The notes beneath the pieces were generated by a model that was given only the letters and a program-made list of their open reading frames with translations, ran no database searches and was not told the origin of the DNA. From contig CAVZJB010000011.1 in the NCBI GenBank assembly GCA_963775425.1, forward strand, positions 224,001 through 288,000: a stretch of DNA of 64,000 nucleotides, in the 5' to 3' direction. The stretch is from an uncultured delta proteobacterium (GTDB lineage Bacteria > Myxococcota > UBA727 > VGSZ01). Positions 1 to 64,000 of the stretch are shown here, piece by piece (the stretch's first letter is position 1; each line of letters begins with the position of its first letter). The position numbers were made by a program, and so were the translations under genes.

Positions 1-2
1 CC

Positions 3-635
3 CCCGTCGGCGGCGAGATGTTGATGACCGAGGTGAGCGTGACCCCCGGTCGCGGCAAGCTCGCCACCACCGGCAAGCTCGGCGACGTCATGCAGGAGAG
101 CGCGCAGGCCGCCATGAGCTACGTGCGCTCGCGCGCGCGACAGCTCGGCCTGAGCCCCGACTTCTACGAGCGCATCGACGTCCACATCCACGTGCCCGAG
201 GGCGCCACGCCCAAGGACGGTCCCTCCGCCGGCGTCACCATCGCCACGTCGCTGGTGAGCGCGCTGACGCGGGTGCCCGTGCGGCACGAGGTGGCCATGA
301 CCGGTGAGATCACGCTGCGCGGGCGCGTGATGGCCATCGGCGGGCTCAAGGAGAAGTCGCTCGCGGCGCACCGCGCGGGCTGCAAGACCGTGATCATCCC
401 CAAGGACAACGAGGGTGATCTCGCGGACATCCCCGAGCAGGTGCGCAAGAAGCTCAAATTCGTCGCCGTCGAGCACGTGGACGAGGTCCTCAAGCTTGCG
501 CTGGCGAGCGACAATCCCGATGCTCTCTTCAAGAGGCTCTCCGAAGCGCCTCCGGCCGACGTGTTCGACGAGAGCTTGATGAAGCGCCGGCCGCGTTCCC
601 CCACCGAAGAAGCGGACGAAGCCAAGGTTCACTGA
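3..635 (+). CDS. lon: Lon protease, C-terminal protease domain (5'-truncated by window)
   Basis: [32 protein letters not shown] (catalytic Ser), [18 protein letters not shown] (catalytic Lys); frame is open to the window start. Confidence 0.96.
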
Positions 636-2008
636 TGCACGGACAGCGACATGAGAGCGAGAGCGCGCAGAGCGATCTCGCCCTCATGCGCGCTCGCATC
701 GCGAGCTCCCTCGCCTGGGCGGCTTGTGTCTTCGGCCTCGTCGCCTACGTCCCCTCGGTGCTCGCGAGCGTCCACGCCGGGCATCTCCTTGTCGCGGCCG
801 CCGACACCGCCCTGTACGGCTGGGTGCTCGCGGTGCGCTTCCTCCCGCTCACGAGCGCGCAGCGCTCGCTCCACCTCGTCTTGCTCGCGCACACCGTCGG
901 CGCGATGTTGCTCGCCGCGCTCGGGCCGTTCGGCCACGGGGTCATGTGGCTCACCGGCGCCGCCGTGGTGGCGGCGATGCTCCTCGGGGTGCGCGCGGCC
1001 CTGTGGTCCACGGCCGCGCAGGTCGGCTTCGTCGCGCTCACGTCGCTGGCGCTGTTTGCCGTGCGTCCGTCGTGGTGGATCGCCGGGGGCGCCGGCCAGC
1101 CCTTCGCGTGGTTCGCCTTCGCCGGCGGCAGCGTGTTTTTGAGCGCGGCGCTGTCGGTGCCCATCGGAGAGCTCCTCGGCGGGCTCGCCTCTGCGCTCGC
1201 GTCGGTGCAGCGCGAGCGCGCCCGCCTCGCCGACGCCAACGCGCGCATCGTCAAAGAGGCCGAGAAGCGCGAGCGCCTCGAGGGGGAGCTCATGCAGGCG
1301 CGCAAGCTCGAAGCCATCGGACGGGTGGCGGCGGGGATCTCGCACGAGCTCAACAACCTGCTGCAGCCCATCGTGGCGCTGTCGATGACGGCGCGCGCGG
1401 CGCTCCCCGCGGAGAGCGCGGCGCGGGCGGACGTCGATGAGATCGCGAAGGCGGCGGAGCGCCTGCGCAGCCTGGTGCGCCAGGTGTCGACGTACGCGCG
1501 CCGCGACGACGGACAGCGGGCGCCGCTGTCGCTCGGGGACACGGTGCGCGGCGGGCTCGCGCTGTTGCGCGCGGGGGTGCCGTCGGCGGTGCGCATCGAG
1601 GTCGACGCGCCCGGCGACATCGACGACACCATCCTGGCGAGCGCGTCCGAGCTGCAGCAGGTGCTGTTGAACCTCGTGGCCAACGCCGCGTACGCCATGC
1701 GCGAGCGCGGCGGCCGCCTCGGCCTCGCCGTCGTCGCCCGCGCCGCCGCGGTGCCGGCGCTCCTGCGCGACGCGGGTCGCGGCTTCGTGCGCCTCGACGT
1801 CAGCGACGAGGGCGAGGGCATGGACGCCGCCACGCTCGAGCGGGTCTTCGAGCCGTTTTTCACCACCAAGCCGGCGGGCGAGGGGACGGGCTTCGGGCTG
1901 GCCACCGTGCACCGCATCGTCACGTCGCTCGGCGGCGCGGTGTCGGCGACGAGCACGCCCGGCGTGGGCAGCACGTTCACCCTCGTGTTCCCCCGGGCGA
2001 GCGCGTAG
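635..2008 (+). CDS. Membrane sensor histidine kinase (HisKA + HATPase)
   Basis: Multi-TM N-terminus; H-box GISHELNNLL, N-box QVLLNLVANA, DEGEGM, FEPFFTTK, GTGFGL; start overlaps the lon stop (TGATG). Confidence 0.92.
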   Translation: MHGQRHESESAQSDLALMRARIASSLAWAACVFGLVAYVPSVLASVHAGHLLVAAADTALYGWVLAVRFLPLTSAQRSLHLVLLAHTVGAMLLAALGPFGHGVMWLTGAAVVAAMLLGVRAALWSTAAQVGFVALTSLALFAVRPSWWIAGGAGQPFAWFAFAGGSVFLSAALSVPIGELLGGLASALASVQRERARLADANARIVKEAEKRERLEGELMQARKLEAIGRVAAGISHELNNLLQPIVALSMTARAALPAESAARADVDEIAKAAERLRSLVRQVSTYARRDDGQRAPLSLGDTVRGGLALLRAGVPSAVRIEVDAPGDIDDTILASASELQQVLLNLVANAAYAMRERGGRLGLAVVARAAAVPALLRDAGRGFVRLDVSDEGEGMDAATLERVFEPFFTTKPAGEGTGFGLATVHRIVTSLGGAVSATSTPGVGSTFTLVFPRASA

Positions 2009-2029
2009 GCGGCGCGCCCGCCGCTTCGC

Positions 2030-3121
2030 GTGGACGTCGCCGGCCGGCCGCACGTAGGCTGCCTCGTGCTCGCCGCGCTCGCCGCGCTCGCCGCCGCCTC
2101 CGCCGGAGCGCTCGCCCCGGGCACCGCGGCGTTCGTCGTCGAGGGCACCGCGTCGATGCGCGCCGCCCCCGGCGCCGCCGCCGCCGTCGTCCGACAGCTC
2201 CCGATCTGGACCGCCGTGCGCGTCGACACCGTGGAGCACGGCTGGGCCCGCGTCCTCGCAGGCCCGCGCGTCCTCGTCTACGACAGCCCCGGCGGCGAGG
2301 CGCGGCCGGTGGCGCCGTCGACGTTTTCGCCGTCCGCGCCGGCGGGCTGGTTGCCCGTGGCCTCGCTCGACCCCGCGCCGCCCTCGCGCCGCGCGCTCCT
2401 CACCGCCGCGCGCGCCGCCTCCGACGACACCGCGCGCCGGGTCCTGCTCCTGCGCGCCTGGGCGCTCGATCCGCACGACCCCGCCGTCGTGAGCGTCGCC
2501 GCCCCGGCCGCGCGCTCCCGCGTCCTGCGCCGCGCCGCGCCCTTTGCGCGGGCGGACCTCGTCTTCGGCTGCCACGGCGACCTCGCGCGCGCCCGCGTGG
2601 CGTCGGGCGTGCTCCTCGGGCGCCGGCCCGGCGCCGCGCCCACGGGCGACGTCTGCCTCGAGCGCGTCGACGTGCGCACGCCGTGCGACGACGAGCGGCG
2701 GGCGTCGCACCGGCGCGAGGCGGGGGAGCTCACCGCGCGCTTCGGCGCGCACGGGCCGGCCCTGCGGCTCGAGGCCGGACCGGGCGCTGGGGATCTGCCG
2801 ATCTACGTCGTCACGCGCCTCCTCGCCGCCGACGGATGCGCCGGCGACGTGCCGCTCGCGGCCTCGACGGACGTGAAGGTCGAGCGGCTGCGCGTCCCGG
2901 TCATCGAGCACGGCGGGACCACGCTGCACGTCCTCGTGCCCCGCTACGGCGGCGCGCTCTACGACGTGGTCGCCGCCGACAGCGCCGCCGACGTCGACGG
3001 CTCCCGTGAGAGCTTCGAGCTCGGCCCCGACTTCGACGTGGACCCCCGGCTCGAGCCGGGCCCCGGGCACCACCTCTTCGTCGCCCCCGACGCATGTTGC
3101 GCCGCCGAAGACGAGCCCTGA
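2030..3121 (+). CDS. Exported hypothetical protein with SH3b-like N-terminal domain
   Basis: Signal-like N-terminus followed by ASMRAAPG..AVVRQLPIWTAVRV..EHGWARV, which resembles bacterial SH3. Confidence 0.55.
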   Translation: MDVAGRPHVGCLVLAALAALAAASAGALAPGTAAFVVEGTASMRAAPGAAAAVVRQLPIWTAVRVDTVEHGWARVLAGPRVLVYDSPGGEARPVAPSTFSPSAPAGWLPVASLDPAPPSRRALLTAARAASDDTARRVLLLRAWALDPHDPAVVSVAAPAARSRVLRRAAPFARADLVFGCHGDLARARVASGVLLGRRPGAAPTGDVCLERVDVRTPCDDERRASHRREAGELTARFGAHGPALRLEAGPGAGDLPIYVVTRLLAADGCAGDVPLAASTDVKVERLRVPVIEHGGTTLHVLVPRYGGALYDVVAADSAADVDGSRESFELGPDFDVDPRLEPGPGHHLFVAPDACCAAEDEP

Positions 3122-3136
3122 TAGAGTTCCTCGCAC

Positions 3137-4126
3137 ATGGTCAACGGCGCTTCGAAGAAGAAGGGGGAGCAACGAGTCGGGCCCTTCGTCCTCGTCGACG
3201 AGCTCCCCGGCGGCGGCAGCGCTCGGGTGTTCCGGGCCGTCTACGCGCCGCCCGCGCGCGACCCGAGCGTCCCGCTCGCGCCCGGTGAGCACGGCTGCAT
3301 CAAGGTCCTGCGCGACACCGCCGCGCGCGACACCGCGGTGTCGTCGACGTTTTCGCGAGAGGCCGAGCTGCTCTCCATGGTCGAGCACCCGAACATCGTC
3401 CGCGGCATCACCCGCGGCGTCACCGCGGGGCGCGTGTGGAGCGCCGTCGAGTACATCGAGGGCGAGAACCTCTCGACGCTGTTCCTCATCATGCGCCAGG
3501 AGAAGCTGCGGCTGCGTCCCGAGCTCGTCGCCAGCCTCGCGGCCGACATCCTCGCCGGCGTCGCCGCCGCGCAGGCGATCATCGATCACCGCGGGCGCTC
3601 GCTCGGCCTCATCCATCGCGACCTGTCGCCGAAGAACGTGATGATCGATTACAAGGGCACCGCCAAGGTCATCGACTTCGGCAGCGCGCTGCTGTCCTTG
3701 CGCGAGGAGCCCAGCGGCGACGTCGTCGGCACGCCGGGCTACCTGAGCCCCGAGCAGGCCAAGCGCGACCAGCTCACCCAGGGTGTCGACGTCTACCAGG
3801 TGGGCCTGTTGATGTACGAGATGCTCACGGGGGAGCGCGCCTTCCCCGTGGAGAGCGCCACCGACGAGGCGCTCCTGCGCTCCCACGCCAACAACCGCCG
3901 CGCGCCGTGGCCGCGGGGGCTCGATCTGCCCATCGAGCTGAAGGCGCTCGTGGACACCGCGCTCGGCGAGACACCGGAAGATCGCCCTGCCGACGCCGCC
4001 GCGTTCTACGCCCTGGTGGAGAGCCTCGTGGCCGATCCCGACGAGTCGCGGCGGCGGCTCGCGGTGGTCATGCGCGACCTCGTCCGGAGCAACCCCGAAA
4101 AGCCCGACCCGCTCTACGTGTCCTGA
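3137..4126 (+). CDS. Cytoplasmic Hanks-type Ser/Thr protein kinase
   Basis: CIKVL, HPNIV, IHRDLSPKNV, DFG, GTPGYLSPEQ, DVYQVG; kinase domain only. Confidence 0.92.
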   Translation: MVNGASKKKGEQRVGPFVLVDELPGGGSARVFRAVYAPPARDPSVPLAPGEHGCIKVLRDTAARDTAVSSTFSREAELLSMVEHPNIVRGITRGVTAGRVWSAVEYIEGENLSTLFLIMRQEKLRLRPELVASLAADILAGVAAAQAIIDHRGRSLGLIHRDLSPKNVMIDYKGTAKVIDFGSALLSLREEPSGDVVGTPGYLSPEQAKRDQLTQGVDVYQVGLLMYEMLTGERAFPVESATDEALLRSHANNRRAPWPRGLDLPIELKALVDTALGETPEDRPADAAAFYALVESLVADPDESRRRLAVVMRDLVRSNPEKPDPLYVS

Positions 4127-4130
4127 AGCT

Positions 4131-4466
4131 TCAGGTGTCGTGAAGCTTCGCACCCTGCCAGGCGAGGAGCGCCCACGCCGCCAGGAAGCAGAGCCCGCCG
4201 AACGGCGTGATGACGCCGAGGATCTTGATGCCCGACAGCGCGAGCACGTAGAGGCTCCCCGAAAACAGCACGATCCCGGCGGCCGCCAGACGCATCACCC
4301 AGGGGAAGCGGCCGGCCGCCGCGATGAGGACGGCGTGCACCAGGTGATACAGGACGGCGGTGCGCCAGATCTGGGCGCCGTCGACCCCGAGCCGCTCCTT
4401 GAGGGCGTGGGCGCCGAAGGCGCCGAGGGCGACACCGAGAAAGCCGAAGATCCCCGCGAGTCTCAT
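4131..4466 (-). CDS. DUF423/YgdD-like small membrane protein
   Basis: GVALGAFGAHAL, WRTAVLYHLVH, GIVLFSGSLY, ITPFGG; start reassigned to ATG 4466. Confidence 0.88.
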   Translation of the reverse strand: MRLAGIFGFLGVALGAFGAHALKERLGVDGAQIWRTAVLYHLVHAVLIAAAGRFPWVMRLAAAGIVLFSGSLYVLALSGIKILGVITPFGGLCFLAAWALLAWQGAKLHDT

Positions 4467-4503
4467 GCCGTGACGTCTTGCACGGGACACCTGGGTCGTC
4501 GAG

Positions 4504-4761
4504 GTGCGGTTCATCATCGAGGGGAGTACCATCGCAGCGATGTCACTCATGTCCCCGGCCATGCTCATGACGTTCGCGTACCTTGCGATCGGCCTCGGGA
4601 CCACCATGGCCGCCTGGGTGGCGATGCCGGACGAGATCGAGATGGCCATCGGCTTCGACCTCGAGGACGAGGATGATCGCCCCGCCCTGCGCTACCTCGT
4701 CACCGTGCTCTTCGTGATCTCCTGGCCGGTCCTGCTGGCCGAGGTCCTGAGGAAGCGCTAA
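4504..4761 (+). CDS. Small two-TM hypothetical protein (start uncertain, possibly 4540 or 4549)
   Basis: Two hydrophobic segments, GC3-rich codons, ends 9 bp before the TlpA gene. Confidence 0.55.
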   Translation: MRFIIEGSTIAAMSLMSPAMLMTFAYLAIGLGTTMAAWVAMPDEIEMAIGFDLEDEDDRPALRYLVTVLFVISWPVLLAEVLRKR

Positions 4762-4770
4762 GCCGGTGCC

Positions 4771-5529
4771 GTGAGCGCCGAAGACCCAGCCGCCGACAGC
4801 CCCCCGACCCATCCCGCCGACACGGCCGCCGCCGCCGCCGCGCCGCCCGACACGGCGGAGACGGGCGACAAGCCCGGCGAGAAGCTCGAGGGCGAGGACG
4901 CCAAGGACCTCGTCGGCATCATGTACTCCGAGAAGAAGTGGGTGGTGCCTGCCTGGTACAAGGCCCTCTTCTTCTGGTTCGCGCTGGCCCTCATCCTGCC
5001 GCTTTCGGGCTACACCGCCTGGAAGCGCATCACCTTCACGCGCCTCCTCGTCGACAGCGTCGTCGAGCCCGAGGACTGGAACGACGCCGCGGCGCCCCCG
5101 GTGAAGCTGCCCCAGGGCGACGGCGGCGCCGTCGTCGACATCTCGCAGTTCCACGGCCAGTGGGTGCTGTTGAACTTCTGGGCCACCTGGTGCGCCCCCT
5201 GCCGCGACGAGATGCCGTCGCTCGAGATGCTCAACCGCCGCCTCCAGCAGGAAAAGCTGCCCATCCACCTGGTCGCCGCGTCCGTCGACGAGGACTGGAA
5301 AGAGGTGAACCGCTTCTTCGGCGACACCAAGCCCACGTTCACGGTCCTGTGGGACAAGGACAAGGCAACCAGCTTCTCCTACGGCACCCGCAAGTTCCCC
5401 GAGACGTACCTCATCGACCCCGACGGCAAGGTCGCCGCCAAGTTCACCGGCCCGCGCGACTGGTACAACCAGGGCACCGTCCAGTACTTCGACGAGGTCC
5501 TCGCCGGCAAGCGCAAGCCCGTCTCGTAA
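4771..5529 (+). CDS. TlpA/ResA-family membrane-anchored thiol-disulfide oxidoreductase
   Basis: TM anchor, VLLNFWATWCAPCRDEMPSL, FPETYLIDPDG. Confidence 0.92.
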   Translation: MSAEDPAADSPPTHPADTAAAAAAPPDTAETGDKPGEKLEGEDAKDLVGIMYSEKKWVVPAWYKALFFWFALALILPLSGYTAWKRITFTRLLVDSVVEPEDWNDAAAPPVKLPQGDGGAVVDISQFHGQWVLLNFWATWCAPCRDEMPSLEMLNRRLQQEKLPIHLVAASVDEDWKEVNRFFGDTKPTFTVLWDKDKATSFSYGTRKFPETYLIDPDGKVAAKFTGPRDWYNQGTVQYFDEVLAGKRKPVS

Positions 5530-5589
5530 CCCCGGCCCGTGTCACCGGCCCCGGTGGACCGGGCCCCTCCGGCACGTTACGACGAGGAG

Positions 5590-6180
5590 ATGGACCCCCT
5601 CGCGGCCGCTCTCGTCGGCGCCGGCTACGTCGCCGGGTCCATTCCGTTCGGGCTGATCCTCGCCAAGCTGGTCGGCAACAAGGACGTACGCACCGAAGGC
5701 AGCGGGAACATCGGGGCCACCAACGTCGCGCGCGTGGTCGGCAAGAAGCTCGGCGTCGTGGTGCTCGTCCTCGACGCGGCCAAGGGCTTCGTCCCCGTCT
5801 TCGTCGCCTCGCGCCTGGTGACCCACGACCGCGCCTTCCTGGCCGGCCTCGTCGGCCTCGCCGCCATCCTCGGACACTGCTTCCCGGTCTGGCTCAAGCT
5901 CCGCGGCGGCAAGGGCGTCGCCACCGGGCTCGGCGTGCTGCTCGCCGCCCGCCCCGAGGCCGCCGCCGCCGGCCTCGTCTGCTTCGCCGTCGCCTACGCG
6001 TTCCTGCGCAGGGTCAGCGCGGGCTCGCTCGTCGCGGCCCTCGCCGTCGTCGCCACCCTCGCGGTGCTCGGGCCCTACGACGTCTCCATCCTGCCCATCG
6101 CGGCCGCCGCCGTCGTCATCGTCGCCCGCCACCACGGGAACATCCGCCGCTTGCTGCACGGCAAGGAGCTCAAGGTGTGA
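5590..6180 (+). CDS. plsY: Glycerol-3-phosphate acyltransferase PlsY
   Basis: GSIPFG, GSGNIGATNVAR, DAAKG, GHCFPVW..GGKGVAT, HHGNIRRL; GAGGAG SD before ATG 5590. Confidence 0.95.
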   Translation: MDPLAAALVGAGYVAGSIPFGLILAKLVGNKDVRTEGSGNIGATNVARVVGKKLGVVVLVLDAAKGFVPVFVASRLVTHDRAFLAGLVGLAAILGHCFPVWLKLRGGKGVATGLGVLLAARPEAAAAGLVCFAVAYAFLRRVSAGSLVAALAVVATLAVLGPYDVSILPIAAAAVVIVARHHGNIRRLLHGKELKV

Positions 6181-6443
6181 GCGCGCTCGAGAAGATCCTC
6201 GCGCAGCGCCGCGCCCGCCTCGAGCGCAGCGCCACCATGCAGGCGTACTCGCGCTGGATGGGGCTCGCCCTCGAGATCCCCCTCGGCGTCGCCTTCGGCC
6301 TCGTCGCCGGCGCCGCCCTCGACCGGCACTGGGGCACCCGGCCGTGGGGCGTGTGGATCGGCCTCGTCTTCGGCTTCGTCGTCGCGGGGCGCGCGATGTT
6401 TCGCCTCGTCAGGGCCTATCGCCGGGAGAACGCCGATGCGTGA
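6177..6443 (+). CDS. AtpZ/AtpI-family ATP synthase accessory protein
   Basis: GLALEIPLGVAFGLVAGAALDRHWGTRPWGVWIGLVFG; GTG overlaps the plsY stop; lies upstream of atpB. Confidence 0.82.
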   Translation: MSALEKILAQRRARLERSATMQAYSRWMGLALEIPLGVAFGLVAGAALDRHWGTRPWGVWIGLVFGFVVAGRAMFRLVRAYRRENADA

Positions 6444-6918
6444 CGACGACCTCTTCGGCGATGGCGCCTCACACACAGACCCCGACGGCGGCGCCGGGGA
6501 AGACACGTACCTCCCCGACGAGGACGCCGCGCCCACGCCCGAGGGCCGCGTCGCGCAGGCCACAGGCGAGCTGAAGAAGCTCCTGGCCGCGAGCGCCGCC
6601 GCCACCGTGCTGATGGGCGCCGCCGTCGCCGCCGTCGACGCGTGGCGCGCGGCGGGCTTCCACAACACGGCGGGCTACCTCGTGGGCGCGGCGGTGGCCA
6701 CGCTCAACCTCGTGTTGCTCGCGGGCGGATGGTTCCAGGTGATGCGCGGGCAGGGCACCAGCGCGCGCGCCCTCGTCGCGTTCCTCGGATCGTTCCTCGC
6801 CCTCGTCCTCCTCGCGGCGTGGGTGGTGCTCGCGCATCGCGCGTGGACGTTGGGCTTCGCGCTCGGCCTCACCACGCCCGCGCTCGCGGGCATCTTGTAC
6901 GGGCGAACCCTGCGGTAA
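6436..6918 (+). CDS. ATP synthase subunit I-like membrane protein
   Basis: About 4 TM segments; position between the atpZ-like gene and atpB. Confidence 0.65.
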   Translation: MRDDDLFGDGASHTDPDGGAGEDTYLPDEDAAPTPEGRVAQATGELKKLLAASAAATVLMGAAVAAVDAWRAAGFHNTAGYLVGAAVATLNLVLLAGGWFQVMRGQGTSARALVAFLGSFLALVLLAAWVVLAHRAWTLGFALGLTTPALAGILYGRTLR

Positions 6919-6972
6919 CTTGCCGCACCGGAAGTCCTTGCCTCGGTCGGAAACACGGGGCATGACGCCGCC

Positions 6973-7758
6973 ATGGATCACCACACGACGTGGTTGGCGT
7001 TCCTGCCCGGCTACCAGTCCCTCCTGCATTACGTGCAGGAGAACTACGGCCGCACCGAGCTGATGAACCACGACGGCATCACCACCGTGCACCATGTGTT
7101 CGCGGCCGCCATCGTGTTGATCATCCTGTTCATCGCGTCGTTCATGGCCAGGCGCCAGGTCGCCGACATCGACAAGGCCATCGTGCCGCCGAGGAAGATC
7201 GGCGTGGTGGCGTTCTTCGAGCTGTTCCTCGAGACGCTGTTCGGCGTGATGGAGTCCACCATCGGGCCGACCTACAAGCGCTACGTGCCGCTCATCGGCA
7301 CCCTGGCGCTGTTCATCTTCGTCAACAACCTCTTGAACCTCATCCCCGGGATGAAGGGCGGCACCGACGCCGTCAGCACCACGTTCGCGCTCAGCTCCAT
7401 CGTGTGGATCTACTTCAACTTCCACGCGCTGCGCGTGCAGGGGTTCCACCACTTCGTCCACCTCGCCAACCCCATCGGCGAGTGGTGGGGCTGGTTCCTC
7501 GCGCCGCTCATGTTCCCCATCGAGATGGCGTCGCTGGTGATGCGCGCGGTCTCCCTGGCCATCCGCCTCTCGGCGAACATGATCGCCGACCACGCGCTCC
7601 TCCTCGCGTTCGCGGGCATCTTCCCGTTGCTTCTTCCGCTGCCGTTCTACGCGCTGGGCCTCCTCGTGTGCCTGGTGCAGACGGCGGTGTTCGTCATCCT
7701 CTCGTGCGTCTACATCGCGCTGCACACGGCCGAGCCGGAGCACGAAGGCCACCACTGA
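6973..7758 (+). CDS. atpB: F0F1 ATP synthase subunit a
   Basis: LMFPIEMAS..RAVSLAIRLSANMIADH (essential Arg), VQTAVFVILSCVY. Confidence 0.96.
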   Translation: MDHHTTWLAFLPGYQSLLHYVQENYGRTELMNHDGITTVHHVFAAAIVLIILFIASFMARRQVADIDKAIVPPRKIGVVAFFELFLETLFGVMESTIGPTYKRYVPLIGTLALFIFVNNLLNLIPGMKGGTDAVSTTFALSSIVWIYFNFHALRVQGFHHFVHLANPIGEWWGWFLAPLMFPIEMASLVMRAVSLAIRLSANMIADHALLLAFAGIFPLLLPLPFYALGLLVCLVQTAVFVILSCVYIALHTAEPEHEGHH

Positions 7759-7786
7759 TTCCACCCCCCGTCGCAAAGGAAACGTC

Positions 7787-8125
7787 ATGAACCGCATGAA
7801 CCGCCTCCTCGCCTTCTTCGTCCCGTTGCTCACGCTCGTCATCGCGTCGCCCGCGTTCGCCCAGGAGGGCGGCGGCGGCGACAGCGGCAACAAGGCCATC
7901 TGGGGCATCGGCGCCGGCCTCGCCGTCGGCCTCGCCGCGCTCGGCGGCGGCATCGGCCAGGGCCGCGCCGCGGGCAGCGCCCTCGAGGGCATCGCGCGCA
8001 ACCCGTCGGCGTCGGGCAAGGTCTTCGTGCCCTTCATCCTCGGCATGGCGCTCATCGAGTCGCTGGTGCTCTTCGCGCTGCTCATCGCCATGGGCGCCAT
8101 CGGGCCCATCAGCCTCGCGCACTGA
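7787..8125 (+). CDS. atpE: F0F1 ATP synthase subunit c with N-terminal signal-like extension
   Basis: GLAALGGGIGQG, GIARNP loop, ALIESL (ion-binding Glu). Confidence 0.96.
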   Translation: MNRMNRLLAFFVPLLTLVIASPAFAQEGGGGDSGNKAIWGIGAGLAVGLAALGGGIGQGRAAGSALEGIARNPSASGKVFVPFILGMALIESLVLFALLIAMGAIGPISLAH

Positions 8126-8143
8126 CCGAACAGGCGTGGGACC

Positions 8144-8190
8144 GTCGGCGGGGAGAGTCCCTGCCGACGCGGGGGGAGAGCCCCCGCCCT
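8144..8190. repeat. Hairpin plus degenerate REP-like palindrome after atpE
   Basis: GTCGGCGGGG..CCCTGCCGAC stem, then GCGGGGGGAGAGCCCCCGCCCT resembling the REP at 16547. Confidence 0.5.
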
Positions 8191-8202
8191 GGTGACCGCG
8201 CC

Positions 8203-9165
8203 GTGCCCAAGCATCGCAAGCGCTCCGAGCCCGAGCTCGCTCCCTGGCGCCGCGCGCACGTCGACGTGCCCGCGGCCGCCGCGGACGCGGTCTCGGGCTT
8301 GCTCGTCGACGAGGGCGCGCTCGGCCTCGAGACCGAGGACGACGAGACGCGCGCGGTGCCGGGGCGCGCGCAGGCGCCCACCGGGCGGGCCGTCGTGACG
8401 GCGACGTTTTCGCGCGCGCGCGGTCTCGAGGCGCGCATCCTCAAGCGCATCGCCGACCTCGCTCACCACGTCGAGAGCGCCGCCGACGCGGAGGTCACCT
8501 GGGAAGACCTCTGGCCCGAGGACTGGAACGCGATCTTCCGCCAGCACTGGAAGCCGTTTCGCTGCGGCGTGCGCGTGTGGGTGTGTCCGTCCTGGGAGCG
8601 GGAGACGTTCATCGCCGAGCGCGTCGGCGAGGGCCCGGAGCCCGTCGTGCTCTACCTCGACGCGGGCATGGCCTTCGGCACGGGGACGCACGAGACCACG
8701 CAGTTGTGCATCGACGCCCTCGAGGCGCGCGCGGGCGCGCTCGGCCGCGTGTACGACGTCGGCACCGGCACCGGCATCCTCTCCATCGCCGCGCTGCGGC
8801 TCGGCGCGAAGAGCGCCCTCGGCACCGACATCGATCCCGTCGCCGTCGCGGCCGCGCGCGAAAACGCGGCGAACAACGGCGTGGCCGCGGGGCTCACCGC
8901 CGCCGCGCCCGCGCGCACATCGTCGTCGTCGCGGGGGCAGGACGGGAGCTTCGACACCGTCGTCGCCAACATCCTCGCCGGCACGCTGCTCGACCTCGCC
9001 GTCGACATCGCGGCGGCGGTGGGCCCGGGTGGCGTGTTGTTCCTCTCGGGCGTGCTCGCCGAGCAGGAGCGCGCGGTGCGCACCGCGTACGAGGCGCTTG
9101 GCCTGGTGCACACGGGGACGGCGAAGAAGAACGACTGGGTCCGCATCGACCTGCGGCGCCCATGA
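8203..9165 (+). CDS. prmA: Ribosomal protein L11 methyltransferase
   Basis: EDWNAIFRQHWKP, LDAGMAFGTGTHETT, DVGTGTGILSI, DIDPVAV, VVANIL, LSGVL. Confidence 0.93.
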   Translation: MPKHRKRSEPELAPWRRAHVDVPAAAADAVSGLLVDEGALGLETEDDETRAVPGRAQAPTGRAVVTATFSRARGLEARILKRIADLAHHVESAADAEVTWEDLWPEDWNAIFRQHWKPFRCGVRVWVCPSWERETFIAERVGEGPEPVVLYLDAGMAFGTGTHETTQLCIDALEARAGALGRVYDVGTGTGILSIAALRLGAKSALGTDIDPVAVAAARENAANNGVAAGLTAAAPARTSSSSRGQDGSFDTVVANILAGTLLDLAVDIAAAVGPGGVLFLSGVLAEQERAVRTAYEALGLVHTGTAKKNDWVRIDLRRP

Positions 9166-9214
9166 TCGAGCCTGGCGCGGAGCGGCGCCCGAAGCCCTCG
9201 CCGGGTGAGCACGC

Positions 9215-9961
9215 GTGATCGTCCATCACCAAAGCGGCGCCGCCCTCGTCGTCGACGAGCTGCTCGTGCGATCCGCGTGGGAGGGCGTGCTCGAGGGCGT
9301 GCCCGACGTCGAATCCTTCCAGCGCACCGGGCGCGACGTCGTCGACGGCGCGTTCGGCGCGCGCGCGACGCGACGGCTCGCGCCATGTCCGATCCCCGAG
9401 AGCGCCGAGGCGCGCCGGCGCCGCGCCGCCGAGCTCCCTGCCTTCGTGTGCGCCGCCGACGTCCGCTTCGACCGCGGCGCCCCCGAGGGCGAGGAGCGCG
9501 CGGCGCTCGCGTGGTTCTCCGGGCGCGCGCTGGACCGCGCCGTGGAGGACGAGCTGCAGGCGGCCGCCGGCATCTCCCTCGACGAAGATCCCGCGCCGCG
9601 CCCGCTCGAGCGGCGGGCGGCCTACGAGCCGTTCGAGAGCGCCGACGGCGTCGTCGCCCACGTGCAGGAGCTGCGCGTGCGCTTCGCCGTCGTCGGCGCC
9701 GCGCACGACGCGCTCGCGGCGTGGTTGCCCAAGGGACACGTCGTGCTCCCGCACGACTTCCTGCGCGTGGACGCCCCCGTCCTCGTGCGCATGCGCCTCG
9801 AGGGGCCGCGGCTGCCGCGCAGCGGGCGGGCGCTGCCCGCGTCAGCGCTCCGGCTGGCGCTCGTCGCGCAGTCGCCGGGGGCGGCCCCGCTGCGCACGCT
9901 CGTCGCCGGCGCGCTCGCGCGCGTGGAGTGGAACCGCATCGCGACCCCCATGCCGCGTTGA
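9215..9961 (+). CDS. Hypothetical protein
   Basis: GC3-biased ORF filling the gap after prmA; no motif recognised. Confidence 0.6.
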   Translation: MIVHHQSGAALVVDELLVRSAWEGVLEGVPDVESFQRTGRDVVDGAFGARATRRLAPCPIPESAEARRRRAAELPAFVCAADVRFDRGAPEGEERAALAWFSGRALDRAVEDELQAAAGISLDEDPAPRPLERRAAYEPFESADGVVAHVQELRVRFAVVGAAHDALAAWLPKGHVVLPHDFLRVDAPVLVRMRLEGPRLPRSGRALPASALRLALVAQSPGAAPLRTLVAGALARVEWNRIATPMPR

Positions 9962-9970
9962 GCGGCGCGG

Positions 9971-10816
9971 CTACTCGACGGCTTCGGCGCGGTGGGCCAG
10001 CGACGCGGGCAGCGTGACGTTCAACGAGCGCGCGAGCGCGGCGTTGAAGACGATGCGGCTCAATGGCGCGGGGACGGCGCGCACGTCGTCGCCGTGGAGC
10101 ATGCGCAGCGCGGCTTCGCCGGCGGCGCGGCCGTGGGCGGCCGGGTCGGGGACGACGGCGAAGAACGCGCCGCGCTGGACGCTCGAGCGATTGGGCCCGA
10201 TCACCTGCTTGCGCGCTTCGGCGGCCTTCTTCACCACGAGCGCGGGGCCGCCGGTGGGCAACGACGTGGCGTCGGCGATCCACACGACGTCGGAGTCGTC
10301 GACGAGGCGGTCGACCGCCGCGCCGAAGGGCTCGTCGGTCCGCGGGAAGATGGCGTCCAGGCCGGCGTCGTGGGCGGCGGCGTCGATGTCGGCGCGGCTC
10401 TCGCCGGCCGCGGGGAACACGGCCACGCGGCGCGTGCGCGGCAGCACCTCGCGCACGAGCTCGAAGACCTCGCTCGCCGCAGGATGCAGCGGCACCTTCA
10501 ACGTCTGCAGCGGCGAGACGCCGCTCGCCCGCCGCGGCGTCAGGCACTCGACGACGCGGGCGTCCCTGTTGAGGGAAGCGCTCACCACGCGGTCCGCGAG
10601 CGGACCGACCGCGATGACGATGAGCGCACCGGCGATGAGCGACTTGGCGCTCTCGTCCGCGCGCAGCAGTTGACCCTCGCCGCCGAGGGCGTCGATGGCG
10701 GCGCGCGCCGCTTCGGCGAACGCCGGTTGGTCCGACGCGACGACGTAGGCTTTGTCGGCAAGAGCGGCGCTCGAGACCAACAGGGAACAGCAGGCGACGA
10801 CGACAGACAGCCTCAC
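9971..10816 (-). CDS. Exported ABC-type substrate-binding-like protein
   Basis: Signal peptide ..SSAALA-DKA; LIVIAVGPLA, VLPRTRRVAV, GAFFAVVPD..HGRAAG, VFNAALARSLNVTLP; start reassigned to GTG 10816. Confidence 0.65.
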   Translation of the reverse strand: MRLSVVVACCSLLVSSAALADKAYVVASDQPAFAEAARAAIDALGGEGQLLRADESAKSLIAGALIVIAVGPLADRVVSASLNRDARVVECLTPRRASGVSPLQTLKVPLHPAASEVFELVREVLPRTRRVAVFPAAGESRADIDAAAHDAGLDAIFPRTDEPFGAAVDRLVDDSDVVWIADATSLPTGGPALVVKKAAEARKQVIGPNRSSVQRGAFFAVVPDPAAHGRAAGEAALRMLHGDDVRAVPAPLSRIVFNAALARSLNVTLPASLAHRAEAVE

Positions 10817-10829
10817 GGCGAAACTCCGC

Positions 10830-11783
10830 TCAAGGCGGGACCCCTTGAATGTCCCCCAGATCGGTGAGCAGCCGGGCGATGGCCGCGGGCGCCTTGGGGT
10901 CGCTCGGCGCGCGCGCCTTGACCCGCCGCCACAGGACCACCGCGCGCGGGAGGTCGCCGTTGGTGGCGGCGTCCTCGGCGGCGCGCTTGAGCTCGTCGAT
11001 GCCGGTGGCGTCGGCGCCGACGCTCGAGTGCGGCGGGTGATAGCCGAACGTGGTCTCGAACACGGGCATGAGCGTCGCGTCGAGGTCGACGCGCTCGGTG
11101 GTCCACAGCGTGAACACCACACCGGCGGCGGCGCACGCGGCGGCGGCGACGACGGCGAGCCATGACGCGATGACGCCCCCGAGGCCCGGCGCGGCGCGCG
11201 GACGCGGCGGCAGGTCGGGGACGGGCCGCGGCAAGGTGGCGGTGGCGTTCGTCGACGGCTGTGGCGACGGGATGTGGATCTTGGGGCCCGTGTCGAGCGA
11301 GAGGCCCGACGGCGACGGTGCCGGCGGCTCCGGCGCGGGCTGCGGCGGCCGCTGCATCTCGGGCGGGAGCGTCGACGCGTCGAAGGCCTGGAACAGCGCC
11401 GTGATGGGACCCTGCTGCGGCTGCTGCGCGGCGCCCGTCGGCGCCGGCTGCGCCGGCGGTTGCGGCGGCGCGCCCATGAACGGCGGCTGCGCCGTCGGCG
11501 GCAGCGACGGTTGCGGCGGCGCGCCCATGAACGGCGGCTGCGCCGTCGGCGGCACCGCCACGCCCGGCGACGAGCGCGGGACCGGTGCGAAGGCGCCGGT
11601 GCTGCTCGGGTTGAGCTGTTGAAACAACGACGACGGGTCGTCGACGGCGTCGCCGCCGGAGGCGGGAGGCTTGGCGAGGAAGAGCGTGTCGCACTTGGGG
11701 CAGCGCATGCGCGCGCCGCCCACGGGGACGGCCTCGTTGCGGACGCGGTACTTCGACGCGCAGCCCGGGCACGTGACGATCAC
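10830..11783 (-). CDS. MJ0042-type zinc-ribbon protein with Pro-rich linker and one TM
   Basis: CPGCASKY..MRCPKCDTLF; duplicated PPTAQPPFMGAPPQP; TM near residue 210. Confidence 0.85.
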   Translation of the reverse strand: MIVTCPGCASKYRVRNEAVPVGGARMRCPKCDTLFLAKPPASGGDAVDDPSSLFQQLNPSSTGAFAPVPRSSPGVAVPPTAQPPFMGAPPQPSLPPTAQPPFMGAPPQPPAQPAPTGAAQQPQQGPITALFQAFDASTLPPEMQRPPQPAPEPPAPSPSGLSLDTGPKIHIPSPQPSTNATATLPRPVPDLPPRPRAAPGLGGVIASWLAVVAAAACAAAGVVFTLWTTERVDLDATLMPVFETTFGYHPPHSSVGADATGIDELKRAAEDAATNGDLPRAVVLWRRVKARAPSDPKAPAAIARLLTDLGDIQGVPP

Positions 11784-11875
11784 GGTGAGCCCCCTGAAGG
11801 CGCGCGCTGCGCCTGGCGCGGAGCGGAGCGCGAAGGCTGCGGAGGGCGAGCACGCGTGGTCATGGCGCCCTCACA

Positions 11876-14320
11876 CTATTCCAAATCCGGGGCGGGTGCG
11901 TCGGCCTCGGCGCGCAGGTGCCGCAGGATGATCACGCGGGGCTGTCGTTCGTCGTCGAAACGAACGAGCGCGGAGGCGCTTCGCCCTCGCCCCCGCAGGC
12001 CGACGATGGTTCCGCCGCCGAACAAACGGTGCCACACCCGGACGCCGTCGCGGAGGCCCGCGGCCCCGTCGGCGTCGTCGCCGTCGTTTCCCCGCCGCTC
12101 CGGCTCGACGTCGACATCGATGGGGGAGAGGCCGCCGAGCCGGAACCGCTTGGCGCTGCTGGTGGCAAACGTGGGGGCGACCTCGCCCATCGGCGTGTCC
12201 GCCATCACGAGGCGCAACGGGGCACGAGGCTCCTGGGGCTCGTCGTAGACGATGCGCGTCTCGTTTTCGAACGCGGGCTCCGCGGCGCGCTGCCGCCACA
12301 GGTCGAGGCGCTCGAGCGAGCGGCTGGGGACGTCGCCGTCGAGCACCTCGCGCGGGATCTCGTGGAGGAAGCGCGACGGCGTGCGCCGCTTCTTCTGCCC
12401 CTGCACCATGCGCCAGTCGGCGTACGACAACACCAGGCGCCGGCGCGCGCGCGTGATGCCCACGTACGCCAGGCGCCGCTCCTCCTCGAGCTCGTCGCCG
12501 GCGCCGTCCTCGAGGGCGCGCGCGTGCGGGAACAAGTGCTCCTCGAGCCCGGCGAGGTAGACGACGTCGAACTCGAGCCCCTTGGCGGCGTGCAGGCTCA
12601 TGAGGGTCACCTGGCCGCGCCCGTCCCTCGCCTCGTCGACGCTCGACAACAACGACGCGCTCTCGAGGAAGCCGACCACGTCGTCGGGCTCGCCCGCCGC
12701 CCTCGCCGTCTCCGCCCACTCCTCCGCGGCGCTCAACAGCTCGCCGAGGTTTTCGAGCCGCCCCTCGGCCTCGATGGAGCTCTCGGCCTCGAGGCGCTCG
12801 GCGACGCCGCTCACCCCCACGGCCTTGGCGATCGCCTCCTTGGCCGTCACGTGCGCCGGCGCCGCGCTCTGCTCGAAGAGCCCGGGCTGCGCGGCGCCCG
12901 CGGGGGCGCGGCGGGCGATGAGCGCGCCGAGCGCGAGCACGCTCTTGGCGACCTTGTCGCAACGCGCCTTCGCCTTGTCCTTGAGCCCCGCGGCGTCGAG
13001 GGCGTCGCGGTCGGCCATGGCGGGCAACAGGGCGAGCCCGCGCTCCCGGGCCGCGGCCTCGAGCTTCTTGATGGTGCCGTCGCCGATGCCGCGCGGGACC
13101 GCGGCGAGGAAGCGCAGCGTGTCGACGTCGCTTTGTGGGCTGATGGCGCAGCGCACGGTGGCCAGGACGTCCTTCACCTCCTTGCGGTCGTAGAAGCGGA
13201 CGCCGCCGACGACGCGGTAGGGGAGGTTGGCGCGCCGGAGCTCGTCTTCGAACGGCCGCGACAGGGCGTTGGTGCGATAGAGCACGGCGACCTCGTCGAG
13301 GCTCGTGCCCTGACGCGCGTGCTCGAGAACGTCGCTGACGATGCGGCGGGCCTCCTCGAGGTCGTCGCGGGCGCGGATGACGCGCACGGAGCGCCCGCGC
13401 TCGCCGGTGGGCCTGAGCGTCTTTCCGAGGCGAACGACGTTCTTCTTGATGATGCCGTTGGCGGCGTCGAGGATGGTGGCGGTGGAGCGGTAGTTCTCCT
13501 CGAGCTTGACGAGCTCGGCGCCGGGCATGGACTCGAGGAACTTCCTGAGGTTGGCGGCGGAGGCGCCGCGCCACCCGTAGATGGCCTGGTCGTCGTCGCC
13601 GACGACGGCGACGCTGTCGGCGCCCTTGGCGAGGGCGAGGACGATCTCGGCCTGCACGGCGTTCACGTCCTGATACTCGTCGACGAGGACGTGGCGGATG
13701 CCGTCCTTGACGAGGGACGCGACGTCGCTTTTGAGGAGGTCGCGCATCTTCAACAGGAGGCCGCCGAAGTCGATGGCGCCCATCTGGTCGAGGCGCTCGC
13801 GGGAGATGCCGTAGGCCCGCAACGCGAAGTCGAAGAGGAAGTCGTGGCCCTTGGGGACGTCGTCGGGGAGCAGGCCCTCGCACTGCCAGGAGTCGATGAG
13901 GGCTTTGATGCCGCGAACGGTGTCCTTCTCGAGGTTGAGGTCGTTGACGACGATGCGCTGCAGCAGGCGCTTCCAGTCGTCGTCGTCGTAGATGACGAAG
14001 CTCGGGTTCATGCCGACGGCGCGGCCAAAGCGGCGCAGGATGCGCGCGGACAGCCCGTGGAAGGTGCCGATCTGCGCGCGCGCGCCGCGGCCGGGGACGA
14101 GGCGCGCGACGCGCTCCTTCATCTCTCCGGCGGCCTTGTTGGTGAACGTGACGGCGAGGATGCGCTCGGGTTGGACGCCGCGCTCGAGGATCAACCACGC
14201 GATGCGGTGGGTGATGACGCGCGTCTTGCCGCTGCCGGCGCCGGCGAGGACGCACACCGGGCCGTCGAGGTAGGTGGCGGCCTTGAGCTGCGTCGGTGAG
14301 AGGCGCTTCTCCCAATCCAC
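11876..14320 (-). CDS. pcrA: UvrD/PcrA-family SF1A DNA helicase with C-terminal Tudor-like domain
   Basis: AGAGSGKT, TFTNKAA, VDEYQD, VGDDDQAIY, LEENYRST, SLHAAKGLEF, EERRLAYVGITRA; C-terminal VWHRLFGGGTIV..ALVRF. Confidence 0.88.
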   Translation of the reverse strand: MDWEKRLSPTQLKAATYLDGPVCVLAGAGSGKTRVITHRIAWLILERGVQPERILAVTFTNKAAGEMKERVARLVPGRGARAQIGTFHGLSARILRRFGRAVGMNPSFVIYDDDDWKRLLQRIVVNDLNLEKDTVRGIKALIDSWQCEGLLPDDVPKGHDFLFDFALRAYGISRERLDQMGAIDFGGLLLKMRDLLKSDVASLVKDGIRHVLVDEYQDVNAVQAEIVLALAKGADSVAVVGDDDQAIYGWRGASAANLRKFLESMPGAELVKLEENYRSTATILDAANGIIKKNVVRLGKTLRPTGERGRSVRVIRARDDLEEARRIVSDVLEHARQGTSLDEVAVLYRTNALSRPFEDELRRANLPYRVVGGVRFYDRKEVKDVLATVRCAISPQSDVDTLRFLAAVPRGIGDGTIKKLEAAARERGLALLPAMADRDALDAAGLKDKAKARCDKVAKSVLALGALIARRAPAGAAQPGLFEQSAAPAHVTAKEAIAKAVGVSGVAERLEAESSIEAEGRLENLGELLSAAEEWAETARAAGEPDDVVGFLESASLLSSVDEARDGRGQVTLMSLHAAKGLEFDVVYLAGLEEHLFPHARALEDGAGDELEEERRLAYVGITRARRRLVLSYADWRMVQGQKKRRTPSRFLHEIPREVLDGDVPSRSLERLDLWRQRAAEPAFENETRIVYDEPQEPRAPLRLVMADTPMGEVAPTFATSSAKRFRLGGLSPIDVDVEPERRGNDGDDADGAAGLRDGVRVWHRLFGGGTIVGLRGRGRSASALVRFDDERQPRVIILRHLRAEADAPAPDLE

Positions 14321-14380
14321 GTCGGGGAATCTACGGTCGTTCCCCTCGGCCGTCGACCGCCGCGGTGGTTACGCCGGGGA

Positions 14381-15235
14381 ATGCGCGCAGCGCTCCTCGC
14401 CGCCACGCTCGTCGCCGTCTGCGGCTGTGATCCGTGCGCGCCGCCGCCCGGCTTCGGCGCGCCCTGCACGCAGAGCGCCGACTGCGAGCCCACATACGCG
14501 TGCGACGTCACCACTCGCCTCTGCGTGCCCTTCGACGACGCGGGGGCGCCCGACGGCGCGCAGCCCGACCCGCAGCGGGTCGCCGCGCCCGCCTGGGTCG
14601 ACGCGGGCCGCGCCGGCGACGACGCGGACGCCGGCCTCGACAGCGTCGATCCCGGGGCCGACGCCGGCCTCGACAGCGTCGATCCCGGGGCCGACCCCGG
14701 CCTCGACAGCGTCGATCCCGGGGCCGACGCCGGGACCGACGGTGCCGCTGACGAGAGCGACGCCGGCCTCGACACCGCCGATGCCGGGCCCGACGCCGGG
14801 GCCGACGGTGCGGCTGACGGGAGGAACGACGGGGCGGACGACGGGGCGGACGACGGAAAAGTCGACGGGGACGCAGACGGGGCCGCCGCACCGGACGGCG
14901 AGGAGGGCGGCGCCCACGGCGACGGCGACGGCGGCGGCGACGGCCACGGCGACGGCCACGGCGACGGCCACGGTGACGGCCACGGCCACGGCCGCTCCCA
15001 CGGCCACGGCCATGGCGACGCCCGCGGCGACGCCCATCGCCACGGCGACGCCCGCGGCCCCGGCGACGCCCGCGGCCGAGGTCGCCGCGTGCTCGCCGAG
15101 ATGAGGGGTCACCGGCGGCCGCGCACAGAAGTGCCCCGATCGACGAAAGCGGAAGCGGGGTTCGCGAAGTGGGCGGTCATCCTCCGGCCAGGCGAGAGCT
15201 CCGCAACACGCTTGCCCGGCGACGACTCCGGGTGA
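14381..15235 (+). CDS. Lipoprotein with Cys-rich module and low-complexity repeats (3' end or frame uncertain)
   Basis: Lipobox-like AVCGC, CTQSADCEPTYACDVTTRLC, DAGLDSVDPGA repeats, GDGH repeats. Confidence 0.6.
   Translation: MRAALLAATLVAVCGCDPCAPPPGFGAPCTQSADCEPTYACDVTTRLCVPFDDAGAPDGAQPDPQRVAAPAWVDAGRAGDDADAGLDSVDPGADAGLDSVDPGADPGLDSVDPGADAGTDGAADESDAGLDTADAGPDAGADGAADGRNDGADDGADDGKVDGDADGAAAPDGEEGGAHGDGDGGGDGHGDGHGDGHGDGHGHGRSHGHGHGDARGDAHRHGDARGPGDARGRGRRVLAEMRGHRRPRTEVPRSTKAEAGFAKWAVILRPGESSATRLPGDDSG
14627..14725 (+). repeat. 33-bp coding tandem repeat x3
   Basis: GACGCCGGCCTCGACAGCGTCGATCCCGGGGCC repeated three times with one mismatch. Confidence 0.9.
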
Positions 15236-15265
15236 GCGCCGCGCGGGCTCGGGTATGCTCGACGC

Positions 15266-16525
15266 GTGCGCCTCCTCGGGCTCCTGCTCGTCGTCGTCGC
15301 GGTCGGGGCCTGCGAGCTGGCGCCCGTCGCCTTCGGCGCGCGTTGCAACGCGGACGTCGACTGCGCGGATCGTGACGTCTGCGACGCCGCCACCCACCTC
15401 TGCGTGCTCCCCTCGTTGGCCGCCGAAGGCGAAGGCGAAGGCGAGGGTGAAGGCGAAGGCGAAGGCGAAGGTGAAGGCGAAGGCGAAGGCGAAGGTGAAG
15501 GCGAAGGTGAAGGCGAAGGTGAAGGTGAAGGTGAAGGTGAAGGCGAAGGCGACGCTTGCCCGGGCGACCAAGCGCTCGCCGGCGGCCGCTGCGTCGACGC
15601 CTTGCCGTTCACGCCGGCGCTCTTCGACGTCAACGCCGCGCTCGCGGCCGTGCCCGTGGAGTCCTCGACCACCTTGAGCGGCGTCATCGACGTCGATGCC
15701 ATCTCCGCGCGCAGCGACCTCGGCGTCGTGCGCGCCGGCGGCCAGCCCGTCCTGCTCGTGGCCGAGAACCTCGCGCTGGACGGCGACGTGCACTTCACAG
15801 GCACCCACGCCGTGGACATCGTGGCCTTCGGCGACCTCAGCGTCGCCGCCGGCGTCCGCGTCGACGTCGACGCCGCCGGCGTCACCGGCGGCCCCGGCTC
15901 CAGGACACAGCAAGGCTGCAACGGCGGCGCCGGCTCCTCGGGCAGCGGCAACCTCGGCAGCGGCGGGGGCGGGGGCGGCGGCACGGGCACCGCCGGCGGC
16001 GGCGGCGGCGGCGTAGCGGGCGCCAACGGCGGGGGCGGGGGCGCGGTCGACGCCAGCTCCGGCCGCGGCGGCTGCCAAGGCGGCGACGGCGGCAGCGGCG
16101 AGGGAGGCATCGCCGGCGGCGGCTCGCAGGCGGGCGGTGTCGGCGGTGGCGGCGGGGGCGCGCTCACGCTCACCGCCGTGCGCCTGCACGTCGACGGCGT
16201 GGTCAGCGCCGCGGGCGGCGTCGGCGCCGTCGGCGCCAAGGCGGCCATCGCGAGCACCGCCGGCGGCGGCGGCGGCGGCGGAGGCGGCGGCTTCGTTCGC
16301 CTCGAAGCGGGGACCCTCGCGGGAGAAGGCAGCGCGCTCGCGCCCGGCGGCGACGGCGGCGACAGCGGCACGGGCCCCGGCGGCGGCCCCGGCAGCACCA
16401 GCGCCGACGACGGCGGCGGCGGCAGCGCGGCGGGCGGCGGCGGCGGCGGCTCCGGCGCCGTCGAGATGTGCGGCGGCGCGGTCACGGCCACCACGCCGGC
16501 GACCACCGCCACGACCTGCCCGTAG
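15266..16525 (+). CDS. Lipoprotein: Cys-rich module, (EG)n linker, Gly-rich C-terminal domain
   Basis: Lipobox VGAC, CNADVDCADRDVCDAATHLC, about 21 EG units, GGGGG-rich beta-like repeats. Confidence 0.8.
   Translation: MRLLGLLLVVVAVGACELAPVAFGARCNADVDCADRDVCDAATHLCVLPSLAAEGEGEGEGEGEGEGEGEGEGEGEGEGEGEGEGEGEGEGEGEGDACPGDQALAGGRCVDALPFTPALFDVNAALAAVPVESSTTLSGVIDVDAISARSDLGVVRAGGQPVLLVAENLALDGDVHFTGTHAVDIVAFGDLSVAAGVRVDVDAAGVTGGPGSRTQQGCNGGAGSSGSGNLGSGGGGGGGTGTAGGGGGGVAGANGGGGGAVDASSGRGGCQGGDGGSGEGGIAGGGSQAGGVGGGGGGALTLTAVRLHVDGVVSAAGGVGAVGAKAAIASTAGGGGGGGGGGFVRLEAGTLAGEGSALAPGGDGGDSGTGPGGGPGSTSADDGGGGSAAGGGGGGSGAVEMCGGAVTATTPATTATTCP
15425..15550 (+). repeat. 6-bp GARGGY microsatellite encoding (EG)~21
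   Basis: GAAGGC/GAAGGT/GAGGGT units. Confidence 0.92.
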
Positions 16526-16543
16526 CGCGGCGCACCTTGCCAT

Positions 16544-16571
16544 GATGCGGGGGACAAGCCCCCGCCCTACG
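16544..16571 (-). repeat. GTAG-type REP element
   Basis: Reverse complement CGTAGGGCGGGGGCTTGTCCCCCGCATC is identical over 28 bp to 54693-54720; lies between convergent genes. Confidence 0.8.
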
Positions 16572-16639
16572 GGCGTCGCTTCGGAGCGAACAACGGCGCG
16601 GCAACGCGCGGGGGACGGCCGGCTCGGACGCGAGGGGCG

Positions 16640-17173
16640 TCAGCGCATCTGGCGCACGGCTTCCTCGAGCATCGCGCGGTGCACGCTGCCAGGGTGCGCG
16701 CGGGAAAACGCGGACAGCACGTCGTCGGGGCTCGCGCCCTTGCGCAGATCGAGGAGGGCCGCGAGCGCGTCGCGCTCTTCGGCGAGCGCGCCGTGCGGGT
16801 AGGTGCGGGCGTGCTCGTCGAGGTCGCGCGCCGCGTCGTCGAGGTCGCCGCGCCGAAGCGCGGCGCGCGCGGCGTCGATGAGCGCGGTCTCGGCGGGGGC
16901 CTCCGGCGCGGCGCTCGCCGCGGGAGCGACGTCGACGGGAGCGGGGGGTGGCGCCTCGCGCAAGCCGAACGCGACCGCGCCGACGGCGACGGCGGCGACC
17001 ACGCCGGCGAGCGCCAGCTTGGACGCGGCGACCCGCGCGAACAAGGAGCGGTCGAGCCGCGCGCGCATGCCGGCGTCGACGTCGGCGGGCACGGGCGACA
17101 GGTCGCTCTCGGCGAGATCGATGAGGGTGCGCAGGGCGGGATCGAGAGGCTCGAGGGGAGCTGGATCGCTCAT
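16640..17173 (-). CDS. Single-TM putative anti-sigma factor with short TPR-like C-terminus
   Basis: Start overlaps the sigma stop; TM LALAGVVAAVAVGAVAF; ETALIDAARAALRRGD..HARTYPHGALAEERDAL. Confidence 0.72.
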   Translation of the reverse strand: MSDPAPLEPLDPALRTLIDLAESDLSPVPADVDAGMRARLDRSLFARVAASKLALAGVVAAVAVGAVAFGLREAPPPAPVDVAPAASAAPEAPAETALIDAARAALRRGDLDDAARDLDEHARTYPHGALAEERDALAALLDLRKGASPDDVLSAFSRAHPGSVHRAMLEEAVRQMR

Positions 17174-17754
17174 GCGACACCTTCCTTTCCGGCGCGAGCT
17201 TCCTGCACGACGTCGGCGAGCCTCTTTCGTGCGAGCCGCAGCCTCGAGTAGAGGGTGTTCACGCTGACGTCGAGGGCGCGGGCGCACGCAGCGACGTTCT
17301 CGCCGTCGACGTCGTGGAGCACGAACACCGCGCGCTGGTCCAGGTCCATACGCGCGAGCGCGCGGGCGAGCAGGGCCTCAGCGCGCTTCTTGTCGATGAC
17401 GGCGTCTTGCGCGGGCTCGACGCGCGCGTCGACGTCGTCGCTCGGGTCCTCCGGCCTGCGTCCGCGCTTGCGCCGATGACCGAGGACCACGCGGTGAGCG
17501 ATGCCGAAGAGCCAGGGCTTCACCGGGCGCCCGTCCTCGAGGTCCGCGCGCCGCCGCCAGAACACGACGAACACGTCATGGACGAGGTCCGTGCAATCGC
17601 GCTCGGCGACGCCCAGCCGCCGCAGCGTGTGCCAGACGTACGCTTTGTGCTCGCGGTAGACGGCGTCGAACGCCGCGCGCTCGTCGCGCGCCGCCGTCGC
17701 GGTGGACGCGAGGGCGGTCGCCGATCGATCGGTGCGCGCGGCGAACAACGACAT
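17170..17754 (-). CDS. ECF RNA polymerase sigma factor
   Basis: FDAVYREH..VWHTLRRLG, DLVHDVF, PWLFGIAHR, QRAVFVLHDVDG, VNTLYSRLRLARKRL; start reassigned to ATG 17754. Confidence 0.92.
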   Translation of the reverse strand: MSLFAARTDRSATALASTATAARDERAAFDAVYREHKAYVWHTLRRLGVAERDCTDLVHDVFVVFWRRRADLEDGRPVKPWLFGIAHRVVLGHRRKRGRRPEDPSDDVDARVEPAQDAVIDKKRAEALLARALARMDLDQRAVFVLHDVDGENVAACARALDVSVNTLYSRLRLARKRLADVVQEARAGKEGVA

Positions 17755-17758
17755 CGCC

Positions 17759-18481
17759 TCAGGGCCGCGTCGGCTGATCCACGCCGACGCCGCGGAGCGC
17801 GACGCGCAGCTCGGGCGTGGCGGGATCGTTGGAGTGAACGACGAGGTCGACGGTGAAGTCACCGAGGCGCGTGGGCTGGAACACCTCGAACAGCGTGCTG
17901 GAGCCGTCGGGCGCGATGGTGATCGGCGCGTCGAGCTGCGACGAGAGGGCGTCGATGCTGACGGTGCCGTCGCCGTTGTCGACGACGCCGCTGGCGATGA
18001 AGAACTGGTCGGCGCCGTCGCCCTCGAAGTGCGCTGCGTCGACGACGACGTCCGCGTCACCGAAGTTGTCGATCTCGGTGTCGCCGACGGAGGCGTCGCC
18101 GACGACGACCTCGCCCATGCCCTGGCCGGTCTCGCTGATCACGATCACGGGCCCGAGCGACTGCTGGGCGCTGCAGAGGCCGTCGCGATCGCACAAGCCG
18201 CCGTCGCAGTCGGCGTCGGTGGCGCAGGCGGGGCGCTCGCAGGCGCCCTGGACGCAGACCTGCGGCGCGTCGCAGTCGGCGTCGGCGGCGCAGCCGGCGT
18301 CGGGCGCGGCGCACGCGCCGTCGGCGCACACGAGGCCGTCGTCGCAGTCGGTGTCGGCGGCGCAGGGGTCGCCTTCGAGGGCGCCGGTGCCGACGCCGAA
18401 GCTGCCGATGTCGACGGGGAAGGGGCAGCCGGCGGAGAGGGCGACGAGGAGCGAGGGCAGAGCGGTGCGAACGGCGAGCAT
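17759..18481 (-). CDS. Cys-rich lipoprotein with Ig-like (ASH / choice-of-anchor-D-like) C-terminus
   Basis: Lipobox LSAGC; three CxxDxDC modules; FQPTRLG..LVVHSNDPATPELRVALRGVG. Confidence 0.75.
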   Translation of the reverse strand: MLAVRTALPSLLVALSAGCPFPVDIGSFGVGTGALEGDPCAADTDCDDGLVCADGACAAPDAGCAADADCDAPQVCVQGACERPACATDADCDGGLCDRDGLCSAQQSLGPVIVISETGQGMGEVVVGDASVGDTEIDNFGDADVVVDAAHFEGDGADQFFIASGVVDNGDGTVSIDALSSQLDAPITIAPDGSSTLFEVFQPTRLGDFTVDLVVHSNDPATPELRVALRGVGVDQPTRP

Positions 18482-18723
18482 GAAGCCTCCGGAAGGTACA
18501 TCAGGGGTGATGCAGGGAATTGCCCGCGGCTCGCGGATCCGTCACAGCTCTTTTGCGGCAAGGCGCTTCCGCGGAGCACGAGGCCGGATGTCAGCGCCGG
18601 ATGTCGGCGCGCCGCGGGTGCGCGCGCCGGTCGGCCCTTGAGGGAATGTGCGCCGCGTGAGAGCGGATCTGCGGCGCGGGAGCACGGACAGCGGTGCCGT
18701 TGTCACCGGCCGGGGAGGAGCCC

Positions 18724-19800
18724 ATGTTGTCCGCGCTCGCGATCACGATGGCGATGTCCGCCGGCGCGTCCTTCGCCGTCGCCGTCGACGACCCCGCGGG
18801 CTGCCTCGAGCGGGAGGCCCTCGTCGCGCACGTGCGCGCCCGGCTCGCTCCCGACGAGGAGCTCGTGCCGCTCGCGCCGCCCGACGACGCGCGCACCATC
18901 CACGTCGAGGTCTCCGACGCCGACGGCGCGTTGCGCGCGGCGATCACCATCGACGGGGTCGACGGCGAACGCGTCGTCGGCCCGTTCGACACCTGCGCGC
19001 AGCTCACGCGGACCACCGAGGTCGCCGTCGCCGTCTTCCTCGACACCTTCCGTCTCGCGACTCCTCTCGCGCCCGTCGCGCCGCCGCCACCGGAGCCCCG
19101 CGCTCCTCCTGTTCCGCCGTCGCCCGCGCGCCCCGACGCGAGCCCGGGCGCGCGCCCCGGTCGCAAGTCACCGGCCGCCGCGCGCCCGGCGCCGCCCCCG
19201 CCGTCCCCGCCGCCCCCGTCCTCGCCGCCCCCGTCCCCGTCCCCGCCGTCCCCGCCGGCGCCGCGCCCGCCGGCGCTCGTGCCGACGAGCTTGGAGCTGT
19301 CGGGACGCCTCGGCGGGAGCGCCGGCCGCGGGCCGGGGTTGGGCGGGCACGCCGACGCCTCGGTCGCGTTTGTCGGTGGCGCCTGGTCGACGGGCGTCGG
19401 CGTCGGCGCCGATTGGAGCACGAGCCCGATCGGCCGCGGCTCCGCCACGGTCCTGCTCGCGGTCGTCGAGCCGCGGGCGTGCGCGAGGCTCGCGTTCGTC
19501 ATGGTCCCCGTCGGCGCGCGCTCGTCCGTCGAGACCTGCGCGCTCGTCGACGTCGGTGCGGCGCTGACGTTCGGCAGCGGCGTGCCCGACGCCAAGGGCG
19601 GCGTCGCGCCGCACCTCGCGCCGGGCGCCTCCATCGAGGTGTCGCTCGCGGTGACGAGGTCCCTGTCCGTGGTCGCCGGCGCCGCCGCCACCGTGCCCCT
19701 GGTGCGCGTGGTGCTGCGCGACTCCACGTCGGGCCGCGCGCTCTACGAGAGCCCATTGGCAAACGGCGTCGTCGCCGCCGGCGTTCGCGTTCCCTTCTGA
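18724..19800 (+). CDS. Exported protein: N-domain, Pro-rich linker, putative outer-membrane beta-barrel
   Basis: GGAGGAG SD; signal peptide; PPSPPP linker; alternating beta-strand pattern ending GVRVPF. Confidence 0.65.
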   Translation: MLSALAITMAMSAGASFAVAVDDPAGCLEREALVAHVRARLAPDEELVPLAPPDDARTIHVEVSDADGALRAAITIDGVDGERVVGPFDTCAQLTRTTEVAVAVFLDTFRLATPLAPVAPPPPEPRAPPVPPSPARPDASPGARPGRKSPAAARPAPPPPSPPPPSSPPPSPSPPSPPAPRPPALVPTSLELSGRLGGSAGRGPGLGGHADASVAFVGGAWSTGVGVGADWSTSPIGRGSATVLLAVVEPRACARLAFVMVPVGARSSVETCALVDVGAALTFGSGVPDAKGGVAPHLAPGASIEVSLAVTRSLSVVAGAAATVPLVRVVLRDSTSGRALYESPLANGVVAAGVRVPF

Positions 19801-19813
19801 TCGCAGGGAGCCC

Positions 19814-21922
19814 TCACGGCTTGGCGAGCTTGGCGCGCATCGTCTCGAAGAAGGCGGCGGCCGGATCGGCGACCTCGACGACGGGCGCCACCGGCAACAG
19901 GCAATGCGCGGGGATGTCGTCGAGGAAGCGCGAGCGCCGCCGCGCGATCATCTCGTGGCGGCGCCGGCGCGACCTGGCGAACGTGCACACGAGCGTCCGC
20001 TGCGCGCGCGTGATGCCGACGTAACACAGGCGCCGCTCCTCCTCGACGCCGCGCTCGCCGCTCTCCTCGACGACGCGCCGGTGCGGCAACAGCCCTTCTT
20101 CGAGGCCGACCAGGAACACGGTGGGGAACTCGAGGCCCTTGGACGCGTGCAGGCTCATGAGCTGCACCTTGCCCTTGGCCTTCTTCTTGTCGTCCTTGTC
20201 CTTGTCCTTGTCGCGCTCATCGTCGTCGAGGGCGACGCGATCGAGGAACGCGTCGAGCGCCCCGCGCTCCGCGCTCACCAGGCGGCTCTCCGCGAGGTCG
20301 GGCGCCTCCTCGGCGTCGCGCAGGCGATCGACGAAGGCGGCGAAGGCGTCGATGACCTCCTCGATGGACTCCACGAGGCGCTCGCGCGCCGACACGTCGG
20401 TCTCGCCGTCGACGAGCGCGGCCAGGCCCGCCTCGTCGATGGCCGCGCGCGCGATGCCGGCGAGGTCCGCGTCGGGATCGTGCTCGGCCTCGGCGAGGCG
20501 CGCGCGCACGTCGACGAGCGGGCGCGCGAACGACAGGAGCGCGTCGACCTGCGCGGGCTTGAGCGGCACGTCGGGCGCGCCGGCGGCGGCGTAGTCGACG
20601 GCGCCGACGCCCTTGTCCCGCGCGCCGGTGACGACGCGCGCGACGGTCTTTTCGCCGAGGCCGCGCGCCGGGAGGTTGACCGCGCGGCGAAACGCGAGCT
20701 CGTCATCGGGGCGCGCGATGCACGACAGGTACGCGATGGTGTCCTTCACCTCGCGTCGCTTGAAGAACTCCATGCCGCCGACGACGCGATAGGGCACGCC
20801 GCGGAGCCGCAAGGCCTCCTCGAAAAGTCGCGACTGCGGCGCCGCGCGGTACAGGACGGCCACGCCCTCCGCCGGGACCTTCTCCCGCATGACGAGGTCG
20901 AAGATGCGCGCGCCCACGGAGTCGGCCTCGGCGTCGCCGTCGTCGGCGGCGACGATCTCCACGGGCCGCCCCTCGCCGAGCACGCTGCGCAAGGTCTTGT
21001 CGCGCCGCGCGCGGTTCTTGGCGATGACGGCGTTGGCGGCGCCGAGGATGAGCCCGGTGGACCGGTAGTTCTCCTCGAGCTTCACCACGGCGCAGGGCTT
21101 GCCGTCTTTGCCCTGGAACTGCTGGTCGAAGGCGAGGATGTTTTCGAGGTCGGCGCCGCGGAAGGCGTAGATGGCCTGGTCGTCGTCACCGACCACGCAC
21201 AGGTTGCGCTCGGGCCCCACGAGCAGTTGCGTGATGAGGAGCTGGATCGGGTTCGTGTCCTGGTACTCGTCGATGTGCACCCAGCGAAAGAGCGCCTGGT
21301 AGCGCTTGCGCACGTCGGGCACGTCCTCGAGGAGCTCGCGCGCGCTCAACAGGAGGTCGTCGAAGTCGAGCGCCGCGAGGGCGCGCAGGTGGGCGGCGTA
21401 CGGCTTCCAGAGCTGCGCCGCGAGGAGCGAGATCGGGTCGCCGCCGGGCTCGGGCGGGTCGACGTCGCGGCGGATGCCCTGGTTCTTCCACAGCCCGATG
21501 CGCGACAGCACCATGCGCGGCTCCTTCTCCGACAGCTTGAGCTTCAGCTCGCGCGCGACGCGTTGCAGTTGCGCGAGCTGATCGCCCTCGTCGAGGATGG
21601 AGAAGCCGTTGGACAGCCCGATGCGGTGCGCGTCCCGTCGCAGCAGGCGCGCGCACAGCGAGTGGAACGTGGACACCCACACCCCGCGCGCGAGCTTCTT
21701 TCCCGCGAGGAGCACCAGGCGCTCCTTCATCTCCTTGGACGCCTTGTTGGTGAAGGTGACCGCGAGGATGGAGCGGGGGGGCTCCCCTTGCAGCAACAGC
21801 CGGGCGATGCGCGTGGTGACGACGCGCGTCTTCCCCGACCCCGCGCCCGCGAGCACGAGCATCGGGCCGGTGTCGTGGAACACCGCCGCCCGCTGCGCGT
21901 CGTTCAACCCGTCGTCGTGCAC
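19814..21922 (-). CDS. Second UvrD/Rep-family SF1A helicase (Rep-like, no Tudor domain)
   Basis: AGAGSGKT, IDEYQDTN, LEENYRST, SLHASKGLEF, EERRLCYVGITRA; short amphipathic tail FFETMRAKL. Confidence 0.9.
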   Translation of the reverse strand: MHDDGLNDAQRAAVFHDTGPMLVLAGAGSGKTRVVTTRIARLLLQGEPPRSILAVTFTNKASKEMKERLVLLAGKKLARGVWVSTFHSLCARLLRRDAHRIGLSNGFSILDEGDQLAQLQRVARELKLKLSEKEPRMVLSRIGLWKNQGIRRDVDPPEPGGDPISLLAAQLWKPYAAHLRALAALDFDDLLLSARELLEDVPDVRKRYQALFRWVHIDEYQDTNPIQLLITQLLVGPERNLCVVGDDDQAIYAFRGADLENILAFDQQFQGKDGKPCAVVKLEENYRSTGLILGAANAVIAKNRARRDKTLRSVLGEGRPVEIVAADDGDAEADSVGARIFDLVMREKVPAEGVAVLYRAAPQSRLFEEALRLRGVPYRVVGGMEFFKRREVKDTIAYLSCIARPDDELAFRRAVNLPARGLGEKTVARVVTGARDKGVGAVDYAAAGAPDVPLKPAQVDALLSFARPLVDVRARLAEAEHDPDADLAGIARAAIDEAGLAALVDGETDVSARERLVESIEEVIDAFAAFVDRLRDAEEAPDLAESRLVSAERGALDAFLDRVALDDDERDKDKDKDDKKKAKGKVQLMSLHASKGLEFPTVFLVGLEEGLLPHRRVVEESGERGVEEERRLCYVGITRAQRTLVCTFARSRRRRHEMIARRRSRFLDDIPAHCLLPVAPVVEVADPAAAFFETMRAKLAKP

Positions 21923-21952
21923 GGCGACCGAGCGTTAGCACGCCGGCGCGCA

Positions 21953-21971
21953 GCGGGGGACAAGCCCCCGC
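21953..21971. repeat. REP core palindrome copy
   Basis: GCGGGGGACAAGCCCCCGC is identical to 16547-16565. Confidence 0.7.
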
Positions 21972-21981
21972 GTCGGGGGCG

Positions 21982-22896
21982 TCAGAACTTGGTGTCGTCG
22001 CCCTGGATGCCGTTACAGCCGTCGACGACGAGCTCGGCGGGCTCCTGGCAGGTGGCGCCGGTGCCGTCGTCGAAGCAGTTGGCGGTGTCGCAGTCGTTGT
22101 CGTCGAGGCAGTCGTCGCCGACCTGGAGCTTGTCGGCGCAGACGGCGCCGCCAAGGCCGTTGATGTCGTTGCAGAAGTCGCTGCCGCACTCGCCGTCGAG
22201 GAAGCAGCCCTCGCCGTTTTGCTTCAGCACGATCTTCTGGCAGGTGTCGCCGTCGCAGAAGGTGCCGGGCTCGCACAGGCCGTCGGTGCCGGTGTCGGCG
22301 GTGCAGTCGTCGCCCTCCTTGCCGGGCGACTTGCAGGTGCCGGCCGCGGTGAGGAGGTCCTTGTTGTCGTTGGCGTTGTCGTCCTTGTTGAGCTCGCAAG
22401 CGCTGCCCGCGTCTGCACACTCGAAGGCCTCGAAGCAGCCCTTGCCCTCTTTGACCTTCCCGGTGCCGAACGCGAAGTTGCCGGCGCTGAAGCCGGCGCC
22501 GGAGCACTCGTCGCCGAGGTCGTCGGGGCGGAACACCTGCGAGGCGTCGCACGAGCTCAGCGCGTCGATGCCCGGCTTCAGGCACTTCTCCGCGAGCGCG
22601 CCGTCGTACTCGAAGCGCCCCTGGTTGATGGCGTCCTGGACCTCGAGCGAGTTGCCGCAGGCGGCGGTGCCGTTTTCGAGGAGCTCGTTGACGCACTCCC
22701 CCTCGTTCCTGAAGCCGGCGACGCCGAAGCCGTTGGCGAAGGCGCCCCGCTCGGCGGCGTTGCAGCACGAGTAGGTGAAGTGACAGAGCGCGCGGACCTC
22801 GCTCTCACACGCCTGATCGGCGTTGAACGGGAAGAAGAAGTTGCATGACGTGCCCGTGGAGAACGCGAGCGCGACGAGGAGGAAGGTGCGGCGCAT
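21982..22896 (-). CDS. Cys-rich lipoprotein
   Basis: MRRTFLLVALAFSTGTSC; many Cys; GxxCxxDxxC repeats; start reassigned to ATG 22896. Confidence 0.8.
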   Translation of the reverse strand: MRRTFLLVALAFSTGTSCNFFFPFNADQACESEVRALCHFTYSCCNAAERGAFANGFGVAGFRNEGECVNELLENGTAACGNSLEVQDAINQGRFEYDGALAEKCLKPGIDALSSCDASQVFRPDDLGDECSGAGFSAGNFAFGTGKVKEGKGCFEAFECADAGSACELNKDDNANDNKDLLTAAGTCKSPGKEGDDCTADTGTDGLCEPGTFCDGDTCQKIVLKQNGEGCFLDGECGSDFCNDINGLGGAVCADKLQVGDDCLDDNDCDTANCFDDGTGATCQEPAELVVDGCNGIQGDDTKF

Positions 22897-22951
22897 GTCC
22901 GGAGCTTGCCACACCGCAGGCGCGGCGCCCCACTTTCGGGCCGTGAGCGGC

Positions 22952-23881
22952 TCACTCGCGCTCGGGGCGGCCGGGCTCGAAGACGGCGTCGAGGCCGCGG
23001 GCGCGGAACCATTCGGCCATGGCGAGCTGCGCGGGCTTCTCGGTGCCGTAGTGCGTTCCGTCGACGACGGCGATGCCGGCGGCAGCCGCGCGTGCGCGAA
23101 ACGCGTCGTGGAGCGCGCGGACGAAGGGGATGCGGCACGGTGACGCGGCGTTGCCGGTGACGTACGTGGTGCACCCGCGCGCGAGCGCCTGCTCGAGCGG
23201 GGCGACGTCGGCGCCGCCGCCGGCGACCACAGCGACCCGACCCGCCGCACGCGCCGCAGCCGCGCGCGCCACGGGTCCGCGCCCCACGCCGCCGTCGGCG
23301 CGCGCGGCGATCGGGGCGCCGACGATGCGCACGGGGATGTCGTCGCCGAGCGTCGCCTTCAGGCGCGCGGCGAGCGCGGCGACGTCGAGGTCGCTGTCGC
23401 CGATGACGCCGGCGCCGCCGGGGAGGTCGGCGGTGGTGGGAAAGAACGGCTCCGTCGACGACAGGCCGAGCGCGCCGGCGATGAGGAGCGACGGGGACAC
23501 CTCGGGGTGGTGATCGAGGGGCGCGTGCGCCGTGTACACGCTGATTCCCTCGGCGCGAGCGCGCTCGAAGCTCGCGCGCGACCAGGGCGCGAACACGTCG
23601 CCGGTGGCGTCGTCTATCGGGTGCTCGGTGAACAGGAACGTCCCCGGCGCGAGGCGCGCGAACAGGGCGTCGCTCGGGAACACGCACGTGGCCACGCACG
23701 TGACGTCGTCGCCGCCCTTGAGCATGAGGCCGTTCCAGCGCTCCATCCAGCGCGGCTCGACGTACTCCTTCCAGGTCGGCGTCTCATAGACGACATCGAA
23801 GATCTCGGTCCAGTCGTCGTCGCGCACGGCGTCCACGCCGAAGAAGGCGTCGAGATCGCGCACGAGGTCATCGCGCCTCAT
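22952..23881 (-). CDS. NIF3/YbgI-like dinuclear metal-centre protein
   Basis: WNGLML, FTEHP, VYTAHAPLDHHP, VAGGG, GTHYGTE. Confidence 0.8.
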   Translation of the reverse strand: MRRDDLVRDLDAFFGVDAVRDDDWTEIFDVVYETPTWKEYVEPRWMERWNGLMLKGGDDVTCVATCVFPSDALFARLAPGTFLFTEHPIDDATGDVFAPWSRASFERARAEGISVYTAHAPLDHHPEVSPSLLIAGALGLSSTEPFFPTTADLPGGAGVIGDSDLDVAALAARLKATLGDDIPVRIVGAPIAARADGGVGRGPVARAAAARAAGRVAVVAGGGADVAPLEQALARGCTTYVTGNAASPCRIPFVRALHDAFRARAAAAGIAVVDGTHYGTEKPAQLAMAEWFRARGLDAVFEPGRPERE

Positions 23882-23893
23882 GGGAAGACGATG

Positions 23894-24973
23894 CTAGCGC
23901 GGGTCGAGGTTCTCGTCGAAAAGACAGACGCCGTCGTCGCTGTCCGGGGGCTCGGTCACCGAGTTGCCGTCGGGGCCCACGAACTCGACGAAGCTGTTGG
24001 TGCCGGTGTCGTCCCAGCACTGCGTCTCCTGCACGCCCGCGCCCGCGTCGCCGCCCGTGATGCCGCCGTGGGCGCGGCCCGCCTGCTCGGCGTTCCACGC
24101 GGCGGCGATGTGGAGGTCCTCGAGCCGCGGGGTGTTGTCGACGTCGCGCAGCGGGATGTCGGCGATGACCTCGAAGTCGAAGGTGCCCGAGCCGTCGGTC
24201 TCGCGCAGGAAGTCGTAGTGCAGCGGGGTGGCGGTGCTGCCGTCGGGACGCACGACGCCGTCGAGGTCGACGGTGATGTGGGTGTGCCCGTCGTTGTCGA
24301 ACTGGAAGCTCAGCTCACGTCCGAGCGTGCCGAAGTCCGGCAGGCGCGCGACCTCGAGGGTCATGTCGCCGCTGCCGCTGCGGGCGCCGCGGTCCTGGAT
24401 CTCGCCGGGGGAAAACGAGCCCGACAACAACACCGCGAGGCCGCTGTCGTCGTCGACGTCGGTGTCGCAGGTGACGTCCTTGCCCTTGCGGGGGCCGATG
24501 GGGCCCGCCACGGCGTGCAGGCAGAAGCCGAAGGTGGTGTCGTCGACGCGGTCCATCTCGAAGCGCGCGGTGAAGCCCTTGTCGGCGACGAAGAACGGCC
24601 CCCACACGCGCTTGCCGCGGGCGCGTGTGGTGGGCGGCTGCGCGGTGACGGCGTCGACGAGGTCGAGCAGGCTGAAGGTGAGGTTGTTGATGCCGCGCGC
24701 GGTCTGGCGGGCGGTGCAGCGCAGGTCGCCCTCGGCGCAGGCGGCCTCGAGCGCCTGTGACGTCGAGCTGTCGCTCGCGTTCGCCTCGCTGGCGGCGCCG
24801 GCGGGCCGCAGCTCCACCGCGCTCTTGGACGGCACGGCCGCGCGGAAGATCAGGTCCTCCTGCGACAAGTCCCCACACCCCGCGCCGAACGCGAGGAGCG
24901 CGAACGCCGCGGCGGTCCCGGCGGCGGACCAGCCGCGGCGGGGCTCTTCACAGGGGGGACGGGCGCTCATCAT
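23894..24973 (-). CDS. Lipoprotein of unknown function in the caspase operon
   Basis: Lipobox FGAGC; beta-rich body (VWGPF, AAWNAEQAGR, QCWD); starts 26 bp after the caspase stop. Confidence 0.75.
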   Translation of the reverse strand: MMSARPPCEEPRRGWSAAGTAAAFALLAFGAGCGDLSQEDLIFRAAVPSKSAVELRPAGAASEANASDSSTSQALEAACAEGDLRCTARQTARGINNLTFSLLDLVDAVTAQPPTTRARGKRVWGPFFVADKGFTARFEMDRVDDTTFGFCLHAVAGPIGPRKGKDVTCDTDVDDDSGLAVLLSGSFSPGEIQDRGARSGSGDMTLEVARLPDFGTLGRELSFQFDNDGHTHITVDLDGVVRPDGSTATPLHYDFLRETDGSGTFDFEVIADIPLRDVDNTPRLEDLHIAAAWNAEQAGRAHGGITGGDAGAGVQETQCWDDTGTNSFVEFVGPDGNSVTEPPDSDDGVCLFDENLDPR

Positions 24974-24999
24974 GATCTTGGACACAGCTCCGGGCGACC

Positions 25000-26622
25000 C
25001 TAGAAATCGAACCACACCGAAGCGATCCCGTCGAGCAGCGCGAGGGATCTGACTTCGTCCACGTTGTAGGGAAGGTACTGCGCGCGGCCCATCACTTCGA
25101 CGTGGCCCCAGTGCGCGAAATTCCAGCCCACCAGGGCCACCAGGCCGGGGCTGAAGGTGAGGTAGCTCTGCTCGGCGATGGGCGCCCCCGAGAGCTGGTG
25201 GTGGAACCAGTACGCGGCCGTGCGCGCGCCCCCCGCGAGGAGGAGCTGCTCGTCGACGAACCGCTCCTCCCACAACAGCGACGCCCCCGCCTCGAGCTGC
25301 GTGACCTGCGTCGGATAGGAGGCCACGCCGAGGGCGCCGCCGTCCGCCGTGCGCACCGTCTGCACGCTGCCCACGCCGACGTCGAGGCTGCCGATGAGGT
25401 GCGTGCGCAACAGGTTGTGCGCCCGCGCCTCCAGCGTCACGAACGGCAAGGAGGGGAACAGGCCGCCGTCGTTGGCGCCGTCGACGACGACCTGGCCGCC
25501 GAAGCCCAGCGACAACGACCACCCGACGGCGCGCTCGACCGTGTCCGACAGGATGGGCGTCCCCTTGGCGTAGTCGTCCTGGAAGCTCACCGTCTCCATG
25601 GTCTGGTCATTGACGGTGAACACGCCCTTCTGTCGGGCGCTCAGGCGCTGCATCAACAGGTGCGAGTCGAGGCGCTTCTTGATCGCGTATTGCCCCGTGG
25701 GCAGCGCGATGCGCGAGGCGGCGCCCGCGTCTTTGTCGACCTCGGCCACGAAGAGCTGCCGGTCGAGATCGACGACGAAGTAGCGGCCCTCGAGCGCCGC
25801 GGGGAAGTTGATGACGACGTCCGCGTCGCCGGGCTCGGTGAGCACGACGTCGCCGGCGCCGCGCAGGTCGTAGGCGTACGTGGGGTGCTGCGCGCCCGCG
25901 CGGGTCACGGCCGTGGCGGCGACGGTGCGGCCGTAGGCGTAGGCGTAGGCCTCCTCGAGGGTGACCTTGCCGTCGTGGTTCTTGTCGGCGTCGCCGCGCA
26001 GCCCCGTGGCCAGGTAGTGCGTGAAGAACGAGCCCTGGATGTCGTCGCTCTCCTGCGAGACCTCGTTGGCCGACGACGACGTGATGATCACCTGCCCCTT
26101 GGCCGAGAGGTTCTCGTCGACGGCGACCACGAAGGGCGGCGCGATGGTGCCGCCCTTCTCGCGGATCATGGCGCCGGCGCCGCAACTGTCGATGAAGGCG
26201 AGCCGCACGTCGGCGCTCGAGCGCTCGAGGCGCGTGCGCACCGTCTGCATGTCGAGCATGGAGTCGCCCAGGCGCAGCACGCCGTTTTGCGCGTGGCCCG
26301 AGTAATAGAAGAGGAACACCACCTCGTCGCCCTTGGCCTTGGCCTCCGAGACGCGGCGCTCCACCTCGTCCATGGTGTTCAAGACCGCGGCGGCGTCGCC
26401 GTCGATGACGGAGAGCATGTCGGCGCGGGTGAAGCCGCCGAGCTCCGCGAGCACGTCGGCGAGGCGCGCGCCGTCGCGCTCGGGGTAGCGCAGCGCGGGG
26501 AGCCCGGGGCCGCCTTCGTGGTTCGCCACGATGAGGGCGAAGCGCTCGGTCTTCGCAACGGCCGGCGCCGCCCCGAGCAGGGCGGCGAGGACTCCGGCCA
26601 GGAAGAGGGCGCGATTGCGCAC
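25000..26622 (-). CDS. Exported caspase/metacaspase (peptidase C14) with putative C-terminal beta-barrel
   Basis: Signal peptide; RFALIVAN, YYSGHA (His), IDSCGAG (Cys), GSFFTHYL..GLRGDAD..DGKVTL, QHP; amphipathic strands ending SVWFDF. Confidence 0.88.
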   Translation of the reverse strand: MRNRALFLAGVLAALLGAAPAVAKTERFALIVANHEGGPGLPALRYPERDGARLADVLAELGGFTRADMLSVIDGDAAAVLNTMDEVERRVSEAKAKGDEVVFLFYYSGHAQNGVLRLGDSMLDMQTVRTRLERSSADVRLAFIDSCGAGAMIREKGGTIAPPFVVAVDENLSAKGQVIITSSSANEVSQESDDIQGSFFTHYLATGLRGDADKNHDGKVTLEEAYAYAYGRTVAATAVTRAGAQHPTYAYDLRGAGDVVLTEPGDADVVINFPAALEGRYFVVDLDRQLFVAEVDKDAGAASRIALPTGQYAIKKRLDSHLLMQRLSARQKGVFTVNDQTMETVSFQDDYAKGTPILSDTVERAVGWSLSLGFGGQVVVDGANDGGLFPSLPFVTLEARAHNLLRTHLIGSLDVGVGSVQTVRTADGGALGVASYPTQVTQLEAGASLLWEERFVDEQLLLAGGARTAAYWFHHQLSGAPIAEQSYLTFSPGLVALVGWNFAHWGHVEVMGRAQYLPYNVDEVRSLALLDGIASVWFDF

Positions 26623-26628
26623 GTCGGG

Positions 26629-27495
26629 CTACCTCGGGGCGACCTTCACGATGTGCACCGAGCCTTGCACGTAGGCGTCGGGGAGCGGCAAGCGCTCCGT
26701 CGACACGAGATCGGCGTGGGACGACGCCAGCTCTTGCGCGGCCTTCTCGACGCGGGCGCGCACGGCGGCGACGTCGCCGTCGCCGTAGACGACGAAGAAG
26801 CGCTCGGGCCCGGTGCTGTCGTCGAGGACGACGCTGTCGGGCAACAGGCGAGGCTTGTCGTCCGCGGCCGGCGCGGGGCCCTTGGCGCGGCCGGCGACGT
26901 CCTCGGCGTCGTACACCGTGACCTCGCCGCGGCCGTCGACGCCGACGAGGACCATGGCGTTGTGCGCGGCGTGCTCGCGGACGGCGAACTGGATCTGGTC
27001 GCCGGCGCCGAGCCGTTCGCCTTCGTGGCCGAAGTGCGCGTTGTGACCATCGCGCACGAAGAAGCCGACGCTGGCCTCGCCGCCCTTGATGCCATTGCCC
27101 CCGGCGCGCCCGTCGCTCGGCGGACGCGTGACGACGATGATGACGGCGGCGGCGGCGACGACGGCGCCGAGGCCGGCTTGCACCCGCAGGCTCTTGAGGG
27201 GCGCGAGGAGCGCGGCGACGACGGAGGCGAAGCCGGAGGCGTGGGCGGTGACGCGGCTTTCGTGCTCCGCGAGGAAGCGCTCGAGCGGGACCTCGAGGCG
27301 GAGGGCGGCGTCGGCGGCGCGCTGCTCGTCGACGAGGGCGTCGTGGCGCGCCTTGAGGGCGGCGTCGCTCGCGAGGAGCCCGGCGATGGCGCTGCGGCGC
27401 TCGGCGTCGAGCTCGCCCGCGATGTAGCGCGAGAGCTCGAAGCCGCTGACGGCGGGCTCCGGGATATCGAGGGGGGGCAGGCGGAGGGTGGGCAT
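26629..27495 (-). CDS. Single-TM anti-sigma-like (ActD/DUF4384-like) protein
   Basis: N-terminal ELSRYIAGELDAERR; TM LGAVVAAAAVIIVV; IKGG; LGAGDQIQF, VGVDGRGEVTVY, LPDSVVLDDSTGPERF. Confidence 0.75.
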   Translation of the reverse strand: MPTLRLPPLDIPEPAVSGFELSRYIAGELDAERRSAIAGLLASDAALKARHDALVDEQRAADAALRLEVPLERFLAEHESRVTAHASGFASVVAALLAPLKSLRVQAGLGAVVAAAAVIIVVTRPPSDGRAGGNGIKGGEASVGFFVRDGHNAHFGHEGERLGAGDQIQFAVREHAAHNAMVLVGVDGRGEVTVYDAEDVAGRAKGPAPAADDKPRLLPDSVVLDDSTGPERFFVVYGDGDVAAVRARVEKAAQELASSHADLVSTERLPLPDAYVQGSVHIVKVAPR

Positions 27496-27506
27496 GGCGT
27501 GGTCCC

Positions 27507-28031
27507 CTAGATCGGGGCCTCCTGGAACTCGATGCCGGGCACGGCCTTTTGGATCTCGTCGCGGGCGACCGCGATGAACTCACGAAGGCGCTTGCGCAGC
27601 GTCGGCGCGCTGAGGTTCACGAGGGCGCAGATCTCGGACTGCGTCATTTCGTCGACGAAGTAGTAGGTGGCGATCTCGGCGAGCTCCGGCTCGACCCTGG
27701 CCATGGCCACGCGCAGCAACTGGTGGCTCTCGGCGAGGGACTTGAGCTCGACGGGCGGCGCGCCCTCGACTTCCGCTTTGTATTTGTCGTGCCAGGCGGC
27801 GCGCTTGGCGCGAATGACGTTCAAGCAATGGTTGGTGGCGATGCGGGTCATCCACGTGATGGGGCTCGACTCACCGCGAAACTGCGCGAGGTTCTTCTGC
27901 ACCTTGATGAAGACGTCGTGCATGGCGTCCCTCGCCTCTTCCTTGTCGCGCAGCAGGTACAGACATCGTGCGTACACGCGGCTCCCGTACTTCGTGTAGA
28001 GCTCCGTCAGGAGCTCTCGATCGCTCGCCAT
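27507..28031 (-). CDS. ECF RNA polymerase sigma factor
   Basis: LYTKYGSRVYARC..EARDAMHDVF, FRGESSPITWMTRIATNHCLN, EMTQSEI..LSAPTLRKRL; start 28031 or 28052. Confidence 0.92.
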   Translation of the reverse strand: MASDRELLTELYTKYGSRVYARCLYLLRDKEEARDAMHDVFIKVQKNLAQFRGESSPITWMTRIATNHCLNVIRAKRAAWHDKYKAEVEGAPPVELKSLAESHQLLRVAMARVEPELAEIATYYFVDEMTQSEICALVNLSAPTLRKRLREFIAVARDEIQKAVPGIEFQEAPI

Positions 28032-28810
28032 CTGTGACTTCGACACGCCCATGCTCCGGGATGGAAACTCCCAGATCCGTCGGATCCCGTCGATCTTCCG
28101 GGGGCCTGCGCGTCGACGTGATGTGCGGCGCTGTGCGCGGCGCCCGTCACGCCGCCGGGCGCGCTCGATAGCTGCGCTGCACGAGGCCGCCGTCGAACGA
28201 TCGCGCGCCCTGGAGCGCGAGCGGCGTGCGGCGCAGGGGGCCGAAGCTACACCCACGCGCTCCGCGATGCCGGCGACGACTTCCTGCTCGACGACGTCGA
28301 GATCGAGCGCCTGCAGGGGCTTCAGCGGCGGTGCGCGCTCCCGCCGGAACGGATACGCGCGATCCATGCAAGCGTGATGGCGAGGGCACTTCATGTCGTC
28401 GCGGACGACGCAATCGTCACGGAGGCGGAAGCAGAGAAGCGCTGGCCCCTCGCCTGCGGACTGCGCGCGCTCGGCGGGGCCCCAGGTGAGATCGCGACGC
28501 GATGAGCACGTGCATCGCATGTGCTTGAGCGCGGGATGTGCGCCGCTGCGCCCGCCTTGGACGCGACGTGCGCCGGGTCGTCCGTCAGCGCGTGACCCGG
28601 AGCGACGCGTGTATGCGCGTCGCCGGCTCTGCCGCGACAGCGTCATGCCGCATACGTCGGGGTGCGGCGGGTCGTCGACCATCCGGCCACCGAGGAGCCG
28701 CCGCGTCGGCGTGACCCGCGAGCGCGTCGTCGTTGGTGCGCCCGGCGCTCGTTCGCTCGTTCCATCCAACGCGGCGCGCTCGCGCGAACCCTGCGCGAGC
28801 GCGTCTGTCG

Positions 28811-30577
<1,767 letters not shown>

Positions 30578-30703
30578 CGCTGCTCCGGCGTACAGACGCA
30601 GCGTCGTCCGAGCAGCAGGACGGGGATGCCGGCTGTCCCGGGATCGACCGGGGTGCATGTTCTGGAGATGGCGAAAACGCGAATCGTTTAGTCTCCAACC
30701 AAC

Positions 30704-31186
30704 ATGCGCGGCTTCACCCTGATCGAGGCGCTCGTTGTCGTCGCCATCGCCGGCATCCTCGCGGCTCTTGCGATGCCGAGCGTGTCCCAGACGGTTCGGC
30801 GCGAGCGTTCGCGCGGCGAGGTCGTGAAGATCGCGGACGCCGTCATCGACGCGCGAACGCGGGCGCGCATCCGCCTCTGCAAGACGCTCGTCACCATGGA
30901 CGCGGCGAACACCCAGGTCATCGTCGGGCCGGATCCCGCGGACACCGACGCCACCTGCGCCGGCATGGAGACCACCAAGACGGCGATCAGCGGGAACCTC
31001 GTGTCCATCGCTCCGTTCACCATCAACGGCACCGCCCAAACGCAGCTCGTCTTCGGCGCCGACGGCGGTGTCGAGGACGCCGGCAAGCCGTCGCGCAAGC
31101 GGGCGCTCTCCGTCGTCACTGTCTTGACCGGCGGCACGCGCACCATCGAGGTGTGGCCGGCCACCGGCGCCGTGAGGTTGCGCTGA
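30704..31186 (+). CDS. FimU/FimT-like type IV minor pilin
   Basis: Class III signal RG|FTLIEALVV; C-terminal IEVWPATGAVR. Confidence 0.85.
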   Translation: MRGFTLIEALVVVAIAGILAALAMPSVSQTVRRERSRGEVVKIADAVIDARTRARIRLCKTLVTMDAANTQVIVGPDPADTDATCAGMETTKTAISGNLVSIAPFTINGTAQTQLVFGADGGVEDAGKPSRKRALSVVTVLTGGTRTIEVWPATGAVRLR

Positions 31187-31569
31187 TGAATCGCGGTTTC
31201 AGCCTCATCGAGGTCATGATCTCGTCGGTGATCTTCGCCGTCTCCGTGGCCGGCGTCGTCTCGGCGTTTCACACGTCCACCCGCCTGTCGGCGCACTTCG
31301 AGCACGAGACCGCCGCCGCCCTCATCGGGGAGAGCGTCCTCGAGGAGCTCATCTTGAAGGCGCGCGGCGACGCGGACCTCGCGCCCAACGCCACCATCTC
31401 GCGCACCTACGACGCAAAGGGGGACCAGAGCCCGCTCGGTCCCTACACGGCCCGGTGGACGGTCACACCGAACGAGCCCATCGCCGGGCTCAAGCAGATC
31501 GCGCTCACGGTGACGTGGGCCGAGGAGACCACCACGCGGCGGGTGGCGTTCACCACGGTGCGCGAATGA
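31186..31569 (+). CDS. PilV-like minor pilin
   Basis: RG|FSLIEVMIS; AALIGESVLEEL; IALTVTW; TGATG coupling. Confidence 0.85.
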   Translation: MNRGFSLIEVMISSVIFAVSVAGVVSAFHTSTRLSAHFEHETAAALIGESVLEELILKARGDADLAPNATISRTYDAKGDQSPLGPYTARWTVTPNEPIAGLKQIALTVTWAEETTTRRVAFTTVRE

Positions 31570-32522
31570 GGGCCCGCGGCTTCACGCTCCTCGAGATGAT
31601 GGCGGCGCTCGCCATCTCGGGCATCATCGCCGCGGCCTCCATGACCGCGTTCATCGGCATCTCCCACGCGACGCGCCGCGTGGAACAACAGGCGCACGCC
31701 GACGCCGAAGCCAAGCAGCTCGTCGACTATCTGATGGGCTCCGTGCAGCAGGCGGGCGGCGGGCTGGTCCGTCCGTGGATGGGCATCGCCATCGACGACA
31801 ACTGCACGACTTCGCTGACGGTGGCCGGCCAGACGCTGCCGGCGTGCGACGGCTCCGACCGCCTCCACATCGCCACGCCCGACCCGGACGGCAACCAGTG
31901 CACCATCGTCAGCGTCAGCGGCAGCACCATCACGTCCACCGGCACGGGCGCCACCTGCTGTCTCAACGCCACCGACTTCGAGAAGAAGCCCCTCCTCATC
32001 ATGGCGGGAGACAGCACCGCGAGCGCCGGGGAGTGGCGCACGGACTTCTGTGACGTCGTCGACACCACGGCGTGCACGTGCACGCTCAAGGGCGACAGCG
32101 CCTATCAGACGGCCGGCGCGGGCACCGCCGACTTCAGCGGCGGCGTGATGACGGCGGGGAACACGCTGAGCTTCTTCCTCGATCCCCCGAGCGGCGTGCT
32201 CGAGATGCTCTCGTCCGAGGACGACGGGACTCCCGCGATCTCCGAGCTCGCCGATCACGTCGGCGACCTCCAGGTCGAGCTCGGCTTCGACACCACCGGC
32301 GATCAAGTCGTCGACCTGGAGCAGCCCGGCTACGCGTCGGTCGACCGGACCCTCCTGCGCATGATCCACGTCGGGATCATCGCCAGCGTGCCGGTCCCCG
32401 TGCGCGAGACCCGATCCTCGGCGCAGCTCTTCGACGGCCCTGTGCGCTCCGCGACGCACGGCCGCTATTTCCACGCCATCAGCACGCGGGCCACGCTCCG
32501 CAACCTCAACCTCTTCTACTGA
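31566..32522 (+). CDS. PilW-like minor pilin (Cys-rich)
   Basis: RG|FTLLEMMAAL; VQQAG; LADHVGDLQVELGFD; C-terminal TLRNL. Confidence 0.85.
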   Translation: MRARGFTLLEMMAALAISGIIAAASMTAFIGISHATRRVEQQAHADAEAKQLVDYLMGSVQQAGGGLVRPWMGIAIDDNCTTSLTVAGQTLPACDGSDRLHIATPDPDGNQCTIVSVSGSTITSTGTGATCCLNATDFEKKPLLIMAGDSTASAGEWRTDFCDVVDTTACTCTLKGDSAYQTAGAGTADFSGGVMTAGNTLSFFLDPPSGVLEMLSSEDDGTPAISELADHVGDLQVELGFDTTGDQVVDLEQPGYASVDRTLLRMIHVGIIASVPVPVRETRSSAQLFDGPVRSATHGRYFHAISTRATLRNLNLFY

Positions 32523-32541
32523 CACTGCGAGGTCATCCATC

Positions 32542-35190
32542 ATGCTTCGCGGCTACTCGCTGAACCTCGTGTTGATCTTCTCCGCGCTGCTCGTGGTGCT
32601 GTGCGGCACCATGTTCGTCGTGCTCGAGAGCTCCGGCCACACCGGCGGCGAGCTCCTGTCACGCAAGCAGACGTTCTTCGCCACCGACGGGATGATGCGC
32701 GCGACCATGCGCGTCGCCGACGACTTCCTCGCCAAGAACCCCGACGCCACTGGCACCGACCTCAAGGCGTCGTTCACGACGTCGATCCTCGACGCCATCA
32801 CGCCCGCCGGCTACTCGCGTGAGGCCTTCGACATCGACAACAGCGCACGCAAGTCGGGACCGGTGCCCAACGGCGCGTTCGAGGGGATGAACGCGGATCT
32901 GCATCCCGTGGTCGCTTCGATGAAGCTGCGAAAGGTCCTGTCGGCGGCGGCGTGCAAGGAGGAGATGTCGGCGACGTTGGCCCAGATCTCCATGTTCCAG
33001 TTCATGGTCTTCGTCGACGGCTACGCCGACTGGGCCCCCGGCCCGCCGCAGAACGCCGACGGCCGCGTCCACGCCAACGGCGACATCTGCCTCGCCTCGG
33101 ACAGCCCCTTCTGCCTCGCCAAGGTCACCGCCTCGGGGCGCATCATGGAGGGTGACGACGGGCGCTGCCGCTACCACCCCGGCGCCGGCGACCCGCTCAT
33201 CGCACACGACAGCACCCCCGACTTCACGAACTGCAGCAGCGGCAACACCGCCGAGTGGCGCCGGCTCCACGCGACCGATCGCGACAGCGGCTGCACCGGC
33301 TGCGACGGCACCGGCGCCAACTGGGCCTCGTGGGCGCGCACCGAGTTCGGCAACAACGCGCTCGACAAGGACATGTCCACCCCGCAGTTGAAGCTGCCGA
33401 TCAGCGGCGCGCCCCTCGTGCAGGCGGGCACCAACGCCAACAAGGGCAAGGTGAGCAACGGCGACAACTCTCGCTTCCTCGTCGACCCGGTTCGCGGCGC
33501 GGACTCCGCCGACATCGTTCAGCAGAAATTCGCGGGCAACGCCGACATCCGCATCCTCGACGGCGTCTGGTACCTCCCGGACCCCGGCGCGCCGGGGGCG
33601 TGGCCCGGGCTGCCCATCTGGTCCGATCATCCGGGCCACTACACCATCAGCGCGACCGGCGCGGACGCGGAGCCCGACGAGGCGTCGGTGGCGGGCACGC
33701 AGGCCGTCGGCCAGGACGACATCCGGGCGACCCTCGCCGGCCGCGGGATTCTGTGGGGCACCACCCCGCCGCGGCTCTTCTCCTTCTACGAGGTCGACGA
33801 CGACGGCACGGGGACGAGCGGCACCCGCAGCCTCGCGCTCCTCGACAACGACGCCACCGCCACCTCGCCGGCGCCGCAGGGCGTGATCTCGTACGGCGGC
33901 ATCACGCGCATCAGCGGACCGAAGTGGGTGCCGGGCCACTGGCCGGGGCAGACGGGCGAGGACTGCCCGAGCGCCTCGCCGCTCAGCGCCTCGGCCCCGG
34001 GCTTCTTGTCGGTGTTCGACACCACCACGACGCCGTGCACCAGCGCCCCGTACGCGCTCGACACCGCCCTGCTGAACGCCACGCGCACGGGGTTCCGGGA
34101 CGGGCACATCGAGCAGAACGCAGACGACTACGCGGCCGCCGTCGTCTCCGGCTCGAAGAACCTGCACCAGAAGGTGCTGCCGGTGAACTTCGACGTCGCG
34201 GCCTTCCACGCGGCGATGGCGTCGTCGAGCGTCGGCGAGCTCGGCTCCTACTTCTGCGCGCCGGGCGGCGGCTGCTTCATGCGCCGCCCCTTCAACGGCA
34301 TCGTGTGGATCGGCGTGACGTGGGACGGCTCGCTCTCGGGCTTCGCCGCCGGCGCCGCGGGCGCGAACCCCGGGCTGTGGCCCGCGCAAGGGGACCGAAC
34401 GAACGCGGTGACACAGCCGCTCAACCGCCACGACTCCTCGGGCGTCGGCGACAGCGCGGCGGCGCAGCGCGGCCTGCCGTACCCGCTGTGCAGCACGTCG
34501 CTCGCGGGGACGGACGCGACGGCCACGGGGCACTCGACGACGTCCTTCAAATACCCCGCCTGCACCGACTTCGGCGGCGGCGGCGGCGCGCGTCCGATGG
34601 CGGTGCGCCTGATCAACGCGAAGAACGTCGGCTTCGATCGCGACTTCGACGGCATCGACGACGGCGTGACCATCTCGAGCAACCTGCCCGTCTACGTCGT
34701 CGGCCAGTGGAACACGCAGACCTCGAGCGGCGCCACGATCGACACGTCGTCAGGCACGGCCAGCCCGTGGAGCCCGGCGCTCGTCGCGGCGGATCAGATC
34801 TATCTGCTCTCGGACGACTGGAACGACAAGAACGAGCCTTGGGATCACAGCGTCAACGCGAACAACGCGGACGCGACGAACACCACGTACAACATCGAGA
34901 TGCTGGCGGGCTGGTCCGAGTCCTCCGGCGGCCAATACAGCGGCGGCATCGAGAACTTCCCGCGCTTCATCGAGGATTGGAGCGGCGCGCGGAACGTCAT
35001 CCGCGGCTCCATCGTGGTGGGCTTCAACAGCCCCTACTATCGCTGGCCGCGCTTCTGTTGCGGCACGAAGTCGTACAACCCGCCGACGCGCGATTGGGCA
35101 TACGACAAGCACCTCGACTCCCTCGGGAACCAGCCGCCGGGTGCGCCGCGCTACACCGTGTACGCCACGCGCGCCTGGCGCCGTCAGTAG
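32542..35190 (+). CDS. Large PilX-like pilin with HpsA-like C-terminal motifs
   Basis: RG|YSLNLV pilin signal lacking Glu5; FFATDG; FQFMVF; GRVHANGD; GGIENFPRFIEDW..GSIV..YNPPTRDWAYD..PPG. Confidence 0.72.
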   Translation: MLRGYSLNLVLIFSALLVVLCGTMFVVLESSGHTGGELLSRKQTFFATDGMMRATMRVADDFLAKNPDATGTDLKASFTTSILDAITPAGYSREAFDIDNSARKSGPVPNGAFEGMNADLHPVVASMKLRKVLSAAACKEEMSATLAQISMFQFMVFVDGYADWAPGPPQNADGRVHANGDICLASDSPFCLAKVTASGRIMEGDDGRCRYHPGAGDPLIAHDSTPDFTNCSSGNTAEWRRLHATDRDSGCTGCDGTGANWASWARTEFGNNALDKDMSTPQLKLPISGAPLVQAGTNANKGKVSNGDNSRFLVDPVRGADSADIVQQKFAGNADIRILDGVWYLPDPGAPGAWPGLPIWSDHPGHYTISATGADAEPDEASVAGTQAVGQDDIRATLAGRGILWGTTPPRLFSFYEVDDDGTGTSGTRSLALLDNDATATSPAPQGVISYGGITRISGPKWVPGHWPGQTGEDCPSASPLSASAPGFLSVFDTTTTPCTSAPYALDTALLNATRTGFRDGHIEQNADDYAAAVVSGSKNLHQKVLPVNFDVAAFHAAMASSSVGELGSYFCAPGGGCFMRRPFNGIVWIGVTWDGSLSGFAAGAAGANPGLWPAQGDRTNAVTQPLNRHDSSGVGDSAAAQRGLPYPLCSTSLAGTDATATGHSTTSFKYPACTDFGGGGGARPMAVRLINAKNVGFDRDFDGIDDGVTISSNLPVYVVGQWNTQTSSGATIDTSSGTASPWSPALVAADQIYLLSDDWNDKNEPWDHSVNANNADATNTTYNIEMLAGWSESSGGQYSGGIENFPRFIEDWSGARNVIRGSIVVGFNSPYYRWPRFCCGTKSYNPPTRDWAYDKHLDSLGNQPPGAPRYTVYATRAWRRQ

Positions 35191-35289
35191 CTGCCGCCGT
35201 CGGGGCACCGCGCGTGGATCCGTGTGTTGTCGTGATGCACAACCGATCTCCGTGAACCGACCACCGAGGTCCGATTTTCTGCCGGCTCT

Positions 35290-36900
35290 TCAGTCGAACG
35301 ACAACGATGTCAGGAAGCGATCGCCGACGTCGGGCGAGGCGTCGGCGGCGACGAGCACCCAGGACTCGTTGGCGCCGACAAAGACGCGGAGCTTCGCGGG
35401 GTGCTTCGTGCCGTCGAGGTTGACCTTGCCGCTGCCTCGCCACACCGAGAGGCCGTTGGGGCGCAGGGGCACCGACGTGAGCAGCAGGTCGCTCCCGTAG
35501 ACCTCGGAGATGGCGCTGCCGGCGTCGCTGGCGTGCACATAGAGGACGTCGAGGTGTGCGCCGGCCTTGGTGACCGCCGAGATGCGTTGCGCTTCGCTGC
35601 CGTCCTTGAGCTTCGCGGGGGCGCGCGTGATCGTCGCTTGAGGCGGGAGCATCACGCTCCGGCCGCCGCCGACGGGGGTCGTCGGCGGAGGAACGGCCGC
35701 GCGCACGACGAAGAACGCGACGACGGCGAGGACGGCGACGCCGAGCAGGCGCGCGGCCCACGGCATTCCCGTCGACGGCGGCGCGGTCTTTTCGCGCGCC
35801 TCGCGGGGCGGCGGTCTCGGCTCGGTCCGCCGAGCGGGCACCGGCCGCGGCGCGGGCTCCGGCCGCGGCGCGGGCTCCGGCCGCGGCACGGTCGGATCGA
35901 GGCCGATCCCCGGCGCTTTCCGGGACGGCGGGGGTCTCGTCGCCGGGGCCGCGCTCGCCGGGGCCGCGCTCGCCGGCGCGGGGTCCGCCGTGAGGGAGAA
36001 CGGCTTCGCCGCGGCCGGTGTCGACGGCGCGGGCGGCGTCGACGCCCGGGGCGGCGGCGTGAAGGACGGCGGCGGCGGCGGCGGCAGCGGCGGCAGCGGC
36101 GCCGACGGCATCGCGGGCGTCGACGACAGCGGCGGCATCGGGGGCGTCGAGGACGGCGGCGTCGAGGACGGCGGCGTCGACGACGGCGGCGTCGAGGACG
36201 GCGGCGTCGAGGACGGCGGCGTCGAGGACAGCGGCGTCGAGGACAGCGGCGTCGAGGACGGCGGCGTCGAGGACGGCGGCGTCGAGGACGGCCGCGTCGA
36301 GGACAGCGGCGTCGAGGACAGCGGCGTCGAGGACAGCGGTGACATCGCGGGTGTCGACGGCGGCGACGGCATCGCGGGCGTCGAGGACAGCGGCGGCATC
36401 GGAGGCGTCGACGACGACGGCGGCATCGCGGGCGTCGACGGCATCGCGGGCGTCGAGGACAGCGGCGGCATCGCGGGCGTCGACGACGACGGCGGCATCG
36501 GCGGCATCGGCGGCGGGGCAGGCGGCGGGGCGGGGGGCGCTGTCGTCGACGGCGCAGGTGGCGTCGACGATGCAGGCGTCGACGGAGAGGCCGCCGCGCC
36601 GATGCGATCGAGCGCGCCGAGGCCGGCCCAGATGCCGCCGCACGGGACGCAGGCGTGGAGCGTCTCACGCCCGATCGGGAACGTGGTCAGGAGCTGGTCG
36701 CACGTGGGGCACGCGACCTGCCGCTTGCCTTCGGTCTGCAGGATGCCTTGAAGCCGCGCGCCGTCGACACCGGCGCGCTTCAAGACCTCGAACGCCTTTG
36801 GCAACGAGATGAACGCACCGCCGCACGCCATGCACGCCGCGGCGCCCCGCCTCTCGACGACGACCTTCCCGGCGGAACCGCACGATGGACAGCCGCTCAC
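35290..36900 (-). CDS. Double zinc-ribbon (zf-TFIIB-like) protein with Pro/Ser/Thr linker, TM and C-terminal domain
   Basis: CPSC..CMACGG, CPTC..CVPCGGIW; SSTPP repeats; TM LLGVAVLAVVAFFVV; start reassigned to GTG 36900. Confidence 0.75.
   Translation of the reverse strand: MSGCPSCGSAGKVVVERRGAAACMACGGAFISLPKAFEVLKRAGVDGARLQGILQTEGKRQVACPTCDQLLTTFPIGRETLHACVPCGGIWAGLGALDRIGAAASPSTPASSTPPAPSTTAPPAPPPAPPPMPPMPPSSSTPAMPPLSSTPAMPSTPAMPPSSSTPPMPPLSSTPAMPSPPSTPAMSPLSSTPLSSTPLSSTRPSSTPPSSTPPSSTPLSSTPLSSTPPSSTPPSSTPPSSTPPSSTPPSSTPPMPPLSSTPAMPSAPLPPLPPPPPPSFTPPPRASTPPAPSTPAAAKPFSLTADPAPASAAPASAAPATRPPPSRKAPGIGLDPTVPRPEPAPRPEPAPRPVPARRTEPRPPPREAREKTAPPSTGMPWAARLLGVAVLAVVAFFVVRAAVPPPTTPVGGGRSVMLPPQATITRAPAKLKDGSEAQRISAVTKAGAHLDVLYVHASDAGSAISEVYGSDLLLTSVPLRPNGLSVWRGSGKVNLDGTKHPAKLRVFVGANESWVLVAADASPDVGDRFLTSLSFD
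36143..36340 (-). repeat. 15-bp coding tandem repeat (~13 copies, SSTPP/SSTPL)
   Basis: GTCGAGGAC(G/A)GCGGC units on the + strand. Confidence 0.9.
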
Positions 36901-36932
36901 GGGACGGATTCTAGCACTGCTTTCTACCCAAA

Positions 36933-37115
36933 TCACCCGCGGCGGCCCACGAGGGCCAGCACGAGCCCCGCGACCACGAGCACCAGTGGCGGGGCGAGCG
37001 GGATGAGCGCTGCTGGCAGGCTGAAGGCGCTGGCTCGCACCACCATCCACGCGGCAGGCACCCCGAGGAGGCCGATCGCGATACACACGAGCCCGGTGAG
37101 GCCCGCCGCCGTCAT
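36933..37115 (-). CDS. Small two-TM membrane protein (60 aa)
   Basis: MTAAGLTGLVCIAIGLLGVPAAW..LVLVVAGLVLALVGRRG; co-directional with neighbours. Confidence 0.55.
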   Translation of the reverse strand: MTAAGLTGLVCIAIGLLGVPAAWMVVRASAFSLPAALIPLAPPLVLVVAGLVLALVGRRG

Positions 37116-37138
37116 GCCCCGGCGCGGCCGACGCTGCC

Positions 37139-39388
37139 TCACAGCGCGAGCGTGACCATGCCGCGGAACGCCGCGCCGCCGAAGCCGATGGGCTCGTCGC
37201 GCAGCGCGCCTTGCTGGTCGAGGAGGTTTTCGCCGACGGCGTCGAAGCGGACCCCGCCGAAGTCGAGGTGCGCACCCACGTCGAAGAGGAACGCGCCCGG
37301 CGCGCCGCTGCACGGGGTGGTCTGCACGGCGCCGGCGGCGAGGTCGTCGACGCTCGGCAACTGCGGGCACAGCGCGCGGTCGAGCTCCTCCGCGCTCGAC
37401 AGCCGCTGCTGCGGGAGCAGGAAGCGGGCGCGGGAGAAGAAGCCGACGCCGACGCCGTCGACGACGTGGGGCTCGTAGTCGACCTCCAGCGTGCCGCCCG
37501 GGTTCGGCACGCCGGCGCGCGCGGCACGGGTGGCGTCGAGGAGGCCGCCGTCGTCGACGGTGACGACGGCGAGCGTCGTGCGCGCCGTCAACCCGTCGAG
37601 GCCCGGCTTCAAGAGCGCGCGCGCCTCGGCGCCCCACGCCACGGTGTCGCCGCTCGCGCTCTCGAGGGACGGGCCCGCCACCAGCGCGACGGCGCCGGGG
37701 CCGGCGAGCGCGCCCGGCGGCGCGGCGCTGCGGGCGGCACCGTACAGGCCGGCGTCGACGTCGAGCCAGGCCGAGCGCCAGGCGAGGCCGCCCTCGACGC
37801 TGTCGTCGTGCGCCAGGTGAACCACCGCCGCGTACGCCTCGAGCCCGTCGACGACGCGGACGCGCGCGCCGGCCTCGCCGGTGACGTCGACGGCGCTCAC
37901 GCGCCCCGCGGCCCACACAGACGTGCGCGCGCCGTCGGCGGCGAGGGAGAGCGACAGCGCCGAGAAGCCGTCGACCGCGCCGTCGTTGAGGCGCGCCCGC
38001 GAAGGGTCCTCCAGGCCGTCGCCGGGCGGCTCGGCGTCGCGGCGCAGGACGCTCCGCGAGAAGAAGTGCGAGGTGACGCGGTCGGCGTAGACGTCGCCGG
38101 ACACCGACGCGCGCGGGGTGAGCACGTCGAGGAGCGCCACCGGCGGGAGGGTGAGCTCGAGCGCCGCGCGCGCGCCCGCCCGCACGCCCTCGTCGAGCGC
38201 ACGCTCGACGACGGTGATGCCCGTGCCCGCACGCGACTCGTTGGAGATGGCGTGTTGTGCGTGCGCGCGGCCGCGGGCGACGAGCGACGCGCCGCCGACG
38301 TCGACCGCCTGATCGCCGCCGACGATCCAGGCGTCGAGGCCGCGCTCGTCGGTGACGACGCAGTCGAGGGCGCGCCCCCGATCGTCGCTGGCGCCGCACA
38401 GGTCGGGGTGAGGCGTCGTGATCGAGCGCGCGCTCTGCCACGTGCTGAACAGGTGCGTGGCCCGAAGCGGTGCGACGTCGACGCGCGCGCCGACGGCGCC
38501 GCCGTCGCCGAAGGAGCGCGGGAGGACGCCGCCCGGCTCCTCGCCCACGCGCACGTCGCCGCGGCCGAGCCGCTCGTCCTCGCGATCGAGCAGCGTGGCG
38601 TGCACGCCGAGGCGGGCGCGCCCGTAGCCGGTGGAGGCGAAGGTGAAGACGCCCTTTTCGAGGTCCGCGCCGCCGTAGCCGCCGCCGATCGTGCCGTGCA
38701 GCCCGAGCTGCTCGCCCTCGTCGACCATGCCCGCGAGCGAGTCCACCTCGAGCACGCCCGCCGCGCCGCGTGGCGACGCCGTCAGCGCGCGCGCTCCGTG
38801 GTGCAGCACCAAGCGGGCGGCGCCGGCGTTCGACAGTTGCTCGAGCGGCGGCACCAGGCCGCCGAGGTCGAAGAGCGGGACACCGTCGAGGACGACGTCA
38901 AGGTCCCTGTCGTCGAGCCCGCGCAGGAGGAACCGCGAGTCCCCCGCTTGCTCGTGTCGAAGCCACACGCCGGCGACGTCGACGAGGGCGGTGTCGGGGT
39001 CGAGCGCGCCGTGCGCGAAGAGCTGCTTGCGCGTGCGCGCGCTCTCGAGCCGCGCATCGTAGCCGAGCGGCTCGCTGACTCCGGCGTCGACGAGGCCCGC
39101 GGGCAACGGCAGCGGCGGCCGCGCCGGGTCGGGGGCGCGCGGCGGAACCGCGAGCACCTCCTTGTTCGCCCCCGGCTCCCGGGGCGCCTGTGGATACGGC
39201 AGCGGCGCCGTGGGCGAAGGGGCCTCGGGACCGCTCCCCCACGGGTCGTCGGCGTCGGCGGCGCGCGCAGGCGACGTCGCCGCGCAGAGCGCCAGCGCGA
39301 GCGCGCTCGCCGCCGGCCACCCCCGCCGCGCGCCGCCGCGCGGTGGCGTCCCCGGCGTCGCAGCGGCGCTCTTGGGTCGAGCCGTCAC
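37139..39388 (-). CDS. TonB-dependent receptor-like outer-membrane protein (divergent)
   Basis: Signal ..ARA-AD; plug-like VAGVW..FLLRGL..VVLDGVPL; C-terminal GENLLD..FRGMVTLAL; GTG overlaps the ligA stop. Confidence 0.7.
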   Translation of the reverse strand: MTARPKSAAATPGTPPRGGARRGWPAASALALALCAATSPARAADADDPWGSGPEAPSPTAPLPYPQAPREPGANKEVLAVPPRAPDPARPPLPLPAGLVDAGVSEPLGYDARLESARTRKQLFAHGALDPDTALVDVAGVWLRHEQAGDSRFLLRGLDDRDLDVVLDGVPLFDLGGLVPPLEQLSNAGAARLVLHHGARALTASPRGAAGVLEVDSLAGMVDEGEQLGLHGTIGGGYGGADLEKGVFTFASTGYGRARLGVHATLLDREDERLGRGDVRVGEEPGGVLPRSFGDGGAVGARVDVAPLRATHLFSTWQSARSITTPHPDLCGASDDRGRALDCVVTDERGLDAWIVGGDQAVDVGGASLVARGRAHAQHAISNESRAGTGITVVERALDEGVRAGARAALELTLPPVALLDVLTPRASVSGDVYADRVTSHFFSRSVLRRDAEPPGDGLEDPSRARLNDGAVDGFSALSLSLAADGARTSVWAAGRVSAVDVTGEAGARVRVVDGLEAYAAVVHLAHDDSVEGGLAWRSAWLDVDAGLYGAARSAAPPGALAGPGAVALVAGPSLESASGDTVAWGAEARALLKPGLDGLTARTTLAVVTVDDGGLLDATRAARAGVPNPGGTLEVDYEPHVVDGVGVGFFSRARFLLPQQRLSSAEELDRALCPQLPSVDDLAAGAVQTTPCSGAPGAFLFDVGAHLDFGGVRFDAVGENLLDQQGALRDEPIGFGGAAFRGMVTLAL

Positions 39389-41355
39389 TGCGCCTCGAGC
39401 ATCTTCAGGAAGTCCGTCTCCGAAATGATCTGGAGCTTGGAGCCCTTGGCCACGAGCTTGTCGGCGGACTTGTGCTTGGAGCTCTTCTCGCCGCCACCGA
39501 GGAGCGGCGAGCCCTCGTCGCCGATGACGAGGTAGTCGAGCTCGGCGGACACCCCCGACGGCGTCTTGCCGCCCACGGCCTGCACGCGCTTCTGCGCGGT
39601 CTTTCGATCCATCTGGGCCATGCCGCCGGTGAACACCACGCTCCTGCCGAACAGCGCGTTGCCGGTGTCCTTCACCTTCTCCGGCTCGACGATGGTGACC
39701 TCCTTCAAGAGCTCGTCGATCACGTGGGCGCTCTCTTTCAACCCGGTGACGATGGCGTCGGCGGTCTCGTCGCCGATGCCGTCGCTGCCGGTGAGGTCGC
39801 CGGCGGTGCAGGTGCGCAACTTGTCGAGCGACTTGAACGTCGACGCCAGCTTCTCCGCGGCCGTGGCCCCGATGCGCTCGACGCCGATGGCCTCGAGGAA
39901 CATCGCGAGGGTGAGCTTGCGCTTCTGCTCCATGGCGTCGATGAGCGTCTTCGCCGACTTGTCTCCCATGCGCTCGAGCGAGGCGACCTTCTTGGCGTCG
40001 AGCCGGTAGAGATCCGCGGGGCTCTTCACCATGGCGGCCTCGAAGAGCTGGTTGACGATCTTCTCGCCGAAGCCCTTGGCGTCGACGACGGCGGCGAAGT
40101 GGCGCACGCGATCGACCACGACCTCGGGCACCGTCTCCGGATCGTCGACGTAGAGGAAGTCGCCGTCGAGGTGGACCTTGGTGTTGCCGCCGGGGACCTT
40201 CCACGACGTCGGGAAGCGGATGGGCTCGTCGGGCTTGCTGAGCACGCGCTCCACGTGCGGGATGACGCCGCCGCGGCGCACCACCTCGACGCGGGCGCCT
40301 TTGCCGACGCCGAGCTTCTTGGCGTAGCCGGCGTTGTGGAGGCTCACGCGGGTGACGGTGACGCCGGAGACGAAGATGGGCTCGATGATGGCCACGGGGT
40401 TCACCGAGCCCGTCCGCGCGATGCTCCACTCGATGTCCTTCACCGTGGTCTGCGCGCTCTCCCCCTGGAACTTGTAGGCGATGGCGTTGCGCGGGTGGTG
40501 CGCGGTGACCCCGAGCCGCGTGGCCTCCGAGGAGAGGTCGGCCTTGAACACGACGCCGTCGGTCTCGGTGTCGAGCTTCTTGCACTCTTCGACGAGCTTC
40601 TTGAACCCGTCGGGCAGCGCGTCTTTGTCGTCGAGCACGTGGAACGGCAGGATGGGGAACCCGAGCTTGTCGAGCCGCTCGAGCTTGGCGTGCTCGGACT
40701 TTTCGCCGCCGCCGAGGAGGTCGTAGGCGAAGAAGCTCAAGCCGTAGGCGGCGCTCTCCTTCGGGTCCTTGGTCTTGATGGCGCCGGCGGCGAGGTTCCT
40801 CGGGTTGGCCTTGTCGCCCTTGTAGTGCTTGTTGAAGCGCGACAGGCGCATGTAGACCTCGCCGCGCACCTCGAGCTCGTCGCCGTGGTTCTTGATGGTG
40901 TGCGGGATGTCTTTGACGCCGCGCACGTTGGCCGTGATGTTGTCGCCGATCTTCCCGTCGCCGCGGGTGGCGGCGAGCTTGAGCCTGCCCTTGTCGTCGT
41001 AGCGGATGGAGCAGGCGAGCCCGTCGATCTTGGGGCTCATGATGAAGCCGCCCTTGATGCCCGCGGCCCACTTGAGGAGCGTGTCGTCGTCGTAGCACTT
41101 GTCGAGCGAGAGCATGGGGCGCTCGTGCTTGACGTCGCCGAAGGCGCGCGACTCGCCGAGCTCCTCGAGCACCTTGCTCTGCGGGCGTGTCTTTTTGAGC
41201 GCCTCGACGAGCTTGTCGTAGGTGGGGTCGTCGATCTCGGGGGCGGCTTCGTCCCAGTAGAGCTTGTTGTGGTAGCGGACCAGCTTCTCGAGCTCGTCGG
41301 CGTCGAGCTTGGGCATGCGATCGAGGAGCTTCTTCGAGGCTTCGGCGACGGTCAC
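39385..41355 (-). CDS. ligA: NAD-dependent DNA ligase
   Basis: HERPMLSL, SPKIDG (adenylated Lys), ATRGDG, EVRGEV, NPRNLAAG, DGVVFK, AYKF, HhH repeats, BRCT VVFTG. Confidence 0.96.
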   Translation of the reverse strand: MTVAEASKKLLDRMPKLDADELEKLVRYHNKLYWDEAAPEIDDPTYDKLVEALKKTRPQSKVLEELGESRAFGDVKHERPMLSLDKCYDDDTLLKWAAGIKGGFIMSPKIDGLACSIRYDDKGRLKLAATRGDGKIGDNITANVRGVKDIPHTIKNHGDELEVRGEVYMRLSRFNKHYKGDKANPRNLAAGAIKTKDPKESAAYGLSFFAYDLLGGGEKSEHAKLERLDKLGFPILPFHVLDDKDALPDGFKKLVEECKKLDTETDGVVFKADLSSEATRLGVTAHHPRNAIAYKFQGESAQTTVKDIEWSIARTGSVNPVAIIEPIFVSGVTVTRVSLHNAGYAKKLGVGKGARVEVVRRGGVIPHVERVLSKPDEPIRFPTSWKVPGGNTKVHLDGDFLYVDDPETVPEVVVDRVRHFAAVVDAKGFGEKIVNQLFEAAMVKSPADLYRLDAKKVASLERMGDKSAKTLIDAMEQKRKLTLAMFLEAIGVERIGATAAEKLASTFKSLDKLRTCTAGDLTGSDGIGDETADAIVTGLKESAHVIDELLKEVTIVEPEKVKDTGNALFGRSVVFTGGMAQMDRKTAQKRVQAVGGKTPSGVSAELDYLVIGDEGSPLLGGGEKSSKHKSADKLVAKGSKLQIISETDFLKMLEAQ

Positions 41356-41449
41356 GGATCACCCCGGCGTTTGGCGGCGCATCGTTACAGACGTCGCCCG
41401 CCAGTGGAAGCCTGCTCCAGCCGGTTCCGCCCCGTCTCGCTCGTCACGC

Positions 41450-44353
<2,904 letters not shown>

Positions 44354-44423
44354 GGACCGAGCGTACCGCAGCCGTGGCCGCCGCCGGCGGCGCGGGTCGT
44401 TGCGGCACCGACGAACGCGCGCG

Positions 44424-45461
44424 TCACGGGGCCGGGTCGATGATCGACGGGGCGGCGAGCACGCGGTCCTCGAGGCGGGCGGCGAGCGCTTCGGCGCCGA
44501 TGCGCGTCGTCCCCGCAGGGCACGCGCCGAGCCGGACGCCGATCAGGGCGAGCAAGGCGGCGCCGTCGAGGCCGCGGGCGAAGAGCGTCCGCAGCGAGTG
44601 CGGCGACGTGCCGTTGCGCTTGCTGACACGGTTGCCGGCGGCGTCGAGCCACAGGGGCACGTGCGCGAACGCCGGCGGCGTCCGGCCGAGCGCATGAAAG
44701 AGCTGCACCTGGCGCGGCGCCGACGACAGGAGGTCGCGCCCCCGCACCACCTCGGTGATCTCCTGAAGCGCGTCGTCGACGACGACGGCGAGCTGGTAGG
44801 CGACGAGGCCGTCCTTGCGGCGCACGACGAAGTCGCCGACGGCGGCCGCCACGTCCTGCTCGACGCGGCCTTGCAGCACGTCGTCGACGACCACCACCCC
44901 GGGCGGCACGCGGAAGCGCCACGCGACGGGGAGCTGGGGGTCGTCGAAGGGCAGGCGCAGGTCGCGGCAGGTGCCGGGGTAGGGCGGGCCCTCCTCGCCC
45001 TCGTGCGGTGCCGACGCCGCGCGCAGCAGGTCCTTGCGCGAGCAGCGGCACGCGTACAGGAGCCCGGCCTCGCGCAATTGCAAGAGCGCCGCTTGGTAGC
45101 GGTCCGGGTGCCGCGACTGTACGAGCACGCCGCGCGCCTCGAGGTCGTCGAGGGCGCGCTCCTCGCGAGCCTGCTCGGCACCGGGCGCCGGCGCACCGTC
45201 GTCGCGCGGCGCGCCGTCGTCGTGGGACGCCGCCAGCGACGGATCAGCGTCGAACGAGAGCCCGAGCGCCGCGAGGTCCGTGGCGATGCGCGCCGCGGCG
45301 CCGGCGACGACGCGCGGGCGATCGAGGTCCTCCATGCGCAGCAGGCACCGCCCACCGGCGCGGCGCGCGCGGGCCCAGGCGCAGACGGCCGCGAGCGCGT
45401 TTCCGAGGTGGAGGTCACCGGTCGGGGAGGGCGCGTAGCGTCCGAGGTACGTCGTCGTCAC
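44424..45461 (-). CDS. gluQ: Glutamyl-Q tRNA(Asp) synthetase
   Basis: RYAPSPTGDLHLGN, LRMEDLD, YACRCSR, YPGTCR, AYQLAVVVDD, RGRDL, VSKR; no anticodon-binding domain. Confidence 0.9.
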   Translation of the reverse strand: MTTTYLGRYAPSPTGDLHLGNALAAVCAWARARRAGGRCLLRMEDLDRPRVVAGAAARIATDLAALGLSFDADPSLAASHDDGAPRDDGAPAPGAEQAREERALDDLEARGVLVQSRHPDRYQAALLQLREAGLLYACRCSRKDLLRAASAPHEGEEGPPYPGTCRDLRLPFDDPQLPVAWRFRVPPGVVVVDDVLQGRVEQDVAAAVGDFVVRRKDGLVAYQLAVVVDDALQEITEVVRGRDLLSSAPRQVQLFHALGRTPPAFAHVPLWLDAAGNRVSKRNGTSPHSLRTLFARGLDGAALLALIGVRLGACPAGTTRIGAEALAARLEDRVLAAPSIIDPAP

Positions 45462-46885
45462 GGGCAGAGCGGGCGCAGGGCGACGTCGTCGACGACGGCG
45501 GTGTCGGCGGTGGGCTGGAAGCTGGCGACGCCGATGTTGATGCGGGCGCCGTCGAGGGGCACGGTGATCGGCGCGCGCAATTGCTCGCTCCAGGCGGCGC
45601 CGTCGGCGGAGGTCTCGAACACGAGCTCGCCGGCGAAGCGCAGCCGCAAGAAGCGATGCGCGACGAGGTCGAAGGGGACGTCGGTGTGGGCGCCGCCGCC
45701 CGTGTGCATCTCGAGCGTGCTCTGCCCGAGGATCTGGAAGCCGACGACGCGATCGGGCGTCCGCCCCGCCAGCGCGTACAGCACCATGGGGCTGGCCGAC
45801 GGCGGCGGCGCCACCACCTCGAGCTCGAGGCTCTTCTGGCTCAAGTCGAAGCGCGGGCCCGTCTGCGCCCCGGCGTCGCCCGTGACGAGCGCGGGCGGGT
45901 GGAGCGACAGGTGGCCCGCGACGACGTCGACGCCCGCGCCAGGGTCGGCGTACGACTCGTCCCAGGCGGCGCTGTCGAGGCCGCCGGTGTCGAAGGCGTC
46001 GGTGAAGACGGGGTCGCACGCGGTGCACGCCTCGTCCGCCAGCGTGACGTCGTCCCACTCGACGACGTGGGCGTCCGTGAGGCTCCCCTGAAAGCCCGCC
46101 GACGCCACCACCCGCGGCTGCGAGGCGAGGAAGTCGGCGTCGGCGCTCGCCCCGCCGAGCGGCGTGAAGCTGACGCCGTCGTTGGACGACTCGTAGAGGA
46201 CGGCGCCGTCCGGGTGCACGTGAAAGCGCAGCGTCGTCGGTTTGGCCGGCGCCGCCGCGAGGGTGGTGGTCGCGCCGCCGGCGACGGCGTCGATGGCGCC
46301 GCCTTCGACGATGAAGCCGGTCTGGGCACCGGACTCGTTTTCGAGGAGGAGGAAGGCGAGCACGGCGGGGTCGTCCGGCGGGGTCACCAGGCGGGCGGTG
46401 AGCATGCGCCCGGGCGCCGTCACCGGCGCCGACTTGATGCCGGCGAACCCCTGGCCGTCGCCCTGCATCTGTTCGTGGAGGCGCTCCCCGGTGACGGTGA
46501 GGCCGGTCCCGGGGTCCTCGAAGCCCTGCGGCCAACGCGTGGCGTCGACGCCGGCGCCGTCGAAGTGGTCGAGGAGGACCGCGCACTGCGCGGGCTCGCC
46601 TTCGCCCTCGCCCTCGCCTTCGCCTTCGCCTTCGCCCTCGCCCTCTCCTTCGCCTTCACCCTCGCCCTCTCCTTCGCCCTCGCCTTCGCCCTCGCCTTCG
46701 CCCTCGCCTTCGCCTTCGCCTTCGCCCTCGCCTTCCCCGCCGACGACGACGGCGAGCCGGCAGAGACCTTCGGCGCACACCTCGTCGTCGCGGCAGTCGG
46801 AGTCGGCGTTGCAGGTGCGCGCCGGCGAGGGGCAGCCGCCGGCGGCGAGCACGGCGAGCACGGCGAGGGCGGCGAGCGCGCGCAT
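45458..46885 (-). CDS. Lipoprotein: Cys-rich module, (GE)n linker, two beta-sandwich-like repeats
   Basis: Lipobox AGGC; CNADSDCRDDEVCAEGLC; duplicated D.F...D...W / LRF..(Y/F)E(S/T)S.DG..(F/W) / DDV.L. Confidence 0.8.
   Translation of the reverse strand: MRALAALAVLAVLAAGGCPSPARTCNADSDCRDDEVCAEGLCRLAVVVGGEGEGEGEGEGEGEGEGEGEGEGEGEGEGEGEGEGEGEGEGEGEGEGEPAQCAVLLDHFDGAGVDATRWPQGFEDPGTGLTVTGERLHEQMQGDGQGFAGIKSAPVTAPGRMLTARLVTPPDDPAVLAFLLLENESGAQTGFIVEGGAIDAVAGGATTTLAAAPAKPTTLRFHVHPDGAVLYESSNDGVSFTPLGGASADADFLASQPRVVASAGFQGSLTDAHVVEWDDVTLADEACTACDPVFTDAFDTGGLDSAAWDESYADPGAGVDVVAGHLSLHPPALVTGDAGAQTGPRFDLSQKSLELEVVAPPPSASPMVLYALAGRTPDRVVGFQILGQSTLEMHTGGGAHTDVPFDLVAHRFLRLRFAGELVFETSADGAAWSEQLRAPITVPLDGARINIGVASFQPTADTAVVDDVALRPLCP
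46595..46738 (-). repeat. 6-bp microsatellite encoding (GE)~24
   Basis: CTCGCC/TTCGCC units on the + strand. Confidence 0.92.
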
Positions 46886-46985
46886 CCGCCGAGCGTAGCC
46901 CACGCGGCGGGCGGCCCGCGCCGGCGAACAGGTGCGGGACCGTCGATCCGCGCGGCGCAACGACCGGCGGGAGCGGCCGCGCGGA

Positions 46986-48383
46986 TCAGTAGCCGCGGAA
47001 GAAGTGTGCGCTCGCCTCGTCCTCGTCGTCGGGGACGAGGATGACGGCCTCCTGCGGCTGCACCTCGATGTGCAGCGAGCCCGAGCGCACCCGGGTGCGG
47101 CGGCCGGCGAGCACGTCCTTCAACAGCAGGCCGTCGACGAGGTCGGAGATGGGCGAGAAGAGCTTGCGCGTCTGCGGGCGATCGCTGCGGTTGACGACGA
47201 CGATGGTGGTCTCGCGTGGGTCGGCCGTGACGCGGGCGAAGGCGAAGACCTCCCACTCGCCCTCGGGCGTCATGTCGACGAGCTCGCCGGTGCGCAGCGC
47301 CGCGCGGCGCCGGCGCAGGGTGCCGAGCTGCCGGTGGAGCGCGAGGGTGTCGGCGTTCCACGTCGACGGGTCCCACGACATCGGCGCCGTCGCCGGCACC
47401 GCGTGGCCCATCGCGAGCCCGATCTCCTCGCCGAACAGCACATGCGCGGCGCCCGGCAGCGTGTAGCCGAGCAGGGTGGCCAAGCGCACGCGCGCGGCGC
47501 GCACCTTGCCGGTCTCGGCGCCGAGGAGCGTGGGCAGCCGCGGTGTGTCGTGGCCCGACAGGAGGTTCCACGAGCGCGACAGCGACTTGTCGTAGGCGCC
47601 TTGCAGGTCGCGTTGCACGCGCGCGAGCTGGCGCGCGGGGATGTCGCCCTTCAAGAACGCAAGCACCGCCTCGCGCCCGTAGTGATTCACCACCGCGTCG
47701 AGGAGGCCGTCACGTTGGTAGCGGTCCGCGAAGCCCTTGATGTCGCCCACGAGGAAGTGGCTGCCCTCGATGTTCCGCGAGCCGCGCTGCAGCTCGCGCA
47801 GGATGGAGTAGCCCACCTGCTCCGCGCGCAGGATGCGCCAGCCGGACGCGCCGGCGCGCATCCAGCGGTGGAGCACGCTCTCGTCGCCGGTGAACATGCG
47901 CCGTCGCACCTCGCCGTCGCGCAGGTCGAGCTCGGGCTCGGACGCGGAGCCGTCGCGGCAGGCGTAGCCGGTGCGGTACGCGGGGTCGAAGGTGAAGAAG
48001 GCGCGGGTGCGCTCCTCGGGCGGGAAGCGCGCGTCGTCGTCGAGCTGCTCCTTGGCCGCCTGGAACCACGGGTGGTTCGCGCTCACGTGATCGAAGACGC
48101 CCATGAGCGTGACGCTGATGCCGCGCTCGAGCGCCGCCGCGCAGAGTTGCTCGAGGTCCTCCTCGGTGCCGAGCCGCGGGTCGACCTGGTCGAAGTCCGT
48201 GGTGTGCATGCGCAGCTCGTCGTCGCCCGGGAACAGCGGCGTCAGCGCGATGCCGTCGATGCCGAGGCTGGCGATGTGATCGAGCTTGTCGCGGATGGCG
48301 AGGAGCGGCTTGTCGCTCCCGGGCACGAAGTGGTCCGGGATGATCTCGTAGACGTGCGTGGGGCAGCGAAGCTTGAACGACAT
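46986..48383 (-). CDS. GH13 alpha-amylase/neopullulanase-like protein with degenerate active site
   Basis: VYEIIPDHF, KLDHIASLGIDGIALTP, DFDQVDPRLGT, HPWF, GHDTPR, TLPG..FGEEIG. Confidence 0.85.
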   Translation of the reverse strand: MSFKLRCPTHVYEIIPDHFVPGSDKPLLAIRDKLDHIASLGIDGIALTPLFPGDDELRMHTTDFDQVDPRLGTEEDLEQLCAAALERGISVTLMGVFDHVSANHPWFQAAKEQLDDDARFPPEERTRAFFTFDPAYRTGYACRDGSASEPELDLRDGEVRRRMFTGDESVLHRWMRAGASGWRILRAEQVGYSILRELQRGSRNIEGSHFLVGDIKGFADRYQRDGLLDAVVNHYGREAVLAFLKGDIPARQLARVQRDLQGAYDKSLSRSWNLLSGHDTPRLPTLLGAETGKVRAARVRLATLLGYTLPGAAHVLFGEEIGLAMGHAVPATAPMSWDPSTWNADTLALHRQLGTLRRRRAALRTGELVDMTPEGEWEVFAFARVTADPRETTIVVVNRSDRPQTRKLFSPISDLVDGLLLKDVLAGRRTRVRSGSLHIEVQPQEAVILVPDDEDEASAHFFRGY

Positions 48384-48784
48384 GGCGCGGTCTGTCGGGG
48401 CGTATCGCCACGACGACGCGGATGCAAGCCGCGTATCCGCGCGTCATCGAGAGCGCCGCGAGTGGCGACGAGGGATTCGAGCCACCCGGAAGGGGCCGGT
48501 GCTACGGCCACACGGCGGAGCGGAAAGGAGCTCCGAGCTCGGCGACGAAGACGCGCGCCGAGTTGAGCGCCGGGGCGCCGAGCTCTCCGCTCCTTTCCGC
48601 TCCGGCGGTGGCGACGTTGTCTAGCCTTCGCTGATTCCGAGCGCCCAAGCTGAAGACCCAGGCCGTGGACGACCTCATCGGCCCCGAGCACCCGGCTCGC
48701 CTGATCGACCTGTGCTCGGTGGGCTCGACGCCAAGGCCGTGCAGTTTGGCGGTGGGCGCCCGATTACGAGCCCGCGGATGCTCC
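48384..48784. other. Highly structured intergenic region (several hairpins)
   Basis: Perfect 15-bp and 10-bp inverted repeats within 48517-48603; further stems at 48417-48441, 48684-48719 and 48721-48773. Confidence 0.6.
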
Positions 48785-49912
48785 TCAGGCGAGGACGGCC
48801 CGGGCGACGCGGTCGGCGAAGCGGGCGCCCTTCGACGTGAGGCGGGCGCGGTCGCCGTCGATGATGAGGTCGCCGGCGGCGGCGGCGGCGTCGAGGGCGG
48901 CGCGCACGTCGTCGAGGACGCGGGCGCCGGCGGGCACGGCGTGGCGGCGCGCGAGGGCGGCGAGGTCGACGCCGGCGGCGAGATCGCGCAGCCCGAACGC
49001 CACCGCCTCGCGGAGCGCGTGCGCCGGCTCGAGCTCCTCGACGTCGATCGCCGCGCGCAGCGGATCCATCACCCACGCGTCGAAGCGCGCGGTGGTCTGG
49101 CGGCGGCGCACACGCCCGTCGTCGAGGCGGCGCATCGAGTGTGCGCTCGGGCCCACCCCGAGGTAGGTGCCGCCCTGCCAATAGACGCGGTTGTGGCGGC
49201 TCTCCTCGCCGGGTCGCGCGTACGACGACACCTCGTACTGCGCATACCCCGCCGCGGTGAGCCGGCGCTGTACGTCCTCGTACGCCATCGCCTGCACGTC
49301 GTCGTCGACCGCCTCGCGTTGCTTGCGCGCGATGAGCTGGACGAGCGGCGTGCCGGCCTCCACGGTGAGCAGGTACGCGCTGACGTGCCCGACGCCGAGC
49401 GCGACGCACGTCTCGACGTCACGCGCGAGCCTGTCGTGGCGCTCGCCAGGCACACCGACGATGAGGTCGACGCCGACGCGCCGCCCGGTGCGCACGTACG
49501 CGGCGACGGCGTCGCGGGCGCGCTTGCCGTCGTGGGCGCGGCCGAGCCACGCGAGCACGTCGTCGTCAAAGCTCTGCACGCCGAGGCTCACGCGCGTGAA
49601 GCCCGCCGGCGCCACGTCGTCCTCGGGGTTCACCTCCAACGAGATCTCCGCGTCCGCGGCCAGGCCGAGCGCGCGTGCTTCCTCGACGAGGCGCGCGAGA
49701 TCTGCCTCCCGCAGCGACGACGGCGTGCCTCCTCCCAGCGACAACGACGACGGCGCCGAGGGCAGCTCCGCCCAGCGCCCGCGCAGCTCCGCGGCCACGG
49801 CGTCGACGAAGCGGGGATCGGCCGCGCGGACTTCGAAAGCGAAATCGCAGTACGGGCAGCGACGTCGACAAAACGGGACGTGTACATAGACGCCGCAGGG
49901 GTCCGTGCGCAT
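48785..49912 (-). CDS. hemW: Radical SAM heme chaperone HemW
   Basis: VYVHVPFCRRRCPYCDF, GGGTPS, SLGVQSF, YEVSSY, HNRVYW (HNxxYW). Confidence 0.88.
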   Translation of the reverse strand: MRTDPCGVYVHVPFCRRRCPYCDFAFEVRAADPRFVDAVAAELRGRWAELPSAPSSLSLGGGTPSSLREADLARLVEEARALGLAADAEISLEVNPEDDVAPAGFTRVSLGVQSFDDDVLAWLGRAHDGKRARDAVAAYVRTGRRVGVDLIVGVPGERHDRLARDVETCVALGVGHVSAYLLTVEAGTPLVQLIARKQREAVDDDVQAMAYEDVQRRLTAAGYAQYEVSSYARPGEESRHNRVYWQGGTYLGVGPSAHSMRRLDDGRVRRRQTTARFDAWVMDPLRAAIDVEELEPAHALREAVAFGLRDLAAGVDLAALARRHAVPAGARVLDDVRAALDAAAAAGDLIIDGDRARLTSKGARFADRVARAVLA

Positions 49913-49917
49913 GTTGT

Positions 49918-50487
49918 TCACGAACGAGGAATGTCGTCGGGGCCTGCCCGGCGCAGCCGTCCCGTCTCGTCCAGGTCCAGATCCGGGCTCGGTTGGGGGG
50001 AGTTGGGCCATTGCGGCCACACCTCGCGGATCTGGCGAAGGGCGAAACGATGATCATCGGGCGAGGTCGCACACACACACGGGTCGGGCACGACGACCTG
50101 AAAGCCGCGCGCCACGGCGTCGGCGGCCGTGAGCAGAACGGAGGTGTGCGTCTCGAGGCCGGTGATCGTGAGCCGGCGAACCTTGAGCTCGCGGAGGGTG
50201 TCTCCGAGGTCGGTGTCGAAGAACGCCGAAGGGGCGCTCTTCCACATGACGCGCTCGTCGGATTGGGGCGTGAGCTCTTGAATGATCTGGGGCGGCTCGG
50301 CGCCCCGGCCGGTCAGCACGTCGGGGGCGGTGCAGGCAAAGATCACCGGTCGGCCGCGCTCCCGGAAGTACCGGAGCTCGCCTTGCACGTAGCGAACGAT
50401 GCTCATGGCGCCGGGCACGGCCCGCGGACCGTCGAGGCGGTCGACGACCATGTCGAGGATCAGCAACGCCCTGTCGGATTCGGCCAA
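49918..50487 (-). CDS. Isochorismatase/cysteine-hydrolase family protein
   Basis: ALLILDM, RPVIF, KSAPSAFFDTDL..LREL, TGLETHTSV..TAADA..RGF; TTG start assumed. Confidence 0.82.
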   Translation of the reverse strand: MAESDRALLILDMVVDRLDGPRAVPGAMSIVRYVQGELRYFRERGRPVIFACTAPDVLTGRGAEPPQIIQELTPQSDERVMWKSAPSAFFDTDLGDTLRELKVRRLTITGLETHTSVLLTAADAVARGFQVVVPDPCVCATSPDDHRFALRQIREVWPQWPNSPQPSPDLDLDETGRLRRAGPDDIPRS

Positions 50488-50592
50488 GGAAGGAAATCCA
50501 ATCGCTCTGTGGAGCGTTCTTTCCGGAAGGAGAGTCGATCCGCAACCCCTGGGGGGCGCGTGCATCCAACGAAGGATCATCAGGAGGTCCCG

Positions 50593-51525
50593 ATGACGAA
50601 GAAGACACAAGGCCTCCCCGCCGCCGAGCGAGAGGAGACACACATCCTCACGCAGCACCCGCTGCGCGCACGCCGCCGTCCCGGACCTCCGGGGGCGGAT
50701 GCCAAGCCACGCCCCGACCAGGAGCTGGAAGACGCCATCCGTGTGCTCGAGCTCATCGAGCAAGGCGTGCTCCCGCACGACGCGCCGCCGCCGCTGCCGG
50801 TCAAGGTGGACGCCGCGGGCAAGCCCCGCCGCCGCCTCACCGCCGAAGACGAACGGGCTTTGGCGGAGCGCATCCAGACCTGGGGCGATGTCGACGCGAG
50901 AAACGCCCTCGTGCTCGCCAACCTCGGCCTGGTCCACCTCGTCGCCAACCAGATGCGACGCGCGGGCGTTCGCTACGAGGACCTCGTGCAGGAGGGAACC
51001 CTCGGTCTGCTCCGCGCCACGGAGACCTTCGAGCCCGATCGCAACGTGCGGTTCTCCACGTACTGCGTGTACTGGATCCGCGCGAAGATCCAGCGCTACC
51101 TCCAGCGCCTCGATCGCGACGACACCCCCGCCATCGCCGGCGCCGAGATGGAGACGCTCGCCGGCGGCCGCCGCCGTCGCCCGCGCGCCCGCTCGGTGTC
51201 CATCGACACGCCGCTCGACGAGGACGACGACCGCTCGATGGGCGACGTGCTCACCGACCACGGCGAGGACCCGGAGGACGCCACGCTGCGCTTCGAGCGC
51301 GACCACGCCGTCGCCGAGGTGCTCGAGAACATCTGCGAGGAGATCGGCGATCCCCGCTTGAAGACCATCATCGAAAAGCGGCTGCTCTCCGACGAGCCCG
51401 AGACCCTCGCCGCCCTCGGCGATCGCCTGAACCTCTCTCGCGAAGGCGCCCGCCTCCTCGAGAACAAGGTCCTGAAGCTCGCCCGCCAGCGGCTGCACGA
51501 CTTCCGCGAGCTGCCCGCGGACTGA
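50593..51525 (+). CDS. Group 3 sigma-70 factor (RpoH/SigB-like)
   Basis: AGGAGG SD; LVLANLGLV, DLVQEGTLGL, FSTYCVYWIRA, SIDTPL, TLAALG..LSREGARLLE. Confidence 0.9.
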   Translation: MTKKTQGLPAAEREETHILTQHPLRARRRPGPPGADAKPRPDQELEDAIRVLELIEQGVLPHDAPPPLPVKVDAAGKPRRRLTAEDERALAERIQTWGDVDARNALVLANLGLVHLVANQMRRAGVRYEDLVQEGTLGLLRATETFEPDRNVRFSTYCVYWIRAKIQRYLQRLDRDDTPAIAGAEMETLAGGRRRRPRARSVSIDTPLDEDDDRSMGDVLTDHGEDPEDATLRFERDHAVAEVLENICEEIGDPRLKTIIEKRLLSDEPETLAALGDRLNLSREGARLLENKVLKLARQRLHDFRELPAD

Positions 51526-51551
51526 TCAACTGATCGGATGCGCGACGGCCC

Positions 51552-52310
51552 CTACGAGGGCAGGCTGCGCGACACCACGGCGTTCTTCCATGCCTTGGGC
51601 GCGGCCTTGCCCACGCCCATCAGCGCCACCAGCCCGAGCGGGAAGCGAACCGTCTTTGCCCGGCGCGCGATGCCGTCGTCCATGATGCGGGCGGCCTCGT
51701 CGGCCTCCAAGACGAACGGCATCGGGAACTTGTTCTTCGCCGTCAGGTCTGTCTTCACGAAGCCCGGATGGATGATGGTCACGTCGACGCCCTTCGCCGG
51801 CAGCTCGCCCTGCGCGCTCTCGAGGAAGAACGTCAGGGCTGCCTTGGAGGCGCCGTAGTCGGCGGCCGCGGGCAGGGGGAGCTCCGCGTGCATGCTCGAG
51901 ACGCCGACGATGTGCCCGCGCCCCCGCGAGAGCATTCGCGGCACCACCGGCAGCAGCGTGGCCAGGGCGCCGATGACGTTGGTGTTGAAGACGTCGCGGA
52001 CGTTCTCCCACGATGTCTGGGACACCAGGCGCCCGCCGCCGCCGATCCCGGCGTTGGCGACCACCAGATCGAGCCCTCCCGACTCGTCGTCGAGCTTCTC
52101 CACGGCGGCCGCACAGGCGGCGGCGTCGCTGACGTCGAGGGGGAAGGCGTGCGCCCGGCCGCCCGCCTTCTGGATTTCCTCCACATGCTCGCTCAGGCGC
52201 TCGGCGCGCCGCGCCGCGAGCCAGACCTCGATGCCGCGGGCGGCGAGCCGCCGGGCCAAGGCGGCGCCGAGGCCGGCCGAGGCGCCGGTGACGAGGGCTC
52301 GTTCTGGCAT
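51552..52310 (-). CDS. Short-chain dehydrogenase/reductase
   Basis: LVTGASAGLG, VANAG, YGASK (YxxxK), HPGFVKT. Confidence 0.92.
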   Translation of the reverse strand: MPERALVTGASAGLGAALARRLAARGIEVWLAARRAERLSEHVEEIQKAGGRAHAFPLDVSDAAACAAAVEKLDDESGGLDLVVANAGIGGGGRLVSQTSWENVRDVFNTNVIGALATLLPVVPRMLSRGRGHIVGVSSMHAELPLPAAADYGASKAALTFFLESAQGELPAKGVDVTIIHPGFVKTDLTAKNKFPMPFVLEADEAARIMDDGIARRAKTVRFPLGLVALMGVGKAAPKAWKNAVVSRSLPS

Positions 52311-52388
52311 ACTGTCCACCTCTTCCTTCGCGTTTGACCTCGTGTCGCGGTTCCTGCAACCTCGTCCTCCCGACGCCGAGCACACAAG

Positions 52389-54623
52389 ATGAGCGAGACC
52401 CAGGACCTGGCAGAGTTGGAGATGGCGTTTGCGAAGGACCCTTCGCAGTTCGTCGCGTTGACCACGGCGTACATCCACCATGGCCGCTTCATGGAGGCCA
52501 TGGTCGTCTGCAAGAAGGGCATCAAGCAGCAGCCCGACAACGCCGAGGGCCGCCTGCTCCTCGCCCGCGTGTATTCGGAGCAGGGCAAGGTCCCGAAGGC
52601 GATGGACGAGCTGAAGGCGCTGCTGGAGCAGAAGCCGGAGGTCGCCGAGGCCCACTTCTTCTATGGCCAGATGCTCGAAAAGACGGGCAAGTTCGAAGAG
52701 GCCATCGAGAGCTTCAAGGAAGCCCTCCGCAAGGACAGAGGCCACGAGGCCGCGTCCGCCGCGCTCAAGGCCAAGGGCGTCGACTGGAGCCCGGGCCCCT
52801 CCCCGGAGGAGATCGCGGCGGCCGAGGCGGCCAAGCGCGAGGCGGAGGAGGCCGAGAAGCGCCGGCTGCAAGAGGAGTCCAGGAAGGCCGAGGAGGAGTG
52901 GAAGGCGGAGGAGGCGCGCAAGGCCGCCGCCGCCCAGCAGTCCGCGCCGTCCGCCTCCCGGGGCGGCCGGCGCCCCACGCCGCACACCACGTCGTCGCCG
53001 GCGCCCGCGTTCCCCGCGGATCCGATGTACCAGAGCGCCGCCGGCGCCTACGGCATGTTCTCGGGCCCGGTGCCCGTGGCCTCGGCGGGCAAGCGCCTCG
53101 GCCCCGGCTTCACCTTCGGCCTCGGCGCGCTGCTGCTCCTCGTCGTCGCCGTGGTGATCGCGGGCCTCGCCGTGCACAAGAGCCACCAGGACAAGATCCG
53201 GGTGAGCTGGCAGTCGGCCAAGAACGCCATCAAGTCGGACACCTCCAAGGGCCACCGCGAGGGCCTGCGTTACCTCGAAGAGGCGCTGCAGGTGGACGAC
53301 GGTGAGCCCGACGTCGTCGCCGCCTACGCCTACTCGCTGGCCACGCTCGCCTGGGAGCGCGGCGACCGCGACCTCGACGCCAAGGCCAAGGCCGCCCTGA
53401 AGCGGGCGATGAAGGTGGCCGAGGACAAGCCCGGCTCCATCGCCGCCAAGATGATGGCGCTGCGCAACGAGGGCAAGCCCGACGAGGCCCTTGCGCTCGC
53501 CAAGAAGCTCGGGCCGGACGAGGGCTTGCCCATCCAGGTGCGCGCGCAGCTCGGGCGCACCTATGCGTCGCTCGGCAAGGTGCCCGAGATGCTCAAGGTC
53601 GCCGACAGCCTGAAGACCATCCCCGACGCCATGGCGCTCACCTTCGTCGGCATGGCCTACCGCCGCATCGGCGACCACGGCCGCGCCAGAAACGCCCTCG
53701 ACGGCGCCATCAAGAACGACCTCGACCACGATCCCGCGCGCGCGCTGCGGGCGCTCACCATCCTCGAGGACGACGACGTCACCAACCTCAACGTCGCCAT
53801 CGACGACCTGAACACGCTCAAGGAGCTCGGCAAGGACGCCGTGGGCACCAAGCAGCGCGGCTACGCCAGCCTCGGCCTCGCCCTCGTCGGCGACCGCCTC
53901 GGGCGCGATCACCGCGAAAACGAGCGCGAGCTCGGCCTCGCCAAGAGCGTGCTCGGCAGCGATCCGGAACTGCCCCTGTTCGAGGCCAAGCGGGCGATGA
54001 GCTTCGATCCGCCCGACTACGCCAAGGCCATCGAGCTCGCCCAGAGCGCCATCAAGGACGATCGGGTGCGCCTCGCGCCGTACCTCGTCATCGTCGACGC
54101 CGGCGCCCACTCGCACAACTTCGGCGCGGCCGAGAAGGCCCTCACCGACGCCCAGGCGGTGTTCGGCGACAACCTCGAGATCGGGCTCGCCAAGGGCGAT
54201 CTCCTGTCGCGCCAGGGCAAGTTCGACGAGGCGGTGGCCGCGCTCAAGGCCATGCTCGCCGCCCACGACCAGGCCGAGGTCTACCGCCAGATCGGCGTGG
54301 TCTTCCTGCGCGCCGACAAGATGAACGACGCCGTGGACTGGTTGAAGAAGGCCGCCGACAAGGCCGGCAGCCGCTCGCCCGCGGTGCAGGCCAACGTCTA
54401 CACCTGGCTCGGGAAGGCCTACGCCAAGGCCGGCGACCACGCCAACGCCGTGGAGATCTTCGGCAAGTCCTTGAACGCCACCGCCGAGTACTCGTCGACG
54501 TACCTCTACCTCGCCGCCAGCGAGAAGGCGCTCGGCAACATGGCCAAGGCGCAGCTCGCCTGTAAGAGCTACGCCCGCGCCGAGCCCGGCAACGCCGACC
54601 AGTGCGCGCGCCTCCTCCAGTAG
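52389..54623 (+). CDS. Bitopic TPR protein (TPRs on both sides of one TM)
   Basis: N-terminal TPRs (GRFMEAMVVCKKG), coiled/Pro linker, TM LGALLLLVVAVVIAG, long C-terminal TPR array. Confidence 0.85.
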   Translation: MSETQDLAELEMAFAKDPSQFVALTTAYIHHGRFMEAMVVCKKGIKQQPDNAEGRLLLARVYSEQGKVPKAMDELKALLEQKPEVAEAHFFYGQMLEKTGKFEEAIESFKEALRKDRGHEAASAALKAKGVDWSPGPSPEEIAAAEAAKREAEEAEKRRLQEESRKAEEEWKAEEARKAAAAQQSAPSASRGGRRPTPHTTSSPAPAFPADPMYQSAAGAYGMFSGPVPVASAGKRLGPGFTFGLGALLLLVVAVVIAGLAVHKSHQDKIRVSWQSAKNAIKSDTSKGHREGLRYLEEALQVDDGEPDVVAAYAYSLATLAWERGDRDLDAKAKAALKRAMKVAEDKPGSIAAKMMALRNEGKPDEALALAKKLGPDEGLPIQVRAQLGRTYASLGKVPEMLKVADSLKTIPDAMALTFVGMAYRRIGDHGRARNALDGAIKNDLDHDPARALRALTILEDDDVTNLNVAIDDLNTLKELGKDAVGTKQRGYASLGLALVGDRLGRDHRENERELGLAKSVLGSDPELPLFEAKRAMSFDPPDYAKAIELAQSAIKDDRVRLAPYLVIVDAGAHSHNFGAAEKALTDAQAVFGDNLEIGLAKGDLLSRQGKFDEAVAALKAMLAAHDQAEVYRQIGVVFLRADKMNDAVDWLKKAADKAGSRSPAVQANVYTWLGKAYAKAGDHANAVEIFGKSLNATAEYSSTYLYLAASEKALGNMAKAQLACKSYARAEPGNADQCARLLQ

Positions 54624-54720
54624 GGCGGGGGCTCGTCCGGCCTTGGAAGGCGCTCGTAGGGCGGGGGCTCGTCCCCGGCCTTGGAAGGCGCTCGTAGGGC
54701 GGGGGCTTGTCCCCCGCATC
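54620..54720 (+). repeat. Tandem cluster of three GTAG-REP units with identical spacers
   Basis: GTAGGGCGGGGGCT(C/T)GTCC.. at 54620, 54656 and 54694, separated by GGCCTTGGAAGGCGCTC. Confidence 0.85.
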
Positions 54721-54734
54721 GGAGGGAACGCCCG

Positions 54735-55277
54735 GTGAGCCTCGACGACCTCCTCAAGTCCGCGCGCGCCGCCGTCCGCCACGAGCACCCCGCGGCGGCG
54801 ATCAAGGACCTCGAGGACGCGCTCCTCCTGTTGCGCAAGGACGCGGCGCTCGACATCCGCGAGGCCGTCCCCGTAAACCACGACCACACCGGCATCGGCC
54901 TGTACACCCCGGCGGAAAACGGCGTCGTCGACGGCCGGCGCGTGCGGCTCTACGTCGAGGTCGCCAACTTCACGCTCGCCGCCGTCGGCCCCGCGGTCGG
55001 CCACGCCCAGCTCGACGTCACCGGCGACTTCTCGTTCGAGGACCCGGCGCTGCCCAAGGACGACAAGGGCGGCCCCGGCCTCAAGCCGCTGCAGAAGGGC
55101 GTCTCCCTCGGGACGCAGGCCTTCGACACCCGCACGCCCCTCGGGGTGACGTCGTTCGGCGTCGAGATCGGACTTGGAGACAAGTCCCCCGCCGGCGGCT
55201 ACCGCGTCCTGGTCCGCGTCCGCGACGCCATCGGCAACAAGACCGCCACGCGCGAAGCCCGCTTCGTCTTGCGCTGA
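54735..55277 (+). CDS. Hypothetical protein
   Basis: GC3-rich ORF with GGAGG SD-like sequence; beta-rich C-terminus GYRVLVRVRDAIG. Confidence 0.65.
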   Translation: MSLDDLLKSARAAVRHEHPAAAIKDLEDALLLLRKDAALDIREAVPVNHDHTGIGLYTPAENGVVDGRRVRLYVEVANFTLAAVGPAVGHAQLDVTGDFSFEDPALPKDDKGGPGLKPLQKGVSLGTQAFDTRTPLGVTSFGVEIGLGDKSPAGGYRVLVRVRDAIGNKTATREARFVLR

Positions 55278-55400
55278 AGCAGCGACACGACGGTGTCGTC
55301 ATCATCGGCCCGATGTCCGGAGCGGCCGCGCTTGGTCGGCTGACAGACCGACGGTCGAGGGTCCGAGCGTCGCGGACCGGCCGGTCCCGAAAATGAAAGC

Positions 55401-56432
55401 ATGACCTCCGTCACCGCCCATCGCTCCCGCACGGCTCCCTCCATCACGACCGCCGAGGACCAGCCTGGGCACAGTCTGCAAAAGGATCAGCAGGGCCAAG
55501 GCGTCGCCGAGCTGCAGAAGTTGTTGAACACCGCGGGCGCCAGCCTCGCCGTCGACGGCGACTTCGGCCCCAAGACGGATCGCGCGGTCCGCGCCTTCCA
55601 GCGCGGCCACGGGCTCGCGGTGGACGGCAAGGCGGGCATGCACACGCTCCACGCCCTCCGCGCCGCCGCCGCCGCCGCAGGCCACGGCGATCACACCGTC
55701 GGCGCGCTGCGCGCCCCCACCGACGCCGAGCGCACCTCGCGCCCGTCGGGCAGCGTCCGCGCGGGAGACATGCAGGACGCCCAGCGCCGCACCACGGGCT
55801 TCTCGCCGGCGCAGGGCAGGGCCGCGGGCCGCTTCTCGACGAGCAAGGCCACGCGCGAGGCGCAGGCCGAGCAGCTCCTGAAAAAGCAGGGCGTGGCGCT
55901 CAAGGAGGGTCACACCTACGTGCTTCAGATCGATCAAGACCCGCCGAAGCGCGCGTCGTCGTCCTTCATGCGCAGCTACACGGGGCAGACCGTGGTGATG
56001 CAGGCCCACGGCGGGACGCTCCAGGAGGTCGGCGGTCCGTACAAGAGCTCGAGCCACCCGGCGCAGCTCCGCCCCGTCGGCAGCGACGGCGTCCCCGGCA
56101 CGGCCTTCATTCGGCCCGGCGCGTACGAGTACACCAAGTCGACGCACGTCCATCACGGCAAGGAGCGCTTCGACCCGCTCGAGAACATGCCCGCCGCGCG
56201 CGACCTCAACCACGACGGCACCATCACCGGCAGCGAGAACGACAAGCACTACACCGCCGGCGCCATCCAGTGGCACCCGGGCAACTCCTCGAGCCCCTCG
56301 TCGACGGGTTGTCAGAACATCGACCCGTCGCAGTGGCAGTCGTTCCGCGCGGCGGTGAAGGCCGGCGGCGGCACGTTCACCTACGTGCTCGCGCGCCGCC
56401 CCAACGACGTCACCGGCGCGAACCCGTTCTAG
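55401..56432 (+). CDS. Peptidoglycan-binding domain protein with YkuD-like His/Cys motif
   Basis: VAELQKLL..VDGDFGPKT..VRAFQ..LAVDGKAG (PG_binding_1); C-terminal IQWHPG..SSTGCQ. Confidence 0.8.
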   Translation: MTSVTAHRSRTAPSITTAEDQPGHSLQKDQQGQGVAELQKLLNTAGASLAVDGDFGPKTDRAVRAFQRGHGLAVDGKAGMHTLHALRAAAAAAGHGDHTVGALRAPTDAERTSRPSGSVRAGDMQDAQRRTTGFSPAQGRAAGRFSTSKATREAQAEQLLKKQGVALKEGHTYVLQIDQDPPKRASSSFMRSYTGQTVVMQAHGGTLQEVGGPYKSSSHPAQLRPVGSDGVPGTAFIRPGAYEYTKSTHVHHGKERFDPLENMPAARDLNHDGTITGSENDKHYTAGAIQWHPGNSSSPSSTGCQNIDPSQWQSFRAAVKAGGGTFTYVLARRPNDVTGANPF

Positions 56433-56436
56433 CGGG

Positions 56437-57960
56437 TCACTCGCGGTACGGCGCGGGGAGGTCGCCTTCCGTGGCGCCGGGCTGCAGGAGCTCGACGAGG
56501 CGGCCGTCCTTGTGGACCTGCTTGAGGGCGTCGACGACGACGGGGTCGAGGTGGCGGCCGACGGCGCCCGCCATGATCTCGAACGCTTCCTCGGGCTCGC
56601 TGCCGCGGCGGTAGGGCCGCGTGGAGGTGAGCGCGTCGAGGACGTCGCTCGCCGACACCACGCGCACCTCCATGGGGATCTGGATGGCCGTCAGGCGGTC
56701 GGGGTAGCCGGTGCCGTCGAGCTTCTCGTGGTGCCCGCGCACGATGGGCAGGATGCACTGGAACTGCTCGACGTCGCCGAGGAGCCTGGCGCCGATGGTG
56801 GTGTGCGTCTTGATGATCTCGAACTCGTCGCCCGTGAGGCGCGCGGGCTTCAAGAGCACGGAGTCGCGAACGCCGATCTTGCCGATGTCGTGCAGCAGCG
56901 CGCCCATGCGCACGACGTCGAGGACGTCGGGCTCCATGCCGAGTGCCTGGCCGCAGCGCACGCTGATGGCGGCGACGCGGTCGGTGTGGCCGGCTGTGTA
57001 GCTGTCGCGCGCTTCGAGCGCCCGGATCATGGCGTTCAAGAGCTTGACCTGCTCGCTCTCCACGCGCCGCCGCGCCAGCGCGAGCTCGCGGTTGGCGACG
57101 ATGAGATCGAAGGTGAGCCGGCGCATGTCGCGGGACGCGCGGGGACCCGCGGCGGCGCGCTCGATGCGCTTGGCGAGCGCGATGTCGTCGGGATAGGGCT
57201 CGGCGACGTAGTCGACGGCGCCGACCTCGAGCGCGAGCATGGCCTCGTCGAGGCGGGGCTGGCCGTCGACGATCATCACCGCCGTGGCTTCGTCCATGGT
57301 GTGCGCGAGCCGGGCGAGGGCGCGCACGTCGACGCCGGGGCCCGCGAGCAGGACGGCGACGTCGGCGGGGGCGCGCATCAGCGCGTCGGGCATGTCCTCG
57401 GCGCGGGTGACGCGCACGGTGTGGAAGCCGCGCAGCTTGGCCGCCTCCTGCACGCGGTCGCCGCGCGCGCTCAGCTCGCCGTCGGCGGCGCCGAGGATGA
57501 CGACGCGCGTCGCCGCCCGCGTCACCTGCGACGTCTCCTTCACCGCGCGCAGCGTTTGCAGCTCGAGCCGCAGGGCCTGCTCGTTGTGCGCGCGCTCGAC
57601 GAGCGCGAGGATGGCGCGCCGCACCTCCACCGGCCGCAAAGGCTTGGTGTAGAAGCGGTGGATCTCGCCGGCGTTGATGGCGTACATCGCGCGCTCGGTG
57701 TCGTTGGACGCCGTCATCAAGACGCGGGGCACGTCGGGGTAGAGGTTCTTGGCGCGCTCGAGCACCTGGGTGCCGGTGGCGCCGGGCATCATCTCGTCGA
57801 TGATCATGGCCGCGGGCCGCACGCGCTCCAGGAAGCGCAGGGCCTCCTGGCCGTCGGCGGCCGCCACCACACGGAAGTCGTGGGCGAACGCGCGCGTCAG
57901 CATGTCGCGGATGCCGGCGTCGTCGTCGGCGATCAGGATCTCGTGGAGGGGGGAGGCCAT
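56437..57960 (-). CDS. Response regulator REC-REC-HD-GYP phosphodiesterase
   Basis: ILIADDD..IIDEMMPG; ARDSYTAGH, LLHDIGK, HHEKLDGTGYP, DALTSTRPYR. Confidence 0.92.
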   Translation of the reverse strand: MASPLHEILIADDDAGIRDMLTRAFAHDFRVVAAADGQEALRFLERVRPAAMIIDEMMPGATGTQVLERAKNLYPDVPRVLMTASNDTERAMYAINAGEIHRFYTKPLRPVEVRRAILALVERAHNEQALRLELQTLRAVKETSQVTRAATRVVILGAADGELSARGDRVQEAAKLRGFHTVRVTRAEDMPDALMRAPADVAVLLAGPGVDVRALARLAHTMDEATAVMIVDGQPRLDEAMLALEVGAVDYVAEPYPDDIALAKRIERAAAGPRASRDMRRLTFDLIVANRELALARRRVESEQVKLLNAMIRALEARDSYTAGHTDRVAAISVRCGQALGMEPDVLDVVRMGALLHDIGKIGVRDSVLLKPARLTGDEFEIIKTHTTIGARLLGDVEQFQCILPIVRGHHEKLDGTGYPDRLTAIQIPMEVRVVSASDVLDALTSTRPYRRGSEPEEAFEIMAGAVGRHLDPVVVDALKQVHKDGRLVELLQPGATEGDLPAPYRE

Positions 57961-57989
57961 AGGGGTGGGGCGCTGTTGTTAACCGAGCT

Positions 57990-58685
57990 TCACCAATTGC
58001 GGAAGACCTGCTCAGGCCCGACGCCGCGCGCGAGCAGCGCGGCGGAGACGTCGCGGTCCATCTCGGGCAGGCCGCACACGAACGCGACGACGGCCTCGGG
58101 GCGCTCGAACGCCTTGGGCAGGTGCTCCTGGACATAGCCGGTGCGGCCGTCCCAGCCGCCGCTCTTCGGGCGGCTCACCGTCGGGACGACGCGGACGCCG
58201 TGGCCGGCCCAGTCGCCGTAGCGCTGCGTGAAGACGAGCTCGTCGGGGTCACGCACGCCGTACAGCAGGGTGATGGGCCCGATGTCGTTGCGGCGTGGCA
58301 GCACGTGCTCGATGACCGCGCGCAGCGGCGCGACGCCGGAGCCGACGGCGAACAGCCACAGCTCCTTGCCCGCGGCTTTGTCGACGGGAAAGCCCTTGCC
58401 CTGCGGCCGCCCCATCTGCACGCGATCGCCGGGCCCGAGGTCGAGCGCGGGCCCCACGCGCTCCTCGGGGAGCTTCAGGAGGAACTCGAAGCGGCCGCCG
58501 TTGCCCGGCGGCGAGGCGATGGCGTACGGGCGGGGGACGCCGCCCTCCTCGAACGCCAGCTTGGCGTACTGCCCCGACGCGGTGTGGGCGTCGACGAACG
58601 CGGGGTGCTCGAGCGTGAGGAGCACCTGGCGCGATCCGGCGAGCTTGGACTCGACGACGGGGACGGACGCGTGGGGATCGGGCAC
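57990..58685 (-). CDS. FNR-like FAD/NAD(P)-binding oxidoreductase
   Basis: GQY, RPYAIASPP, FAVGSGVAPLRA, LLYGVR, FVCG. Confidence 0.88.
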   Translation of the reverse strand: MPDPHASVPVVESKLAGSRQVLLTLEHPAFVDAHTASGQYAKLAFEEGGVPRPYAIASPPGNGGRFEFLLKLPEERVGPALDLGPGDRVQMGRPQGKGFPVDKAAGKELWLFAVGSGVAPLRAVIEHVLPRRNDIGPITLLYGVRDPDELVFTQRYGDWAGHGVRVVPTVSRPKSGGWDGRTGYVQEHLPKAFERPEAVVAFVCGLPEMDRDVSAALLARGVGPEQVFRNW

Positions 58686-58802
58686 GTCGCATTCCTAGCA
58701 TGTCGAGGCCGCCGCGGGGCGCGGATCGGAGTGCGCGCGCGGCTCCCGTGCGCGCCGTGGCCCTTGCCCCTCCGCCGCGGGTTCCGCTGTATGGTGCGCG
58801 CC

Positions 58803-59864
58803 ATGCCGGCCAAGAAGATGCGCAAGAAGTCCGCCGCGACCTCTTCCCGAAAGCGCCCGACGAAGAGCCCCGCCAAGCGCACCACCAAGCGCACCGCCAA
58901 GCGCACCACCACGCGCACGGCGAAGCGAAGCGCGAAGCGGTCGGCACCGCGCGCGGCGCGGGCTCCGGCGAAGCGGATGTCGGCGCCGGCGCAGCGACGC
59001 GTGCTCGAGGTCATCGACAGCGCCAGCGAGGTGCAGGCGCGCATGATGGCGGCGCGGGCGCAGGGGCTCACCGTCGGCTTCGTCCCCACCCTCGGCGCGC
59101 TCCACGCGGGCCACGGTGCGCTCCTCGACGAGGCCCGGCGGCGCGCGGACATCCTGGTCGCCAGCGTCTTCGTCAACCCCAGGCAGTTCGGCGCCACCGA
59201 GGACCTCGCCAAGTACCCGCAGCCCTTCGACGACGACCGCAGGCTCTGCGACGCGTGCGGCGTCGACGTGCTGTTTCATCCGAGCGTCGACGAGGTCTAC
59301 CCGGCCGGCTTCGACACCACCGTGAAGGCGGGGGCGCTCGGGGGCTTCCTCGAGGGCGCGGCTCGTCCGGGCCACTTCGACGGCGTGCTCACCGTGGTGC
59401 TCGCGCTCTTTCACGTCGTGCAGCCGCACTTCACCATGTTCGGCGAGAAGGACTACCAGCAGCTCACGTTGGTGCGGCGCATGGTGCGCGACCTCCACCT
59501 CCCCGTGGAGATCGTCCCCATGCCGGTCATCCGCGACGTGGATGGCGTGGCGCTGTCGTCGCGCAACGCCTACCTCTCGCCCGACGACCGCAAGCGCGCG
59601 ACGGCGCTGTACCACGCGCTGATGGCGGCGCAGGACGAAGCCCAGCGCGGCGTCGTCGAGGCCGAGCGCTTCGTGCGCGCGGCGCGGGCGGTGCTCGATC
59701 AGGAGCCCGGCGTGGACGTCGACTACGTCGTGGTGCGCGACCCCAGGACCCTCGAGCCCGTCGAGGATCTCGATGCCGGCGCGCGCCTCCTCCTGGCGGC
59801 CAAGGTGGGCGGCGTCCGCCTCATCGACAACGGTCCGCTGTTCGCAGGCGTCCGGTACCCGTGA
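58803..59864 (+). CDS. panC: Pantoate-beta-alanine ligase with basic N-terminal extension
   Basis: FVPTLGALHAGH, SVFVNP.QF, RPGHFDGV, FGEKDYQQ, ALSSRN, RLIDN. Confidence 0.94.
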   Translation: MPAKKMRKKSAATSSRKRPTKSPAKRTTKRTAKRTTTRTAKRSAKRSAPRAARAPAKRMSAPAQRRVLEVIDSASEVQARMMAARAQGLTVGFVPTLGALHAGHGALLDEARRRADILVASVFVNPRQFGATEDLAKYPQPFDDDRRLCDACGVDVLFHPSVDEVYPAGFDTTVKAGALGGFLEGAARPGHFDGVLTVVLALFHVVQPHFTMFGEKDYQQLTLVRRMVRDLHLPVEIVPMPVIRDVDGVALSSRNAYLSPDDRKRATALYHALMAAQDEAQRGVVEAERFVRAARAVLDQEPGVDVDYVVVRDPRTLEPVEDLDAGARLLLAAKVGGVRLIDNGPLFAGVRYP

Positions 59865-60057
59865 TCTGCCCCTCGGGTCGCTGATCAGTGCGGCCGCTCC
59901 CTCCGGTCGCTGAACAGCGCGGCCGCTCCCGGCCCGTGCCGCGCGTGGCCCTCGTCGCTGTGTCCTCGGGCCGACGGCGTGGGCCGCCTGGCGCAGGCTT
60001 CGACCCACAGGCGGGGCGCCTCTTCGTTTTCGCGGGTTTCCCGGATACAAAGATCGA

Positions 60058-61587
60058 ATGGTGGCGCGGAGCCCCTCCCGCTCGTCGGCGAAGCGCCCGG
60101 TGCTGTACCAGCTGTGCCGGGCCGGCGAGATCTTCGAGGTCGGCGACGGCCCCACCGCCCTGGGCGCCGGCACGCTCCTCATCGGGCGCGGCGACCCGCG
60201 GCGCACCGACGGCGGCGACGGGCGCGTCCTCGTCGACGACCCGTGGATGAGCGGCAGCCACGCCAGGATCACGCCGCTCGAGCGGCCGCCGAGCCGCGTG
60301 GGCACGCACTCGGGGTCGTCGCTGCGGCCGCCGGGTATCCCGAGCCGCTTCGTCGTCGAGGACATGGGCAGCACCAACGGCGTCCTCGTGAACGGCGTCC
60401 CCTCCAAGAAGGCGCCGCTGCTCCACGGCGACCTCGTCGAGACCGGGCGCACGTTCTGGATCTACGTCGAGGAGTCCGCGATGGATCCCATACTCGCGGA
60501 GCCCTTCGAGCTCGGCGGCGTGTCGACGTGGACGCCGTCGTTCGCGCGGCAGCTCGCCGACCTCCTGCCGCGCGTGACGTCATCGGACCACGTGCTGCTC
60601 GTCGGCGCCGAGGGCACCGGCAAGGGCTTCCTCGCGCGCACCATCCACGTCGTCAGTGGGCGCACCGGACGCTTCGTCCACCTCGACTGCCGCGATCGGA
60701 AGAGCAAGCGGCTGCTCGTCGACCTCTTCGGCGACGAGAACCGGAACGGCCGCCTGCGCGACGCCGAGAGCGGCACGCTCTTCATCGAGAACCTCGACGC
60801 GCTCCCCCTCGACGTGCAGGACCGCCTCGCCGAGGTGCTGCGCCGCGCGCGCGCGGGCTCGCGCTCGGGGCTCGCCGCCCGGGTGGTGGCCTCGATGTCG
60901 CCCGGCGTCGACGACGCGCTCGCGCTCGGCGTCGTGCAACCAAGCCTCGTCGACGTCCTCGGCGTCGTGCAGGTGCGCATGCCTTCCCTGTCGCAGCGGC
61001 TGCCGGACCTCGGTCTCCTCCTCGACGACTTCCTCGCCCGCGCCCGCGGCGCGCCCGCCATCTCTCGCGACGCGTGCCGCGCGGTCCTCAAGTACCCCTT
61101 CCGCGCCCACGTGCGCGCCATGGGCCGCTGCATCGAGGCCGCCGCCACCCTCGCGAGCGTCGGCGACGCCAAGGCGCCCGGCGGCCACGCCGGGTCCATC
61201 GAGGTGGTCCACCTCCCCGTCGACGTCGTCGGCCCCGAGCTGCTGCGCGAGCTCGTGCTCGGCGCGGCGCCCGCGGTCGGGCCGGACAACACCAGCGAGC
61301 AGATGGCGTTGAGCACGGGCAGCGAGTCCATCCCCGACGTCTTCGCCGACGACCTGACGGACCCGACGCAGCGACGTGGCCGTCAGCCCACGCCCGCCCA
61401 CGGCGTGAGCCGGGGCGAGCCGCGCAGCGACGAAGGGCAGGTCGACGTCGACGTCGAGAGCATCAGCGCCGCGCTTCGCGCCGCCCACGGCAACGTCTCC
61501 GCCGCCGCCCGCGCCCTCGGCCGCCCGCGCGCCGTGCTGTTGCGCTGGATCCGCGAGCTCGGCATCGACCCCGTCAAGCTGCGTTGA
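60058..61587 (+). CDS. FHA + degenerate sigma54-activator AAA+ + Fis-type HTH regulator
   Basis: IGRG, MSGSHA, DMGSTNG (FHA); GAEGTGKG; AHGNVSAAARALG. Confidence 0.85.
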   Translation: MVARSPSRSSAKRPVLYQLCRAGEIFEVGDGPTALGAGTLLIGRGDPRRTDGGDGRVLVDDPWMSGSHARITPLERPPSRVGTHSGSSLRPPGIPSRFVVEDMGSTNGVLVNGVPSKKAPLLHGDLVETGRTFWIYVEESAMDPILAEPFELGGVSTWTPSFARQLADLLPRVTSSDHVLLVGAEGTGKGFLARTIHVVSGRTGRFVHLDCRDRKSKRLLVDLFGDENRNGRLRDAESGTLFIENLDALPLDVQDRLAEVLRRARAGSRSGLAARVVASMSPGVDDALALGVVQPSLVDVLGVVQVRMPSLSQRLPDLGLLLDDFLARARGAPAISRDACRAVLKYPFRAHVRAMGRCIEAAATLASVGDAKAPGGHAGSIEVVHLPVDVVGPELLRELVLGAAPAVGPDNTSEQMALSTGSESIPDVFADDLTDPTQRRGRQPTPAHGVSRGEPRSDEGQVDVDVESISAALRAAHGNVSAAARALGRPRAVLLRWIRELGIDPVKLR

Positions 61588-61657
61588 CCCACATTGCCAC
61601 GCCCTCCGCGCGCGGGGGCAGACGCGCCTCGGGCCACCGATCGGCTACCGTAGCGGC

Positions 61658-62134
61658 GTGCCGCACCCATTCCTCGAGGGCCTCGCGCGCCCGCTGCTCG
61701 TCGTCCACGCGCTCCTCGCCGTGGCCACGCTCGGCTCGAGCGCACACCTCGCGGTGCTCGGCGTGTTGTTGCTGTGGAAGAAGCGGGCGCCGGCGCGGCT
61801 GGTGCGGGTGCACGCGCGCGTGCTCGCGGCGGTGTATGCCGCCACGTTCTCGCTCGGCCTCGTGATCTACCCGGCGTTCCGCGTCCTCGTGCGGGGCCTC
61901 GTCCTCGACCGCGACGCGGCGTGGGCCTCGAACGCCTTCGACTTCAAGGAGGCCATCGTGCTCGCCGGCCTCCCCGTCGTCGCCGCGCTCTTCTTCGCGG
62001 GCCGGCGCTTCGAGCTGCCGCGCGATCGCGAGGCTGCGCCCTTCATCGGCGCGCTCGGCGTGAGCGCGGGCGTGCTCGTCCTCGTCGCCGCCGTCGTCGG
62101 GCTCGTCGTCACGAGCGTGAAGGGGCCGGCGTGA
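61658..62134 (+). CDS. Four-TM membrane protein
   Basis: Hydrophobic segments; LLVVHA, IYPAFR, FDFKE. Confidence 0.75.
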   Translation: MPHPFLEGLARPLLVVHALLAVATLGSSAHLAVLGVLLLWKKRAPARLVRVHARVLAAVYAATFSLGLVIYPAFRVLVRGLVLDRDAAWASNAFDFKEAIVLAGLPVVAALFFAGRRFELPRDREAAPFIGALGVSAGVLVLVAAVVGLVVTSVKGPA

Positions 62135-62484
62135 AGACCGCCGCCGTCGCGCTCGCCGCCGGCGCCGTCGCCGCGTTCGTGGTGACCGTGATCCCGATGC
62201 CGCTTTGGTATCTGCCGCTCGCGCACGAGCTCGCCGCCGGCGCCAAGCCCCACGGCCTCGTCATCGATTACTACGGCCGCGTCGTCGCCGTCGTCGTCGC
62301 TCTCGGCGCCGGCGCGGCGGCGGGGCACGCGTTGCGCGCGAAGGTGTCGGCGCGGCTCGCGATGCTGTGCCTGACGTGGGCGGGCTTCGCGTTGGTGATG
62401 TCCATGGCGCTCGCGCTGTTCCACGTGTGGGGGCGCCCCCTTCACCCGCTCTCCCTGCCCGCGGTGCCGCACGATGCTCCCTGA
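62131..62484 (+). CDS. Small membrane protein
   Basis: GTGA overlap with the previous gene; LWYLPL, IDYYGR; about 3 TM. Confidence 0.68.
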   Translation: MKTAAVALAAGAVAAFVVTVIPMPLWYLPLAHELAAGAKPHGLVIDYYGRVVAVVVALGAGAAAGHALRAKVSARLAMLCLTWAGFALVMSMALALFHVWGRPLHPLSLPAVPHDAP

Positions 62485-63415
62485 AGCACCGACCCGGTCG
62501 GCTCCCCTCGCCGGCGCGTCCCGGCGCCGGGGTGCCGTCGTCGCGCCGCGCCTCGGCCTCGTGGCACGGGGACGCGCGGGCTCCACCCGCCGACCCGTTC
62601 GGTGCTCGCGCGTGGCGCTGTTCGTCCTCGTCGTCGTCGCCGGCGCCGGCGCCGCGCAAGAGCCGGCGCGGGCCTCGCCGCGCTTCGAGGAGCTCGCGTT
62701 CGCCCTGAGCACGAAGCCTGCGCCCGAGGCCGTCGCGAGGATGCGGCGCTTCGTCGACGCGCACCCGGGCGGGGAGGACGCCGCGCGTGGCCTCGTGTGG
62801 ATCGCGCGGCTGAAGCTCGACGGCGGCGATCGCGCGGCGGCGCGGACGACGCTCCACGAAGCGCAGGTCATTCGCACCAGGACGGGGCGCGAGGCGCTGC
62901 GCCTGGCGGCGGCCATGGACCTCGAGGACGGCCACCTCGGCGCCGCCGAGGAGGAGAGTCGCGCGCTGGCCGCGTGCGAGGAGCCCCGGCAGGCGGCGGC
63001 GGGGCAGCGGATGCTCGACGCGATCCGCTCGCGCAGGTGGCACCGCTTCGCTCTCATCGCCGTGATCTTCGCGCTCGTCGTCGACGTCGGCCTGCGCGCG
63101 TGGCGCTCAAAGCGCGGGCTGTGGCCGCCGCCCTTCGAGGCGCAGGCCGCGGGGCCCGTGCTCGGGCTCTTGGCGGTGCTTGGCGCCGTCGAGCGGCTGA
63201 AGGAGCTGCCGGCGATCGCCGCGCTCGCCGCCGGCGGCGTCGTGCTCCTGTGGGCGCGCGGGGCGCACCGCTGGGCGCGCCCGCTCCGGCCGGCGCTTCG
63301 GGTCGCCGACGCGGCGCTCGCCGTCGTCGAGACGCTGGCCCTCGCGTGGGCGGTCTTCGAGGGCGCCGGCCTCGTCGACAAGCTCGCGCTCTTCTTCACG
63401 GCGGGGCCGGCATGA
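62474..63415 (+). CDS. Membrane protein with TPR-like N-domain and C-terminal TMs (start may be ~62612)
   Basis: RRFVDAHPG..AARGLVWIARL helical repeat; 4-5 hydrophobic segments. Confidence 0.65.
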   Translation: MLPEAPTRSAPLAGASRRRGAVVAPRLGLVARGRAGSTRRPVRCSRVALFVLVVVAGAGAAQEPARASPRFEELAFALSTKPAPEAVARMRRFVDAHPGGEDAARGLVWIARLKLDGGDRAAARTTLHEAQVIRTRTGREALRLAAAMDLEDGHLGAAEEESRALAACEEPRQAAAGQRMLDAIRSRRWHRFALIAVIFALVVDVGLRAWRSKRGLWPPPFEAQAAGPVLGLLAVLGAVERLKELPAIAALAAGGVVLLWARGAHRWARPLRPALRVADAALAVVETLALAWAVFEGAGLVDKLALFFTAGPA

Positions 63416-63783
63416 GCGGCGCAAAGCACCCCGGGGGCGCGCGCGCCGTCGACGGCGGCGTCGACGACGGCGTCGACGACGGCGCCGGCGCGGCACGTGG
63501 CCGCGCGTGCCACGAGGACGCCCCGCGGGCGCTGTGGGTGGCGGAGGCGCTCGAGGCGCACTCGGGGGCGTTCGGCGTCGACGTCACGTTCCTCCTGCTC
63601 GGCGGCGCCGCCACCGTCGGCCTCACCCTGGTGCTGTCGTCGCTCCTGCGACGGCCCGGGCGCGTCGAGCTCATCGGCGGGCCTCCGAGCGATCTGCTCC
63701 GCGCCCGCCACGAGGGCGCGCCCGAGGACGAGGGCGCCCGCGCGCCCCACGACGCGAGCCCCGCCGGCGAGGAGGGCGCGTGA
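63412..63783 (+). CDS. Small single-TM hypothetical protein
   Basis: ATGA and GTGA overlaps on both sides; TM FLLLGGAATVGLTLVL. Confidence 0.5.
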   Translation: MSGAKHPGGARAVDGGVDDGVDDGAGAARGRACHEDAPRALWVAEALEAHSGAFGVDVTFLLLGGAATVGLTLVLSSLLRRPGRVELIGGPPSDLLRARHEGAPEDEGARAPHDASPAGEEGA

Positions 63784-64000
63784 GGGTGCGGGTGGAGCGC
63801 TTCGGGGGCCTCGTCGACGACGGTGAGCGCATCGTCGCCGTCAACCGCGCGGCGATGCGCGCCCTGGGCGTCGCCGACAGCCCGCTGTGGGCCGCCCCCG
63901 CCGACGACGCCACGCTGTCCGCGCCGCTCGTCGCGCACGTGCTGCTGTCCCGGCGCTGCCCCGGCGGCTGTTGGTATTGCTCCGTCGACGCCACCGCCGA
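63780..64000 (+). CDS. Radical SAM protein (3'-truncated; absent from the ORF track)
   Basis: Manual translation VRVRVERFGG..LSAPLVAHVLLSRRCPGGCWYCSVDA contains CxxxCxxC; GGAGGG SD. Confidence 0.82.
   Translation, partial: MRVRVERFGGLVDDGERIVAVNRAAMRALGVADSPLWAAPADDATLSAPLVAHVLLSRRCPGGCWYCSVDATA

Follow-up and report, generated by a model that had tools for sequence, protein, structure and literature searches.

Introduction

In the RseA pathway, DegS makes the first periplasmic cut in the inhibitor and RseP (M50) then frees the ECF sigma factor, and in FecA/FecR/FecI-type cell-surface signalling it is an outer-membrane protein that starts the signal. Metacaspases depend on calcium and are activated by self-cleavage after Arg or Lys.

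Sigma-metacaspase operons of myxobacteria are already known from a report printed in 2012. In the portion of that report drawn on here, four of the five Myxococcus xanthus metacaspases, of the C14 type, share a predicted operon with a sigma factor of the sigma-70 family, the same association is given for Anaeromyxobacter, Haliangium, and Sorangium, and Arg or Lys is said to precede the metacaspase cut site (Asplund-Samuelsson et al. 2012, PMC3501461). DdvA of M. xanthus is described, in the sections consulted, as an anti-sigma factor that bears a caspase-like TPR-CHAT domain in the periplasm, with which it is proposed to cut itself (PMC11506125). Some Csx30 proteins, substrates of the caspase-like Csx29, carry a C-terminal DUF4384 domain according to excerpts of a preprint (bioRxiv 10.1101/2022.08.17.504292).

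Here we describe a myxobacterial four-gene locus in a 64-kb window (the whole stretch of DNA that was analysed), documenting its gene order and conservation, folds, motifs, and promoter-like motifs. Two results go beyond a preliminary description of the locus: the R-x-K-G motif in a loop of the protease, and metacaspases as its nearest solved relatives.

Results

Locus organization and conservation

[quoted passage not shown] The expectation that the four genes would co-occur elsewhere was also borne out. Of the related loci, 68 have over 1500 nt of upstream sequence, and 67 of these show a sigma gene on the same strand at a distance of at most 1300 nt; a single-pass ORF lies between sigma and caspase in 66 of the 67 sigma-bearing loci. 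The lipoprotein gene is directly downstream in 57 of the 67 loci with enough downstream DNA and directly upstream of sigma in a further eight; one locus (L025) has the caspase and lipoprotein genes without an adjoining sigma or anti-sigma gene. Gene order is retained at 35–40% protein identity in many lineages (labelled Myxococcales, Polyangia, Nannocystaceae, and Bradymonadia), and the flanking genes vary, any of seven tested neighbours being common to 0 to 5 of 80 loci. Given its recurrence in nearly every related locus, the four-gene arrangement is more than chance.

Table 1. Features of the locus, with positions in the window.
Feature	Positions	Strand	Basis or remark
Promoter-like motif P1, TTTCC-N16-GTGTCGAA	28039..28067	-	ends 7 nt before sigma start codon
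ECF sigma factor, 174 aa	27507..28031	-	Sigma70_r2 and TIGR02937
Single-pass anti-sigma factor, 288 aa	26629..27495	-	cytoplasmic helical domain, membrane helix, disordered linker, Ig-like (DUF4384-like) periplasmic domain
Anti-sigma membrane helix, about residues 104-122	27130..27186	-	hydropathy; model helix 110-122
G-I-K-G, anti-sigma residues 135-138, window form of R-x-K-G; candidate site-1 cut after Lys137	27082..27093	-	conservation and model
Exported Peptidase_C14 protein, 540 aa, C-terminal barrel	25000..26622	-	Pfam, alignment, AlphaFold2, Foldseek, VIA-align
Predicted Sec signal peptide, residues 1-23 (...AVA/K)	26554..26622	-	by eye
Catalytic His110 codon (SGH)	26293..26295	-	invariant in 35/35 aligned homologues
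Catalytic Cys147 codon (DSC)	26182..26184	-	invariant in 35/35 aligned homologues
R-E-K-G, protease residues 154-157, loop past catalytic Cys; candidate self-activation site	26152..26163	-	alignment and model
EF-hand-like loop DKNHDGKVTLEE, residues 213-224	25951..25986	-	between helices 199-211 and 222-237
Beta-sandwich between caspase domain and barrel, residues 260-345	25588..25845	-	AlphaFold2 model
Eight-stranded outer-membrane-type beta-barrel, residues 367-540, ends in Phe	25003..25524	-	model and Foldseek
Promoter-like motif P2, TTTCT-N16-GTGTCCAA	24978..25006	-	overlaps caspase stop codon; ends 4 nt before lipoprotein start codon
Lipoprotein, 359 aa, lipobox Cys33	23894..24973	-	Myxococcota-only family

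Sigma factor, promoter-like motifs, and lipoprotein

The sigma factor matches Pfam Sigma70_r2 (E 1.3e-13, 50.9 bits, cut-off 24) and NCBIfam TIGR02937 sigma70-ECF (74.7 bits, cut-off 42.9), with a Sigma70_r4_2 match (E 6.2e-4, 19.8 bits) under the cut-off of 25.7. The pattern TTTCY-N16-GTGTCSAA, shaped in part on the window's own copies, has only two matches in the 64-kb window, P1 and P2, with 0.00 expected from 100 shuffles. A looser form is found upstream of sigma in 31 of 68 upstream regions (the window and 67 related loci), and a weight-matrix scan of the motif was too noisy to be of use. Across the whole genome the strict motif has nine matches, six of them at most 45 nt from a gene start; four of these six genes encode lipobox proteins, one being a paralogue of the module lipoprotein, and seven control patterns with 50 matches yielded one gene for a lipobox protein. 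The presence of the promoter-like motif before both the sigma and the lipoprotein genes suggests a system that activates itself, the lipoprotein being an output.

The lipobox of the lipoprotein (...LAFGAGC/GDLSQ) keeps its Cys in at least 90% of 52 aligned homologues, and the family, which is confined to Myxococcota, has no known fold. This protein had been proposed as either sensor or output. Both roles are possible, and output is favoured by the separate sigma-type promoter motif, P2, in front of the gene.

The caspase-family protease

The Peptidase_C14 match covers residues 27-226 (E 3.8e-13, 50.1 bits, cut-off 21.4). By eye, the N-terminal sequence RNRALFLAGVLAALLGAAPAVA/K looks like a Sec signal, and similar hydrophobic N-termini are seen in most rows of the caspase alignment. 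The His-Cys dyad that the preliminary description noted is present and invariant (Table 1), and the sequence does end in a terminal Phe (...SVWFDF). In the AlphaFold2 model (mean pLDDT 85.7) a caspase domain of residues 25-255 is followed by the beta-sandwich, a low-confidence linker at 355-363, and eight long barrel strands over residues 367-539, with block pLDDT mostly 89-98. The expected C-terminal barrel was thus modelled. At target TM-scores of 0.61-0.73 (E 2.9e-8 to 5e-6), Foldseek matches the protein to the barrels of OmpA, OmpX, Ail, and NspA, and it also returns caspases. With VIA-align, residues 23-263 align to caspase-7 and caspase-3 at Z 21, as also to procaspase-7. Between the beta-sandwich and the anti-sigma ectodomain, hhalign detects no relation (probability 1.4%).

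By sequence, the best solved relatives are metacaspases 4, 1, and 9 (E 2.5e-6 to 9e-4). D50 is invariant and aligns with a conserved Asp of metacaspases, while D145, also invariant, belongs to a D145-S-C147 triplet that aligns with the DSC of metacaspases, including metacaspase-1; we take both Asp residues to have roles in the specificity pocket. Full conservation of the dyad and of these two Asp residues is what one would expect of an active enzyme. Judged by its loop pattern, the EF-hand-like loop is shared by 29 of the 35 aligned homologues and by 65 of the 75 caspases from the loci.

The anti-sigma factor

The anti-sigma model consists of helices (18-102), the membrane helix (110-122), and a beta-sandwich (142-285). 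As described earlier, a single hydrophobic helix is followed by the basic segment GRAGGNGIKGG. In the alignment of 69 family members, zf-HC2 is matched by 37 and HxxxCxxC is present in 48; the zinc motif is absent from the window's own protein. The assignment as an anti-sigma factor is supported by these family features, together with the predicted N-terminal helical domain and one membrane helix. The earlier description of the ectodomain as DUF4384-like stands at the family level, with 32 of the 69 relatives matching at E <= 0.01, but not for the window's protein itself, which had no Pfam match at E <= 0.1. In a closer scan of 12 relatives, nine matched DUF4384 at E <= 0.1, one of them above the Pfam cut-off. 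Structural neighbours of the ectodomain include macroglobulin domains of complement C3/C4/C5 and alpha-2-macroglobulin at Z 7.2-8.4, a range that the tool calls common. The matches are weak and generic, the top one (Z 8.9) being an unrelated Ig-like domain, and Foldseek gave no match at E <= 0.001.

An R-x-K-G motif common to inhibitor and protease

The preliminary description placed a cut near the Lys-Gly that follows the anti-sigma membrane helix, and a basic residue plus Gly is indeed conserved there. Three columns, R135 (where the window has Gly), K137, and G138, reach at least 90% conservation, and no others do so between the membrane helix and the first periplasmic strand. Exact R.KG is found in 56 of 69 members, against 1.44 expected from shuffles; the other 13 have xxKG, RxK[AST], or RIRG, and the third position is thus Lys or Arg in 69 of 69. 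The motif lies in a predicted disordered linker (pLDDT below 50 at 123-132 and 134-136), four residues ahead of the first strand, which starts at 142, and about 25 residues ahead of the start of the DUF4384 match.

The protease carries T-R-x-K-G 7-10 residues past its catalytic Cys, with K156 and G157 invariant and R154 at least 90% conserved, and RxKG is found at 65 of 66 loci. In the AlphaFold2 model it falls within the loop of residues 150-172; no other long loop of the caspase domain is modelled at low confidence, and we take this one to correspond to the site of activating cleavage in caspases. The only other C14 gene of the genome is without R-x-K-G. The x positions of the two motifs are identical in 12 of 59 pairs against 7.3 expected, and 60 of 2000 permutations reach 12, a weak co-variation by a statistic that ignores kinship. 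The motif common to both proteins suggests that the protease turns the system on by cutting the inhibitor. It is just as possible that the conserved linker motif serves for binding or is cut by a different protease, and the protease motif, only nine residues away from the Cys, may help to form the substrate groove instead of being a cut site.

Discussion

We lean, by a little over even chances, towards a self-activating envelope signalling cassette in which an outer-membrane-anchored protease cuts the anti-sigma factor to free the sigma factor; its location, the cleavage, the order of events, and the signal are what we infer. At rest, the ECF sigma factor would be held at the inner membrane by the anti-sigma factor, and the C14 protein would be exported and anchored in the outer membrane through its own eight-stranded barrel, its metacaspase-like domain and Ig-like spacer hanging into the periplasm. 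Upon a cue, possibly involving calcium via the EF-hand-like loop, the protease would be matured through a cut at its own R-x-K/G loop. The mature enzyme would then cut the anti-sigma factor at the matching R-x-K/G (G-I-K/G here), just outside the membrane helix, removing the Ig-like domain, and an RseP-type site-2 protease would finish the release. A candidate for this last step is available in the genome, where Peptidase_M50 has eight matching stretches in five open frames, one of which, of 680 aa, has its match split. Free sigma would transcribe its own operon from P1 and the lipoprotein gene from P2, and probably also a small set of other lipoprotein genes. How the protease would reach its substrate is not obvious, because the cut site is near the inner membrane while the tether is at the outer membrane. 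Also weighing against the cassette are the window's own anti-sigma factor, with Gly for Arg in the motif and no zinc motif, and locus L025.

A different account, which we consider plausible though rather unlikely, makes the protease and the lipoprotein products and not the trigger: the sigma/anti-sigma pair would answer some other cue via ordinary proteases, and sigma would raise a tethered protease and lipoproteins for envelope remodelling, or for cell death, development, or predation. ECF operons often hold target genes beside their regulator, and such a role would suit a lipoprotein gene with its own promoter motif, a candidate regulon of lipoproteins, and locus L025, which retains caspase and lipoprotein without a neighbouring sigma pair. 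Myxobacterial metacaspases are also discussed as possible autolysis enzymes in the part of the 2012 report used here (PMC3501461). What this account leaves unexplained is that the sole conserved element of the juxtamembrane linker is the R-x-K-G of the protease loop, and that 67 of 68 loci have the protease gene within the sigma operon, behind P1, whereas the lipoprotein gene changes its place.

We give little credence to a reversed flow, in which the linker is a decoy or docking site that restrains the protease, or to a bait, in which proteases of prey, competitors, or phage cut R-x-K-G and the module reports the attack, with the caspase-like protein a partner and not the cutter. The Ig-like ectodomain resembles domains of macroglobulin bait proteins, and DUF4384 is often fused to protease domains in the excerpts of the preprint (bioRxiv 10.1101/2022.08.17.504292), but these fold matches are weak and generic, the fully conserved dyad and Asp residues argue for an active enzyme, and self-processing accounts for the motif in the enzyme's own loop better than a bait does. 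That the four genes are adjacent by chance or vertical inheritance and functionally unlinked seems to us highly improbable: conserved order alone overstates independence because the relatives share ancestry, but the order persists to 35–40% identity across lineages with differing flanks, and gaps of 6-26 bp, motifs, and promoter-like elements are common to the genes.

Compared with known systems, the protease of the proposed cassette shares with metacaspases and bacterial orthocaspases (Arabidopsis MC4 and MC9, yeast Yca1) the His-Cys dyad, the conserved Asp after strand 1, and D-S-C, whereas those are soluble, cytoplasmic or extracellular enzymes; we know of none that ends in an outer-membrane barrel or in which the domain itself contains a canonical EF-hand-like loop. 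In RseA and Fec signalling, too, sigma is freed by a periplasmic cut of a single-pass anti-sigma factor and a second M50 cut, but the first protease is a serine protease (DegS or Prc), and the outer-membrane partner of Fec is a TonB-dependent transporter and not a protease. The 2012 operons of Myxococcus xanthus DK 1622 and other Deltaproteobacteria likewise place a metacaspase-type C14 gene beside a sigma-70-family gene, a likeness that rests on gene association; that association alone is recorded in the portion of the report drawn on here, which does not mention barrel, anti-sigma factor, R-x-K-G, promoter, or mechanism (PMC3501461).

The preliminary description named the type III-E craspase (Csx29/Csx30/RpoE) as a precedent. 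The likeness holds, as a caspase-like cut in the linker of an anti-sigma-like protein alters ECF-type sigma activity (PMC11506125, in part) and DUF4384, present in some Csx30, is also seen in the window's anti-sigma group; craspase differs in being cytoplasmic and RNA-guided, with a TPR-CHAT protease in a CRISPR locus (excerpts of bioRxiv 10.1101/2022.08.17.504292 and PMC11506125), whereas ours would be an envelope module with a C14 protease and no CRISPR context among its scanned neighbours. A closer precedent is DdvS/DdvA, in which, as far as the sections consulted go, a single-pass anti-sigma factor restrains an ECF sigma factor; the proposal there is that a periplasmic His-Cys domain of the caspase family first cuts a flexible linker beside the membrane helix and that RseP follows (PMC11506125). 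In DdvA the protease-like TPR-CHAT domain is part of the anti-sigma polypeptide itself and works within a dimer, whereas the window has a separate Peptidase_C14 protein with its own predicted outer-membrane barrel, a small Ig-like anti-sigma ectodomain, and, unlike DdvS/DdvA, no defence genes seen next to the module. If our reading is true, a stress sigma factor and its membrane inhibitor are linked here to a caspase-like protease tethered under the outer membrane.

Gene order and genomic setting

[quoted passage not shown] The preliminary description had these genes co-directional with gaps of 11, 6 and 26 bp, the first lying between the sigma gene and the anti-sigma gene downstream of it, and our coordinates and gaps agree. 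The window has a G+C content of ~72% and belongs to an assembly of 8.26 Mb in 18 contigs, in which the set is single-copy. The records closest to the protease locus come from metagenome-assembled genomes that bear the label Myxococcota, Myxococcales or Deltaproteobacteria.

Coordinates of the module, its domains and motifs, and neighbouring or related features (C numbers are contigs of the window's own genome, G000; L025 is a related locus)
Feature	Position	Strand	Remarks
ECF sigma factor	27507-28031	-	174 aa; Pfam and NCBIfam
Single-pass anti-sigma factor	26629-27495	-	288 aa
Peptidase_C14 protein	25000-26622	-	540 aa; Pfam
Lipoprotein	23894-24973	-	359 aa
P1, promoter-like motif before the sigma gene			ends 7 nt before sigma start codon
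P2, promoter-like motif before the lipoprotein gene			overlaps protease stop codon; ends 4 nt before lipoprotein start codon
Caspase domain of protease	residues 25-255		AlphaFold2 model
Beta-sandwich of protease	residues 260-345		AlphaFold2 model; short low-confidence linker after it
Eight long strands (barrel) of protease	residues 367-539		AlphaFold2 model; pLDDT of block mostly 89-98
EF-hand-like loop of protease	25951-25986	-	between helices 199-211 and 222-237 of caspase domain
NIF3-family gene	22952-23881	-	
Cys-rich ORF	21982-22650	-	secreted or lipoprotein-like; no Pfam family
UvrD-type helicase gene	19814-21922		
G+C-rich stretch	28100-30600		77.6% G+C
Ig-like ORF	28811-30580	-	He_PIG Ig-like domain and Gly-rich repeats
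Pseudopilin cluster	30704-32522	+	Pfam N_methyl, E 4e-8 to 4e-6
Motif copies outside the window	C5:152738, C8:199190, C11:215514, C11:48250, C16:505080		
Looser motif matches outside the window	C8:32429, C13:59274		
Related locus without adjoining sigma or anti-sigma gene	L025:5914-7518		

A co-directional fifth gene, of the NIF3 family, lies 12 bp below the lipoprotein gene; it was found in 0 of 80 related loci and is outside the conserved set. When seven neighbouring ORFs were scanned with Pfam, the proteins recognised were a UvrD helicase, the NIF3-family protein, pseudopilins and an Ig-domain protein. The three consecutive pseudopilin genes carry prepilin-type N-terminal methylation motifs and point away from the module, the G+C-rich stretch holds long overlapping ORFs with much Gly, Pro and Arg, and the Cys-rich ORF sits between the helicase gene and the NIF3-family gene.

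The sigma factor matches Sigma70_r2 at 50.9 bits (cut-off 24) and NCBIfam TIGR02937 at 74.7 bits (cut-off 42.9), with Sigma70_r4_2 at 19.8 bits, under its cut-off of 25.7. Having only sigma-70 regions 2 and 4, in a protein within the ~170-200 aa of the group, it is an ECF (group 4) sigma factor. ECF216, a group of Myxococcales only, was rejected as its group because the gene context differs.

Conservation of the set

A genome scan returned 406 relatives, and 80 loci were retained for comparison. The preliminary description had proposed to look for the quartet elsewhere, and it does recur: a sigma gene stands on the same strand, within 1300 nt, in 67 of the 68 related loci having more than 1500 nt upstream (L025 is the sole exception), and an ORF with one membrane pass lies between sigma and protease genes in 66 of those 67, L017 being the only one without a clean ORF there. 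The lipoprotein gene directly adjoins the protease gene downstream in 57 of the 67 loci with enough downstream DNA; in the others it is directly upstream of the sigma gene (8/67), on the other strand (1/67) or missing (1/67). Each of the set's seven other neighbours in the window, by comparison, is common to at most 5 of the 80 loci. Of 401 genomes sampled across the phylum, 239 have the C-terminal half of the protease, as do 198 of 316 high-quality ones; G195, one of the genomes counted, is unpublished.

Departures from the common order were also recorded. L025 keeps the protease and lipoprotein with no adjoining sigma or anti-sigma gene, and its protease has the loop motif S-I-K-G and the catalytic motif D-T-C. 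The best lipoprotein match lies upstream of sigma in L043, L044, L047, L053, L056, L061, L063 and L069; in L044, L061 and L069 this gene carries a promoter-like motif, so that the operon seems to begin with the lipoprotein gene there.

The protease

The C14 domain is recognised by Pfam at 50.1 bits (cut-off 21.4), and the His-Cys dyad noted from the sequence holds, with H110 and C147 invariant in all 35 full-length homologues (39-78% identical). In the AlphaFold2 model (mean pLDDT 85.7), residues 23-263 align by VIA-align with caspase-7 and caspase-3, zymogen forms among them, at Z 21 and an rmsd of 2.3-2.8 over 187-203 residues. By sequence profile, metacaspases 4, 1 and 9 come closest among solved structures, and the invariant D50 and D145 (the Asp of D-S-C) align with conserved Asp residues of metacaspases. 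We take the equivalents of these two residues to build the metacaspase pocket that selects Arg or Lys, and the acidic pocket would place the protein in the metacaspase/orthocaspase branch, whose members cut after Arg or Lys.

Inside the caspase domain is an EF-hand-like loop, DKNHDGKVTLEE. Counted with a pattern that we assume to hold for such loops, it is kept by 29 of the 35 homologues and by 65 of the 75 copies from the loci. Its presence hints at a calcium-control element of the protease.

The C-terminal eight-stranded barrel expected by the preliminary description is borne out in the predicted model, where it is OmpA/OmpX-like. Foldseek matched it to OmpA, OmpX, Ail and NspA at E 2.9e-8 (OmpA) to 5e-6, with target TM-scores of 0.61-0.73 (OmpX 0.73, Ail 0.68, NspA 0.69), and Pfam OMP_b-brl matched 2 of the 35 homologues at E < 0.01. 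On the modelled fold, the protease belongs with the small eight-stranded outer-membrane barrels. The N-terminus looks, by eye, like a Sec signal peptide, and the window protein ends in Phe; among the 35 homologues the last residue is most often L (16), followed by F (11) and by R and P (4 each). In known small barrels both ends are on the periplasmic side, and therefore the caspase domain should hang from the outer membrane into the periplasm.

Two longer homologues, P0065 (703 aa) and P0084 (790 aa), were examined as possible anti-sigma fusions, and neither is one. P0084, from a metagenome, joins an N-truncated caspase and part of the barrel to a lipoprotein-like C-terminal part, which matches residues 103-343 of the window lipoprotein at E 2e-32; it could be a genuine fusion or an artefact of assembly or gene calling.

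The anti-sigma factor

The anti-sigma model (pLDDT 84.4) has a cytoplasmic helical domain (helices 18-102), a membrane helix at 110-122, a linker with pLDDT < 50 at 123-132 and 134-136, and an Ig-like sandwich at 142-285. The N-terminal helical domain with one membrane helix is the class I (ZAS) anti-sigma layout. We aligned the window protein with 68 ORFs from the same position in other loci (n = 69): zf-HC2 is matched by 37 of the 69, and the HxxxCxxC zinc motif is present in 48 of the 69 but missing in the window protein, which makes the latter a non-zinc member of a mostly ZAS family.

Neither the anti-sigma factor nor the lipoprotein has a Pfam or NCBIfam match. The preliminary description had given the anti-sigma factor one transmembrane segment and a DUF4384-like domain; the model has the former, whereas the latter does not hold for the window protein, for which Pfam returns no DUF4384 match at E <= 0.1. 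DUF4384 (PF14326) was found in 32 of the 69 relatives at E <= 0.01, and a closer scan of 12 relatives gave 9 at E <= 0.1, with 13.5-28.5 bits and one above the cut-off of 27. The label is valid at the level of the family only. Foldseek of the ectodomain returned nothing at E <= 0.001, and VIA-align gave a top Z of 8.9, to an Ig-like AGS-C domain, and 7.2-8.4 to macroglobulin domains, within the range that the tool calls common; from the modelled fold, we describe the ectodomain as an Ig-like sandwich and place it no more finely. A common origin with the beta-sandwich of the protease was rejected (hhalign probability 1.4%, E 0.036 over 20 columns; the controls gave 0.2% for the caspase domain and 0.1% for the barrel).

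A motif common to protease and anti-sigma factor

Between the membrane helix and the first periplasmic strand of the anti-sigma family, the sole columns conserved at 90% or above spell R-x-K-G. The exact tetrapeptide occurs in 56 of the 69 sequences, whereas 1.44 would be expected if the same residues were shuffled; the remaining 13 have xxKG, RxK[AST] or RIRG, so that the third position is basic in 69 of 69. This upholds the basic residue and Gly after the membrane segment that had been singled out earlier. The window's own version is G-I-K-G. Within the family the motif stands 8-30 residues past the membrane helix, 3-6 before the first strand and ~25 ahead of the start of the DUF4384 match.

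In the protease, T-R-x-K-G follows the catalytic Cys at a distance of seven to ten residues, with K156 and G157 invariant and R154 at least 90% conserved, and RxKG is present in the protease of 65 of 66 loci. The model puts it at residues 150-172, the single long loop of the caspase domain that has low confidence. The activating cut of caspase-3 and caspase-7 falls ~12 residues past their Cys, within the equivalent loop. The genome has one further C14 gene, which lacks the R-x-K-G motif. Co-variation between the middle positions of the protease and anti-sigma motifs is weak. The R-x-K-G loop and the EF-hand-like loop are candidate elements for self-processing and calcium dependence, respectively.

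The lipoprotein, its promoter-like motif and a candidate regulon

The lipoprotein has the lipobox ...LAFGAGC33/GD, with C33 at least 90% conserved; a lipobox start occurs in 61 of 72 homologues, and the mature N-terminus C-G-[DN]-[LY]-S-N-[ED] recurs among them. Among solved structures, the best match of a profile search had E 0.6, and the matches in an Atlas search are all Myxococcota hypothetical or lipoprotein clusters.

Promoters were searched for with a regular-expression scan and seven control patterns; a weight-matrix scan was discarded, its 289 matches being mostly T-rich coding stretches. The pattern TTTCC or TTTTC, a spacer of 14-18 nt and (C/G)(G/T)GTC-N-A precedes the sigma gene in 31 of the 68 upstream regions compared, which are those of the window and of 67 loci. 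The strict pattern was partly shaped on the window's own two copies, and TTTCY-N16-GTGTCSAA occurs exactly twice in the 64-kb window (0.00 expected), as P1 and P2; genome-wide, the strict motif has nine matches, and for six of them a gene starts within 45 nt. The gene is that of the sigma factor in one case and encodes a lipobox protein in four others; one of these four proteins is a paralogue of the module's lipoprotein (27% identical). The seven control patterns together gave 50 genome-wide matches, with one before a lipobox-protein gene. In other loci a looser motif lies ahead of 9 of 61 lipoprotein genes; in two control regions, it was found in 0 of 80 cases each.

Outside the window, the motif starts 33-52 nt before the start codons of lipoprotein or secreted-protein genes. 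Pfam returned an esterase fold or nothing for the candidate targets of the strict motif, and PSD/PSCyt domains and a PD40 repeat for the two candidates of the looser motif.

Proposed mechanism and alternatives

What the preliminary description had observed in this region is confirmed, and its mechanism, in which an outer-membrane-anchored caspase acts as the site-1 protease on the adjacent anti-sigma factor with the lipoprotein as sensor or output, is partly supported at the level of sequence. In the scheme that we propose, a cue would lead the tethered protease to mature itself, the matured protease would cut the anti-sigma linker, and a site-2 protease would make the second cut (M50 proteases are encoded in the genome); the sigma factor, once freed, would feed back through P1 and P2. 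For this mechanism as a whole, tethered protease triggering sigma release, we think the balance tips slightly in favour. The promoter-like motifs lead us to predict sigma self-activation and a small lipoprotein regulon, and the main rival holds that the protease and lipoprotein are both outputs only of the system, a reading that we consider rather unlikely. That one tetrapeptide stands in two flexible segments, beside an enzyme that falls by its residues in the Arg/Lys-cutting branch, is the best reason at the level of sequence to expect the protease to cut at R-x-K-G in its own chain and in the anti-sigma factor alike.

A more specific version of protease-triggered release would give the sensing role to the barrel-tethered metacaspase as well: as a self-reporting monitor of how intact the envelope is, it would mature and then cut the anti-sigma factor. 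This we regard as speculative and improbable. In a healthy cell the protease would be fixed in the outer membrane, with the R-x-K/G of the anti-sigma factor, just 8-30 residues from the inner membrane, beyond its reach. Failed barrel assembly, a narrowed periplasm or a calcium change at the EF-hand-like loop might act as the trigger, whereupon the zymogen would mature at its own R-x-K/G and cut the anti-sigma factor. If true, this would be the first trans-envelope pathway with an outer-membrane component as site-1 protease; it would also be the first demonstrated case of a caspase-family enzyme initiating regulated intramembrane proteolysis in the periplasm.

Comparison with known systems

The release of ECF sigma factors through anti-sigma proteolysis is a textbook theme; the first-cut proteases known to us are serine proteases, and to our knowledge the trigger is not known for most ECF groups. 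Here the candidate first cutter belongs to the caspase family, is a protein distinct from the anti-sigma factor and is anchored, as modelled, in the outer membrane. The prediction is precise: the Lys of R-x-K-G would be the residue after which the enzyme loop and the anti-sigma linker are both cut.

Association of metacaspases with sigma factors has been noted before. In the accessible text of Asplund-Samuelsson et al. 2012 (PMC3501461), four of the five metacaspases of M. xanthus DK 1622 lie in predicted operons with sigma-70-family factors, and the same association is given for Anaeromyxobacter, Haliangium and Sorangium; that text gives no mechanism for these operons. The four operons suggest that a tractable model may exist in M. 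xanthus, likened to the present module by gene association alone. The accessible part of a review has CHAT proteins adjoining ECF54 sigma factors (PMC8999054), and cytoplasmic EACC2-caspase systems with ECF sigma factors appear in the available portion of PMC8195603. The anti-sigma factors of ECF25 can, like relatives of ours, bear DUF4384, and the word 'caspase' is absent from the accessible part of the ECF supplement of PMC7826278. No published description of the module's barrel, motif or mechanism was found in a search of the literature outside subscription journals.

In mechanism, the closest precedent is DdvA. This anti-sigma factor has a periplasmic TPR-CHAT domain fused to it, and the accessible text of PMC11506125 proposes that it cuts its dimer partner in the linker, ahead of RseP. 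Unlike in DdvS/DdvA, the protease of the window is encoded by a separate gene, and neither TPR nor CHAT was matched by the anti-sigma ectodomain, an Ig-like sandwich of 150 residues. Csx30, the target cut by the caspase-like Csx29 of type III-E systems, has in some cases a C-terminal domain of the DUF4384 family (accessible part of bioRxiv 10.1101/2022.08.17.504292). A caspase-fold enzyme controlling an anti-sigma factor by proteolysis is thus a known kind of system, and the candidate novelty here is a separate, putatively outer-membrane-tethered metacaspase-like protein. If the predicted cut is true, the imprecise label of 'cell death' for bacterial metacaspases would give way to a defined part in signalling, and DdvA, the craspase Csx29-Csx30 and the present module would be variations on a caspase-fold enzyme cutting an anti-sigma factor.
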